A stretch of 63,962 bases of DNA, filler included, from Choristocarpus tenellus KU-1152 (taxonomy: Eukaryota; Protista; Phaeophyceae), in NCBI GenBank assembly GCA_964200185.2. It is 9 parts of 9 records of this genome, joined end to end, with 100 filler letters (N's around TTAATTAATTAA, not from the genome) between each part and the next. Parts side by side here need not be neighbours in the genome. Positions count along the whole stretch, not along the records: positions 39,459 to 57,080 come from CAXNAD020000649.1; 8 more parts are not named here. One strand, given 5' to 3'. The position numbers and the translations under genes were made by a program. The notes under the pieces were generated by a model. The model was not told the origin of the DNA. It made no database searches and was given only the letters and a program-made list of their open reading frames with translations. Positions within the stretch are counted from its first letter, which is position 1. Every line of letters begins with the position of its first letter. Of this stretch, positions 1 to 63,962 are shown piece after piece.

Positions 1-41
1 CCCCCAAAGGAAAGGCCCCCCCCCCCCAGATACTTTGAGCT
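1..41. mobile_element. MITE family B, terminal fragment
   Basis: C-run followed by AGATACTTTGAGCT, the terminus seen in complete family B copies. Confidence 0.75.
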
Positions 42-66
42 AATACAAGACTGAAAGGCAGTCAAG

Positions 67-436
67 TGTTCAACAATCCCTGCGTGAAGATGATGTGTCA
101 TATGAGTATGTTTCCTTTGATTATACATAAGATTAGGAGTGTGTATACCAGCATCGATGTTTGGTCTCTACACCCGACTGAACTACAACAAAGACAAGGG
201 TGGGGCATTGCCTGAGCACCCAATTCTCACTTGCGTATTTATCCACTTCTTCTCGTATATCTACCAATGCAACACATAACATAATAATACAGATGGGATA
301 TCAAGACCTATCTATGATATACTTCCTTCTCAATCAATACCACTAGTGAATTGCTGTTTCATGTCTGGATAGCTACTCCAAACTGTACTTGCAGCTCCAC
401 CAATGGTGTTCATGTGTCTCAGCACCACTATCAACA
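67..436 (-). repeat. 3' LTR of the copia-type element
   Basis: Aligns with 1688-1981 apart from an extra ~76-bp block; adjacent PPT. Confidence 0.85.
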
Positions 437-699
437 CCTTCCCTTGCTCTGGCAACATTGTGCACCATGCTATCAGCAGCTCTCTTGCATCCTGTGCACT
501 CATTTTACTCATGATCGTAAGACCAGCAAGTCCTCATCTATAAATCCTTGAAAAACATTTTATCTTGTCCTTGAAACTCTACATACTCTAGAGAAATCTA
601 TTGTCCATGTCTCTCTCATCACCATCTAAATTATCCGTAGCATCCAGCTCCGAAGCTGCTACTCTATGGAGGAAATCCTCATGATCAATAGGAAAAACA

Positions 700-1170
700 T
701 CCTTGAAATCCACAGACTAGAGGAAACTCTCTTCCACTGCCTTTATTATTTCCCCTCCCTGGCTTGGACGTCCTTGCATCTAAACTTGATCATGAAAGTC
801 GCCTCCTGCGTAGACCTACTCTCCCCACTGCATTCGAACACGGCAATTACAAAAGAATAGCATTCAGACAACTTCCCCAGGATCTTTGAAACAAGTTCTG
901 AATCTCAAATCTCAACCTCAAGGAAGGCGAGGCGCATGGCTAACCTCTCCATCTTGGTCAGGAACAGAATCAAGTCTTCCCCACCCCGAAGCCTTAGCCT
1001 ATCCAATTCGGCCTGTACCTTCCTCCTCTCCTGTCTTGTCTAGGGAATGTACTGCCATCAGATCCGCCTAACCGACAGCAGGTAATCCCGCCGTATGTAG
1101 AATTAAAGCTGGGCGATCACGCAACATGCACGTAAGAAAAGACCAAGTCTTCTCTGCCATTCGATACTCC
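700..1170 (-). pseudogene. Degenerate copia Gag (UBN2/Retrotran_gag_2-like)
   Basis: Minus strand reads QAELDRLRLRGGEDLILFLTKMERLAMRLAFLEVEI*DSELVSKILGKLSECYSFVIAVFE; has stops; bounds approximate. Confidence 0.7.
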
Positions 1171-1687
1171 TCCGGATTCTCTATCCGCATAGAAGTAATA
1201 GGTCATGATACCCACCCTGCTCCGCCACTGGACTCCCGTGGTGGTCCGCCTGTGCTCACAACATTGGCCGACCTTATCTTCAAGGCCCTGACCCCTCAAA
1301 TGTTTTGCCACTCTTAGTTGCCGCAGGACGTTTCCTTGCGGGGAACTCTCGTTTCCTGCCCACGGTGTCCACTTCAGCGAGTGATGAAGCATTCCGCTCC
1401 ATTGTCCTTCTTGAATCTATATGTAGTCCAAGAAGCCCCGCCCCGCACTGAATCACCTGACCATATGGTGCCCGGACACAACCCCTTATCCTGAGTTGTT
1501 CTTCTGATTGTGGAAGACCTGGATACTGCCTCCCGTCCCATTGAAACAAGCGAACTTGAAGCTTTCTAACGTCTCCCCCATAATAGTCCACGACTCCACA
1601 ACTCCAAATTCTACATTAATCTCAGGTGCTCTTGTCCTGACAAGGAAGACACAACATCACAATAGGAATATTGAGTTCGCTAGAGCG

Positions 1688-1981
1688 TGTTCGAAAATCT
1701 CTGCATGAAGATGATGTGTCACATGAGTATGTTTCCTTTGATGATACATTAGATTAGGAGTGTGTGCACACCTACATCGATGTTTGATCTCTACACTAGA
1801 TTGATGTACAAAGACATGGGTTTGGCATTGCTGAGCACCCGGTCCTCACTTGCGTATTTATCCACTTCTTCTTGTATATCCACCATACTGAATTGCGGTT
1901 TCATGTCTGGTTAGCTACTCCAAACTGTATTTGCAGCTCCACCGATGGTGTCCATGTGTGTCTCAGCACCTATTACCAACA
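1688..1981 (-). repeat. 5' LTR of the copia-type element
   Basis: TGTTCGAAAATC...CCAACA; homologous to 67-436. Confidence 0.85.
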
Positions 1982-2366
1982 TCAGGCACATTATGTCCCC
2001 TTCTCGATCCAGGGGCTGCTCCACTTTCTATACCACAATCCAAGGCTGATTCCTAATATCTGCATGATTCCCTCCTATGCTTCTGACGCAGATGGAGAGA
2101 AAACTGGAAGTAATGTTTAGGCGGATGGAAGGTCAAGAATATTTTTTGGACGAATCAGATATGGCATATTTCTATGCCAACTTGGTTGCCCACAATTCAT
2201 GACCAGAGTCAGCTACACCCAACCCCTGTTGTTGCTTCTGGCTCCCAACTCCTCGGTTCACAATGCAAATATTCAGGTTCTTGTATGCATGACGTTCGAC
2301 TTACTCCTTCTGAGGCCCCCTTATTATGTGAAAGGATTCGAGGTTGTGTGGGCAGTTGAACAGCCA

Positions 2367-2545
2367 GACTCAAAGTATCTGGAGGGTGTAACGGCTCTCT
2401 ATTCGGGGCCAATTTGTTCATGTCGCGATTTTTTGGGTGATTTGGTTTCATACATTGGATGGATAATGAAAGTGCACTTTTCCTGGTTTTGGTCCAAATG
2501 GACACTCTGGTGCAGACCCTCCCCCCCCCTCAGATATTTTGGGTC
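2367..2545. mobile_element. MITE family B (~180 bp), complete
   Basis: GACTCAAAGTATCTGG...CAGATATTTTGGGTC; 3-bp TSD cca/cca. Confidence 0.85.
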
Positions 2546-4333
2546 CCAAGACAATGGCCCCTCAAGTTTTAGGATTTCTATGTATGTCTAGCTTTTTTCT
2601 ATACCGACTCAGTTGCCCTAACCCCGAGACAGAGACACCTATACTATACTCCTGTCAACACCTCTCGCTTCCGGCTGCCGTGGTCAAGTAAATACTCTTG
2701 AGTACATTATTGATACCACCCCTCCCTTTTTCTCTTGAAACTCTTTTTTATACTTATCATGCGAAGGCGCATCCGCCCCTCTTCACACACCTTTATGCAT
2801 TTCACCTAACCCCTGTATTATCTTCTCCTTACCCATGGACTACTCTTGTAAGTTAGCCTGTTTTCTCATATAACCTAGAGATTCCATCTACCAATGCATT
2901 CCTCCCTTTGGTCTGTGTCCTGTCATCCATAAGCCAAACCCCGTTCTTCTTTATCCTAAGAACCTCATACTTCAACATCGGTCTTGGCTGTCTTTTCCCT
3001 CTACCACCAAAAATATTTCCCCTGTCCCATGTCTATCCCCTCTAACCCCTTTTAGGGACCCAGTCGAACCCATTCATGGTGTAATCCCAACGGGTATGCC
3101 AGCCGCCGAAAGATATGGCCTAGGGCAGACTCAAGGGACCTGTGAATCACTATTTTTTTAATTTTACGACTCACACGTCTCTCCATAAACTCTCCCTGCA
3201 CTGGCTGGCCTCCAGTATAAAGTCCTTTGGGTTATGGAGGTATCACACGTCTGACTATCCCTTACAGTGGCTATTTGGTCCTACCACTCGAGACTATGCC
3301 TTCCACGAACCTTGTACCTCGGTCCCTGGCTACAGGCACACCCATTGTATACTCTGACTATAGCAAGTCCCTTGTCATCCTTTAGTGTTTCCACAGATCC
3401 GACATACACCATCCCCTATGTCTTATTCGTGACACTTTTTGCACCTCTAACCACTTCTAAATTCATGTACCCTATGTGACATGGGTAAGCGTATTACCAA
3501 CCACTTGGAGGGGTCGGGCTGGTTTGATGACCAGTATCCGAATTCTCTCCTTTGCCCCCACTATCATTCGAGGCATAAAAGTTCTAAAGTTCTCTCGCCT
3601 TGCTAAGTTCTTGAATGCCATTTTAATCAAATGGCCATGCCGTACCTGTGTCCTCAACTCCACGGTCCAACTGCAACTAGTCAGTGACCAATCAAGCGCT
3701 TTAAGCAGTGTGCATGCGTAATAGACGTAAGCACATTGCATGATCTGTCACTGACTGGTCTTGGAGAATTTTTATCACAGGAGAACTGAGACGTGTAACA
3801 TACCTATTTTTTTCTGGTCTAGGCAGCAGCTGCCAGTGAGTTGTCTGGGACGTGAGGAATTTGTGATGAAATTATGTGCGTGGAATCAGTAAGATACGTG
3901 ATACTCTTTGATTGCTCAGAGCCCAACTCCAAGCAATCCAACCACCCCTAGTCAGTTATCACCTCATGCTTCAATTTTCATGTGCCCTGTACATTGACAC
4001 TACTATCACTATTCCCCGCACACTTTCCCCTCTCTTTTCTTTCAATGTGATGATAAAAAAGTAATGTAGTACACTCTATATGTGTACCCTCCTTCTCAAT
4101 CTACACCCAACCATCAGCAAGTCCTAGTTCAACTCGAATATACTTAGGTCATCGTGGCATCAAAGTAGTACATTGTTGATCTTTGGATCAAATTGGCTGG
4201 TCAAGCGGGACAATTTTCACTCTCTCTCTCTCTCTTTTTCTACAGGAGTGGGACGCAATACTAGTTTTAGTTACCACCACTATAAACAGATGTATGTATA
4301 TATATAAGCCCAAACTGTTCTCCCATGATTCTC

Positions 4334-4487
4334 TCCCCCTGAAATTGATTTTATTGAATTTCTCGGTACTTGCCAAAATACGATGTCCTCACTCTATCAA
4401 TTTCCTTTACTCCCTGAAATTGATATTTATTGAATTTATCGGTACTGGCCAAAATGCGATGTCCTCACTCTATCAATTTCCTTTACT
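4334..4487. repeat. Tandem duplication, ~77-bp unit x2
   Basis: ctgaaattgat...tattgaattt...gatgtcctcactctatcaatttcctttact occurs twice in tandem. Confidence 0.85.
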
Positions 4488-4699
4488 GTTGCCAATAGTT
4501 GTCAACGCTTGTACCAAGGACGACGAAGCCTACTTCTGATCCCTTACATCATATCCCCAATTCTGAAATCTAGGCGATCACCCAAGCTAACACAAGCTAC
4601 AGTGTGACCTAATCTGGTAACGTCACCAATAATGCCAAGGAATAACTTTGTTTGCAACCAAAGCGGCAAAAGAGCTGCAACTAATCGTTTAGCCAGGAA

Positions 4700-5500
4700 A
4701 CTTGATTCAAGCAGTATGTGTGCCGAGTTACCCACCCTACTACTAATCTTGATCCTCCACACATGACCCTTTCTCGAAGTACCAACCTAAGTATCATCCT
4801 AAGATGAGCTCTCACTGTTCAATTTCATCGTGTATGACTTGGGAAGAACAATGTTGGCAGCAGGGACAGCACAATCTATGACTGATCGAGATAGACCAGA
4901 TATCTACCCCAACTATGACTTGCACACGTTGTGCAGCTGGAAATCAAAGTACATTTGGCCTCATTTGTTTATTTTTCTTCTCGAATGCATAGGGGGCATC
5001 ACGTTTATAAAACGAGCGGCATAAGCCATTACGATAACTTGATCAGGGCTCTCTTAAAATATTTCCATCCCTATTCATCACTCTATTGTTACCCTGGTCC
5101 TGCGATTGTGACTTTTTGGCAGCAGGAGGCAAGTTACTACCTACCCTGAACCATAGCATTTGATTTCATGGCAGGTGCCAAAGGGATATCAATATCGGTG
5201 TCAGGAAGATCACACTCTATGACTAGTAGCAACGACCCCGTCAATCCCCCTCACTATAATTACGGCAGGGTAACGAATCCTTCAACCTACCTGCTGCGTG
5301 CACCAATCTATTGTCTTTAACATCAATGTCCTAGAACATTGACATTCACAACCATAGCTGCACGAGCTTCCACCATTGCATAAGGTCCGACTACAAACTG
5401 ATGTATCCATCCTTTTTCACCCATAGTAGGATCACGCCCAGTCCGAGACCATCACTTTTGCTCTGGATCACAGTATGTCCAACTATGTAAATTTCACGGT
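4700..5500 (-). pseudogene. Highly degenerate Ty3/gypsy reverse transcriptase relic
   Basis: Motifs in the expected order across frameshifts: SDWA..WVKKDG, MP..., LVYLD, MKLN...GHV. Confidence 0.4.
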
Positions 5501-5830
5501 CATGCCCAATTCCCACCATAAACCAACCTACTCTAACCTACACTGGTACTAGCGATAAGGTTGTCTTCCCCACCAAATACCTAGGAAGGTTCTTCGTACC
5601 ATTTTATTTGTTCAGCATGGATGCATCTCTAACTTTACTACTGGACGCTACACCCTTTCTCCCCTGTCGGAAAGATTGCTCGGGATTCCCTTGTTCCTGT
5701 CTGTCCCTTCTTGTCCTTCTACCTCGACCTTTGACATTTTCGTTTCTTTCTGCCCCACTGTTACAAACCCTCCATAGCTTGCCTAGATGGGATATGTATT
5801 TCCAATCCACAACCTGAAGGGTGATAAAGA

Positions 5831-6165
5831 GGCTAGCTCGCAGAAGGTGCCTGTAATGTGTCGGTAGCCTCATAACTAACGAAAGCGGTGGTTATCAGGT
5901 TGAGATGGAGTTTTAATTATTCTGAAAGCAAATAAACCTACATTTCACCAGAAACTGTAGAATCCGCAACCGTGATATTGAAGCTAGCTCGCAGAAGGTA
6001 CCTGTGATGTATGGATAACCAAGCTAGCTCGTAGAAGGTGCCTGCGATGTATGGATAGCCTCATAACTAACCAGGATAGTGGTTACCAGGCTGAGATGGA
6101 GTTTTAATTATTCTGAAGGTAAATGTACCTACAGTTCACCATAAACTGTACAATCCATGACCACA
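5831..6165. repeat. Local direct repeat (~145 bp x2 plus a partial third copy)
   Basis: gctagctcgcagaaggt...gagatggagttttaattattctgaa repeated. Confidence 0.8.
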
Positions 6166-6602
6166 TCCTGAAAGGACGGAGTTTTCAGAAGCCGTAATCC
6201 AACTGAAAAGTAGTTTTTTCAATTTCGGTAAAACGGAACAACTTAGTACTATTTGATTTTTATTTCAGAACAGGGAGGAGATATCAATAGAGCAAGGATT
6301 AAAATAGAAAAACGAAATACAAGTTTGACTTTTGTTAGGTACGAATGAATTACTATGAGAAAACTAATATATTATTCTCTCCTCTCACTCCTTACACAAC
6401 AAGTCAAAGAAAAACCCAAACCAATATCACAACGACCCTATATTTTATTATTATGCCCTCTGACATTTTGCAGATGTGTCAGGGGGGAAACCAATGAAAA
6501 CTATATATATGTCGTTATTAGCCCTAAGGAAATAAAATATCCTAAACGTAAGAACATTATAAAACATTGTAAGTGTGGAAACCACTAATCAGTTACTTCA
6601 CC

Positions 6603-6702
6603 NNNNNNNNNNNNNNNNNNNNNNNNNNNNNNNNNNNNNNNNNNNNTTAATTAATTAANNNNNNNNNNNNNNNNNNNNNNNNNNNNNNNNNNNNNNNNNN
6701 NN
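6603..6702. other. Artificial contig linker (also 12207-12306, 14977-15076, 30855-30954, 33658-33757, 39359-39458, 57081-57180, 61094-61193)
   Basis: Identical 100-bp N-run/TTAATTAATTAA/N-run spacer carrying stop codons. Confidence 0.97.
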
Positions 6703-9700
6703 CCCACCCCCCAAAGACCCCCTTCTGTTGAGAAGACCTACGCGCACACATCTATCTATCTATGCCTATACTGTTTGGCTTTGCAGTAGGTAGGAATGAT
6801 GAGTGGTCAAGTGACTAAAAAAGGAAATACACCCAATAAAGTCCAGTGGATTTCTGCCCAAAACTAATGACTATTGCCACATGAAAATTGTTCCAATATT
6901 GTCGGTGAGGGGATATTGAACAACAAAGAATCTCCAATCGGCTCTGACTGAGATATGTCGGCTCCTTAGTGGTACTCTTCATTTTGATTCTTTTCCCCTT
7001 TGATCCCCTTTCGCCAGAGCTGTTACAAGGTCACCCCCGCAGGTAAGTGCCTTGGAAGTGACACTCCGCCTGCAGCTGTTGGGATAGCTTGTACAGATAG
7101 AGTTTCCTTTTTTTATCATGGATAATTTGATTTAATGCTGGTCCTCACAATGGCCCTTACCCTACCTACCTTCCAATATCAAAAAGGTCGCCATAAAGAT
7201 CATAATCCATTCAATTTATCAAAATGATTGCAAGCAGAGTATCACATTCAAGGCCCTCACCCTGGTGAGAATGTATCGGCCTCACTATTGAATCCTCCCT
7301 CTGTATTGTCATGGCAAAGCTCCCCCCCAAGCCCCTCTCCACCCCCTTCACGCCCTTGTTTCCACCCCTAGACCTAGTCATGTCTACTCTGCCAGTGTTC
7401 AAACCATTGGTGTCCTCTCTTTGTTCTTCTCCCATTGCCAGCAGGCTGAGCAAAGTGGAGCGTATGGCACACATGCACGGATGGACCATGAGATTCAGAA
7501 TGGTACTAGTTCTGAGGCCGGTTCCAGTTCAAATTTCAGGGTTAGGGCAGGGAGAGTTTTGAACGGACAGCCAATAGACAAGACAACTCTATTTGAGTCA
7601 GGGGCGTTATTGGTGGGGTTGGAAGGGAGGGAAGATGATGCTGTTCTGCAGGATGATGGCGGGGCTGGCATCCAATTGGGGAGCCTGATGCCGCTGGCTG
7701 GTAAACCATGTGTGGCCTGCTCACTCCCACAAGGGTGGCCGTGGGGGGCGATGGCAGAGAGTGACGGTGTTTGTTTGGCTACAACTGGGGCTGTGGTTGT
7801 GGTAGCACGGCGGGGGGCTGAGGCACCCATGCCATGGCCTTTAGGGTTGGCAGTGAAAGAAGGCTCTTCAGCAGGGTCAAGGACAAGAGGTGTGAATAGT
7901 ATTGACTTGGGAAGCAGTCGCGGCCGTAGTCGTGAGCAGGTCTTATACGCAGTTCCAGAAGAGGACCAGCTGTTGCTTGCAGTGAGGGAACAACCACAGG
8001 GGGGGGGCGGAGGGCGAAGGTCAGACCGGGGGCGCATCTTGTGTGTTGCTCCATTGCAGCATACAATGGCTCGACCTCATCAGGCTGATGGTCGTGTCCT
8101 TGAGCTGAGGTTTTCAACTCCTCAGAGAGGTGGGCAGGGTCCTGGATTGTTTGTTCCCATGCCGCAGCAGGGGAAGGAAGGACCTCTGGGGTTGGGGGGG
8201 ACTGGGGGCCAGAGGGTTTCTATGTCTGGAGAGGTGTTGGGTTGGGGGTGGGCGGAGAGAGAGAAATTGGGAACAGGGTTTTGTGGAAAAGGACATCAGG
8301 GACTGTGGCACTTGGTGAGTGGACTCTTCTTGTGTGGCAAGGCACTGTTGTGTTTGTTATAGTGTGAAATGGCGAAGGCGTGTGCTACTCCTTAGGTGTG
8401 AAATGGCGTTGTGGTGTCACCGAGGGTACACGCACTTGTTTTCTTTTTTTGTAAAGAGAATTTTTCAACATCTTTTAAAAATATGCAATAAAAATAATTT
8501 GTATACCGCATACATGTATATTTACATAATCTGGGAAATTTGATGAAGATACTCCTAGTTTTCGTGAAATGAGTTCTAGCCCTCTAAATCGACAGGTCAC
8601 TTACACCATTCAGAACTTTTGCTTGTGCAAGATACTAGCCTCTGATTAGTTATGATGAAAGGAAACTCATACAAGGCTCATACAGAGCAGAAGTTTCCAC
8701 TCACCTTCTCTGAATGGCACGAAAAACAACTATCCTCAGTTTGTTGAAATATTCCTCTTTTGTTCTTAATTTTTTTTTTCTTTGTTGTAACACCTTTTTC
8801 GCACTCCTTTGAAATGGGGCCTACATTTTTTTCAGGAGAGATTGTTAGGATTAGGCTTAGGGTTTGAAGTAAGTACTTTACTCTCGTGCAAGAGATTGTT
8901 GTCACTTGCTCTTTAGTAAAGGAAACAGGGGGAGTGATCTTCTTCAACCATTTGCTTTATCATTTTGAAGTATTTTTTTTCTTTTCCATAGATTTTTCAT
9001 GCCTCCCCTTTCTTCCATGCAGGTATGTGTATGGGCAGAACAATTTAAAGCAAAGATATTAAGGTTGTACCATACCCTTTAGTTTACAACTATACTGTAG
9101 TATCATGCCTTCAAGTGTCTAAGAGCCGTTGGAGATTCAAATATATGTCGTCCAAGACTCAGCAGTAAGATGTAAATGCCCTGATGATGTGAATGTGATG
9201 TCATGCTACACTCCCATCCTGACCCTCCTCTTTCCTCTCAATCGGTTTCTATTTGTCCATGAGAAGGTGTTGGTTTTTGAATCTACAAGGGGTTGTTCGA
9301 TGGTGGCAGAGCATGTAGAGGAGCAGAGAGAGGCCCTGCTTGCTGCACAGACTGTTGAACTGGTTGAGATGCTTCGTGAGGTGGTACAATTGACTTTTTT
9401 GGCCACAGAAAAATAGATTGTTGTGGAGTAAATAGAGTGACTCCAACGATTGCTCTGGGGAGGTGATGATGACCTCTCTAGTTAAGGAGGGCTCTGCAAG
9501 TGGCATTTGCAGAGCACGGTGGCATGTGTATTGTGCAACAACAGTGCCTCGGGAACTGGGTCAAAAGTCTGCTTATCCTTAATTTGATAAGGTTTATTTT
9601 GTGTGTGTGTTGTTTGGTGTACCTGCTTGTCTGTGTGATACGTATGTGGTCTTGGGAGTAGAGAGTATATATTTTTATTATAGGGTGGTGGGGAACACTG

Positions 9701-10140
9701 CTGAGCATTGCATCTGGTTGGATGGCCGAGGATGGCTATGTCCTTTTTTCGTGACACCGAGTATATATTCATAATTTTGTTGCCGTTGGAAGTGTTCTTT
9801 GTACGCTGTTTTTTTGTTGTTGTAAGAATGATAATATGAGAGAGAGCAAGAATATTGAATTGATGCAGTGGTGGTAATTTCAAGTGAAGGGATAGAAAAT
9901 TACCACTATCATTGCTCCTACTCGTCATACTTGCGTGATTGATATTGTTATGAATAGAAAAGAGTGAGTGCTTCAGCACAATTTTGTACTATGAGTATGG
10001 ACATTGTTGAATAATAGTATTTACCCACTTCTAAGGACTTTGTATTATGCATTTGTCAACCCTGTCGATCAGCGTTTGAGAGGGGATGCTCTCAGTGAAA
10101 GTTACGCACTAATCCGAAATTTTCTAGACTCCTATGCATT

Positions 10141-10401
10141 GAGTGAAATTATCTTAGAGGGTATGAATTTTGCACTGTTTGTCAATTTGTCTCTTGATTT
10201 CTCATAGGTCTCTTACAACATTTTCCTTCTCTGAAATGTTTCGGAGTAGGTAAAATATATATAACCATGAAAGCTGTGTTTGGAACAAGGATAATACTGA
10301 CACTTCCTAACAAACACATTAGCCAAAATTTCATCAAAACCGCACCATTGGAGTTTGGCCCTCAAACGGACGGGGCTCTACCCTCTGAGGTACTTTGACT
10401 C
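10141..10401 (-). mobile_element. MITE family A (~260 bp), complete
   Basis: GAGTGAAATTATCTTAGAGGGTA...TACCCTCTGAGGTACTTTGACTC; TSD att/att. Confidence 0.85.
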
Positions 10402-11149
10402 ATTACATAGATTTAGTTGGTAGGAGCGATACGGCATTATGATATTCGCTGCTTGCAATGTTGGTAATTTGACATACACTGTCAATGATGTTTTATATAG
10501 TCACACTAAGCTACGCACTAAACCCTAATCCTGTCTTCCTGTCGATGGTTGCCCACAGTGAATGTAAGAGACTACATGTACAGGTGTTGGATCGCTTGAG
10601 AGGAGGACTTGCTCTTGTGCAGTAAATTAATTGTGAAATAATAGTCGTGGGAGTAATGAGTTTCCAAAGTATAACTGGAAGTTGAGCCATAATGATGGAA
10701 AGAATGGTGACATCCCACCTTGTACTCTATTGTACAAAAGACTAGAATGTGCATGATACCATGGGCATACCCTAAGATACTATTTTTTGCTTGTACGCAG
10801 TTCAGTCATTATTTGTGGTTCATTTTATTATTGATGAGAGTCATTTGAGAGTTATCGTATGTACAAACTTTGTCCTACATTCAAGCCCTTACTGGCCAAC
10901 TTTCAACTGCAGGGGTTCCATTGTATACAAAAGTATGTCTCCAAATGAATAAGTGTGTGCACACTTGACAAGTTCAACCGTGAAAAGCATAAAACAGAAG
11001 AATAGAATATCAATCGACGGACACAAAAATAGTAATAATTCAGCCAGCCGCAGGAAATGGTACAAGCACTATCAGCTATGAAGTAGAAGTAGATAGTGAT
11101 TATCAAGGTTAAGTAAGAATACTGTAATGCATCTTCTTCACACCCACAT

Positions 11150-11660
11150 GCATCCTCTCTACATCTTCTGGTTCATTGCGCAAACATTTATGCGCCTTGT
11201 GGTAGTATCTCATGTGGTGTGCATACCGTCTTTAATGCCTCCACAGTAAGGTCATCCAAACGACCATTCCCCTGCTACCTCTGATGCCCTCATTCTAGTG
11301 GACATCGACGCCAAAATATTGGTTTGGAGGTTGGAATGAAGTTAATCCTTTATCTTAAGCCTGAACTTCGTCTTAGACATTCCCCGAAATATTCTACGCC
11401 CATCCCTGCTAGCTCAAGGCGACATTTTGGGACATGATCTAAAGATGCTCTGTGCTCTCTACAACATGGTCCAAAGTTGATTCTCGTCCTTGAAATCAAA
11501 ATCATTGCGTTCGCTGAGAACCACCTTGAGATTCATCACTGGATCCACATTCTTGGCTCCTGACACCCCCTCTTTCCACAAATCCTGTTCCTTCACCACG
11601 CGCTTGATCTCTTTGGCCTTCTTATCATATCCCTCAAATCACTTCGTCTTGAGCTTCTCT
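11150..11660 (-). pseudogene. Degenerate IS630/Tc1-like DDE transposase, C-terminal part
   Basis: Minus strand: KAKEIKRVVKEQDLWKEG...VLSERNDFDFKDE...IMS/KCRLELAGMGVEY/GMSKTKFR, resembling the PK(F/C)H(C/P)EL...IE..WG..K...R motif; frameshifted. Confidence 0.6.
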
Positions 11661-13099
11661 CACTCACCACTTCACTCTCCTTCACCATCGACCCCTGCCT
11701 TAGCTTGTTGTGCTTCCCCACCCCATACCTTCACTACATTATGCTCAAGGTACTCACGGTGAACTCTTCCCCCTCTTTTATCTGCAGTCATTTTAATGCC
11801 CTCTCTTCTACTGAGTTCAGTTTTTCAACAAACTGTTGAGTACGACTTGCCCGAGTTTGGCTAAATGAAGTGAAGGAACGTCTTCTTGTAAGAACCGAGC
11901 AAGGAGCTAGGCAAGAAGCAGTCACAGCAATCCACACTCTATTCAAACTTTGTTAAACAGTAGTAGTTACCTTCAGGGAGTGCAGGGGTGTTCGCCAACT
12001 TCCCCACATTCTCGCCCTCTTGCAAGAGACACCATTCGAGTATGTCCAGCTAGATGCCGCATGTAGTGCTGTGAACCCCAACTCCTCCAAAGCCTCGCAT
12101 TTCAAAAATATTTCTGGGAAGTGTTGGTATACATAACAGGGGATTCTCAAAATTGAGGATGGAGCGGGACTATGAGGATGGTTGTTCTGCGAAAACGGTC
12201 TTAAAANNNNNNNNNNNNNNNNNNNNNNNNNNNNNNNNNNNNNNNNNNNNTTAATTAATTAANNNNNNNNNNNNNNNNNNNNNNNNNNNNNNNNNNNNNN
12301 NNNNNNGTGGCATGCAGCCTTCATGATTTTACGCTAGATGTCTCAATCCTGACAGCCACGTCCAACCTGGTTGAAGTTACTCATGGACAGATAAGTACAG
12401 CACCTCGTTCTAAGCGGCCATTTACGGTGAAAGTTCTTTCTGCCAAATACATTAAAGTTATCAAATTATTTGAGGTAGATAAAGGAGGGAGACAAGGCGT
12501 AACTGTGTCTGACTAAAGGGATTTTTATTTTTTGGGCCTTTCCTAGTTCATGGTATCCTACCCAGTTGTGAACAAACCTGTGTTTGATAGGTTGTCCATC
12601 AAATAGGCTAGTTGATGGTGCACTTTAGCAATACATGTCTCGGCCACGCCTTTCTTATATTCCATTGGTTTCCTTACCAGTAGTGAGCGATGTTGTTATA
12701 AATTGCCACTCAGATAGGCTAAGCAAAGAAGGACACGGGCAACACCTGCCTACACCAGACCTTTACCATTTTTCTTTGGGATCCGAATCAGAAGAGGACA
12801 GCGAACCAAGTTGCTCATCAAATTGGCCACTCGATGATGCATCTGAACACTCTCTCAATCACATATTTCTAACAATTCTTTTGACTCCAACCTGCAGCGA
12901 AAAACCTACCACGGCTGATCACTCAAAATGGCCGAATTACAATCCACTGCCTCAGACTCATTTTGTTAATGCAAAAAAAATCATCCTCAGCAGTCAAGTA
13001 TTCTTCCAATTTATTGGATCCGTGGGTAAGGACTTCGTAATATCACGAATGTGTTGCACCAAGTCAGCGTGTTGTTGGCATACATTTGCGATTCAACAT

Positions 13100-13680
13100 T
13101 ACTTTAAACACCCTTGTACTTTGCAGGTTGCATCTCGTCGAGTATCGATTCCTGGCAAAATGGATGATGATTCAGTTTCACACATCACAGTTGATACCGC
13201 AACTGACATACCGGTCATTAGCTATCGTCACATGAAAGCTCATATCCCACCCTTTCTCCTGCTCACATCAGTCCTATACGAGATGGTGCCTTACATTTAA
13301 AAGGGGCTGGGGGAAGACCTTTGCAAGTACATGGCTTCATTCAATTCCAACTAGACCTTGGGAAATATAACACTACCTGTTCAAGCAGTTGTTCTACCCT
13401 CTTTCGGTGTTGACAAAATACGTTTTGGACAACAGTATCATGACTTTTGGGCCGAAGTTGGATTGGGATATAGAAGAAATAACATTTTATGAGAGCGCAG
13501 TTCGCATTCCAGCCACTCATAAACGTTCTCCTATTGTTAATCCATCAACCGTCGGTCAAAATACTGTTGAAACCTTTTCAACAGATATGACAGTAGCTAC
13601 AGTTTCGACAGAGTTCACCCCACGACTGATTGAACCCTGCCTCATGACGCTTCTATCATATTTCTATTTATAGTGCAAAG
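13100..13680 (+). pseudogene. Ty3/gypsy aspartic protease region relic
   Basis: ITVDTATDIPVIS active-site-like motif; LDNSIMTFGPKLDWD...SAVRIPATHK matches the gypsy copies at ~39.0-39.15 kb and ~47.45 kb. Confidence 0.65.
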
Positions 13681-14428
13681 GGGACCGACCTGGAGGTTTC
13701 CAAATCGCACGATGATCGTGGATTCTTCTCTTCGTTCCATATTACGTACTACTACTTAGTATGACATTATGTGGTGTCTACAACTAGAAGCTCCTCCTAT
13801 CTTCCACATTATTGGTTCGATCCTCGATCGGGCATTCTTCTATCTTATTGTCAAACTGTGGGGAATTGGTGGGGTGTTGCCCTCCCTTGACATGGAGGAA
13901 GAGGAAGGTATCGTATTCAGCGATGGAGGGTACATGTAGCTGCGGCGTTTGTCGCTCGCCCTAAATCGCACAAATGCAACCAGCACAATCTCCTCAATTT
14001 TTGACATGATATGATAAATCCCACCCAGTGGGGTGGGGTGTGTAACCCTTATAGGGCAAGCCATGCTTAGATAAGGCATGTCGGACAAAAAGCCACGCCA
14101 TTTTGGCTTGGGCACAAATACTACTTGTAATATCATTCTCGTCGATTTCGTGCCATGAAATGACGAGAAGAGTGACGCTGCATGGGCAGACCGGCAGTGT
14201 TGACACAAGTAGGCGATAAGGGAGGGCCCAGAGAAAGTGAGCTGCACTTGCAATAAAATAACCCCTGAGTCGCGTCTATACCAGTGTTGACAAGACAGGA
14301 CTGTTTCTTTGAGTTGTTGCCTTGCAAGGCAGATGGTTCTCTTGAGAAAAAACAGGAAAACAGTGAGGGGTGTCAATAAGGGTATGAAGCAAGAGAGGGA
14401 TCGTCTCACAGCCTACATGTACACGAAT

Positions 14429-14692
14429 GAGCGAAAGTATCTTGAAGGGTATGAGTTTTGCCCTGTTTGTCCGTTTGGGGTTTGGCTTCCTATCGGGTTT
14501 TTTTATGACATTTTCCTACTCCAAGATGTTTTGTTGGAGTAGATAAAATGTGCACGTCATGAAAATGTGTCCCTGGAACATGGATGTGGACACTTTTTTT
14601 ATCAAGATGATCGCCAAAACTACTATCAAACTTGCAACAAAGGAGTTTGATCGCAAATGGACGCAACTCTACACTCTAAGATACTTTGCTTC
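14429..14692 (-). mobile_element. MITE family A, complete
   Basis: GAGCGAAAGTATCTT...AAGATACTTTGCTTC; TSD aat/aat. Confidence 0.85.
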
Positions 14693-15603
14693 AATGCTGC
14701 TACCTAGCCCCAACCCTCTGGTTAGTGGCACTACATCCTGCACTACTGCTTATTGAGCATCTACCAAACTATCTCTGTTGCACAGAGACTAATTGCACTG
14801 CCCCATTTTGTGCTGCCCCATGCATTGGTTTCAGCCACCCCATCATTTACCGCTCTACCTCCTCCCCCAAATCTTGTGTGCGCTGTACTCTCCCGCCGGC
14901 CGCCATGAAACCTTGTCGCCACCATTTAGGTTTTTCGCATTTTCTTCTTTTGGCGTGTTTTAGCGGCAGACAGGGGNNNNNNNNNNNNNNNNNNNNNNNN
15001 NNNNNNNNNNNNNNNNNNNNTTAATTAATTAANNNNNNNNNNNNNNNNNNNNNNNNNNNNNNNNNNNNNNNNNNNNGTCTAACCCTGGCAGGACAATTCG
15101 TGGTGTTCGCCATTGTCCTCCTCCCCCCCCCCCCCATGCCCCATGTACACCATCCTACATGCCCAAACTAAGTATGTACTGGTACTTAGAAGTACTTTCT
15201 ACACATCCAGTTTATCTGGTCTGTATGGATCTTCACTGAAATCACGACCCTGATGGTTCCGACAGTGGATATGAAAATGTACTGACCCACATATCTCTAA
15301 GTAACGTTCTCTACTCATTACGTTACTCAGGGGAGAAAAATATCAGTCAGGAGCTATTGCTAGGTGCAAAGCAGTGGATAGATCCCTGTTGCTATTATCA
15401 TGCTTCCCCCCTCACTTTGTACCTCTGTCTGAAGTGTATAGTTATCTCCTTCCCCTCCTATCTCTCTCTGTGGCTGTACTTTTTTGCATTTTTGTCCGGA
15501 ATGGTTCTATTGTTGAAAAGTGAAGATGACGCGCAGATTTCCAACATGCAATAAAGGATATAACAACCACATTACACACCTACCCAGCTATTCAGCTACC
15601 CAT

Positions 15604-15863
15604 GAGCCAAAGTAAAGGAGAGGTACCCAGTTCTTGGCCGTTTTGCACTTTTAGCCACTCTTTGATCTTCTGCAATTCACCCACATATTTCTATGCTTGA
15701 AGTACAAATATTGATTCAAGAGCGTTAATTTCTCTAAGTGTTTGATAATTCTCGACAGAATTCAGATAATTCCCTACACGAAATTGGACAAAATGCCGAA
15801 ATTTGCACATACTTGCCAGTATCCTTAAAATGCAACCCTGGTACCTCTTGAATACTTTGTTTC
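15604..15863. mobile_element. MITE family C (~260 bp)
   Basis: GAGCCAAAGTA...TACTTTGTTTC; 4-bp TSD ccat/ccat; homologous to 19473-19734. Confidence 0.75.
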
Positions 15864-17136
15864 CCATGGCAATTTTTTCAGGCGTAACTATGCTCATGTG
15901 TCGGAAAGGACAAAGGAGCAGCGGTCCATCCCACCCCAAAATTGCAGTGCCTGTACGATGTATAACCTCCACTCCGCTATGCTTTGCAAGAATGACTAAA
16001 AGCATACCATGGGTGCATTGATGTATGACCTCGTCCTCTAGATGTCCGATTATTTTTTGTTTGTTTGGAGAAATGTACTGAGTGCTCCAGAGTAATAAAT
16101 TGATAGTATATGTGTATGCTAGTGAAAAGCTTTGGGTGTCTCGGAACAAAGGCGAAGAAATTTCTAGAAAAAGAGCTGGTGACTCACATGACGATTGGTT
16201 AGGGGGTTAGGGGGGCTACAGAGGGAAATGAGCGGTAATGACATGCCTGTGATGGACTGTGTTTGTAATGGCATGAGTGTCAGTTTCAAGGCACTTTTAC
16301 AGTTTTCCAGTTGAACACAATGGACCAGTGAGTGAGGCACACCCTGACCGAATCATGGAATTCTTCTCTTGTTTATAGACTTTTTTTTTATCATAGTGCC
16401 AGTCTAGGTAGGAGTACTTTGAGCTGTGTTTGTTCTCATGTTTTCCTTGACTATTTTCAGACAGTCTATGTAAAATTGCAATTATACAGTAATCAAGCTT
16501 GGACAGAGTTTATTGTTTTCCAATCTACTACGCCTTCTCTTGTTGGTGCGTTTTTAGGTCTTTATTGTAAGCAATACAGACTCTCTTTTGGGGTTTGTTA
16601 GTGTCCTCTGCCTGTTATGTTGCTTTTTGATCCCCCCATTAAAACATATTCAAAACGTTGGTGGGATTGAATAGCACATGCTAACATAAGTAGATACTAA
16701 CAGCATACGAAGCTTGTGCACGTGGCTGCACTGGAAACAAAATTGAATGCGATGGGAGTGATCATAGTTGATATAGTGAATATACATGTATATCATTGCC
16801 GAAGTAATGCTTGGCTAGATCAAGTGTTAGGCATACAATCGATTTATGATGACTTTTCCTCGCTGATCTAGAGCTCAGTATTCAGAGTACCTAATGCATG
16901 CAAAACCTAAGGTAGAGGACTACTATGATGCCATATCATTGTGACAGATACTTTATATTTGAAGAGACGAAGTAGTGAAAATGGTGAGGGTAGAAACACA
17001 TCTCAACAGAGAATAATCCAACCCCCCCCAAAAGAAAAACAAAATTACAGACACAGACACACCCAGAGCACTTTCTCTTGTGGCGAGGTCAGACATTAAG
17101 GAAGTGTGTTGCCACAGCACTAGAATTTTATATCAC

Positions 17137-17391
17137 CTGTCAAATGGCACCGTGGAAAGCACATCAACAGCAAGCCATGTGCGCATGTATTTCATAGCTA
17201 TGAGCTGAGGCACAGTGACGATGACACCGTAGGGGGTGGTATATGCCAGGCGGAAGCTGAATAGGATGTCAACAAAGAAAGTCAGGTCAGTTATTGTGTC
17301 CAGCCCCAGCCACACCCCTGTCGCCATAGTGTCAAAGCCGATGCGAAAGGGGACTAAGATGACACTGATAGCTATTAGCCCAGACGTGTAC
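17137..17391 (-). CDS. K+ channel exon: S1-S3 of module 2
   Basis: YTSGLIAISVILVPFRIGFD...DLTFFVDILFSFRLAY...IAMKYMRTWLAVDVLSTVPFD. Confidence 0.93.
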
Positions 17392-17410
17392 CTTGCACAC
17401 CAGCGGAATC

Positions 17411-17447
<37 letters not shown>

Positions 17448-20400
17448 TGAGAAGCGACATTGTTAGAGGTCGAGGAAGGAGTGGTCAGGTTGGGTCGTGG
17501 ACAGTGAGCACCTGCTCACACTCTTTTTTCAGAAGCAACGCGTTGCTCAATTAGTTTGAGCTCGCTTGGTGGTGTACTCAAGTATATACACAGCACTGGA
17601 ACTCCTATCTCCATTGAAAATCCATTGATGTGGACATAGGAGGACTATCAGTCAACAAATGACACGATCTTGTTCTTATCTTTCTGTCCCCTCACATTGT
17701 CCACTGTGTGGAATGCTTCGTACCTCTAGTGCTTGGGATCATTTTGTCATTGGTCTTAAAGTACCAAGCAAGCATAACATAAACTTACATATCCCATTTC
17801 TGCTTCCATGGTGCGTTGGGCAAAATGATCCATCTCTTGTGAATGGCTTCAGCTGTTTCGACGGTCTCCTCCTTCAGCAGGTCAGGATTAGGACAGCAAT
17901 GAGGGGTGCAAACCATGAGGGTGGTATTTTTCTGGCCTTGAGATGATCTGAGTAATTTATTTTCAGGTCCTGCGAGAGAGAGAGAGAGAGGTTAATCTTT
18001 TCGATGCTTGGAACCAGGCCTACTGGGCCTCGGGGTCCAGTATACCGGGATATGTTTGGGCCCTGACTGCAAATGATAATTGTGGAAATATCCTACATTG
18101 GGACTTTGATCTGTACCGGTAGTATTTTATTGTTGTTGTTAGGAGATTGCATCATAGACCACGAAGTCATTCCTAGCCTCCTTAAGTACAATGAACAGAT
18201 CTTGACCATCTTCTTCCTGACACCAGAGCTCTAACTACCTTCTCCTCTTACTCCTTCTCACTACACATATCCTCACCACTAGGTATGAGATTTTCTTTTT
18301 CTTTTTCTCTTTGTCAGTCTTTTTCTTGGCCAGAGGCTTCACAAGCATTTGCATCCTAGTCTCTTTTAAGCTGGTCCTTCTCGCCATGGTTGGTACGGTG
18401 GCACCTGTCAACGGTAGCCCACCCTCCACATGAATCTGTAGGTCGTTCTTCTTTTGAAAAGTCGCATAGCGGAAGAAAAGTTGGGAGTTAGCATGGGTGC
18501 TTAGGTCAGGACCGCTGTGAAGATGAATGCCATACTTTCAGAACACTTAAGGATGCATATTCAGGACTTGTGACCTAGAAACTGTGGGGCTCTAGAGCGT
18601 GCCAAGTTGCTGTAAGCTGATCGAATGGGGAGCACAAAAAAAGTATGATGATGGGTAAATATATCCCTTCATTTTCTAGATACGTTTTTGGTAACTACTT
18701 GTCTACCAGATTGCTCTGAATGTCCTTTTACTCCACTTTGTTTATCGTTTCATTGGCTGATGAAATTGTAGATGGAGAAGTAAGGTCTTCACTGGGAGAT
18801 CAGTGCTGTTTACAAACTGATCTGTTTGCAATTTGAGGTTGATTGGAAGCTATACCAATTTCAGTGAAGACTAGTAAAATTACTATTGAGTGATACTGCT
18901 TGGAAGCAGTATTTATGGAAAGCATACTAACAATACAATAACATGATAAGAGAGACCGGCAGCCGAGCAGGGGACTTTTCATGAACATTCTAACCCATCA
19001 TCTTGGACTAACTTAGGGCTTTTTTTCAGCTCTGATCAACACTTATTTTAACATGTTCTGTACTGCATTCATGCTATTTGTATCCTCATGTTGTGAATCG
19101 TCTCTTGGCATCTACCAACGTTCGAGGTCAGGTGATTATGGTACTTGAACAACCTCTTATGTGTTGGAATTCTTTGCATGACAAATGATTGGAATATAAT
19201 GTGGAGAATGAGCGACCTATTAATTTTTGGCAGGTTATTACAGCATCACTTCTGTTGTATGAATACTATCCTGTTCATTTAGCGATTGGTGTAACATTTT
19301 GTTTCAAGTAGTGGTACTCTGGTGGCAGTGGTAGTGTTAGCCATTTTCTATTTACTGGAGAAGTGTTTATGGGCTGGAATTGATGTTGTAATGAAACGAG
19401 AAGCATTTTCTTTGAAGTATTGATCAGAGGGATCGGTAATGAGATTGATCTCCATACTTATCTACATATTCCGAGCCAAAGTAGGTGGGAGGCAACCAGA
19501 TTTTGACTATTTTTCATTTTAAGTCACTTTTTCATCGTTCGTGATTCACGCTTTTTGTTTGATCTTATCTATCGACGAAGTACTCAGATTGACTTGAGAG
19601 GGTTGACTTATCTTTTCTTTTTTTTAATGTTCAACAGAATTCAGAAAAATCATTGAGCGCATTTGTACAATGAGGCGAATTATTTAGCACAATTGTCAGC
19701 ACCCTTAAAATGCAGCCCTCATCAACTTTGGCTCTCTACTTTGTAAATTTAGAACCTGGTACGGTACATATGAATGCCATGGCCGCTCCCCTCATTGCCA
19801 GCTGAAAAACAATGCTGAAGAAAGCCATTCACACAGCATTTTTATTCTAGAAAGTACTCTCAAATTGGGCAATATTAGATATTTTCACCACCATTTTCCA
19901 CCCACCCACCCCTAGCGCCCCTTGCATAAAAAGCAATTTATTGAACTGCTATATTGATACAACAAATGCTCAACTGCCAACCAGTAAGTACTTTTTGTGT
20001 GTGTGTGTCTGCCTGTTGTGGCTGCGATTTTGATGAGAAATTTTATGACATTTTGCATGTTGGAGTGGTGGGAGACGGAGAGGAGCACATTGACAGTTGT
20101 AAGGTAAGAGGAAGGCAAGTGCAGAAAATAAATTTGAGGGGTTTTATATCCTCACTCAGATACAGATTTGAGAATTGCCAAATGGCTCGCCATGAAGGTA
20201 TTTTTGCTGCCCCTGATGCATTTCTAACATTGAATTTCAGACTGGTCAGCCAATAATACTTATCTGACTTAGTAGAGATACAGAGAAAAGAAGTGCAAGT
20301 AAATCCAAGGAAGGAAGAAGTGCAACTCACCACATCTATATTTTCGATAGGGCGCAAGGTCTTGAGCAGAGTTTCCCCTTCTGTGGTTGGCAGTACCGTC

Positions 20401-22479
20401 TTTCTATTATCTAGGTTGGGACTTGCACCCTCACCTTCCTTTCCCGCCCCAGCCCCAACCCCCCAACCCTCTGCTAGCATAGCTGCAGCATTTTCTGCAG
20501 GCACCAAAACCCAGTTGACCAGAACCTTTGGAAAAGACAGTAATGCGATATCTTTTCCAGATAAGGAGATTGTTTTGAAAGTAGCAGAGGTAATATATGG
20601 CGGTGATTGGATTGGTAGGTTGGGCTGAGGGGGAAAGAGGACTTGAAGGCGCTGGATATACCCTTATGCTCGACATATTTAAGAAGAAATCGTTGATAAC
20701 TCTGTTCTCATCTCCAGCGGCGACGCAGCCACTTAGCTGTCAGTACAGCTCATGAGAGCATAGTGCCTTGGGCCTGGACTTCGAGATATCAAGCCCAAAC
20801 TCCTTCTCATCTTGCTGATATCTACACCAATCACTAGTTCTTATTTTTTTCTATTGTCCTATGATGAACCCAAACCTCCATCTGTTCGTATGGAGTCCAT
20901 AGGAGTGCAGAACATGGGGGAAAAATAAATGTCCTGAACTAAGGCTATTTCACATAATGTGGCAGTCCCAGGTCTGAAGAAATGATGAAGCCTAACATAA
21001 AAGGCACGTTGATAATTTGGACGACATACCTCTCATAGAGATACTTACCTTGCTAAGCTGCCTTGATCTCCCCCAAAGCACAGATTTGTACTCTCTTACA
21101 CAGCCTACGAATGAATCATCTACCCCGTCCCCCATGAGATCCTAAAATAAATTTCTGCTGTCACTGTGTAATTTTTGAGTCTCATTTTCTATTCACGAAG
21201 ACATGAAAATACTCCCTTCAGTTACTTAGAGTTCTATAGGAAGCTGATGGCGATCCGTTTTTCTCTGTGCAAATACGTGGGGGCACACACACACACAATC
21301 ATGTATCCGTTCATATCAACCACAAGAAAATGGAATGTTCCAGGACATTGCACAAAAGCAAAATATTAGACCAACAACCTTACACTAGATTCTCCCATAG
21401 GTTGATTTAAAAGGCATACCCCTTTCTACCAACACCCAATAATAATGGCAGGCGCAAACCCATTGCTACCTTTTCTTGAAATGTGTCAGTGCCCACAACT
21501 GTCTGGGTTGTCGCTAAGCACTCTTCTAGCATTGCCTGCTCTTTCATCACCTGCCCGGATAACAGGAGACAGAGCCATGTTGAAGTAAGGGGGGTGCTTA
21601 TCATCAGGAAATCTCCCAATCAACACCAACATGATATCCAGCGATGTTAACCTTTGCTCCGGCTGTAGTTCTTACACTTCCGAGACATGAAATCCCGCAG
21701 TAACACTTCTGCCTGAAAGGGAGATTGTAAGAAAACTATTTGATGCGTGTTGAATAAACTCAGGATAGAGAAACGAAAAAGCAAACAAACAAACACAGAC
21801 ACACGCATACACAATTGTTTTGACAATTAAACCCATCTGTTCCGCTTTCATCAACAATAAACTCATTGGTCACGTCAAGTATCAAATAATACTTATCCCT
21901 CCCCTGTTCTCTGTTCATTGTCGGATACCTACTTCTCACCCTTGCTCAATGCATTCATCTTAACTCACACCCACACTCTCATGTCTCCATCCTACCAACT
22001 GATGCTGTTGATACAAGTACACATCGCCCTTATTTAGTACACAGGGTACTTGCCTTGTCCATGATGACAGTTTGAGAAGACTTGTATTCTGTTGTAATGG
22101 TGCTAAGGTCCTCTCTATCCAGCCACATGAGCTCGGATTGCACCACTGAGTGATGGGGTTGCAATGGGTAATATTGGATAACAATGGTTTGGGGCTAGGA
22201 AGGTCTGAAGGCGCATCATAGAGGTAAAAACGATAATTTGAAAAAGGTTTAAAGATGAGATGATATGTGAGGTCGGAGGGATTGTTGTGAGATAAGACCA
22301 AAGAGAGACAGATCTATTGATACGGACTGGAGGAGGGAGGTGGGTCCATTAACCCTAAGGGACTGGACAAGGAAAACCTTTCGGATGTGATTTGATCTCC
22401 TCAGTTGTGGTAGACTATTGTTATCCCTCCCTTGCAACGACTTTCTGTATCAAGCCCTCCGCCTGACTGTGCAGAGGAA

Positions 22480-22515
<36 letters not shown>

Positions 22516-25500
22516 TCATTGAGCAAAGATGAACCCAAACATGCTTCAAGTACATGTAGCTTGCTTGCCACACTATTGTCTGGTTATCACCCTATTTTTC
22601 TGCCTCACAAGCTCTGTATGTGAACTGCATTGGGTCATGGAGAACCAGACTCCCCAGCTCAAAGCTTGAACCTCCAGAATGCAGTGCCGCAATCACCTGA
22701 GTGACCGAGTCATATCATTTAAGAGGGTAGGGCCGCGTCCGTTCGGAGTAATAAATCCAATGTTGCGAGTTTGATGAATTTTGGCTATCGTATTTGTTAG
22801 CAAGTGTCAATATCCTTGCTCCGGACACAACTTTCATAGTCCTATACATTTTACCTACTCCGAAATCCGAAATATTCACACAGAAAAACGAAAAAGGGCA
22901 TAAAAAACCCTTGGGAAACCAAGCCCTGAACGGACAAACAGGGCAAAACTCCTACCGTCTTTATTGCTTTGGGTTGAGCCACCATACTCTTGAGTTGATG
23001 TTCAGGTGGCAATACAGGTTGATATTATAGAGTTTTGTGGTTTGATTGCATGCATCCAGGTCAATGCCATGCCACACATAATTTGTATGGAAGTCCCACG
23101 AAATATCAAGTCTACCTCGGTGTCCTGAACAGAATAATTAAATAGCTGAGCACTCGTTCTGCATAGGACTGTTCAGCACTGTTGTGGTTCCCCATTATGT
23201 AGTGCAAGCGTGATTTTCCTGTAACCAGAGTTGAGAGTTTAACTAGGTTCTGCTATGGTTAATTATGGAACAACCTCAGGATTTGAGTCTTGAGCGTTTT
23301 CCATTGCGTTAAATTGTACTAAGCTGGATATCATCTAAAGTATATGGAACAAGCAATGAAGTGCAAGTAAATTTTGAACTGTACACAACCCCCACAGGAC
23401 CACCAAGTTGCCCTTCCTGCCCCCCAGAGTGTTTTGTTTGTGTAAGTCAACGGTTTTACAACTGTTTTCATACTGGAGTATGAGTGAATCAAAATAGGGT
23501 TGGAGGACGGAGGTGGAAGGGGTAGAGTGATCCAAATGAAATCTCACCTGATTCCCCTTCATGACTCTCCTGGCCTCTACTCGTCCCTCCACAACAAAAA
23601 AAGATTCATCTAATACATCTCCTGTCTTTCCCAGGTACTCCTTCATTTTGGGGGGAATGCACCAAAAGAAGGGAAGAGGGCATGTGAGTACTTGGACTAT
23701 TCTGATGCAGGAAACCTAGAAATGAGGCCAACATATTTGTAGAGTGTTGAAGAGGAAATAAGGGTAACGACTGAGATGAGGATAATAGAGGTCAAACAAC
23801 ATGTTGTAAAGAGAAGAGAAGAATCCAAGGCATGTCAAGGATGTAAGTAGGTGTGTTACAGGGGTAGGAACGACCATGCTCTTGAGGTGCTATCAAGCAT
23901 CTACAGCATACTGCGGTGGGAGGTGGCAGGGTTTCCAGAGCATGGGGGCAAGTGTACGAAAGTGAATCGGAGGCAAATAAGGGAAACTTCAAGTCCACAA
24001 TATCACACTGAAGTGATTGTGTGGGAGGGAGAAGGTTTCATGCTCAATGATTTCTCATACTCTTGGAAATAGATGGGGAAGAAACTCAGCTAATTTTTCA
24101 ATTTAGCACCTTTGTGGACTTGTTTTGTATGGGGAGTCAAGGAGTCAAAGTATCTTAGAGGGTAGGGCCGCTTCCATTTGGGGACCAAAATTCAATTTTG
24201 AGATTTTGATGTAATTTTGGCTATGGTGTTTGTTAGGAAGTGTCAGTACCCTTGTTCCGGACACACTTTTTCATAACGTATACATTTTACCTACTCTGAA
24301 ACATTTTGGAGTAAAACATGTCATAAAAAACCCCATGGGAAGCCAAGCCCCAAATGGACAAGCAGGGCAATATTTGTACCCTCTAAGATACTTTCACTCG
24401 CTTGCAAAATATTTATTTCAACCTCCAGCTTGTCTCTAGCAACTCCTTGGCGATTAGTGGTTTAATTCTGAATTTCCCTTACACACACATGCTCAGAGTA
24501 CAAGAACAAGAGGTGTGGAAGTGAACACAGTATCACTTTCACCATCGTGCCCACTTACTTCCATGTTAGGGATTGGGATTTATGTACAAGAATTTTCTTC
24601 ATGACACTTCTGACATCTCCAGGTGAAGGTGAAAATGAACAATGCAAACATACTGCAATTGCCGCCATATCATGTCGCATAGCACATCATAATATATACA
24701 GCCTTCTGGCGCCCTACATATCTCGTGCCTCCTTAAGTGTGAAAACAATATGATAACAATTTAGATACTCTCTTGAGTGGTGAGAATCGTCATCATTGTC
24801 CTCATATAATAGGAAGAATCTACATTCCCACCTGTCTAAGTAAGTCTGCAATCAGAATGTTTGAAGAATGAGAGGCAGGATGCACAATCCCAACCAAGGC
24901 TCAGACAATAATTCAGTGCTATCAATAAATCATGATGCGCTGGGGAGGATTTCTTCCCTCAAATGGAACGCCTGATAACATGAAAGAAGGAGAGTGAACC
25001 CTACATCAACTGGGTTGAAGAGGGTAGCAGGATGAACCGACCCTAATGGTTTAACTGGTGTCGCAATATGGTGGAGATTCATCATTGGTGTGAATTTCGT
25101 CTTTTCGTCTTATGGGCAGGAAAGAAGACCCCACATGTACCCAAGGGAAACTGTCAATCTGTGTGTAACTCCAAAGGTAGAGAGATGGATAGGGCTTGAC
25201 ATACCTGCTACAACTGCAAATATTTTGCACTGTGATTGGCTAGTTGATGTACAAGAAGAAAAATAGTAGAGAATATTAATCTCCCACGTATTTATGCTTT
25301 CAATGGTATGATTTTGAGCATCGAACTCTGCTACCACAACACTTATGATGTTTGACAGAAACGACTTGAATTGGCTTAATCTTCCCCAGAGTCAAATTAG
25401 TTAAGAGGATAGGGCCGCGTCCGTAGGGGGTTATAAATCCAATGTTGCGATTTTGATGAATTTTGGCTATTGTGTTTGTTACCAAGTGTCAACATTCTTG

Positions 25501-28500
25501 CTCTGGACGCACCTTTCATATTCGTATACATTTTGGTAACTGTGTTCACATAAAAAATCGAAAAAGGACATAAAATCGGTTCTCTGGGAAGCCAAGCCCT
25601 AAACGGACCAACAGAGCAAAACTCCTACCCTCTTAGATGCTTTGACTTCTACATCAAAGCAATGTTCCCCACTCATTTTCAATGCTGGTGTGCATGATGA
25701 GGTTTGATGGAAGGTAAGTGCAGAAGGGCATGTGGGGCAGCAAGTAAGGGGATGGGGAGTAAGGCAAGGCTGTTCATGAACACCTCAACGGGAAATTCCT
25801 TTGGAAAGAATAAGGATGCATCCTATTAAGCCTTGGAGAATTAGAACATGACAGAGAAGAAGAAAAAAGTGCCAAGTTTCAAAGTGCATCACAAAAAAAA
25901 TGGCAAGGTGTTCCCCACCTTGGAAAGCATCTGCATTGGCTTCAGGCGGTACACGACCTCAGTGATGACTTGGATGTCAAAGCCATTGAAGAAGTGAAGG
26001 GTATTCACCAGTTGTCCGTGTGTTCTTTGTGCTAGCCCCATCCTCAGGGTGTAAGGAAGGTCTCGAAGAATGGGTACCTGCCAGTAGACATTGGCAAATG
26101 AATAGCAAGGGAGAATTAATGCAATTTCCCCAGGGACCAATAGAATAGAAAAGGTCAACCTCCTGTGCCAATGGGTAGGTGCAGAGACTGGGCTATATAT
26201 ATATAACAGTGGAGGGATAGAGGTGTTTGGTAAGGCGTGTTTTAAGGCGTGTTTGAGAGAGAGGATCACACTCTCTGTTTCACATTTTGCACCATTGATT
26301 ATTTCATACCTGTTGAATATTTGAATTATAACAGGCAAAAGACTGACTTTCGATTCTTTCAGTCACCTCCAGCATCAACTGATATGGAGGAAAACATTGT
26401 AGGCTAGGTCACGGTTGGGATTTGTTATTGGGCTCATACTGTGCTGAAGAACAGAATCTGCCAATTTCCGACCGAAGATCACCACCACTCATTGCTGATC
26501 ACAACCGCACCACCCACAACTCGTTCAGCAACATTTGTCCTCACCCTAAACAAAAACAAACACAGGCTCTTTTTCTTCCACTACGTTTTTGAAGCAAGTG
26601 TATTCGAGGCTCAAGAGAAGGTGTGATGAAGGCCGCTAGCTGTGCACTGGAAAAAGAAGGGGAGGAAGGAAGGAGGAAAGAACCATCATTGCGAGAGACT
26701 GGAGGGGTGTAGTGCAACCGGAAGGTAAGGGGGGACTCCATTGTCACCTCCTCAAAGACGCTCGTTCGCCCGTAGAAGTAGTCAAAGTGCTTGCGTATGA
26801 GCAGCTGTAGTGATTTTGACAATCCACGAGTCACAATATACTCCCGTATCTCATCCATTTTGCCGTTTTTTGCTGTTGCCTGGGGAGGTGTAGATGGAAA
26901 GGTGGGAAAGGGAGAAGATGAAGTGCTTTGACACCAATGTATTGGAAGGGGTAGTTGAAAGGTGGCATGCAATGTCGTTGTATGGTCCTTACGCCTGGCT
27001 GGAGGCGAGAAACGGTTCCCAGAGAGGTATGCTCATGCTGTACATACGGTACTGACTACTGTGAGTGTACATGTTTACTACTAGGTGGTTGTAAGTGTGG
27101 AGCAATTTTGTCGAAAGTTGTTATCATAATTAGAGGAACAAGGACCATGCTGACGGTTTCATCAAGAGGATTCCGATTCCGGATTATAACCACAAAGGAT
27201 ACATTTATTGTCACAGGCATAATAATAACTATAGTAATAGTAATAATAGTAATAACAACAACAACAACAACAACAGCAACAACAATAATAACAATAATAA
27301 TAAAGTTGATCCCAAACCGATCAGGAACTACACGAATTTTGCAAGCAACAGTTTGGTGAATGTGTGTAGCATCACCTTCAACAATTAATAAATCCATGCT
27401 CCCTGTGTCCCATAAGTCTGGATCTTAAAGGTTTTTTTTAAATTACATATTCAAATGTGAGATTCTGAAATAACAAATAATGTTGTTTGAAAGCCAACAA
27501 CTTCATCTTGCACATAGATATCTTCAAAATATTGAGTTATTTCAAAATGGGTGAGAAACTGCCCCCTCAATATAAATGATTTTTTGGGTGGTAAATGGCA
27601 GATTTAGAAAAAAACAGCAAAACTGCCCCAAAATGGAAAAAAATTATGGTTAATCTGGCATGATGTCTCAACGAGGCCTCTGACGAAGATACGATAGTCG
27701 TAACGGATTCCTTGGCGATTTTTGCATTGAATAGGTTAATCGTCACTATCATTTTCTCCTGATGGCGTTCTGAATCACTTGATCCCCATTGACAGAGACG
27801 TGTACAACGCAGCCAAAACTTGGTGGATTGATGGAGAGTACTGCAGTAACGAGTAACTCATTTAGTGAAAAAAAAATGCCAAGGAATCCAATGCAACTAA
27901 CCGCGCCTTCATTGGAGGCCTCATTGAGACGTTACGACCGATGAGCCACAATTTCCAGCCATTTTTGACCAGTTTTGCTGTTTTGGTAGATCTGCCAATT
28001 CTGAAGAACACGTTTTTGTTCAGGGGACGAATTCTCAACCCTCTCGAAATGATCCGATATTTTGAAGATCTCTATGTGCAAGCTGAAGTTGCTGGCTTTC
28101 GAACAATACAATTTGAAAATTTCTGAATCTCACGTTTGAAAGGGTTATTCACAAGAAAATTTAAAAGGTCCAGAGTTCTGGGACAGAGGGAGTATGTGGA
28201 GGGCGGTTTTTGTAACACTACTGTGCTGCACACATGGACCCTCATGAGATTTATTCACTGAATATTTTACATGCACTGATTATTTGACATTATCATACAG
28301 CACAGAACCCACACGGGAAGCTCCAGAGCGCTAAATGACTGCAAGAGATGACACGGAGCAACTCAGAACGACTCAGAGCTGTTGTTGAGAGTGAAACCTT
28401 TGAAAGTATTTTTCTCTTTGAACAAAGACATTTCCTGTGAAATTGGGAAAAAAGTCATCATCTCAGATTTTCCTCATATTTCCAAAAGTTTATCTTAAAA

Positions 28501-28760
28501 CAGAAGTTGAGGGTCTAGTCTTCTGAATCGAATATCCCTGACAAAATGATTCTCCAATGCTCGTTGCAGAATATATATATGACTTAAAGTATCTGGGTGG
28601 GGGGTGTCGGCTGTCCATTTGGGGTCCATTTTCCATGTCGCATTTTTTGGGTGATTTGGCTGCATACGTCGGATTGATAATGTAAGTGCACTTTTCCTGG
28701 CCATAGCGCAAAATGGACGCCCAGGTGTAGACCCCCCTCCCTCCCCAGATACTTTGAGCC

Positions 28761-28798
<38 letters not shown>

Positions 28799-30691
28799 CC
28801 AATACTCTGGGAAAAAAAGAAAGGATACATCTGAGCGGAAGTAAATGACAGGTGCTCGGTTTTTGGCTCTTTCGGGTGGAGAGGTCGGATCGACCCCGGG
28901 GGGGGGGGTCAGCGAGTAAGAGTGGAGATAATGAAATGAAACACTTCGAAGTACATGGCTCACCTGTGGGTCCATTGTCTCGACAATAACTGTGACCATG
29001 GCAATAATGAAGCCAAATGCAGTGGCACCAATGACCTGAGGAACAACCGTGCGAAACCGAGATGTCTTCAACGCGGGCGAAACCTCTGTAAAGATACATT
29101 TCTTCATTCATCTTGATGAAAGGAGCTCGCTGAAAGAAGAGGCAAATTCGAGAACTTCGCAAACTGCACCACACAGAGTTCATTGGGTCCACTTCACTCT
29201 CTATCACAGGGGAATGAAAACGCTGCTGCCGTGATACCTGCAGCTGAAGCTGGGGGAAGTTATCATGGCTATTTTGGTAAAATTGTCAAACGTTGTTGGC
29301 TTGCTGGATGCCTTAGAGAGCATTAACCTGCTACTTCACTCTCAGTGGGTTGCCTGCTTAGGTCTGATGCTGCTGCTGGTTTCCTATTTTCAATCACAGT
29401 AACGGCCACCTGCCAATACAATGGAAATGCTAGCTCTCTTCAATACCCTCCCAATCAGGTAAAGAAAAAAACGAGAGATTTTCCGAGGTGTAAGGAGTCA
29501 GAGCTTCTATGACAATGGCGACAGCAAGAGAACAGAAGAAAAAACGCTTCAAAACAAAATACACCCTTGCATTGCCCTCCCCCGTCGACAAAGCAAGGGC
29601 GGAAATGAACTGCTCAACCGTGGTCCACGTACCTCAGTTAAAAGAGCATAGAGCCGTTCATTGTTGGTGTTCGCTGACACGTCTCCATACCCTACGGACA
29701 TCAGCGTTGCTATGGTCCAGTAGAAACTTGCTAGGTACTATTGTAGGGAACGGCGACATGAGTGAGCGAACCACCAGAAAGAACGTGCAACTGGGGGTTA
29801 GGCTACAGATGGGTAAGGCATCATGACCTCTGAAAGGGACCACGTTTTTTGTGGCTCAATATGGGTGAGAATCTGCACTCCAAGCTGCCTAATTAGTTTT
29901 TGAACAAGTTGAGGCGCATTGACGGGGTTGGGATTATGGACGAACTCCTTAATCTCATCTTCTTCTTTTTCTTCGGGTAGGTTGCTAACCGTACCACAGT
30001 TTTACTAGTGTGAGGCAGAACAACAAGGACACACGGCTATTGCAGTGAGTAGATTCTGGTTTACCACACTCCGATGGGATGTGGACCCTTCCTTGATCAG
30101 ACAGTGAAACCAATAGACCTCTAAATCTGGGGATATCCAGCACAAACATCTGGAGTGGGGAATAAAAGCAATACACAATTCTAATTTAGTATATGCAGTT
30201 GCTGCTTTCATCACTATCCCACTCAAGGAAAAAAAAAACTCTTTGTTGTGGAAGGTTACAATTTTTCCAAAATCTCCTGCAGGAATTCCTACGAACGGGG
30301 TCAATCGCAGCTCCTCGACTGAATTGTTGTAGTTACTCCGAAATGCTGTATTTTGTCGCCGAACGGTTTTGTGTTTGTTTGTTTTTTAAGTAAAAAAAAG
30401 AAAAGAAACATAAACAAAGTATGCGACAGGCCTTTGACCCCGAGCGCGCTCACCTTTGACCCAAGTCCTTCCCCTCCGCACTGCGTCCACTCCTCGACTT
30501 GAGTGTTGTCGCACTCGTCAACGAGGGACCACATGCAACCGATGAGGTGGGCCACATAAACTATTTTTCCCAGGAGCTTGATCAAGCGCACCACGGAGGG
30601 TTTGATGTAGACAGTCATGTCCATCCTGGCCATCTTTCGGGACAGACGCAGGATGCGCATGAACTTCAGCAGGCGGAAGACGCGGATCACC
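17137..30691 (-). CDS. Spliced voltage-gated K+ channel of the CNBD (KCNH/HCN/CNG-like) superfamily with tandem channel modules; incomplete at both contig ends (span includes introns)
   Basis: Colinear, mostly phase-compatible exons: S4-S5, pore TLMSVGYGD, S6, C-linker, CNBD, linker, then a new S1-S3. Confidence 0.9.
17789..17969 (-). CDS. K+ channel exon: pre-S1 of module 2
   Basis: (ct)n-cgcag acceptor; ...EETVETAEAIHKRWIILPNAPWKQKWD(M)|gtaag, typical II.P....K..WD motif; phase matches next exon. Confidence 0.85.
18251..18435 (-). CDS. Possible K+ channel linker exon (boundaries uncertain)
   Basis: cag|IHVEGGLPLTGATVPTMARRTSLKETRMQMLVKPLAKKK...; open frame with plausible splice sites only. 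Confidence 0.4.
19473..19734. mobile_element. MITE family C, second copy (intronic)
   Basis: GAGCCAAAGTA...ACTTTGGCTC; internal similarity to 15604-15863. Confidence 0.7.
20331..20525 (-). CDS. Probable K+ channel exon (inter-module linker)
   Basis: VLVNWVLVPAENAAAML...LKTLRPIENIDV|gtgagt, 195 bp, in phase with the previous exon. Confidence 0.55.
21470..21550 (-). CDS. Probable K+ channel exon (post-CNBD helix)
   Basis: cag|VMKEQAMLEECLATTQTVVGTDTFQEK|gt, 81 bp. Confidence 0.55.
22604..22696 (-). CDS. K+ channel exon: CNBD phosphate-binding-cassette region (3' boundary uncertain)
   Basis: cag|VIAALHSGGSSFELGSLVLHDPMQFTYRA(CE); donor either gtgag (phase 1) or gc (phase 0). Confidence 0.75.
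22707..22975 (+). mobile_element. MITE family A, diverged copy (intronic)
   Basis: Aligns along its length with other A copies. Confidence 0.8.
23548..23640 (-). CDS. K+ channel exon: CNBD beta-roll
   Basis: EYLGKTGDVLDESFFVVEGRVEARRVMKGNQ, 93 bp. Confidence 0.88.
24142..24399 (+). mobile_element. MITE family A, complete (intronic)
   Basis: GAGTCAAAGTATCTTAGAGGGTA...TACCCTCTAAGATACTTTCACTC; no TSD recognisable. Confidence 0.88.
25389..25648 (+). mobile_element. MITE family A, diverged copy (intronic)
   Basis: Same internal sequence and TIRs; flanks cca/cta. Confidence 0.8.
25919..26077 (-). CDS. K+ channel exon: C-linker to CNBD start
   Basis: VPILRDLPYTLRMGL...LHFFNGFDIQVITEVVYRLKPMQMLSK, 159 bp. 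Confidence 0.92.
26748..26879 (-). CDS. K+ channel exon: C-linker
   Basis: ATAKNGKMDEIREYIVTRGLSKSLQLLIRKHFDYFYGRTSVFEE, 132 bp. Confidence 0.92.
27399..28192. mobile_element. Tc1/mariner-derived Stowaway-like fold-back element with long imperfect TIRs
   Basis: Termini CTCCCTGTGTCCC...GGGACAGAGGGAG followed by TA; arms complementary over roughly 320 bp. Confidence 0.8.
28581..28760. mobile_element. MITE family B, complete, inserted in a (TA)n tract
   Basis: GACTTAAAGTATCTGGG...CCCAGATACTTTGAGCC; TSD tat/tat. Confidence 0.85.
28964..29035 (-). CDS. K+ channel exon: S6
   Basis: VIGATAFGFIIAMVTVIVETMDPQ, 72 bp, cag/gtgag. Confidence 0.92.
29633..29737 (-). CDS. K+ channel exon: pore helix and selectivity filter
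   Basis: YLASFYWTIATLMSVGYGDVSANTNNERLYALLTE, 105 bp, tag acceptor/gt donor; this frame is absent from the ORF track. Confidence 0.95.
30454..30691 (-). CDS. K+ channel exon: S4 voltage sensor and S5 (module 1)
   Basis: RVIRVFRLLKFMRILRLSRK...RLIKLLGKIVYVAHLIGCMW; cag acceptor, gtgag donor. Confidence 0.92.
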
Positions 30692-30779
30692 CTGCGCATG
30701 CATGAAAGTGGAGCAGGGGATCTCGACAAGATTTATATACGCGAATGGACTGGTAGAATGTATTGCTGACCCACCATTT

Positions 30780-30854
30780 GACCCAAAGTATCTGGGGCAG
30801 GGGGGGGGGGGGGGGGCCTACCCCAGGGGGGCCATGTGGGCCAGAACCCGGAAA
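30780..30854. mobile_element. MITE family B, truncated by contig end
   Basis: GACCCAAAGTATCTGGGG followed by G-run. Confidence 0.75.
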
Positions 30855-31619
30855 NNNNNNNNNNNNNNNNNNNNNNNNNNNNNNNNNNNNNNNNNNNNTT
30901 AATTAATTAANNNNNNNNNNNNNNNNNNNNNNNNNNNNNNNNNNNNNNNNNNNNTGTCTTTCTCTCTCTTTTTGTTTTTTTGTTTTTCTTGGGCGTTCTG
31001 GTTGTGGTCGGGGTTGGGGGTTGTGGTCGAGCAGAAGTGTCCATTTCTGGAGGCGTGTTCATCTGTCCCCACTCGGCATGCCTTTGTTCACAACCGCTTT
31101 GACAGGTGGGGAAGGGGAAGGGGAAGGGCATGGGTGTGTTGGGTCTTCTCCTTGCATGTAGTTGGATTGGGGTTAGGGTTTTTTGGTTTACAGTATTGTA
31201 CATATCTTTGTGTAGAAGGGGTGAGGCTTTATTGCTGTCCTGTAATGTATGAAATATAAATATATATTTTTTGAAAGAACACAAAAAAATTCAGCCCTAA
31301 TGTAGCAGTTTTTTATTTGTGTTCCTTATTTTATATTCATCCTATTTATTTATTATTATGTACTGTATTTTCTGTGCACTGTTGATAATAGTGCCACAGG
31401 TTGGGGTTAGGGCTTGCTCTCTTTACTGGACAAGGTGTTCTGTATTGTACTTGATGGAAGGTATCACAACAGTGGTGGGTTCCTAGTTTGTGAATGAGTG
31501 CCACATGGCACTTCTCATTCTGTACTCATGATTTGATTGGTGCTCTTTTTGTAGAGGTGCAAAATTGTCTTGAAATGAAATCAAACGATGTTGTTATTGT
31601 TATTAAAAACCTTTTGATT

Positions 31620-31634
31620 AGTAGTAGTGTTTGC

Positions 31635-31673
<39 letters not shown>
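31620..31673. repeat. (AGT)n microsatellite
   Basis: Direct inspection. Confidence 0.9.
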
Positions 31674-31674
<1 letters not shown>

Positions 31675-32321
31675 TACAAATGAAAAAATCTTTGTGTATG
31701 GATGGCTGAGATGTCAATGAACAGATGAATGTGTGGTTAGTTGCAGGGATTGATGGTCTGTCTATTGGATAGATGGATAGATAGAATATTAAATGCGACA
31801 TTGGATGGGTGGATGGATAATCTGGTTGATGGTTGACAGAAGGATTTTTACTGGATAAGTGGGTGGATACTTTTGTATTGAGAGGATGAGATCTGCTCCA
31901 ATCAAGAGGTTTATTCACAAGAGTTCATGCCTGAGAGAAGTCTTCAAGGTTTGGGTTGTTGAGGAGGGATTAGATCAACCCACTTCAGCTCTTTCTTCAT
32001 TTTTTTTCATCTCTCATTATCAATGCCTACACATTTTGTGTAACAGGTGCAAAGCATCCTGTATTTCTATTGCCATTAAAAAAAAGATGTACTTTTTTAT
32101 ATAGCTCCAATGCACATCATTAGTGTAGAGTATTTTTACTATTATTATCAACAGCATGTAGTGGTAGTATTATTATTTACAATGCAAGAGGAAACAAGCT
32201 ATCCAATCATGTGATGATGATGAGGTCGACACCTTTTTGTTTCTTATCACTCCTTTGATTTTCTTTCAAGTAGTGAAATGAATGAATGTATGTTTGAATC
32301 ACCACTTCCAACTCCCTCCTT

Positions 32322-32439
32322 TTGTTGTGGTTGTGGTTGTTGTTGTGGTTGTTGTTTTGGTTGTTGTTATGGCTGTTACGGTTATGGTTGTTGTTATGGT
32401 TGTTACGGTTGTTATGGTTGCTATGGTTGTTATGGTTGT
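32322..32439. repeat. Degenerate (GTT/GGTTGTTAT)n microsatellite
   Basis: Direct inspection; explains the Cys/Gly/Tyr-, Val- and Thr-rich ORFs. Confidence 0.9.
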
Positions 32440-35329
32440 CTCATTCCTCTCTTTCTTCGTTCTGACCTTCATCTCACCATTACATCCTCCACCTTCATCT
32501 TCATCCCCTGTCCTCTTACCTCTGGGTACACCAGCATGTACCGTGTTGTAATGTAACATGCCATACCAATAACACACACACCACTACCATCCCGTGGCAA
32601 TAGGTACTCAGATGTGCAGTCGTGTGCGTCCCTGATGCTTTGGGATGAGAAGCCCACTCTGACCCCCAAGGAGATGAAGTCTATTGGGTGAGCTGTGGAA
32701 GGCCTTGTCGGTTACTTCATAGTGTTTAGTGTAGTGTGTTACTTGGAGGCATGTTGCGCCAGCCACCCTCTCTACTGTGCAAGTTATGAGGCAGTCCTTC
32801 CCCTCTGCATCATCTCCATGCTTGCCTTGGTTTGCTTCTCAGTCCATGGTGGGGTCAGTCACCCTACAGCTTGTTGGCAACCTCTGCCCTCTCGTCGTAT
32901 TAAGTTCCGCAGATGTTCGTGAGGCGGCGTTCCGTGGGGAAATTACACCTTCCTGTCATGTTTTCTGTGGACTTTGGTGTGTGGGTTTCATCTTGGTCGA
33001 CCCTTTATGAATTCGTGTTTTTTTTTTTTTGTTCTGTTGGCGTATGACCTCGAATCCGATTTTTCGTTTTTTGAGGATACAATGATGTGTAGTGGGTTTC
33101 TTTTATCCAACATGGTGTAAGGTTTTTATTTTCTTACTTATTTTGTTGTTGCTGTTGCTGTTGTTGCTGTTGTGAAAGATCAGACCCTGCTAGGGCATCT
33201 ATTTTCTTGCCTCTGTGCCTGCAGTAGATGTGGTATACCTCTGGGGTTGCTCCCCTGTCCGTGTGGTGGAGGTGATTGAAAGACGAAACCCGGATATTAT
33301 ATTATACCGGTGAAGGTCGGTTGATCATCTCATCTTGATGCTTGATGCTTGTGGTGAAATCCGCTCACTCGGGCACAGTCTGAAGTAGGATTGATTTAGG
33401 CGTCCATTTGGTTGAACTCCATCCACAAGAGACCACAAGAAATGGTTGAATAAATAGTTCATTGAATTGCTAATTTTCCCTCGTAAATGTTTAGAATAAA
33501 AGCAAGGTCAAAATTGCTCCCATGTACACTTCCCAAAACGCATGCCCTCCACTCCCCCTTGTCCCTTCCCCCTGTCCCTTCCCCCTGTCCCTTGCCTCCC
33601 CTCCCCCCCCCCAAAGAATTCCAGATCTGTTCAGGGAGTGTGTTGTGCAATTAAAGGNNNNNNNNNNNNNNNNNNNNNNNNNNNNNNNNNNNNNNNNNNN
33701 NTTAATTAATTAANNNNNNNNNNNNNNNNNNNNNNNNNNNNNNNNNNNNNNNNNNNNCTACTGATATGTTAGGACCTGGAAGTGACATTCATTTCATTTC
33801 TGCTGTGTTCATGATAGGATAAGGAGTAACTTTATATTTCCTTGTCCAATCTCGCCTGTTTATCGCATTGAAGCAGTTGTGCTTCATCCTAGGGGGGCAT
33901 GTTACAGGCGATATGTCTTGATGGCGGTTTCACAAGCACCATTACGACCTTGAAGTCCTAAATTTGATATATTTGTACTTCTTGACTATTTATTAATTGG
34001 TCATTATGGTCCCCCCGATTGTAATAAAACATCGTTGACCAGTTCCTTTTTATACGATGATATTGATGATAATCCAAGTGAGAGATCCAGCATATTTGAC
34101 TACTTGTCCATCAGGAGTCCTATTCGTGCATCAGTATCATCCATAGGCCTGTAGATTGGAGCTATACATCCTGTGGAGGTAAGCTTCTGGAGCTTGCTGT
34201 AACAACAATGCCTCAGCTAGTGTAAATGTGAAATGGAAATATATGGTTCCCTATTCTTGGCTGTTGGTTATGCTAGGCCACAACAGATGTCTCAAGAGGA
34301 ACTGCACTGAGGCGGAGGGTTTTTTAAGGAATTGGATCAGTTATTACCGTTGTGGGTGGATCATTACTTTGAATTATTACCTTGCGTCCCTGAAAGCAAA
34401 AGGTTAAATGTCCTCCTGTGTTTGTCAGGAAAGTATTGTCCACTTCAATTCTGAGGAATCTTTATACTGTCTATTCCTTTTGATTTGAACGTGAAAACTC
34501 GATTTCTCACCCTCAAGAATTGTTGTTAATGACCCTTATATCCAGAGTTCTGGAGTGATGAGGTTCTGTTTTCTTCCAGTTCCAATCTTTTGGACTATGT
34601 GGAGCAGAAACCGTGTGCCCACCTACGAGGAACACAGTCACCTCCCACTGAGTGAGCTCAAAACAAAACCTTATCTGCTTAAGGGGTACGCCATTGAGAG
34701 GGCCGAGGAATCCCAACGATTTCCTGCTTAAGATAAAGGATGCAAACCTATAAATGACCATCCCAAGTATTCACATCAATTACGCTTTTTGCGGATATGG
34801 TGAAAACAAGTTTGGAGATGAAAAAAGAGGTGCATGGGGATCTTCTTCCATTCGAAACTTGACAAAAAGAGGGATAAGGCCCTGACCACCCCATATGTGT
34901 ATGGATGGACCCATCAAAATGTCCATTTGAGTGTGGTTAAAAAATATGTGTGCACTTGTTAAGGAAAAAACGCCAACTTAGCGGGTAAATCGTCCACGAG
35001 TTCGCCTTGAAAAATTATTTAAACCTTCATCTCTACCTCTTTTAGTGGAATCCGATGTTATATCAGGCCAGCAACCCACTTTGTGAGTAGTAGATGTAGC
35101 CACAGGAACATCACCTTGAGGGTTCGAAGCAAGGGCACGTTGAATGTTCTCGACAACAATGACGGCAATTGATTGAGCCAGGTGTGTATGTGAAGAGTGT
35201 GATGGATCTTCGGCTATTGCGGCAGAGGGTGATGGAGAAGATTGAAAAGACTCTGGCGTCGGCACACCTTTGTCACAGAGAGCTTTTGAAGACTTTAGCG
35301 TCAGTACACTTTGGTCAGGAGAAACATCC

Positions 35330-38300
35330 AGATTATGTCGTGATCTGTATGCTTCAATCATCTCTGCACACTGAGGAGTTTCCTTTGCTTTCCGCCAGAC
35401 ATCACTACCTGGGGCAAAACTTCTAAACCTTAGCCGGTATGAATAGTTATGTGTGGGGATTTACGACCCACTCCAGGTTGTTTATGGTCTGCAATGTCCT
35501 CAACAAAGTATGACCCTAAAGTTGGTTGAACGCTCGAACCTTGTTCTATATCTGGATCAGGTATTATTCTGCCCAAAAATAAAGAATTACGAGAGTCAAT
35601 GCCTGGTTCAGGAGGGTGACCCTCTTTGTGTGGTTTAAGTCATGCTATATGCACAGTGATTTCTCGACGGTCGGCCTGCGCCTTCACACGGTAGACTACC
35701 GGAGTTATCCTATCGTTTACTTCAAATGGTCCTCTCCGCGGGGACAGTCACTTGGGGTTAGGAGCGTCTGCCGAAGTGTGGGATTTGTGTAGCCACACCT
35801 TAGCACCAACTTCATAAATAGGAATGGTGTGTTCAGTGGCCTTGGACTCGTTGCGCAAAGCCATCTCACCAATATTCTGTCTAGCCAGTTCATGTGCCAG
35901 TTGTAAAATATCCACTGTTTGCTTACTGTACTCCTAGGTAGAAATAGGCATGGCCTCTGGTTCTCCCAAAATGATATCGATTGGAAATGTGGGACGTCTC
36001 CCAAACATTAAATAAAAGGGTGTTTCTTGTACAGTGGTAATTATAAACAGTATTGTGAGCCAGTTGCACAAAAGGCAATAATGAAGCCGAATCCGATTGC
36101 TTCATATTGGAATACATAGCTAGCATACCATGCACTGTTTTACGAACTCTTTCAAGAATGCTATTGCCTTGAAGTCGATACGGTGTTGTTTTTGTTTTCT
36201 TGTATCCATAGATCTTTTGAAGTTCCAGGATAAGTTTATTTTCAAATTCCTTACCCTGGTCTGAGTGTAAGTTTCTGAGGCGCCAAAAATAGAAAAGACT
36301 CGATCTGTTCATGCTTTTGCTACAGTTGCCTCTCATTTGTTAGGGATAGCACTGAGCAACGCAAATCTCATGGCCAACAGCAGACAAGAAGACATAAGAA
36401 TCTTTCTCTGATTGAGTTTTGTGCTTTACTGAATCAATTGCCACTCTCTGAAATGGGCGTGTTTTTGGCATAATATGCCCTGGAGGGTTTGATAGGTTAG
36501 AAGGGGTTGTCTTGCGACTTTGGCATGATTGACATGTTTCACACCAAGCTCGAACAGCTTCACCAAAAACGGTCACGAATCCGATCAAAAGTGTGCTTGA
36601 ATGCAAGGTGTCCTGAGATCTTATTATCATGAAGGGCATGGAATATTAAACCTTGTACCTCAGTGGGTACTACTCATTCATCTTGGAATGTATCGTTCTT
36701 TCGAAAGTGACCGGGTTGATACGATTTGCATAACATCTGTTTGCTTTCCATTTCTTGTATGAAAAAGTAAGACATGGTATATATTGCTTCGTTTTTTGGT
36801 GAAAGGGCTTTTGCTGCATTAGACAAAATTTTGAAATAGTCTCCATATTGAGCTTGTTGAGCTTTGAATAGTACTTCAGGATCCACTGTTGGGAAACATT
36901 AACGGCGCTAGTGAATAGTTCCGTGTCGTTTTGTACTCTGGTCATTTCACCTAGTTTATCCACTGATAGATTATATGCAGGGTAAACCTTGGGTGTGAAG
37001 ATATCCGACTCTGTTTGGCCTATATTGTGGCACAGTGGGGCTAGAGGAAGTGGTGTTTCATCCAACATAAATTCCCCCAACCGTGTCTGGGATAACATAT
37101 CCGGAATGCAGTGTAAACGTCCCAGTTTATGTAAAACTGTGAAGTCAAAAGCTTGTAAAGCTAAGGCCCACCTGGTCAACATATTGGAAGTATCTTGCAT
37201 TGTATGTAACCAACGTAATGCCGAATGATCACTTACAACTGTAAACTGCTTACCCCAAATATATGGGCGCCAATGTGTTATGGCAAGGATGACGTCCAGA
37301 CATTCTTTCTGAGGTGCTGAATATCGTCTTTGGGTTGGCTTAAAAAGAACACTATTGTAGGCTACAATTTGGAAACTATCGTCCTCCTTTTTATGTGCCA
37401 AGAAAACTCCCATGCCAACATCACTAGCGTCCACGCGAATAAAGAACTCTCGAGTAAAATCTGGAAAGCTTGACGCTGGCACCACAGTTAATATACGTTT
37501 ACACTCATTAAAAGGATTTTGCTGTGGTCGTCCCCATAGTTGAGATAGACCTTTGTCCATTCCATACTTTTTTGTACTTTTCCTTGTAAGTGACACCACG
37601 GGTTCGGTTATTGCAGTCAAGTGGGGAATTAATTTCCTAACAAAGTTCATGGAACCTAGAAAGGATTGTAATTCCTTCACACATTTAGGGGCTTTCAGAG
37701 CAGTAATAGTCTGGATTCGATCTGGTGACATAGCAATACCACTGGGGCTGACTTCATGTCCCATATAATGAATTGATTTTGAGTCAAATTGGGCTTTAGA
37801 TGGTTTGAGGGTAACTCCTACTTGCTGCAGTAACGACAATACGCTCTCAAGAAGTTGGATATGGTGGTTCCACGTTGGGGAGGCTAGTATAATGTCATCA
37901 AGGTAAATCAGTAAGCCCATACTCGGTCCTAGAGTCGAAAATGTTTCCGACATGAAGCGTTGATATATCCATGGTGCGTTCGCAACACCAAAGGGTAGCC
38001 TTTTGAATTCGTATTTTCCACCGGTGTGACGAAGGCAGTTTTTTGGCATTTGCTGGCGTCGGTGATGGGTAGTTGCCAGTAGACTGACTGAATGTCGAGA
38101 CACGACAGGTATTTTGTTCCCCTTAGTGTACCCAAAAATCTTCCATAGATGGTAACGGCCAGGAATTGCGGACCAAATTCTTGTTCAATGAGAGCCTAAA
38201 GTCTAAACAGAATCGAGGAGACCCATCAAGTTTTGAAACTATGGTTACCGGTGACGCCCAAGGACTTAAGGAGGGTTGAATTATTCCCTGATTTTCCGTG

Positions 38301-39200
38301 TCTTCCACACAACTACGGATTGTTTCACGTATTTTGTAATATGGTAGACGATTCACAGGAACTGTACCTGGTTTAAGTGCAAATTCAACACTGATATTAT
38401 TGCAACAGCCTAGTTTCTCAGAAGTGAGTGAAAATACAGGTCAATATTTAGCAACAAGGTCAAGTAGTTCTTCTTTTTCATTATCAGATAACACAATATC
38501 TACCAGGACTTTTTTACTGAAAACTTCTTTTAACTCATCACGGGCTTGTTTAAACTCCTCTGGAGTGTTCAGAGTAGCCGCTATGGTACTGGTCTGTGCT
38601 TCAGAAAGGGTGTGAATTTGATCCACTGGTGCTATATGACCTACATCAAATTGAGGAGGTATCTTAACACCATGGTTGGAAGGGTTGGCAATTTTGACTA
38701 GGCAAGATCCATCCTCTTCCCAAACAATTAAAGACCGACTGACCATGATATCTTTCCATGGAGAGTGGTGATGTTCCTTGTTGATGAAATCCATGCTCGT
38801 CCTGGCAATGGACTCCACTACAGCGTCTTTGGCTGATCCAGGTAAGGCCTGAGAACACAATGAAACAACAGTTTCGGTTCCCGGTGCTTAATATTTTTTA
38901 TGTCTTAACATGTACAGGTATGGTAAACTCAATTGAAACTGTAGCCACTGCGTTGTCTGTTGAAAAGGTTTGAACGGTATTTTGACTGATGGTTGATGGA
39001 TTATCAATGGATATAGAAATTTTATGAGTGGCTGGAATGCGAACTGTGCTCCCAGAAAAATATTATTTCTTCTCCATCCCAATCCAACTTCGCTCCAAAA
39101 GCAGTCATGATACTTTGTCCAAAAGCATTTTGTCAACACCTAGGGAGGGTAGTGAAGGACATCAAGAAGGCTGGGGAAATCATAGATATTTCTGCTTCGG
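35330..39200 (-). mobile_element. Ty3/gypsy pol, frameshifted: protease-RT-RNase H-integrase-chromodomain
   Basis: PSLSPWASPVTIVSKLDGSPRFCLDFR; LPFGVANAP; IYLDDII; RVDASDVGMG; SDHSALRWL; CQSCQ; LHSDQGKEF; GNSILER; YFVEDIADHK...YRLRFRSFAPGSDVW. Confidence 0.93.
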
Positions 39201-39545
39201 AACCTTCGTAGTGTAAGATACGGAGAAGGAGGTTCATGACGCCATCGTGGCTGATGGCGTTCCTCGGTACATGGTGACGAACGATGTGGCTTCTATGTGT
39301 GTAGGCGGTGAAGTGTCGCGAACGCACGCCGCGCTGTTTTTCGTGCCACTACCTTCTCNNNNNNNNNNNNNNNNNNNNNNNNNNNNNNNNNNNNNNNNNN
39401 NNTTAATTAATTAANNNNNNNNNNNNNNNNNNNNNNNNNNNNNNNNNNNNNNNNNNNNACATTGTTTGGGGGGTGGGTGGGTTTGGGGGGATACTTTTTG
39501 TTCCATATCCTGAATCTTGAACCTCGGGGCGGGGGTGGGGGAAAG

Positions 39546-40127
39546 GCCACATAACTCGGGTCACTACACCTATGAGGCGTGTGATTGTGACCAGTTTGAA
39601 AACCACATCAGAGCTGTGATGGGAATGCCATTGGGGGGGACATCGCTGCGAGTAGGGGCAAGCCTCATGCTTAACATCTTGGGAGAATCTGGTGTATCCA
39701 TGGAGGAAACGAAGGGAACACTAGCTGAGATTCTTAATATACAAGGTTGGTATTATGGTTTGGATTTTTGTGGTTGATTGGGTGAATCAGTATGGGGGAG
39801 AGGGGAGGGGGTGGGGGGGGGCAATTGTGCTTGTATTAATTATTGACTTTTGACAACGTGTTGATTTTGAAATAAAATCTGTTGTCTGATTTGCTTTTTC
39901 TGCATTTCTTCTTATTGCACACACTGTGCTCTGTATTGGCGTAAGGTAGTGTGTGTGATTGATGAGGATTTCCTCTCCACTTTTCTCCCTCATCAATGCA
40001 TGCCTCCCAAATGGCAAATGGTGCAGGAGCTTCAATCCATGGGTACAGTAAGGGGGAGGTACGGCAAGGATGCAAAATGGGCCATGTTACTTTCTGTGCA
40101 ACCAGTCTCAGCAAGATATGGAAGAGC
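39546..40127 (+). pseudogene. purK: purK/ADE2 (AIR carboxylase ATP-grasp domain), two C-terminal exons (39546-39745, 40027-40127)
   Basis: RPHNSGHYTYEACDCDQFENHIRAVMGMPLG...MLNILG; GASIHGYSK...GCKMGHVT (consensus HWYGK...GRKMGH altered); phase-1 GT-AG intron. Confidence 0.85.
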
Positions 40128-42433
40128 GTGAGTCCCAGTATGTTCTATTTGTGTTCTATTTATTTGTCCCAACCCCCCCTAATGTATATGGCTCTATCAT
40201 GCCTGAGTCCCTGCCCTCTCCGGTCAATTGGGTATACTCAAGCCTTAGAGTTTTGTGGACTCACAAATGTATTCATGCCTTGGCCACCTTTACCTTCAGT
40301 GTCAATTGCAGGGTAATGTGAAGATTTAGTTGGCCTGATGTATAGAGAAGTACAATTTTTGATAAGGGTACTGTGAAAGGCCACTACAGGACAATGAAAA
40401 CACCACAGGTCACATTGAATGAGCTTGGGGGTGGGGGGGGGCGGGAAAGATGATCGCGCATTGTAAGTTTTGTGACCAGTTCCAAAATAAATAGTAGCAG
40501 CCTGGAGGCTAGCTCAGGAGCGGTGTCCTTTAGGCTCTTTTTCTGGCCTCAAGTTGTAGGTGTATTTTACTGACCACTAGACAGTTGTCCAGCTTGGAAG
40601 TTGGAGATCTGTGTTCAGCCAAAATATTTGTGTCCCTAGTAAGTCTCAACATATGTCCACTTTTACTTGGTATGTATGTGTATTTTCCGTTGGAGGCAAG
40701 GGAGGTTGAGGGAGTGGAGAGACACAGCATAGCTGATTGAAATTTTGCCATAATGAATGCCTTGAGATAATGGCCCAAATAGAGGCAGTGAGTAATCAAA
40801 GCAGGGGGATTGAGAGATGTATCTGAAGAAAGGATGGTGGGGGCTTGATGCCGCCAGACTTACTACCCATTAATTAGGTCATGTGTTCCCATTGACTATC
40901 CAGTCCCAATGTCCACATTCTTTTTTCAATTTTGGTCCTGAGGAGGAGAGATGACTGCACTAGCAACACTACCGAGTATTGTATGCCTGAGTAGCTGTCT
41001 TTGTCAACCCCTCTTTTTGCATTTAATTTTCCTTAAAGTTACTGAGCAGAGTCCATGTCTGGAAGTCCTCAAGTGCAATCACCGTTGGTACAACCTTTGC
41101 CCCCAACCCTTTCATATAGAAGAGCGAGCTTTACACACATTGCTCTGCTTTACTTTCAACAAACCAACAAAGCAAGTTCTATCTAAATTGGCTTACCATG
41201 CATGTTGCACAACCTGGCAGGTAAAAAGTACCTAAGACACATGCAATAGTCCTCAACACGCATCTTGCCAATAACTCCCAGCCTAGCCAATGCCCAGTCC
41301 AAGCCAAATCACACAAGGTGAGACCAGAAACAAGCCCCCCAAACCTCTCACCACTGGCACCAACTCTAAAAGTACAAAATAGACCGGCCAACACGCAAAC
41401 AACAACCGGAGGGATCCCCTGGTGGAGAGGAATCTATACAACCCGAAATTATTGAACTGAAAAGTATGACCGGAGAGTTGTGGTTCATTGAGAACCAAGA
41501 ATGAACGAAATTGCCATTCAAAGTTTGACCGATTATAGATGTGAAAAAATGCTTGTTTCCTCCATCTGTCTCAGCTCTTGGAAGAAAGGAACACTGCAAT
41601 CACCGTGAAAGTCCCTGGTAATGTGAGCTGTTGAATAAAAAATAATGTACACAGCTCTACATGCACAGCAGAATGTTACTTTCCATAGTTGAACACGCCA
41701 CTCTTGAATTGCACCGCATACGGATCCGACTCCTGGATGCGATCTCCCAAGTCTGAGGATCAACTACAGGGAGATTCTTCAAGGCTGCTTTGTCCCTCAT
41801 GTTTTAAAATAAAATAAAATGTTTCGAGTGTGTGTACTCTCAATGAAAAAAATCTAACAGTCGGGAAAAAAGCAATCTTTTCATATATACATATATTTCA
41901 AATATCGTTTTTTAGAATTCGTGCAGCAGTAGTGTCACTTAGACCTAGATGCCAAGGTAAGGCAGGCAACCATCAAATTTTTTACTTCTTGAACTCAAAA
42001 CAATCACAGTCAGGATTTTGATTCTAGTGCCATTCCTGCTTCTCAGCAGATCAGTCTGTACTACGAGGTAAAGGGAAACCAAAAAACAGTACACAAAATT
42101 AAAACAAAACACACAGAGAGAGCACAACTTGAACACCTACCACAACAAATATCGCATGAAACCACAGAAAAATTCCCAGATAGGAATATGTGGCATACTA
42201 GTGAAAATGCAGGTATCATCACCAAGTCCAATGAACATACAAGTCAAGTGGCGGCACTTCACAATTAACACAGCAAATGAGCACTATAGCACCTTCTTTA
42301 AAGTCCTCTTTATTATTGTAACCTCTCTGACAAGGTGGCAGGCGGTACTGTGAATGAGTGCTTCAAAAAATATCAAATGTCAGCACATATCAAGGGGCAT
42401 TGGAGGCTTAGGGTGAAGGACCCACACTCTCAC

Positions 42434-42605
42434 CATAATGGCCAGCTCCTTCTCATAGTCAACCCACTCTTCAACATAGAGCCCTCCCCACCTAGCCCAT
42501 CAAACGCTTGGCCTTGAGCATCAGGGGATAGCCAAACACCTTTCCTGCCTCTCGGACAGACACTACAGTTGGGGTATCCATGTACTGGGGCATGCGCACA
42601 CCATG
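42434..42605 (-). pseudogene. purK: purK/ADE2 internal exon with deletion and frameshift
   Basis: cag|HGVRMPQYMDTPT...GKVFGYPLMLKAKRL // LYVEEWVDYEKELAIM|gtgag; YDGRGN segment missing. Confidence 0.85.
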
Positions 42606-42710
42606 CTGAGGGGGGGAGAAAGAGAGGAAGGGTAAGGGAGAGGGATGTGAGTCGCACAGGCACAAGTGCTTCAGCTTACAAAAACATCTCCGAATTTTAC
42701 ACTAACCTTT

Positions 42711-42818
42711 GTGAATATCCTGTCTGCCCTGGAGGCTAGGGGACTCAAGGTTCAGCCAACCTCACATACAAGCTGCACGATCCAGGACAAATATGAACGG
42801 AAACAGCACTTCAAGCAG
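42711..42818 (+). pseudogene. purK: purK/ADE2 exon fragment, inverted duplicate
   Basis: VNILSALEARGLKVQPTSHTSCTIQDKYERKQHFKQ|gt. Confidence 0.82.
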
Positions 42819-42897
42819 GTACAGACTCCCCTCCTTCTCTCAGTATACCTTGAATATACCGTCTGCAGGGTATACTGAGGGAAGGGGGGGGTCTGTC

Positions 42898-43025
42898 TTG
42901 CTCGTAGTGCTGCTTCTGTTCATATTTGTCCTGAATCGTGCGGATTTTATGTGAGGTTGGCTGAACCTCGATCTCCACTGTAATGACGTCGCAGAGGTCT
43001 GTCAGTTGGCTGCAATGTTCAACAT
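42898..43025 (-). pseudogene. purK: purK/ADE2 exon with internal deletion
   Basis: LTDLCDVITVEIE//VQPTSHKIRTIQDKYEQKQHYEQ. Confidence 0.82.
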
Positions 43026-43445
43026 CGGTCAGTGGGGGCAAGAAAAGGGCCTTAGGAGGTATGCGAGCTTTGTAAGCTGATATTTCCGCATGCAGCAGAG
43101 AAGTTTCAACTACCTCCAGCATGAAGCTGATTTGCACGTCCAAAAAGAGTAACCTTACCTTTCCTGATCAGATCAATTGATCGTAAGGAGCACAACATTT
43201 CGGATACCAAGCTTGGGTCATATATTCCACGTCCTAGGGCGAAGAGAACGTCCATGTCATGCTAGTCGCTGTATGTAACCAAAGTTGCAATTGATGGCCC
43301 ACTTTGAGGACGAAAGACGGGTTGGTGCATCCGTTAAGTACTAGAGAGGTTGTCAAGCATCACCCCGAAAGTCATTCAATGGGGGGTAGCAGATGACTAA
43401 GCACAGATGTCCTCTCAGCCGATAACTCAATCTTAATCGAATCCC

Positions 43446-43604
43446 TTAGCTCCCTTCAACTGCCAGTTCAGTCACTTGTCCAGCTGGGAACACCTTCCCC
43501 AGTGTGTTAAGCACGGTCAGAATAATGCCTAGGCGGTGGGCTGCCTCAGCCATCATGCCACCCAACTGGCCACCACCAAGCACCCCAACCGTTCTGGGGT
43601 CCAT
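43446..43604 (-). pseudogene. purK: purK/ADE2 first exon
   Basis: MDPRTVGVLGGGQLGGMMAEAAHRLGI... (consensus GGGQLGRM), ends in TAA. Confidence 0.88.
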
Positions 43605-44255
43605 AATCGAGCGATGAATGGGGAGGTAACAAGGATTTGAGATTGAAGGAGGAGGGGTGTAAGATATGTAAGTGGTATTCTCGCCACGTAGCACTACAGA
43701 GCATATTTTGATTTTATTGTAAGTATGAATTGTGTGATTCCGTGGTGACGTGGTTCCCTCAGGTAAGGGTGGCAAAGAGAATCACCGGGCAAGACGAACC
43801 AGACGGACCAAGATGAACGGTAACCGAGAGGATGAGGTTAAGGTTGGACAAGTGCAAGACTGCAAGGACTTCCAGACAAACTGTGGGATGATGAGAATCT
43901 TCCGAGAGGGAAATCATCACAAATTTCCGAAGTAATGCATATACCTAGTTACAGGGATGTGGATTACTTGTGGGATTGGTTTCTTGCACAAAACTCCCCA
44001 CCTCAATTATTTGGAAGATTCTCCACTGGAATCAGAAAATCCTGACAAGGAAACCCCAATCGGTATGATGGTATTTGATGTACGGCATTAACAGTATAGC
44101 AACAGGCAAACATGCTTTCCACATCATTCCCCCTTGTGATCGACCTTGAAGGTATTTAGACATGATTCAAGGTCATACAAAAAGTGAGCTCTGGGAGTGA
44201 AATGGGAAACATGTGTGATTGTTAGTATACTATGGTGCCACTCTATTACACGACT

Positions 44256-44691
44256 GAGCCAAAGTATCTTAGAGGGTAGGGCCGCGTCCATTTGGGGGTC
44301 AAAATTCAATGTTGCGATTTTGATGTAATTTTGGCTATCGTGTTTGTTAGGAAGTGTGAATATCCTTGCTCTAGACACAGTTTTTCATAATGTACACATT
44401 TTATAAAGGGTGGAATAGATGCTTGGTCTAATATTATAGATTCCAGTATAAGAAAATATTAATGATAATATGGTAAAGGGTCAAATTTATGTCAAACCAA
44501 GAATTAGAGCAACTAGCAGATCGATTGCAGAAAAGTGATGAGTATCTTGTTGTTAGAAAATACCAAAAGCCTAAAGTTTACCTACTCCGAAACATTTTGG
44601 TGTAGGAAAATGTCATAAAAAATCCCATGGGAAGCCAAGCTCCAAATGGACAAACTGGGCAAAACTCGTACCCTCTAAGATATTTTCACTC
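44256..44691 (+). mobile_element. MITE family A nested in the LTR element, carrying a ~177-bp foreign insert
   Basis: Both TIRs present; 4-bp TSD gact/gact; longer than the family norm by the insert at 44404-44580. Confidence 0.88.
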
Positions 44692-45200
44692 GACTCCATA
44701 AATGAAAAATGAAGTGTACTATATAAATGAGGCACATAATAAATATCTGATCAGGATAACATTAGCCTAATGTTGATGGTGTGTGGTCAGCGCACCAATC
44801 AAGCTTACGAGGTCTGAGAGTATGGGATCAGGATATCAATCAGCCTAGAGATGGGGTGAGAGGTATGTGTGGCCATAATATAGGGTCTCTATTATCATGT
44901 ATAGAACAGAGGATATACTCAGAGTGGGGATACGAGGAGCAAATACTGTATGATGTCACTAAAGGGTTTGACCAGTGTTTGTGATTCGACATTGCTACGC
45001 AGGTGTTACACGATTATTTGATCACCACTTTGATGTGTGAAATAACATCGCGTGTTACATGACCATATCAACACAGCAAGCGACGAAATCAAATGCGTGC
45101 ACCCATTCTCCTTCGTCAATTCTGACATCGATCGGAATATGGCTCATGATGACTACAGTATTCCAAGTGGGCAGCTTGTAGGTACGATGTTGGTGGCTTA

Positions 45201-45432
45201 GAACCAAAGTATCTTAGAGGGTAGAGCCGCGTTTATTTGGGGTTCTAAATCCAATGTTGCGATTTTGATGTAATTTTGGCTATCGTATTTGTTAGGAAGT
45301 GTCAACATCTATGTTTAGGACACACCTTTTCATAACATACACATTTTACCTACTGCTAAACATTTTGGAGCAGAAAAATGTAAAAAACCCCATGGAATCA
45401 AAGCCCCAAATGGACAAACAGGGAAAACGATA
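45201..45432 (+). mobile_element. MITE family A, right end lost
   Basis: GAACCAAAGTATCTTAGAGGGTA start and family internal sequence. Confidence 0.82.
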
Positions 45433-46702
45433 GGTTACAACATTATGCCAATGCATGACATGCAGACTATGCAAAGGAGTATTATAACAGTAAATACAAA
45501 TTCTCAAGTCAACACTGTGTGGGACGAGAATTTTACTGGTTATCCAGTCCATTTACTGCATGATAGGCTGCAATCATTTAAAGGCATTGTGGGATCTGTT
45601 CTGTCTTTTTGTGAAGATCACAGGATGGTCCATAGCCACAAAGATTAAAGCGATAGATAACATTAGTAGCTGAACGATGACCAGGACCAGGCCTATGTCC
45701 AATGATGCTATCAATAGTGTATTGGCCAATAACAGATTGAGAGATTTGATGGTCTACATCCAGTAATGGTAATGGTTTTCCCAGGAACAAATAATCCAGT
45801 TCATTCAAATTTGGTGTGCGAGGTTGGACTTGTGGATAGTAATGCTTTATTCTACCCAGATGAACGGAAAAGAGGCGTGGGTTTCCGGGTAGTACTACCC
45901 TGTATATGATAGGTGATACCTTAGGATGTACTTCATACAGACGCCTCCAAAGGTGAAGTAACTTCAGATTCGGACCATCAGTTCTCTCATGCGGCATATG
46001 GACTAGAACTTGATCACCAGGTACGAAAACGGAGAACTCGAGATGTTGGTTGACACGCTCGTGATTTTTTACGTGTTTATGGAGATAATGACGTGCCAAC
46101 TCAAAAGCAAGCTGTAAATTATCTTTGTTTGCTAAGTAAAATCTTCAGTAGTAACATCTGAATCAGCGTTAGACGAACCAAGGATAATATCGAGAGGCAA
46201 AGGAGCTTGTCTTCCAAACAGAAGGAAGAACGGAGTTTTATGCAACTTTTTACTGAATGCTATGTAATGGGTAACTGTACAAATGGCAGTAACAATGCCC
46301 AGTTATCCTCAGCAACAGAGATATACATTGTTAGCATAGAATGCAACATAGCATGTACTCTCTCTAACACAGAGTTTCCTTGGGGGTGATACAGTGTGGT
46401 TTTGGTTTTCTTGTAATCAAAGACTGCAACTCTGCAACAACACTGTTTTCAAATTCGGTATCTTGATCGGAGTGTCACAACTCGGGTGGACCAAAAATTG
46501 AAAATACATGTCCTACCAGTGTATGAGCATTTGTTGCGGCATCTTTATTTGGAACAGGACTCAGCACAACAAAACGAGTGAGGTGATCAATAGCAGATAA
46601 CACATATGAGCACACCACACCGTTTGCTGCTGGGGAACGTGTTTTGTACCCTACCAAATCAAGAGCAACACGTTGAAATGGTCCGTCAACGGGCAGGCCA
46701 GT

Positions 46703-46959
46703 GAGTGAAAGTATCTTAGAGGGTACGAGTTTGGCCTGTTTGTCCATTTGAGGCTTGACTTCCCATGGTTTTTTGCATGACATTTTCCTACTCCAAAATG
46801 TGTCGGAGTAGGTAAAACGTATAGTTATGAAAAGGTGTGTCGGGAACAAGGATATTGACACTTCCTGACAAACACGATAGCCAAAATTTCATCAAAATCA
46901 CAACATTGGATTTTGGCCCCCAAATGGACGCGGCCCTACCCTCTAAGATACTTTGACTC
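46703..46959 (-). mobile_element. MITE family A inserted in gypsy integrase
   Basis: Near-perfect TIRs; TSD cagt/catt; removing it restores the frame TTLPTGLPVDGPFQRVALD. Confidence 0.92.
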
Positions 46960-49074
46960 CATTGGGAAGTGTAGTTCTGTTGCAAGTAGTCTTATGTGTT
47001 TGGCATGCTTGACAATCACGACACCATGTATGAACCTCGATATTGAATGTTGGTCACCAATATGAGCCTCTAACCTTATCGAACGTGGGTTTGAAACCTA
47101 AGTGACCTCCAGACAGTGCATGGTCATGACAACCATGGAGTACAAGATGGACTAACAAGCAAGGAACGATCAACTGGACTCTAAACGTGCTCCTCTTATG
47201 AAGATGGCCTGGTAAATGGGACTGATACAGTAGGTCATTACGAAGGAAAAAATACGACATAGACATCATATATTCCTTATCACGTGATGGGGCAACATCG
47301 AGGGATTGCAAATACCTGAAATATGGTCTGAACTCGGATTCCTGCTACTTGCGCAATTGATCCAGGTCCACTGCAAAAAACAGTAGTGGAACCAGTAAAT
47401 AGGTCATGATCACTTTGGACGGTTGTTGCTCTTGCCAATCAAGGATTGCACCCAAGGCCTCCAGGATACTATTGTCAAGTAGTATTTTGCTGGGACCAAG
47501 TTCAGGAATTGCTCCACTTCTCTCCAGAGGTATTGAATCTCTCTTTGGGGTGGTATGAAGTCCGAACGAGGAAATAGCATGGGAGGGGGTGACCACGTCA
47601 ATGAAAAACCTTGTGGGCATCTTCCCATGACGCTGGAGAGGTTATAATGGGGACAGGGGTGTCAAGAGAAGACTGCAATCTGGTCAATTCACTTGTTGAA
47701 CGCCATTCTATTGTATCAGTCAACACCTGAAAGTAGAAGGTTTCGGCAGGTCCTTGAAGAATTGTTGGTAAAGATTCTACACAACAAGCATCAACCATTT
47801 CAGGGGATGTAGGACTGTACTGACTAGAATGCAGGGTGATTGCAACGCGCCATTTAGAGAACAGAAGTGGCAGATCTTCTTCTCCAGAACCTGTGATTGT
47901 CAGACCAGTCGGGATTTCTGAAGTGGAAAATCTAAAATGGTTCCCTTCTGACATTGATTGTGGGTATGAGACATCGCTACTCTGTTCATCAGGTTTCGTG
48001 CAATTGATGCCATTGCCCTGAACTTCAAGCTTCAACAGATCCTGAAGTCATTCATGAGGCACAGTTTTTGTTCTGGCAAACTCATGCACAAGATGTGCAA
48101 TGAAGTCTGGTACAGCATCTCCGAACTGAGCCTGTGAAATGACCACAAGTAGTGGAACTTGGAGGTGGGACAGGATCGTCCTGAAAATGGACCTGACGAG
48201 TGTCACGGTCGCCCGAGCTGACACGTGCTCAAAGGTCAACAACACGGTTCCTGCATGACCACGACGATCTGTTGGGGAAGAAGGAGAGGACCTTCATCTA
48301 CGACCAGCATTTCTTGTGTTATTAGATGATGAGGATGAGTGACTGAACGTATCGGAATCATGGTTTGTTGAGGATTCCATGTCCTCTATTGACTCATGCT
48401 CATCAACCTGTTCCTCTAATGATCTTGCTTCCTCCAATTGTTGAGTCAGGCGCTCTAGTTCAGGATGCTTTCTTCTTGATCTTGCGTTTGGCATCTTCAG
48501 TCAGCAATCAAACAAAAATTACCCGTCACCCTATCTCGGAGCCGACCAGTGTCACCAACATGAATAGTGTGATTCTGTGGCAACGTGGTTCCCTCAGGTA
48601 AGGGTAGCGAAGAGAATCACCGGGCAAGACTGATCAGGCGGACCAAGATGAACCATAACCAAGAGGATGAGGTTAAGGTTGGACAAGTGCAAGACTGCAA
48701 GAACTTGCAGAAATATTGTGGAGTGACTAGTGATGCGAATCTTACGAGAGGGTAATCATCACAAAATTCCAAAGTAATGCACATCTCTGGTTACAGGGAT
48801 GTGTATTACTTGTGGGATTGGTTTCTCGCACAAAATTCCCCACCTCCATTATTTGGAAGATTCTCCACTGGAATCAGAAAATCCTGACAAGGAAACCTCA
48901 ATCAGTATAATGGTATAACGGTGTATGGCATACGGCAATAACGGTATAAGCGCAGAAAAAAGTGCTTTCCACATAAGTGAGAAATTCCAGTGTGGTTGTG
49001 GTTGTGGACAACCACTAGACCTCTACAACAGTAGTAGTCCCACATTGATTACGTCCTCCACACAAGTAGCTGAG

Positions 49075-51820
49075 ATGGGGGATGACATGAGCAATGATTG
49101 GGAGGGCGATTTGAAGGATGATGGTGATGAAGATGTCGCTAGTCCTGAAAGAGAAGGTGCGCTTGGTATAGGTTCTGCAATGGTTTCCCTCATCCTCCCT
49201 CCAAACCTGATATCGGCTCAGAAAATTTGGGCTGGCTATTGTATTCCTTGAATCTCCTTGATACCACCAATTTTTTCCTCAGGAGAGACGACGTCTAGTC
49301 TGAAAGAGGATTCTAGTGCGACAGATAGAGAAGGTACCAAGGGTAAAAGGCGAGGTAGGGCACAATTGGAGACTGGTGACATGGGAGAGGAGGGTGAGGG
49401 AGATGGGATCGGGGTTGAAGGACAGCGAGAGGACGAGAAGAATAGAGAAAATGAGTTAAAAGAAGCGCGGCGTGCGAAAAAGAAGGCCAAGCTGAAGGCC
49501 CTGAAGGCAGGTTGGTTTTGAGAGGTGTGCAACTTGCTTGAAGACTCGAGCCTTGCACTTCGAAGTGAAACAGTTGGTCGACATAAGTCGTTTGTAGGTC
49601 TGTCTGCAATAAAGTCTTTCGCTTTTTTGTTTATCTTGCCATCTGGGTAGAGGAAGGCTGCATATTTGCACCCTTTTGCACAAATAATGGAAGTCCTTGC
49701 AACAGCATGTTGGAGGCTGCCGTACGTTAGTGAATCCACATGGACATGATGGGTTATGTATCACGAAGTCTCGAGACAACCGATTTCCGTTCCTTGCATA
49801 TGATTGGGGAAGGGGCGCATTATTTGCTTACAATAAACTTCGCTGTCCTCTGGCATGTTTACTTCTGCCACCTCAGGCCAAGCTCAAAGAGAAGAAGAGG
49901 GCGTGGACAGAAGGGGAGAAATCTTCTCGTCAACCGGGTGAGGGGAGTGGGACAAGAGCAGAGAGGACAGGAGCTGGTGGGGTAGGGGAGGAGGATGCGA
50001 GGGAACTTTGGGTGCAGTTCTGCAAGGTCCAGGGAGAGGCAGTTACGCCGCTCGAGCGAGATAACCCTTGGGTCAGGGCGGAATCCCTTGCACATGTGGA
50101 GGGATTTGGAGCGCACACCTTGCCCAAGCTTGCAGGATTCATCAAAGGTGATTGACTGTGTTGAGTATAGACCATGACCTCTGCTATTTATTGCACTGAT
50201 ACCGTTCTGAAGCACAGCAGTGCCTGGAGGAGAGTTACAAATATGCAATGCAAGTCACGTATAGCATCATCCCACCTTCCCCACCCCCAGTCTTATTCCG
50301 TCTACTTCCTGTCATCACTTCATTTCTTTGAAATAAAAGACTCTTGGTTTGTTGTCATTGTCAACACCTTACTGTCCTCGCCCATCTACCTATTGGTCTT
50401 TCTGGACCGGTTGACATGTGAATCAACAATGGTGCAATTGAAGTCTGCCCAATAATGCATGGGCCCACCTTCTCTATGCCCCAGTCTTATTCTATCTACT
50501 TCCTATCTTTATTTCACTTTCCTTGAAGAAAGCATTGCCTGTCAACCTCGCTGTTATGAAGGCCTGTTGTCCTTGCTCAACTACTTGTTGTCTTGTTGAT
50601 GTGTGAATCAATGGTGGAACTGAAGCCTCTGTGGTAGAGTGGAAGTCTAAGCTGTCAAAGGACGCCGCAAGGGGAAGCCCTACAGTGTTGGTTGTGTGCT
50701 CAGGAGCAAGACGCTGCGTCAAGGTAAAGTGTGATCTTGCTGCCTACCCTTGTGAACTGCTTGGTATCATATGTTGAGAGTGCCTTTATTACTTCAGCGC
50801 TGAAAAGGAAGGGTTGGACTGAGTTTGACTTCTAAGAACTTGAACCCAGCAACACCTTGTGATACACAAAAATTGTCAGAAGTTATAGAGTATTAGAGCA
50901 ACAACAAACATGGCGTCAGTAATGGTAAGGTGCTACAGAGTACCAAGTATCAGTGTCTGTGTGTAACAATCTTCTGAGTAGTGTTCCTTGATATAGTTGT
51001 ATTACTGTATTACTATTAATAGTACGGTGCACTTGAGTAGACTGATTGGGTAAAACTAGTTACCTTGGTACTTACATTACCAGTGCAGCTAAGACTAGCT
51101 GTAGTTTAGCCTCCGGAATGTCTGTGACTCCACCACTCTGGTACACTATGAACAACAACAATGTAACAAGGTTTTGTTTGCAAAATGATTTATGACCCCT
51201 CACCCAGGTCAGTGCCATGACATCCTTGGTGATAGAGAAGTGTACACTGTCTTGTGTCAATTTTACTGACATTAAGGCCTGCACCATCTCTTTGCCCGTA
51301 TGCCCCTGCAGAAGGCATAATTGCAAAGTCCCGAAAATTGTAGACCGTGTATGAGTTATGGACAACTCTATTCTATCCCATTTGACGTCAAATGAGGAAT
51401 GTGATAGAAGAGTCTGACAGATTTTTCTCTTATTATGTTGCATTGTCCTCTGACTCTTGTACATTGTTCCTTGCCATGCACCCAAACCAGGTGATCAAGG
51501 CCCTGACAGCCTTCAGATGTCAGGTATTGAAACTCTTTGCCAAACACCTCAAGATGGATGAGCAAAAGACGATGCTTAGGAAGGCCTGCTTCCCCCTGGC
51601 TGTGGGCACCCCAGGCCGCATGAGGCAGCTGGCAAACCTGGGGGCTTTGCAGCTCAGTAGCGCTACCCTTGTGGTGTTAGATCTGGAAAAGGATATCAAG
51701 GGTCGAACAGTGCTCAACATGGAAGGTGTGGCACAGGAAATGATGGGACTTTTGGCTGAATACATTCGGCCAAAGCTGGTCCCATATGGTAAAGGGAAGT
51801 TAAGGCTTGCCATGTACTAG
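49075..51820 (+). CDS. CMS1: CMS1/CMSS1 (90S pre-ribosome factor, DEAD-box-like fold); exons 49075-49156, 49283-49506, 49877-50147, 50626-50723, 51491-51820
   Basis: GSPTVLVVCSGARRC, KLFAKHLKMDEQ, AVGTPGRM, LVVLD..KD.K motifs; exon phases consistent from ATG to TAG. Confidence 0.88.
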
Positions 51821-53753
51821 TGGCTCAGGGATGTGGTTGTTGAGAAGAGTTAGGGTGGATGATGTTGCGATTGAGGGAAATGGGTTGGTGATCGGTTACA
51901 GGCATATTGATGGGGGGGAGATGGGCATGTTTCTTGTGGAGAGATGTAGTGTTTTAGAGTACCGAGTGGTACGATGAAGAATTGCTTTTCTTTCAGAAAA
52001 CATGGCATTTGATCAGGCATAGATGCGAGTTGCTGTTGTCTCTGGAATTTGGAGGGAGATGCTGTCAATTGGCCTCTCCTTTACCCCACCACTTCTCACC
52101 TTTTTGGCAGAGCAGACCGAGAACAAAATGTCCATATACAACCTTGTTGCTAACGTAGGTTGTCTCCATAAGTGGAATGAGCTCATGCAATGCACTTGTG
52201 ATTGCTCTCGCAAACTCCTGGGGTGGTTTCTTTTATCATTGGATACTTGAGTGTATGGTGGTTGTAGCGTATACCTAGGTAGTGAAGTGACCCTGCAGTA
52301 TCAATCAAGAACAGAAAAGTACGCTAGTCTGGACCTACTTGCAACCTGTTGGTGCCTTTGTACATTTTTTGTTACCTCTCTCTGTCCAAATAAATACCGT
52401 TTTGCAGAAGGTTTTGGGATGCAATATGTTCCCCTCAAGGGGTACAGAAAATCTACTTTGGAGTATGTGAAATGGGTGACAGACCCTTTTCTGAATAAAC
52501 AATATAAACCAGAACTGGATCCCACTAGGTCAAGTGCTGGCTGTGATGCTGGTGCAAGCAATTACAATAGTAGAAGTTCCCAACCCTCACACTGTTGTGT
52601 TGTCTTGTGATGTACAGAGTATAACTGGTGCCTTTGGTCACTTTGATGCAGAAATGTGTAGACCGTTGCACCTTAAGAACACAAGAGGAGGTACAAACTG
52701 CTCTGGATGAGGGAGACCAAGAACAGTTAACTCATAGTCCCTACTGTAACTTTGTCCGCGTTTAATAAGGAGGTTTTGTCGAGTACTATATCATACTTGA
52801 TCCAACTTCGGCAAGTCTCAAATATGCGTTCATTCATATGTTGCAATAGAGGTGCCAATCTCTTGCGAGTTGCTCCTTTTAAGTACACCATCCACATCAA
52901 CCCCCTTGTAATTAACTTTTTGTTACAGTGCCATAGATCAATCGGGAGAACTTGAATCGCAAAGAGTAAAACATGGACGCATTGCAGTAAGGGGTGTGGA
53001 TCTATCTGTTGTTGGGATCACCATCCCAGGGAGTACAACGTGTGAAAACGAGGTCACACCATTATCGTACAACTAAGTGGTATGCAATGTGGTTGGTCAT
53101 GACCGTCTCGTAGAATTCTACCCAGACTCCTACAAGTTTATCCGGTGAGAAAGGTCTTCAATCCGCGGATGTTCACCTTGCGTGTTTAACTGGACACCAT
53201 GACTTTCCCACTAAAGTGATCTATATTTCCTCACAGGCATTTGCGCATTCCTTCTATTCCTTATCTCATCCGTTTGGGGAATGGTGATAATATCCCTCGT
53301 TGAACCTACTTTCGCGAGTGATTACAGCTAGCCACCTCAAGATGAATGCCCTCTCACACCTACAGCATTCTCCAATCTATCATAGATGTAAAATGGTGTA
53401 GAGTAGATATATTAGAATGGAGTATTTGACTCCTTGGACAACTTAACACTTAACAATATGTTATGCCCGTAACACAACAGTCAAAAAAATCCAACTTGTA
53501 GTGCCCTGGACACTCCAGACCAAAACATACACAACACTGTACAATGCTCGTGACATTCCGGTACAAAACATGCGTAGCATGCGTTACCATTTTACACATT
53601 ACGCCTTAACACAAATTTTATTTTCTAAAATTGTGTTACGGTCTAACATAGTGCATTTCACGTTATTTGAATGAAACAGGAATAATATTGCACTGGTTAT
53701 GGACACACTTGACAGATAAAAATATCTCTCAACGTCTTATTCAGCCGTGCTCT

Positions 53754-53930
53754 CGCTCAAAGTATCTGGGTGGGGGTGGTGGCTGTCCATTTGGGGTCAA
53801 TTTTTTGATATCGTGATTTTTGGGTGATTTGGTTGCATACGTCAGATGGATAATGTAAATGCACTTTTCCTGATTTTGGGTCAAATGGACACTCTGGTGT
53901 AGACCCCCCCCCCCCCAGATACTTTGGGTT
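53754..53930. mobile_element. MITE family B, complete
   Basis: TIRs CAAAGTATCTGGG/CCCAGATACTTTG; TSD tct/tct. Confidence 0.88.
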
Positions 53931-55229
53931 TCTGTTTCTGCTTCGATGTTGTGTATGGCGATGACTTTGATGTGCGATGATAAATCCAGATGTTCTATCT
54001 ATTCCTTCAGTTGATGTTGTGAATCTCGTACAGTAGGTACCTCTCAAATATGCAAGTTCACTTATGATTATGATCCACAAGATGTTACGTTATTCAGTGA
54101 TAATAACACAAAATGTTGCAGTGTTACAAGACCATATTTTTTTATGACACAGCATGTATTGTGTTGCAAAAGTGTAATAAAAATGTTGTCCAAAGTGGCA
54201 AAGGTGCGAAGCCCATCCCCAGCATACACACCGATGCTTGAAAGAACACAACCCTGCTCACCTGCATCTGCACCAACTGCACCTTCGTCAGTCGTCTCAT
54301 CTTCAAGGGTGAGGGGAGGCTCCACGTTTAGCGGGTGGAAGGTGACCCTGAGGAGGCATTGTTTGCACTGGCATCTTTATTCATCCCAAGCAGGCTATTC
54401 CTGCGATACTTGAATGAATTTGTGAGGAAGTTGAGGGTGGACGGAGGCTTTTATGGCATGCCACATGTCATGTTTATTGATGAACACACATTATACACAT
54501 TGAGCTGGTTGCCATAGAGTACACCTCATGAAATTGCATCTTTCTTTGTCGATTGCCAGTCACCCACGCCTCAACACACACCTAGCCACTGGAATGTGTG
54601 TGTATGACATGCTTCAAAGAGAGAGCAAACAACAATCTGTGCAGGTGTTCACTTGATATCACTGGTGCTGTATCAATTCATAAGCGTGGCTGGTCATGGA
54701 TTATGTAGAGCACAATATCTGTAGCCTAGAATGCCATGAGACCACCAACTGCACCTCTGTGCCCTCTTCATCAGGCCCCCTAAAATCAAGCCCGCACCAA
54801 CCCCACAGAGCCAGCATGGTCTCTGTCCCCCTCCTGTGACAATCTCCTGAGGCTCCAGCAGGTGCTTTCCTAGAACCCTATCCCATCCAATAGCATTCCT
54901 CTGGGCTACTAGGAGTTTCATTGGCTATATGTGGGTGTTTCTAATGCTTTAAATGATCCAAGCCCCAAAATGGAAGTCTGGTCCTCTATACCCTCGGGTT
55001 CATTTTTCGATTTTTCGTGTTTTTTTTCGACTGAGTGTGCCTTACAAGAGTGAACACGATTTTCGTTCAAAAATCAGGCAGGTGTAGATAACCTTTAAGG
55101 AATCAAACTAGTGCACCAACCAGTTTCTCAATTGGCTGTCTTGGCTAAGGGTAATAAATATTCAAACTTTACTCCTTCTGTGGTCCTTAAAATACCCTTT
55201 TTTACGTCTCTTGATGTACATATGTGTGT

Positions 55230-55540
55230 GTGTATCAACATTCGTTGATCCGTGGAGAAATTGGCAGAGCATGCGAGCCACGCACACGTGCAGTGCAATA
55301 TGTGTCGAGCAAACCATTGTACCTCTAAGTAACCAAGCAGATATCTTGTTATATACCCTTCGAAGTATTACGTAATACTAATGATAGTACTATCAAAACC
55401 TTTGCGGTGGAGGCCTTTGGGTGCCTTGGCACACAAGTAGAGCGATTTCTGGATAAGCTGGCGACTCATATTTTGGGTGGCAAGGGGGCAGAGGGTCTTC
55501 ATCGGAAGGGAACAGTGATGGCACACCTGCGATAGATTGG
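55230..55540 (+). mobile_element. 3' fragment of a REL-endonuclease (CRE/NeSL-like) non-LTR retrotransposon
   Basis: TFVDP...TFAVEAFGCLGTQVERFLDKLATHILGG...RKG. Confidence 0.55.
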
Positions 55541-55790
55541 GACAGAAAAGGTTAATAGGAATCTCCAGACCTGTAACACTTTTTAAACTGGAAACACTGG
55601 GTCGGTGGGCTAGGAGGGGCTTGAGTGGTTCGTAGGATTCTTCTCTCGCTTCTCTATTGCCTTCATAGTATCATTTAGGAGCAGTTTGAACTGTACTTGT
55701 TCTAGTAAGCTTTCTCGTTCACTTTTTTTAACGTAATATACTACAATTATTGGTGCAGTATATGATAGACCTTCACCATTGTGGTATTAT

Positions 55791-55969
55791 GACTCAAAGA
55801 ATCTGGGGGGGGTGGTGGCTGTCCATTTGGGATCAAATTTTTCATGTCACTATTTTTGGGTTGTTTGGTTGCATACGTCAAATGGATAATGCAAATACAC
55901 TTTTCCTGATTTAGGTCCAAATGGACACCCTGGTGTAGACCCCCCCCCGCCCCCCAGATACTCTGTGTC
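55791..55969. mobile_element. MITE family B, complete
   Basis: GACTCAAAGAATCTGGGG...CCCCAGATACTCTGTGTC; flanks tat/taa. Confidence 0.85.
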
Positions 55970-56841
55970 TAATGTATTCTTTACCTGGTGTCTCTCCTCC
56001 TACAGATAATGTAGATACTGTGTTGTTTTCTTTACATTATTGTGTTTCTTCCTTGCACCACATGGGCACAAGCATTAGGCTATGAAAACCCAAGAATTCT
56101 TAATCGTTTCATAATATGACCACGACATAAAGGTACGTTTGTCAGTCCTTGTAGCACTCCCCCGCTGGAATCTGATTCAAACCACAACACCAATCCTTCA
56201 ACTTCAACCTTCCTCATCCCCTCACCCAATATTCCTATAATATACGTTATTCTCGAACTTTTTTGTGTTGGTGTCAGATTTTGTGACCCCTTCGACATGA
56301 TGAACTCATTTCCATTTGGACTACCCATTTCTAGGTTTTGCACGTTTCCAGGGTAACGCCCTGGAATTTTATGGTGGTATGCTCGAAAGCACCACCGTAC
56401 GGTACGACTCATGGTTCATTTTTTCTGACTATCCCATGGTACATTACGCTATTATTATGTCCTCTAGTATTTTGTAGATGTGTCAGGGGAAAACCAGGTG
56501 AAAAGATCATTCAATATCAGAACCACCCCTGAAAAAGTAACATCTGTCGTAAATGTGAAAGATATTTTTCCATCATCTACTCCAGTATTTACTATTTTAC
56601 TACCAGCTATGCTACACCACTCCCCTCCTATGCCTCCAACCTAGCTTAGCCCTACACCCCAGAGCGAGGAGCTAGGGAAGCAAGAATATATGACATGCGC
56701 TTTAAGCTAGAGTCACCAGGGAGATGGGCACGGAGGGGTTTATTGGATTCTTGGGATGCCTCCCTTGCTCCCCCCCTGGGGCGCAGGAGTAGGTAGATGG
56801 GAAGCACAGGAAGGCAGTAGTACAATATTGATAGCGGTGAA

Positions 56842-57080
56842 GTGTGAAAGTGTCTTAGAGGGTATGAATTGTTCCCTTTTTGTCCATTTGGGATTTGGCT
56901 TCCCATGGGTTTCTTTATTACTTTTGCCTACTCCAAAATGTTTAGGAGTAGGAAAAATGTATACGTTATGAAAAGGTGTGTCCGGAACATGGATATTGAC
57001 ACTTCCTAACAAACATGATAGTCAAAATTACATCCAAATCGCAACATTGGATTTTGACCCCCAAATGGACGCGGCGCTAC
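56842..57080 (-). mobile_element. MITE family A, truncated by contig end
   Basis: Aligns with 46703-46959. Confidence 0.85.
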
Positions 57081-58806
57081 NNNNNNNNNNNNNNNNNNNN
57101 NNNNNNNNNNNNNNNNNNNNNNNNTTAATTAATTAANNNNNNNNNNNNNNNNNNNNNNNNNNNNNNNNNNNNNNNNNNNNCCCAACAGCCTGTGTGTGTT
57201 TCCCTGGGGGGGGGGGGGGGGAGTTGTGAACCGGGAACTCGACATATGCTTTTGGTCATTCAAGGGCAGATTGTTGTGTGGATAATCCCTTTTTTTCTTG
57301 AGCTGTGGTTAGAATTTTTTTTTTTAATGCAAGATTTAATGTTGTGAAGATCCAGGCATGGGCAAACAGCTTTGGAGTATCTGGGAGCTCGTCTTTGGTG
57401 GGGTAGTGTGGAGCTCTACTTATAGCAGAACATGCATATGCAGGAACAACTACAGATTTGTTTGCCAGTAATCTGTCGTCTTGTAGTGTCTTATGGACAG
57501 TCAATTTCGTGAGCTGTGAGGGCGAGATGAATTACCCTCAATCTGGGTACTGCATAGAGAAAATTAACATAGGGACAATGATCTCACATTTAGAGCTGAT
57601 CTTGTGGACATGAGTATTATGCTGTGATAGGATGGGGGAGGGCATCATTGAGGTGTGATGTGATGCTTATGCTGGCAAACTAGAGAGTGAATGGTAGGTC
57701 AGAATCAGGTGGTTTAAAATCGCACCTCACAGTTCTTCTTTGTACATCCAGTTGAATGGGTTTCCTATCCTGAAGAAAAAACATAAAGCACCAACTGATG
57801 TGAACTGGGCAAAGATACTCACCACATCGAGGATTGCCTCAGACTTTATTCTTTCATTATTCTTGTTTATGATCCTGGAAAGTACAGCGGATGATGAGAT
57901 ATGCCAGCTGGGTTGCCCTTGGACCCTGCTGTCTTGGCATTCTGATAGGTCCGCAGATTTTACTTCTTCCTTCGAGTGTTTAAAGGTACTCTGTCAGTTA
58001 GCGTGACAGAACAGGGTTCCTTGTTGCACGGTAAGTGGCTTAAAGTTATCGTGTTGTGAATCGTAGCGATCGAATCCGTTTGATTCAAATGAAATCGCAA
58101 TTATAAAGAACCTAAACCGAAATTTTTGAGGACAGATTATTCCACTTTTTTTCGTGCCTCGAATGTTTGGAGGAAGGAAAGACCAATACTGGTACACAAA
58201 CTACCTCAAAAGCACTGTACACATTTCTAGAGTTGCAGCATATGCTATGAATGCGTCCAGGTATCTGAAGATGGTGAGGTTGGGTGCCTGCATGACTACG
58301 ACGCCCACTTTCTTCAGGATATATCCTTTCTTATGAGGAGGATCATGGCAAGAAAGGCGAAGGGTTAGATGGAGACACAGAATCCGCCTGAAGGCAGACA
58401 GTGAGTCATAATGATTAAAGAAGGGTTGTGTGGAGGGAGACCACTGTGCCACAACCCACCACGGCATAGATGTTTGGATTGTGTGGTATAGCGTTTTACA
58501 GAGAAAGTGTAAAGGATGCCATGAAGTCAGCTCAGACAGGTGCGTATTGGAAGTCCAGTCAGTACAAGGAGTGCTTGGAGGAGATGTGCAGAGCGTTGAG
58601 GATTGAGTTGAAGAATAAAAATCCAGGACGTATACGGACACATTGGTGATTTTTATTAGTAGAATATATATAATCAGAACACAACAGTTATTAGTTGGTG
58701 ATTCCAATACCGTTCTTCTCTAGCATTCATGAAGATATGGTTCGAAAACTATTCTGTCACTACAAGCTGCGCTTTGAGATTGCTAGCCACCTACCTCCTT
58801 GACAAA

Positions 58807-58906
58807 TCACTCTACAACATTTGGTAACCAAATCACACAAAAATCGTGACATGAAAAAATTGGCTCCAAATGGACAGCCACCACCACCCCCCAGATATTT
58901 TGAGGC
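58807..58906. mobile_element. MITE family B, partial
   Basis: CAAATGGACAGCC...CCCCAGATATTTTGAGGC half-element. Confidence 0.75.
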
Positions 58907-59699
58907 TTTGGTACAAGGGATCCCACCAGTCCACAGTCAGGGCCGAAGTGAGGCCCCTTACCGAAAATCGTCTCGACCACCTTCCTCCACTGTGGAAGAC
59001 TTGCCAAGGGCGATCGTGGAATTGGAGTAAGACCAAGACCATCATTTTCGGACGAAAGTTGATAGAGTAGGCAGTGGGGATCATTCCATTGTCCAGGCCG
59101 CTTTACCCAGCATGCAACCCCTCCTGGTTAAGTATCAGCTGAAGTTGTGGGTAAAGGTTTCCAAGATAGGAGAGTCAGTTCGGACAGATTTAGCTTCAGG
59201 AGCAGTGTGAGTCGGAGGGTCAGGTTCTTCGGCGGAGTTTAGGGTTTGGTGGACATGTTGCTCGCTACAAGTGAGGGCAGAGGTCAAAGCCCCAGCCACC
59301 CAAGTTATTGGACGACTCCAACTACCGGGATCGGAGGAGGTGGTTCATGGAATACGCCAAGTACACCAGCAGGTTGACTGCACTGACAGCCTCAAGGCTG
59401 ACTAACCAGTAGTGCTCCCATGAGGAACTTCTGGCCGATGGACTCAGCGAAACAACATTTGGATGGCTGAAGGAAGTGTATTATGCGCTCACCTCGCTCT
59501 TGTTGCACCTGCCACAGATGGTTTGTGCTTCACGCTCCAGACTCCAGTCGCTGGAAATTCCACACACGGCAGGGGTCAGCTTCATCGAAATGGTCAAGCC
59601 CATGGAGGGGATGGAAGTTTAATGGAGGAAAGAAAGAGAATAGTTCCCATTCAAGTCAAATATTCTAGAGAACAATCCTGGTGACAGGTGTGCCAAAAT

Positions 59700-60970
59700 T
59701 GGACACAAGAAGGTAGCTTGCCCAAGCCGCATTTGCACCAAGTGTGGTGGACGGGCTCTTTGCTGTGACCGTGGGATTAAGCAGGAGTTCACATCATCAG
59801 CAGACAGTCCTAAATTCAATGGGGTTGCTGAACGAATGCTGGGTATTATTGATGAGGCTTCAATAGCTGCTCACCTACAAGCTCGACTCCTTTTTCCCAT
59901 ATATCTATCCCCAACACAGACTCTCTAAGCTCAACACTATGTCTGTGACTCTCTCCACTGCACATTGGCCATGGCTAATTCTGGTTGCAAATCACCCTTT
60001 GAACTATGGTATGGATCCCCTGCTGACCTATCAATTCTTCAACTGGTTTTTGCCGTTTCAGTAAGACCCGTAAGAATTTCCAAAGGCTCAGTGGGTTTTT
60101 TAGCTACGGCTGGGGGTCAACCATCCCTTGATGCATAACATGTTCTTACTTCGACTGGTGCCATTTTTACCATGTGTAACCTGACCTGACTGTCCACTAA
60201 GGACCTCAAGTCTTGCCCCAGTGGGAAAGGTTGACCCTGCTTCACGAAAGGGGAGGGGGCGGCTTGATGCAGAACCTTACTCTGAGGGCAAGCTTTCCAG
60301 TCCCGAAGCAGGTAGCCCAATAATACATGCACGGTTTGTTTGTTCATCTCACTCCTCTACCACATCCCTATCTGATGACTCTTCTTGTAGCGACAAAAGT
60401 AATGACAGGTTTGTGCTAGGTGAGAGGCCATCTTGACTAATGATCCTCCCCTTGGTGGGGAGTGTGTAGGCCAGACTGTCAAGGACCTGCCTGTTGACCC
60501 TCCCCCTGGTGGTGATTAGGGAAGCCAGGTTGACATGAGTCTGTCCAAAGACATTGCACGAGACAAGTGAAGGGAGTGTAGGACATGTCTCATCCTTGAG
60601 TTCGCAACGCTTGCCACAGGCAGGCCTTTATATGATGTAACCTGGGCGAAGAAATATACATGCACCTCGGACAGGGATGAGGAGATACAGACGTTCTGTA
60701 TCAGGGGGGGCAATGGTGTGTGTGTGGAGAGCAGTAGCCTGGCTTTCTAGGACCCAGTGTATCATTGCACAGTCCACTTCAGAGAGGTGGAGTATGTAGT
60801 GATATGGGAAAGTGTGAAGGAGTTGTTGTTGAGGGGTTTCTCGGAGTTTGTATGGCCTGATGTTTTTGGCTTGCTGCGTGGTGTATGAGGACAGCACTAG
60901 GGCCATTTACTTGGCTAACAGCTCCCTGAGTTCAGGCAGGACCAAGCACATAGATATAGGGCGCCACTTT
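59700..60970 (+). mobile_element. Ty1/copia relic: integrase core and RNase H, RT apparently deleted
   Basis: GIKQEFTSSADSPKFNGVAERML; KSPFELWYG; AVAWLSRTQ..IAQST; YEDSTRAIYLANSSLSSGRTKHIDI. Confidence 0.8.
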
Positions 60971-61093
60971 GAGTGAAAGTACTTTAAAGGGTACGAGTTT
61001 TGCCCTGTTTGTCCGTTTGGGGCTTGGCTTCCCACAGGTTTTTTATCACTTTTTTTTTACCTACTCCGAAATGTTTTAGAGTGGGTAAAATAC
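60971..61093 (-). mobile_element. MITE family A, truncated by contig end
   Basis: GAGTGAAAGTA...GGGTACGAG terminus, inserted in copia RNase H. Confidence 0.82.
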
Positions 61094-63931
61094 NNNNNNN
61101 NNNNNNNNNNNNNNNNNNNNNNNNNNNNNNNNNNNNNTTAATTAATTAANNNNNNNNNNNNNNNNNNNNNNNNNNNNNNNNNNNNNNNNNNNNCAGGCAG
61201 TTTTTGTATCATATCAACAAGAAGCAAATGAGTATCCTATATTTTAACACCCCCCCCCCTGTTCTCCAGCATCAAGGTCGGTCGTGAGCAATAAAAAGGG
61301 TGGGTGGGTGGCAAAGATTGCTCGGAGGTTGCCTTGTTCTAACCATCCTTGTCCTGTCCCACCAACTGTCAAGTTTACCTTATGTTCTGTCTCATCCTTT
61401 CCTACCGTGTGCTTACACCTACCACCCATTTTTTAACTTCCCTCCTATATCTCTTCAGCATCCTAGCCACCCAGTACTTAACTCTTCGTCCACCTTTTCA
61501 TTATTTTCTTTTTACCCTAATCAGTACTCCACTTCCCATACCTCATGCCTCCCAGAATTCTCCCGCCCGCAAAACTCAGGTTACTTAATAAACTTCCACT
61601 TCTTCATGGGGGCTGCGAAAGTTATGTAACATTGAATTCCAAAAGGAGGAATATGTAACAAAAAAGCAATAATACGAAACAACAACTATCCTCGTACTAA
61701 ATGAATACGAACTATACCATGATCGTCCTGCAACATGCCCACCAGCCTGAAACATAGATCAATTTGTCAAGCGTTATCTTATAGCAGGAGATCGAAACAG
61801 GCTGAGACAAAAGAACATCACAACATCAATTAGCCTACCAAAGTTCTGGAATGACACAGGAAAAGCGCAAAACACTTTCATCACGTCCCATTAGAGTGTA
61901 CAATACCGACTAACTTCAGCAAAAGTGACAGACACAGCCTATAGATAAAATTTCAATGAATGGTACATATTCGAAGAAACAAAAAGGGCGAATATGTGAG
62001 AAAAGAGTGGACGAATTTCCCGTTTACGAAAATGTAAAAATATTGTGCAAACTACTGCCTCCATGCTATGTATGCTCCGCGTTGTCCATAACTTTTGAAG
62101 ATGATGAAATCATTTCTGAAAAAAGATTTGGAATCTTGACGAATTTCTGGTTTGGGTCAGCTCTTTTTATTATTATTACTCCCCATCCACCGCAGTTTTA
62201 TCAGCCACCGAAAAAGTCTCCATGTCTACCTTAGTGTGTTTTCAAGCTCACCAGACAACTGCCTCTTCCCTACCCCTGTGTGCTCCACACTGAAGTCATT
62301 CCCCCCTTTGAATCTAAGTACTTGATTGTACACCACAAATGGAGCTGCCAAGGCCTTTGAAGCGTGGTTTCTGTTAAAATATAGGCTACTCATCTGTTTG
62401 TTCCTTGATACGATACAGTTCCACCAGTCAACACTGACTGTTGATTGGTCTGTTACGCTCTGAACGTTACTCTCACAAGTTCATCATCACCACATCAATT
62501 ACCATCAGAACACCGTAGTACAGAACAATCGCTCTGTGTTCCACACTCAAGGATAGTATATGCCACTTGAGTTGCATCACATACTGGTTCAAGTTTGTAC
62601 TGTTGTTCCCTTGTTTGTTTTTCTTCACTCTTTCTTGTTTTTATCAGCAGAAGATGACAGTTGTACGTTGATCGTTGATTATTATTTATTTCGTGGTTGC
62701 TCTTGATCCTCACAATGCACCAAGTTCACTCTGCAATTAGTGCACCAGCTGCACACCTGGATATAATATAATCAGAGATAAAACCATCCGCGGAAACCCT
62801 TGTCAGCCAAGGTCACAAGCTTCTCCACAGAACATGGACTTCTGTCGTTGAGAGTATCTCATGAAAGAACACTGAATTCACATCACATCATTCTTGATTG
62901 AGAGTTCAATGACCCAGTTACAACAGAATAAATATATCAGCACTTTGCAGTACAATCACATCTATTCACAACACAGACTATGCATATTATTCATCGGTGC
63001 TTTGCAATACCATGATTCCTCATCGCTCGTAGTCTACGCATTTTGCTTACATGCACGATGCATTCGATTCAGGCTTCAACAGGTTATGAGCCTCAACACT
63101 TGATTGAAACATACAACAACACATTTGCCCCACCTTGTCTTGTACTTCCACCAACTACACCCTAGATAAACCCACTGTACCGCCATGGAACGCAAACTAA
63201 TACCACCTATTTCCTCTGGCGATGACTCCCCTGAAATGCGTTCGAGCTCTGCTTCATGAGTATCTGGAGTTGTGTGGCCCCTTCGGGCCCAGCGAGTTTT
63301 GATCCAGTGCGTTTTTCATATTTTCACCACTCCACTCCACCTACCATCTCACACAAAAAAATGACGACCAGCTGTTACGCGGTCTCGTTGCTACCTGCCA
63401 CGGACCTGTGCAAGACGTTCATGGACTCCAGCACGGGGGCAAACCTCACATCAACAATAGTCTGTCAGCATTGGTACACCCTGAAGTCTGCGTACGAAGC
63501 TGTGACAGAACAACTGTCAAGCATCCTGACCAGTGTCTCATGCGCCTCTGGAAGGCTAAACGCTGAGTCGGGAACCTCTCAGCCTTACTCTACTGTCTGA
63601 GCTCTCCACTGCAGCTACTGTCACCAACCTGGAAACCCCCTGCGCCAATTTCCAAACCGTCCACCTGTCCCCACCTGACCACCACCCGATGCCCCCACCC
63701 CACCACCGTTCCACGCCCCTGCCACACTCCCGACACCCAGTGTTCCTACCACATCACACACCCCTCTCACTGACACAGTATGCCGAGCACCACATCAACA
63801 CCCCCACCGCCTGCCCATCGCTCACCCACCACCTCCCCTTCCATCTACCACCAGTCACGACCAAGCACACACCCACAGTATAAGACACACCCACAACCGA
63901 CCTCACCACAATCATACCTCACCCTGGCTGC

Positions 63932-63962
63932 GGGTCAAAGTATCTGGGGGGGGGGGGTATCG
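63932..63962. mobile_element. MITE family B, terminal fragment
   Basis: GGGTCAAAGTATCTGGGGG at the window end. Confidence 0.7.

Follow-up and report, generated by a model that had tools for sequence, protein, structure and literature searches.

The window, i.e., the whole stretch of DNA that was analyzed (63,962 nucleotides), is composed of nine joined parts of the Choristocarpus tenellus KU-1152 genome assembly, one of which (positions 39,459 to 57,080, from CAXNAD020000649.1) is the 17.6-kb piece described here. Two exons are found in this piece, a PurK C-terminal exon at 39996-40316 (E = 1.7e-08) and a CMS1 exon at 51392-51817 (domain E = 8.8e-15; ORF to 51820), the latter being 68% identical to the Discosporangium and Ectocarpus sequences and 41% identical to that of Phaeothamnion. 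By this one CMS1 exon the host is brown-alga-like; a green plant, the first guess from an atlas search, was given up after the protein search. An Rfam search of the piece returned nothing. Between the exons lies a degenerate LTR retrotransposon that encloses three of the four MITE copies found in the piece, and one of these copies is interrupted by a segment of bacterial derivation. The features are:

43725-48973, minus strand: degenerate LTR retrotransposon around MITE copies A-C, defined by its LTRs and target-site duplication (TSD)
44256-44691, plus strand: MITE copy A, which hosts the insert; terminal inverted repeats of ~23 bp
44400-44403, no strand: TTTA to the left of the insert, one copy of the MITE target duplication; a single TTTA is present in the MITE consensus
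44404-44576, plus strand: bacterial-derived fragment of 173 bp, 31% G+C (rhodanese 3' end, spacer, exonuclease 5' end), defined by blastn
44406-44462, plus strand: 3' end of a rhodanese gene, last 18 codons and TAA stop, a fragment only; alignment with 114-aa PF00581 genes
44463-44488, plus strand: 26-bp intergenic spacer of bacterial origin (22-25 bp in relatives), aligned with the spacers of all bacterial contigs
44489-44576, plus strand: start of a DEDD-type 3'-5' exonuclease gene, first 29 codons and one base, a fragment only; NF006615 and contig alignments
44577-44580, no strand: TTTA to the right of the insert, the other copy of the MITE target duplication; the bacteria read otherwise here
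45201-45428, plus strand: MITE copy B, with an "empty", uninterrupted site; 3' part truncated
46703-46959, minus strand: MITE copy C, with an "empty", uninterrupted site
56844-57080, minus strand: MITE copy D, with an "empty", uninterrupted site; cut by the end of the piece

The LTRs of the retrotransposon (43725-44123 and 48560-48973) are ~89% identical, and on the minus strand a purine-rich tract adjoins the boundary at 44124. Of pol, the element shows only a weak match to a Tf2-type integrase SH3 domain in the ORF at 45581-46099(-) (E = 0.0057). A first-pass annotation of this DNA had placed the MITE within an LTR element, which is confirmed by the 5-bp TSD TAAGT found on both sides of 43725-48973. 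Other repeats are also seen in the piece, i.e., an inverted repeat at 42745-42817 / 42899-42971 (73-nt arms, 88% complementary, 81 nt apart), which may be a foldback or MITE-like element, and direct repeats at 53769-53916 / 55805-55952 (148 nt, 88% identity) and 50285-50325 / 50479-50519 (41 nt, 83% identity).

The four MITE copies were aligned over 44230-44720 (+), 45175-45460 (+), 46700-46985 (-) and 56820-57080 (-). Extra sequence between ...ACACAT-TTTA and CCTACT... is present only in copy A, while copies B, C and D are continuous through TTTA (TTTT in one copy). The insert has a lower G+C content than the MITE (39.5%) and the whole 17.6-kb piece (44%). The alignment thus agrees with the first-pass description of an AT-rich segment in copy A that is absent from the other copies spanning the site; the segment is real, but its bacterial part spans 173 bp (44404-44576) rather than the 177 bp given originally. 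Its reading frames were also described correctly, i.e., a frame that ends with a TAA stop at 44462, a 26-bp spacer and an ATG at 44489. The first frame occupies 44400-44459, with the stop at 44460-44462, and the second is open from the ATG through 44581 and continues into the MITE up to 44605. The window's own 38-aa ORF has no entry in the assemblies index.

A bacterial rhodanese-exonuclease gene junction

At the DNA level (blastn), positions 44404-44576 are 83-90% identical to eleven bacterial contigs from marine metagenomes (best match 90.2%). All eleven alignments start at 44404 and finish at 44571-44576, the non-coding spacer being included, and the homology to bacteria breaks off abruptly at both MITE junctions. 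At the protein level, a phmmer search of 1.84 billion representative proteins with the 31-aa peptide of the second frame identified four short proteins with 65-87% identity and E values down to 2.7e-08. Because the peptide match has this E value and the upstream 85 bp, which were outside that query, are aligned as well, the bacterial match is not a chance event. The top match of the protein search (P0001), a 1745-aa tandem-repeat protein aligned over ten weak stretches, was discarded as spurious.

Each of these four proteins is encoded by the initial segment of a disrupted exonuclease gene, and all lie on bacterial contigs recovered from marine metagenomes (Tara Oceans and others). A rhodanese gene, or its 3' end, is located 25-56 bp upstream in three of these contigs (P0002-P0004), and the P0005 contig has no rhodanese upstream of the exonuclease piece. 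One relative originates from run SRR5788137, which is part of a published marine metagenome set (PMC6122167). Further contigs came from a 20-nt pattern that represents the beginning of the exonuclease gene, and from a word search in which a full-length relative served as query. The rhodanese and exonuclease genes are neighbours in each of the eleven related contigs, separated by 22-26 bp. Both are intact in L019, L038 and L043-L047, where the rhodanese (PF00581) has 114 aa and the RNase_T exonuclease (PF00929) 327-332 aa. The order GapR, rhodanese, exonuclease is conserved. The bacterial relatives sought for the insert have thus been found (eleven contigs at the identities given above), and every one of them displays the operon-style gene pair that had been suggested from the junction itself.

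The first gene of the pair is represented in the window by its end. At the DNA level the fragment aligns with the last 19 codons of PF00581 genes for 114-aa proteins (L008, L019, L038 and L043-L047), and the encoded peptide corresponds to positions 372-390 of 390 in the NCBIfam profile NF005646 (MoeB; E = 0.02), the C-terminus of MoeB being a rhodanese domain. A Pfam search with the 20-aa peptide alone gave no match. The homology covers the C-terminal strand and helix (GG-x-x-AW ... Y) of rhodanese-profile proteins; the active-site Cys loop is absent, the bacterial CHHG loop being encoded upstream of the captured piece. The original assignment of this peptide to a rhodanese C-terminus is accordingly correct, the gene product that it terminates being a separate protein of 114 aa that matches PF00581. 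A MoeB adenylyltransferase was rejected as the source of the peptide, because the bacterial gene encodes a single-domain rhodanese of 114 aa.

The second gene is represented by its start. The peptide corresponds to positions 13-41 of 307 in the NCBIfam profile NF006615, "3'-5' exonuclease" (E = 0.0013), and 27 of its 31 residues match the starts of the intact 327-329-aa RNase_T proteins P0025, P0032 and P0033. In an alignment of the window with Megaera/Rickettsia plasmid exonucleases and the marine proteins, residues L13, S16, Y19, Y25, P28 and Y31 are invariant, and the N-terminal leader motif of the subfamily, L-A..L..S..Y.V..KYQ.P..Y, is present in the fragment. The catalytic DEDD motifs are absent; with its end at codon 29, the fragment does not reach FLD-IE-TG, the first acidic motif of the full-length relatives. 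The proposal that this peptide is the N-terminus of a DnaQ-like exonuclease is therefore borne out by NF006615, by the intact 327-332-aa RNase_T proteins and by the Megaera/Rickettsia plasmid exonucleases. Most of the peptide sequence as first read also stands, but its last two codons (V, Y) belong to the junction and the MITE, where the bacteria have G-Y. A sub-threshold Pfam match of this peptide to DrrA_P4M (E = 0.06) was taken as noise.

Three changes within the 173 bp are unique to the window. Two are found in the spacer (an extra G at 44472 and a G at 44479), and the third, a T at 44547, replaces an Arg that is invariant across ten close bacterial contigs with a Leu. The AAAGGG motif, which had been likened to a Shine-Dalgarno sequence, contains window-specific bases that are not conserved in the relatives. 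In a tree of the 173 bp the window is placed inside the bacterial clade, between two marine sub-clades, with an end branch of 0.033. The small number of window-specific changes and the short branch indicate little decay of the fragment.

In the donor group itself, the exonuclease gene is often decayed (L003 2245-2834, L006, L008 422-855, L012 1945-2678, L002 3983-4965). In the Tara contigs it has broken up into pieces, and a 1-nt insertion is present in the rhodanese gene; in L008 an IS1 gene follows exonuclease codon 45, and the exonuclease gene is frameshifted in a lake Rickettsiaceae metagenome-assembled genome (MAG) and in a Ca. Megaera plasmid, where it is unannotated.

The donor lineage

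A full-length marine exonuclease (from L038) is 62% identical to a protein encoded on a plasmid of Ca. Megaera (Megaira) polyxenophila, and the closest named relative is a Rickettsiaceae MAG protein (78%). When plasmids were searched with the exonuclease peptide of the window (tblastn), only weak matches were obtained, to the Rickettsia felis pRF 3'-5' exonuclease and to a Ca. Megaera polyxenophila plasmid, the latter match being an unannotated, frameshifted exonuclease gene. A blastn search of plasmids with the insert yielded only a chance 22-nt match in Clostridium. A scan of GTDB genomes with the L003 rhodanese gave no confirmed relative. The 20-nt degenerate pattern had seven matches in the GTDB genomes, one of which is real, i.e., a contig of the Rickettsiaceae MAG (L012) in which the exonuclease is frameshifted and no rhodanese is found upstream. 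This entry (CAMCMD010000044.1) is titled "Rickettsia typhi"; it is from a lake sample and displays a Megaira-like HU ... exonuclease neighbourhood, and the species label looks wrong.

Gene content beyond the pair is informative about the type of replicon. In blastn, contig L003 matches Rickettsia and Megaera plasmids in the TraA, AAA-ATPase and exonuclease genes, and the 50-kb contig L046 harbors HU, ProQ, DsbB, TraD, ParB, a resolvase, a cold-shock protein and several transposases/IS elements near the gene pair. The L046 gene set is plasmid-like and resembles the HU / cold-shock / exonuclease stretch of Megaera plasmids. The donor segment was probably part of a plasmid region. In the Megaera plasmids and the lake MAG, the exonuclease is preceded by a gene other than a rhodanese, and the rhodanese-exonuclease junction is therefore specific to the marine clade.

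Collectively, these similarities establish the donor at the level of the family, which supports, to that level (Rickettsiaceae, Megaira-like), the earlier suggestion of an AT-rich intracellular donor. Because the best match in the collections searched is 90%, the exact donor, apparently a marine Megaira-like member of the Rickettsiaceae, is not among them. Reads sequenced from the brown alga Nemacystus decipiens have yielded a Megaira-related genome assembly (PMC10132079), so that an association between brown algae and the Megaira group has a precedent.

The junctions and the origin of the insertion

Directly after the last base shared with the window, the bacterial contigs read GGTA, GATA or AATA. 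Because they differ here from the window, the right TTTA is MITE sequence and the pair of TTTA sites constitutes a 4-bp target duplication. The first-pass annotation had noted TTTA at both junctions, which is correct, but had counted it within the insert, yet it is duplicated MITE sequence. A model in which the right TTTA is donor sequence joined by microhomology was rejected, as all relatives read G-[GA]-T-A or AATA at this site. The alignments hence establish the exact boundaries of the fragment and the target duplication in addition to its bacterial origin. They also establish the direction of transfer, from bacterium to eukaryote, because full genes are found on the bacterial side and a 173-bp fragment on the host side.

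From these comparisons, we consider it likely that 44404-44576 is a dead bacterial scrap, i.e., a two-gene junction from a plasmid-like region of a marine Megaira-like member of the Rickettsiaceae, joined into a brown-alga-like nuclear genome. No function is expected because the fragment contains neither a complete gene nor a catalytic motif, and, judged by its coding content, it is almost certainly without function. The insertion is found at a single point, the paralogous MITE sites are empty, and the 4-bp TTTA duplication is compatible with, though not diagnostic of, fill-in at a staggered break. We infer that capture of symbiont or plasmid DNA during chromosome-break repair is the most likely origin, where capture at a double-strand break is plausible. 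According to this scenario, DNA freed from an intracellular or closely associated bacterium would have reached the host nucleus, where the bacterial fragment could have been ligated by end joining, as filler, into a staggered chromosome break, and the TTTA duplication would then result from fill-in of the 4-nt overhangs. Microhomology and small deletions are more typical of end-joining capture than is a 4-bp duplication, and the details of the repair are speculative.

Filler DNA at repair sites often originates from nuclear templates. The 173 bp may therefore have been copied from a larger nuclear Rickettsiaceae block during break repair, or have spread by transposition of an insert-bearing MITE subfamily, rather than having been acquired directly from a bacterium. 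The ultimate origin would be bacterial also in this case, and the host sequence examined comprises 17.6 kb only, such that further copies may be present elsewhere. However, comparison of the 17.6-kb piece with the bacterial contigs revealed no other bacterial-like segment, none of the three other MITE copies carries the insert, and all relatives in public data are found in bacterial gene contexts, none with MITE flanks. A secondary copy is thus an unlikely, though the most serious, alternative to direct capture.

In the assembly, host sequence, i.e., the two MITE halves, flanks the piece on both sides. Symbiont reads are known in brown-alga sequencing libraries (PMC10132079), and a chimeric read or an error of the assembler could have placed sequence from a contaminating or symbiotic bacterium in a host contig. 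However, the segment is only 173 bp long, the two halves of one MITE are in perfect register, and the duplication is a clean 4 bp; chimeras do not re-enter one host element at the very base where they left it. An artefact is, consequently, very improbable.

Delivery of the bacterial fragment by a virus (e.g., a brown-alga phaeovirus) or by a gene-capturing transposon would be compatible with the mobile-element genes in which the donor region is rich, and integrated giant-virus DNA is present in brown algae. However, neither inspection of the sequence nor the alignments identified terminal repeats, a hairpin or other transposon ends on the insert, whose flanks are plain MITE, and a scan of viral contigs gave only two chance pattern matches, each covering 23-24 bases of the insert, on contigs that are identical to the metagenome loci L034 and L021. 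Of the alternatives to direct capture, delivery by a vector is the most remote.

Relation to known insertions of bacterial DNA

Nuclear insertions of endosymbiont DNA are known from insects and nematodes, where those of Wolbachia are referred to as "nuwts". In addition, homologues of rickettsial genes have been reported from the nuclear genome of Volvox carteri (PMC4324946). The insert in the window is a new example of this kind of event, i.e., endosymbiont-type bacterial DNA in a host nucleus. As in the nuwts and the Volvox insertions, DNA of intracellular Rickettsiales is found in a host chromosome, is non-functional and AT-rich, and is known by its homology to the bacterium. In contrast to those insertions, the piece in the window is very short (173 bp) and bridges two neighbouring genes. 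It lies in a brown-alga-like host and derives from a marine, Megaira-like donor, with a plasmid region as the probable source.

A second comparison is with filler-DNA capture at double-strand breaks, of which NUMT and NUPT insertions are examples. Capture of linear fragments at a double-strand break has also been observed in yeast (PMC1976456). The insert resembles these cases in being a short unrelated segment without transposon ends that is located at one point, with empty paralogous sites. It differs from them in that its source is bacterial instead of organellar or nuclear, and in that a 4-bp target duplication is found rather than the usual microhomology or small deletion.

The donor module itself is similar to that of the Ca. 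Megaera polyxenophila plasmids (AP017967, CP113870, NZ_CP104167), where an exonuclease of the same family (62% identity) has HU and cold-shock protein genes as neighbours. The difference is found just upstream of the exonuclease, where these plasmids encode a 95-aa hypothetical protein and the marine clade a rhodanese.

It is possible, albeit doubtful, that the scrap marks a recent or ongoing intracellular association between the brown alga and a marine Megaira-like member of the Rickettsiaceae, from which plasmid DNA leaks into the nucleus. If such an association does exist, further Rickettsiaceae inserts, possibly larger or expressed, would be expected in the same genome, and a macroalgal host would be known for the marine clade, which has been seen in plankton metagenomes only. 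In brown algae and their relatives, transfer from bacteria is usually inferred from old, assimilated genes; here, a base-resolved footprint of bacterium-to-eukaryote transfer is found. The insert offers a concrete reason to seek a Megaira-like bacterium in the host and more inserts in its genome, and the nested arrangement of LTR element, MITE and bacterial scrap, combined with the empty paralogous sites, may serve as a marker by which the association could be dated in different populations and in sister species.
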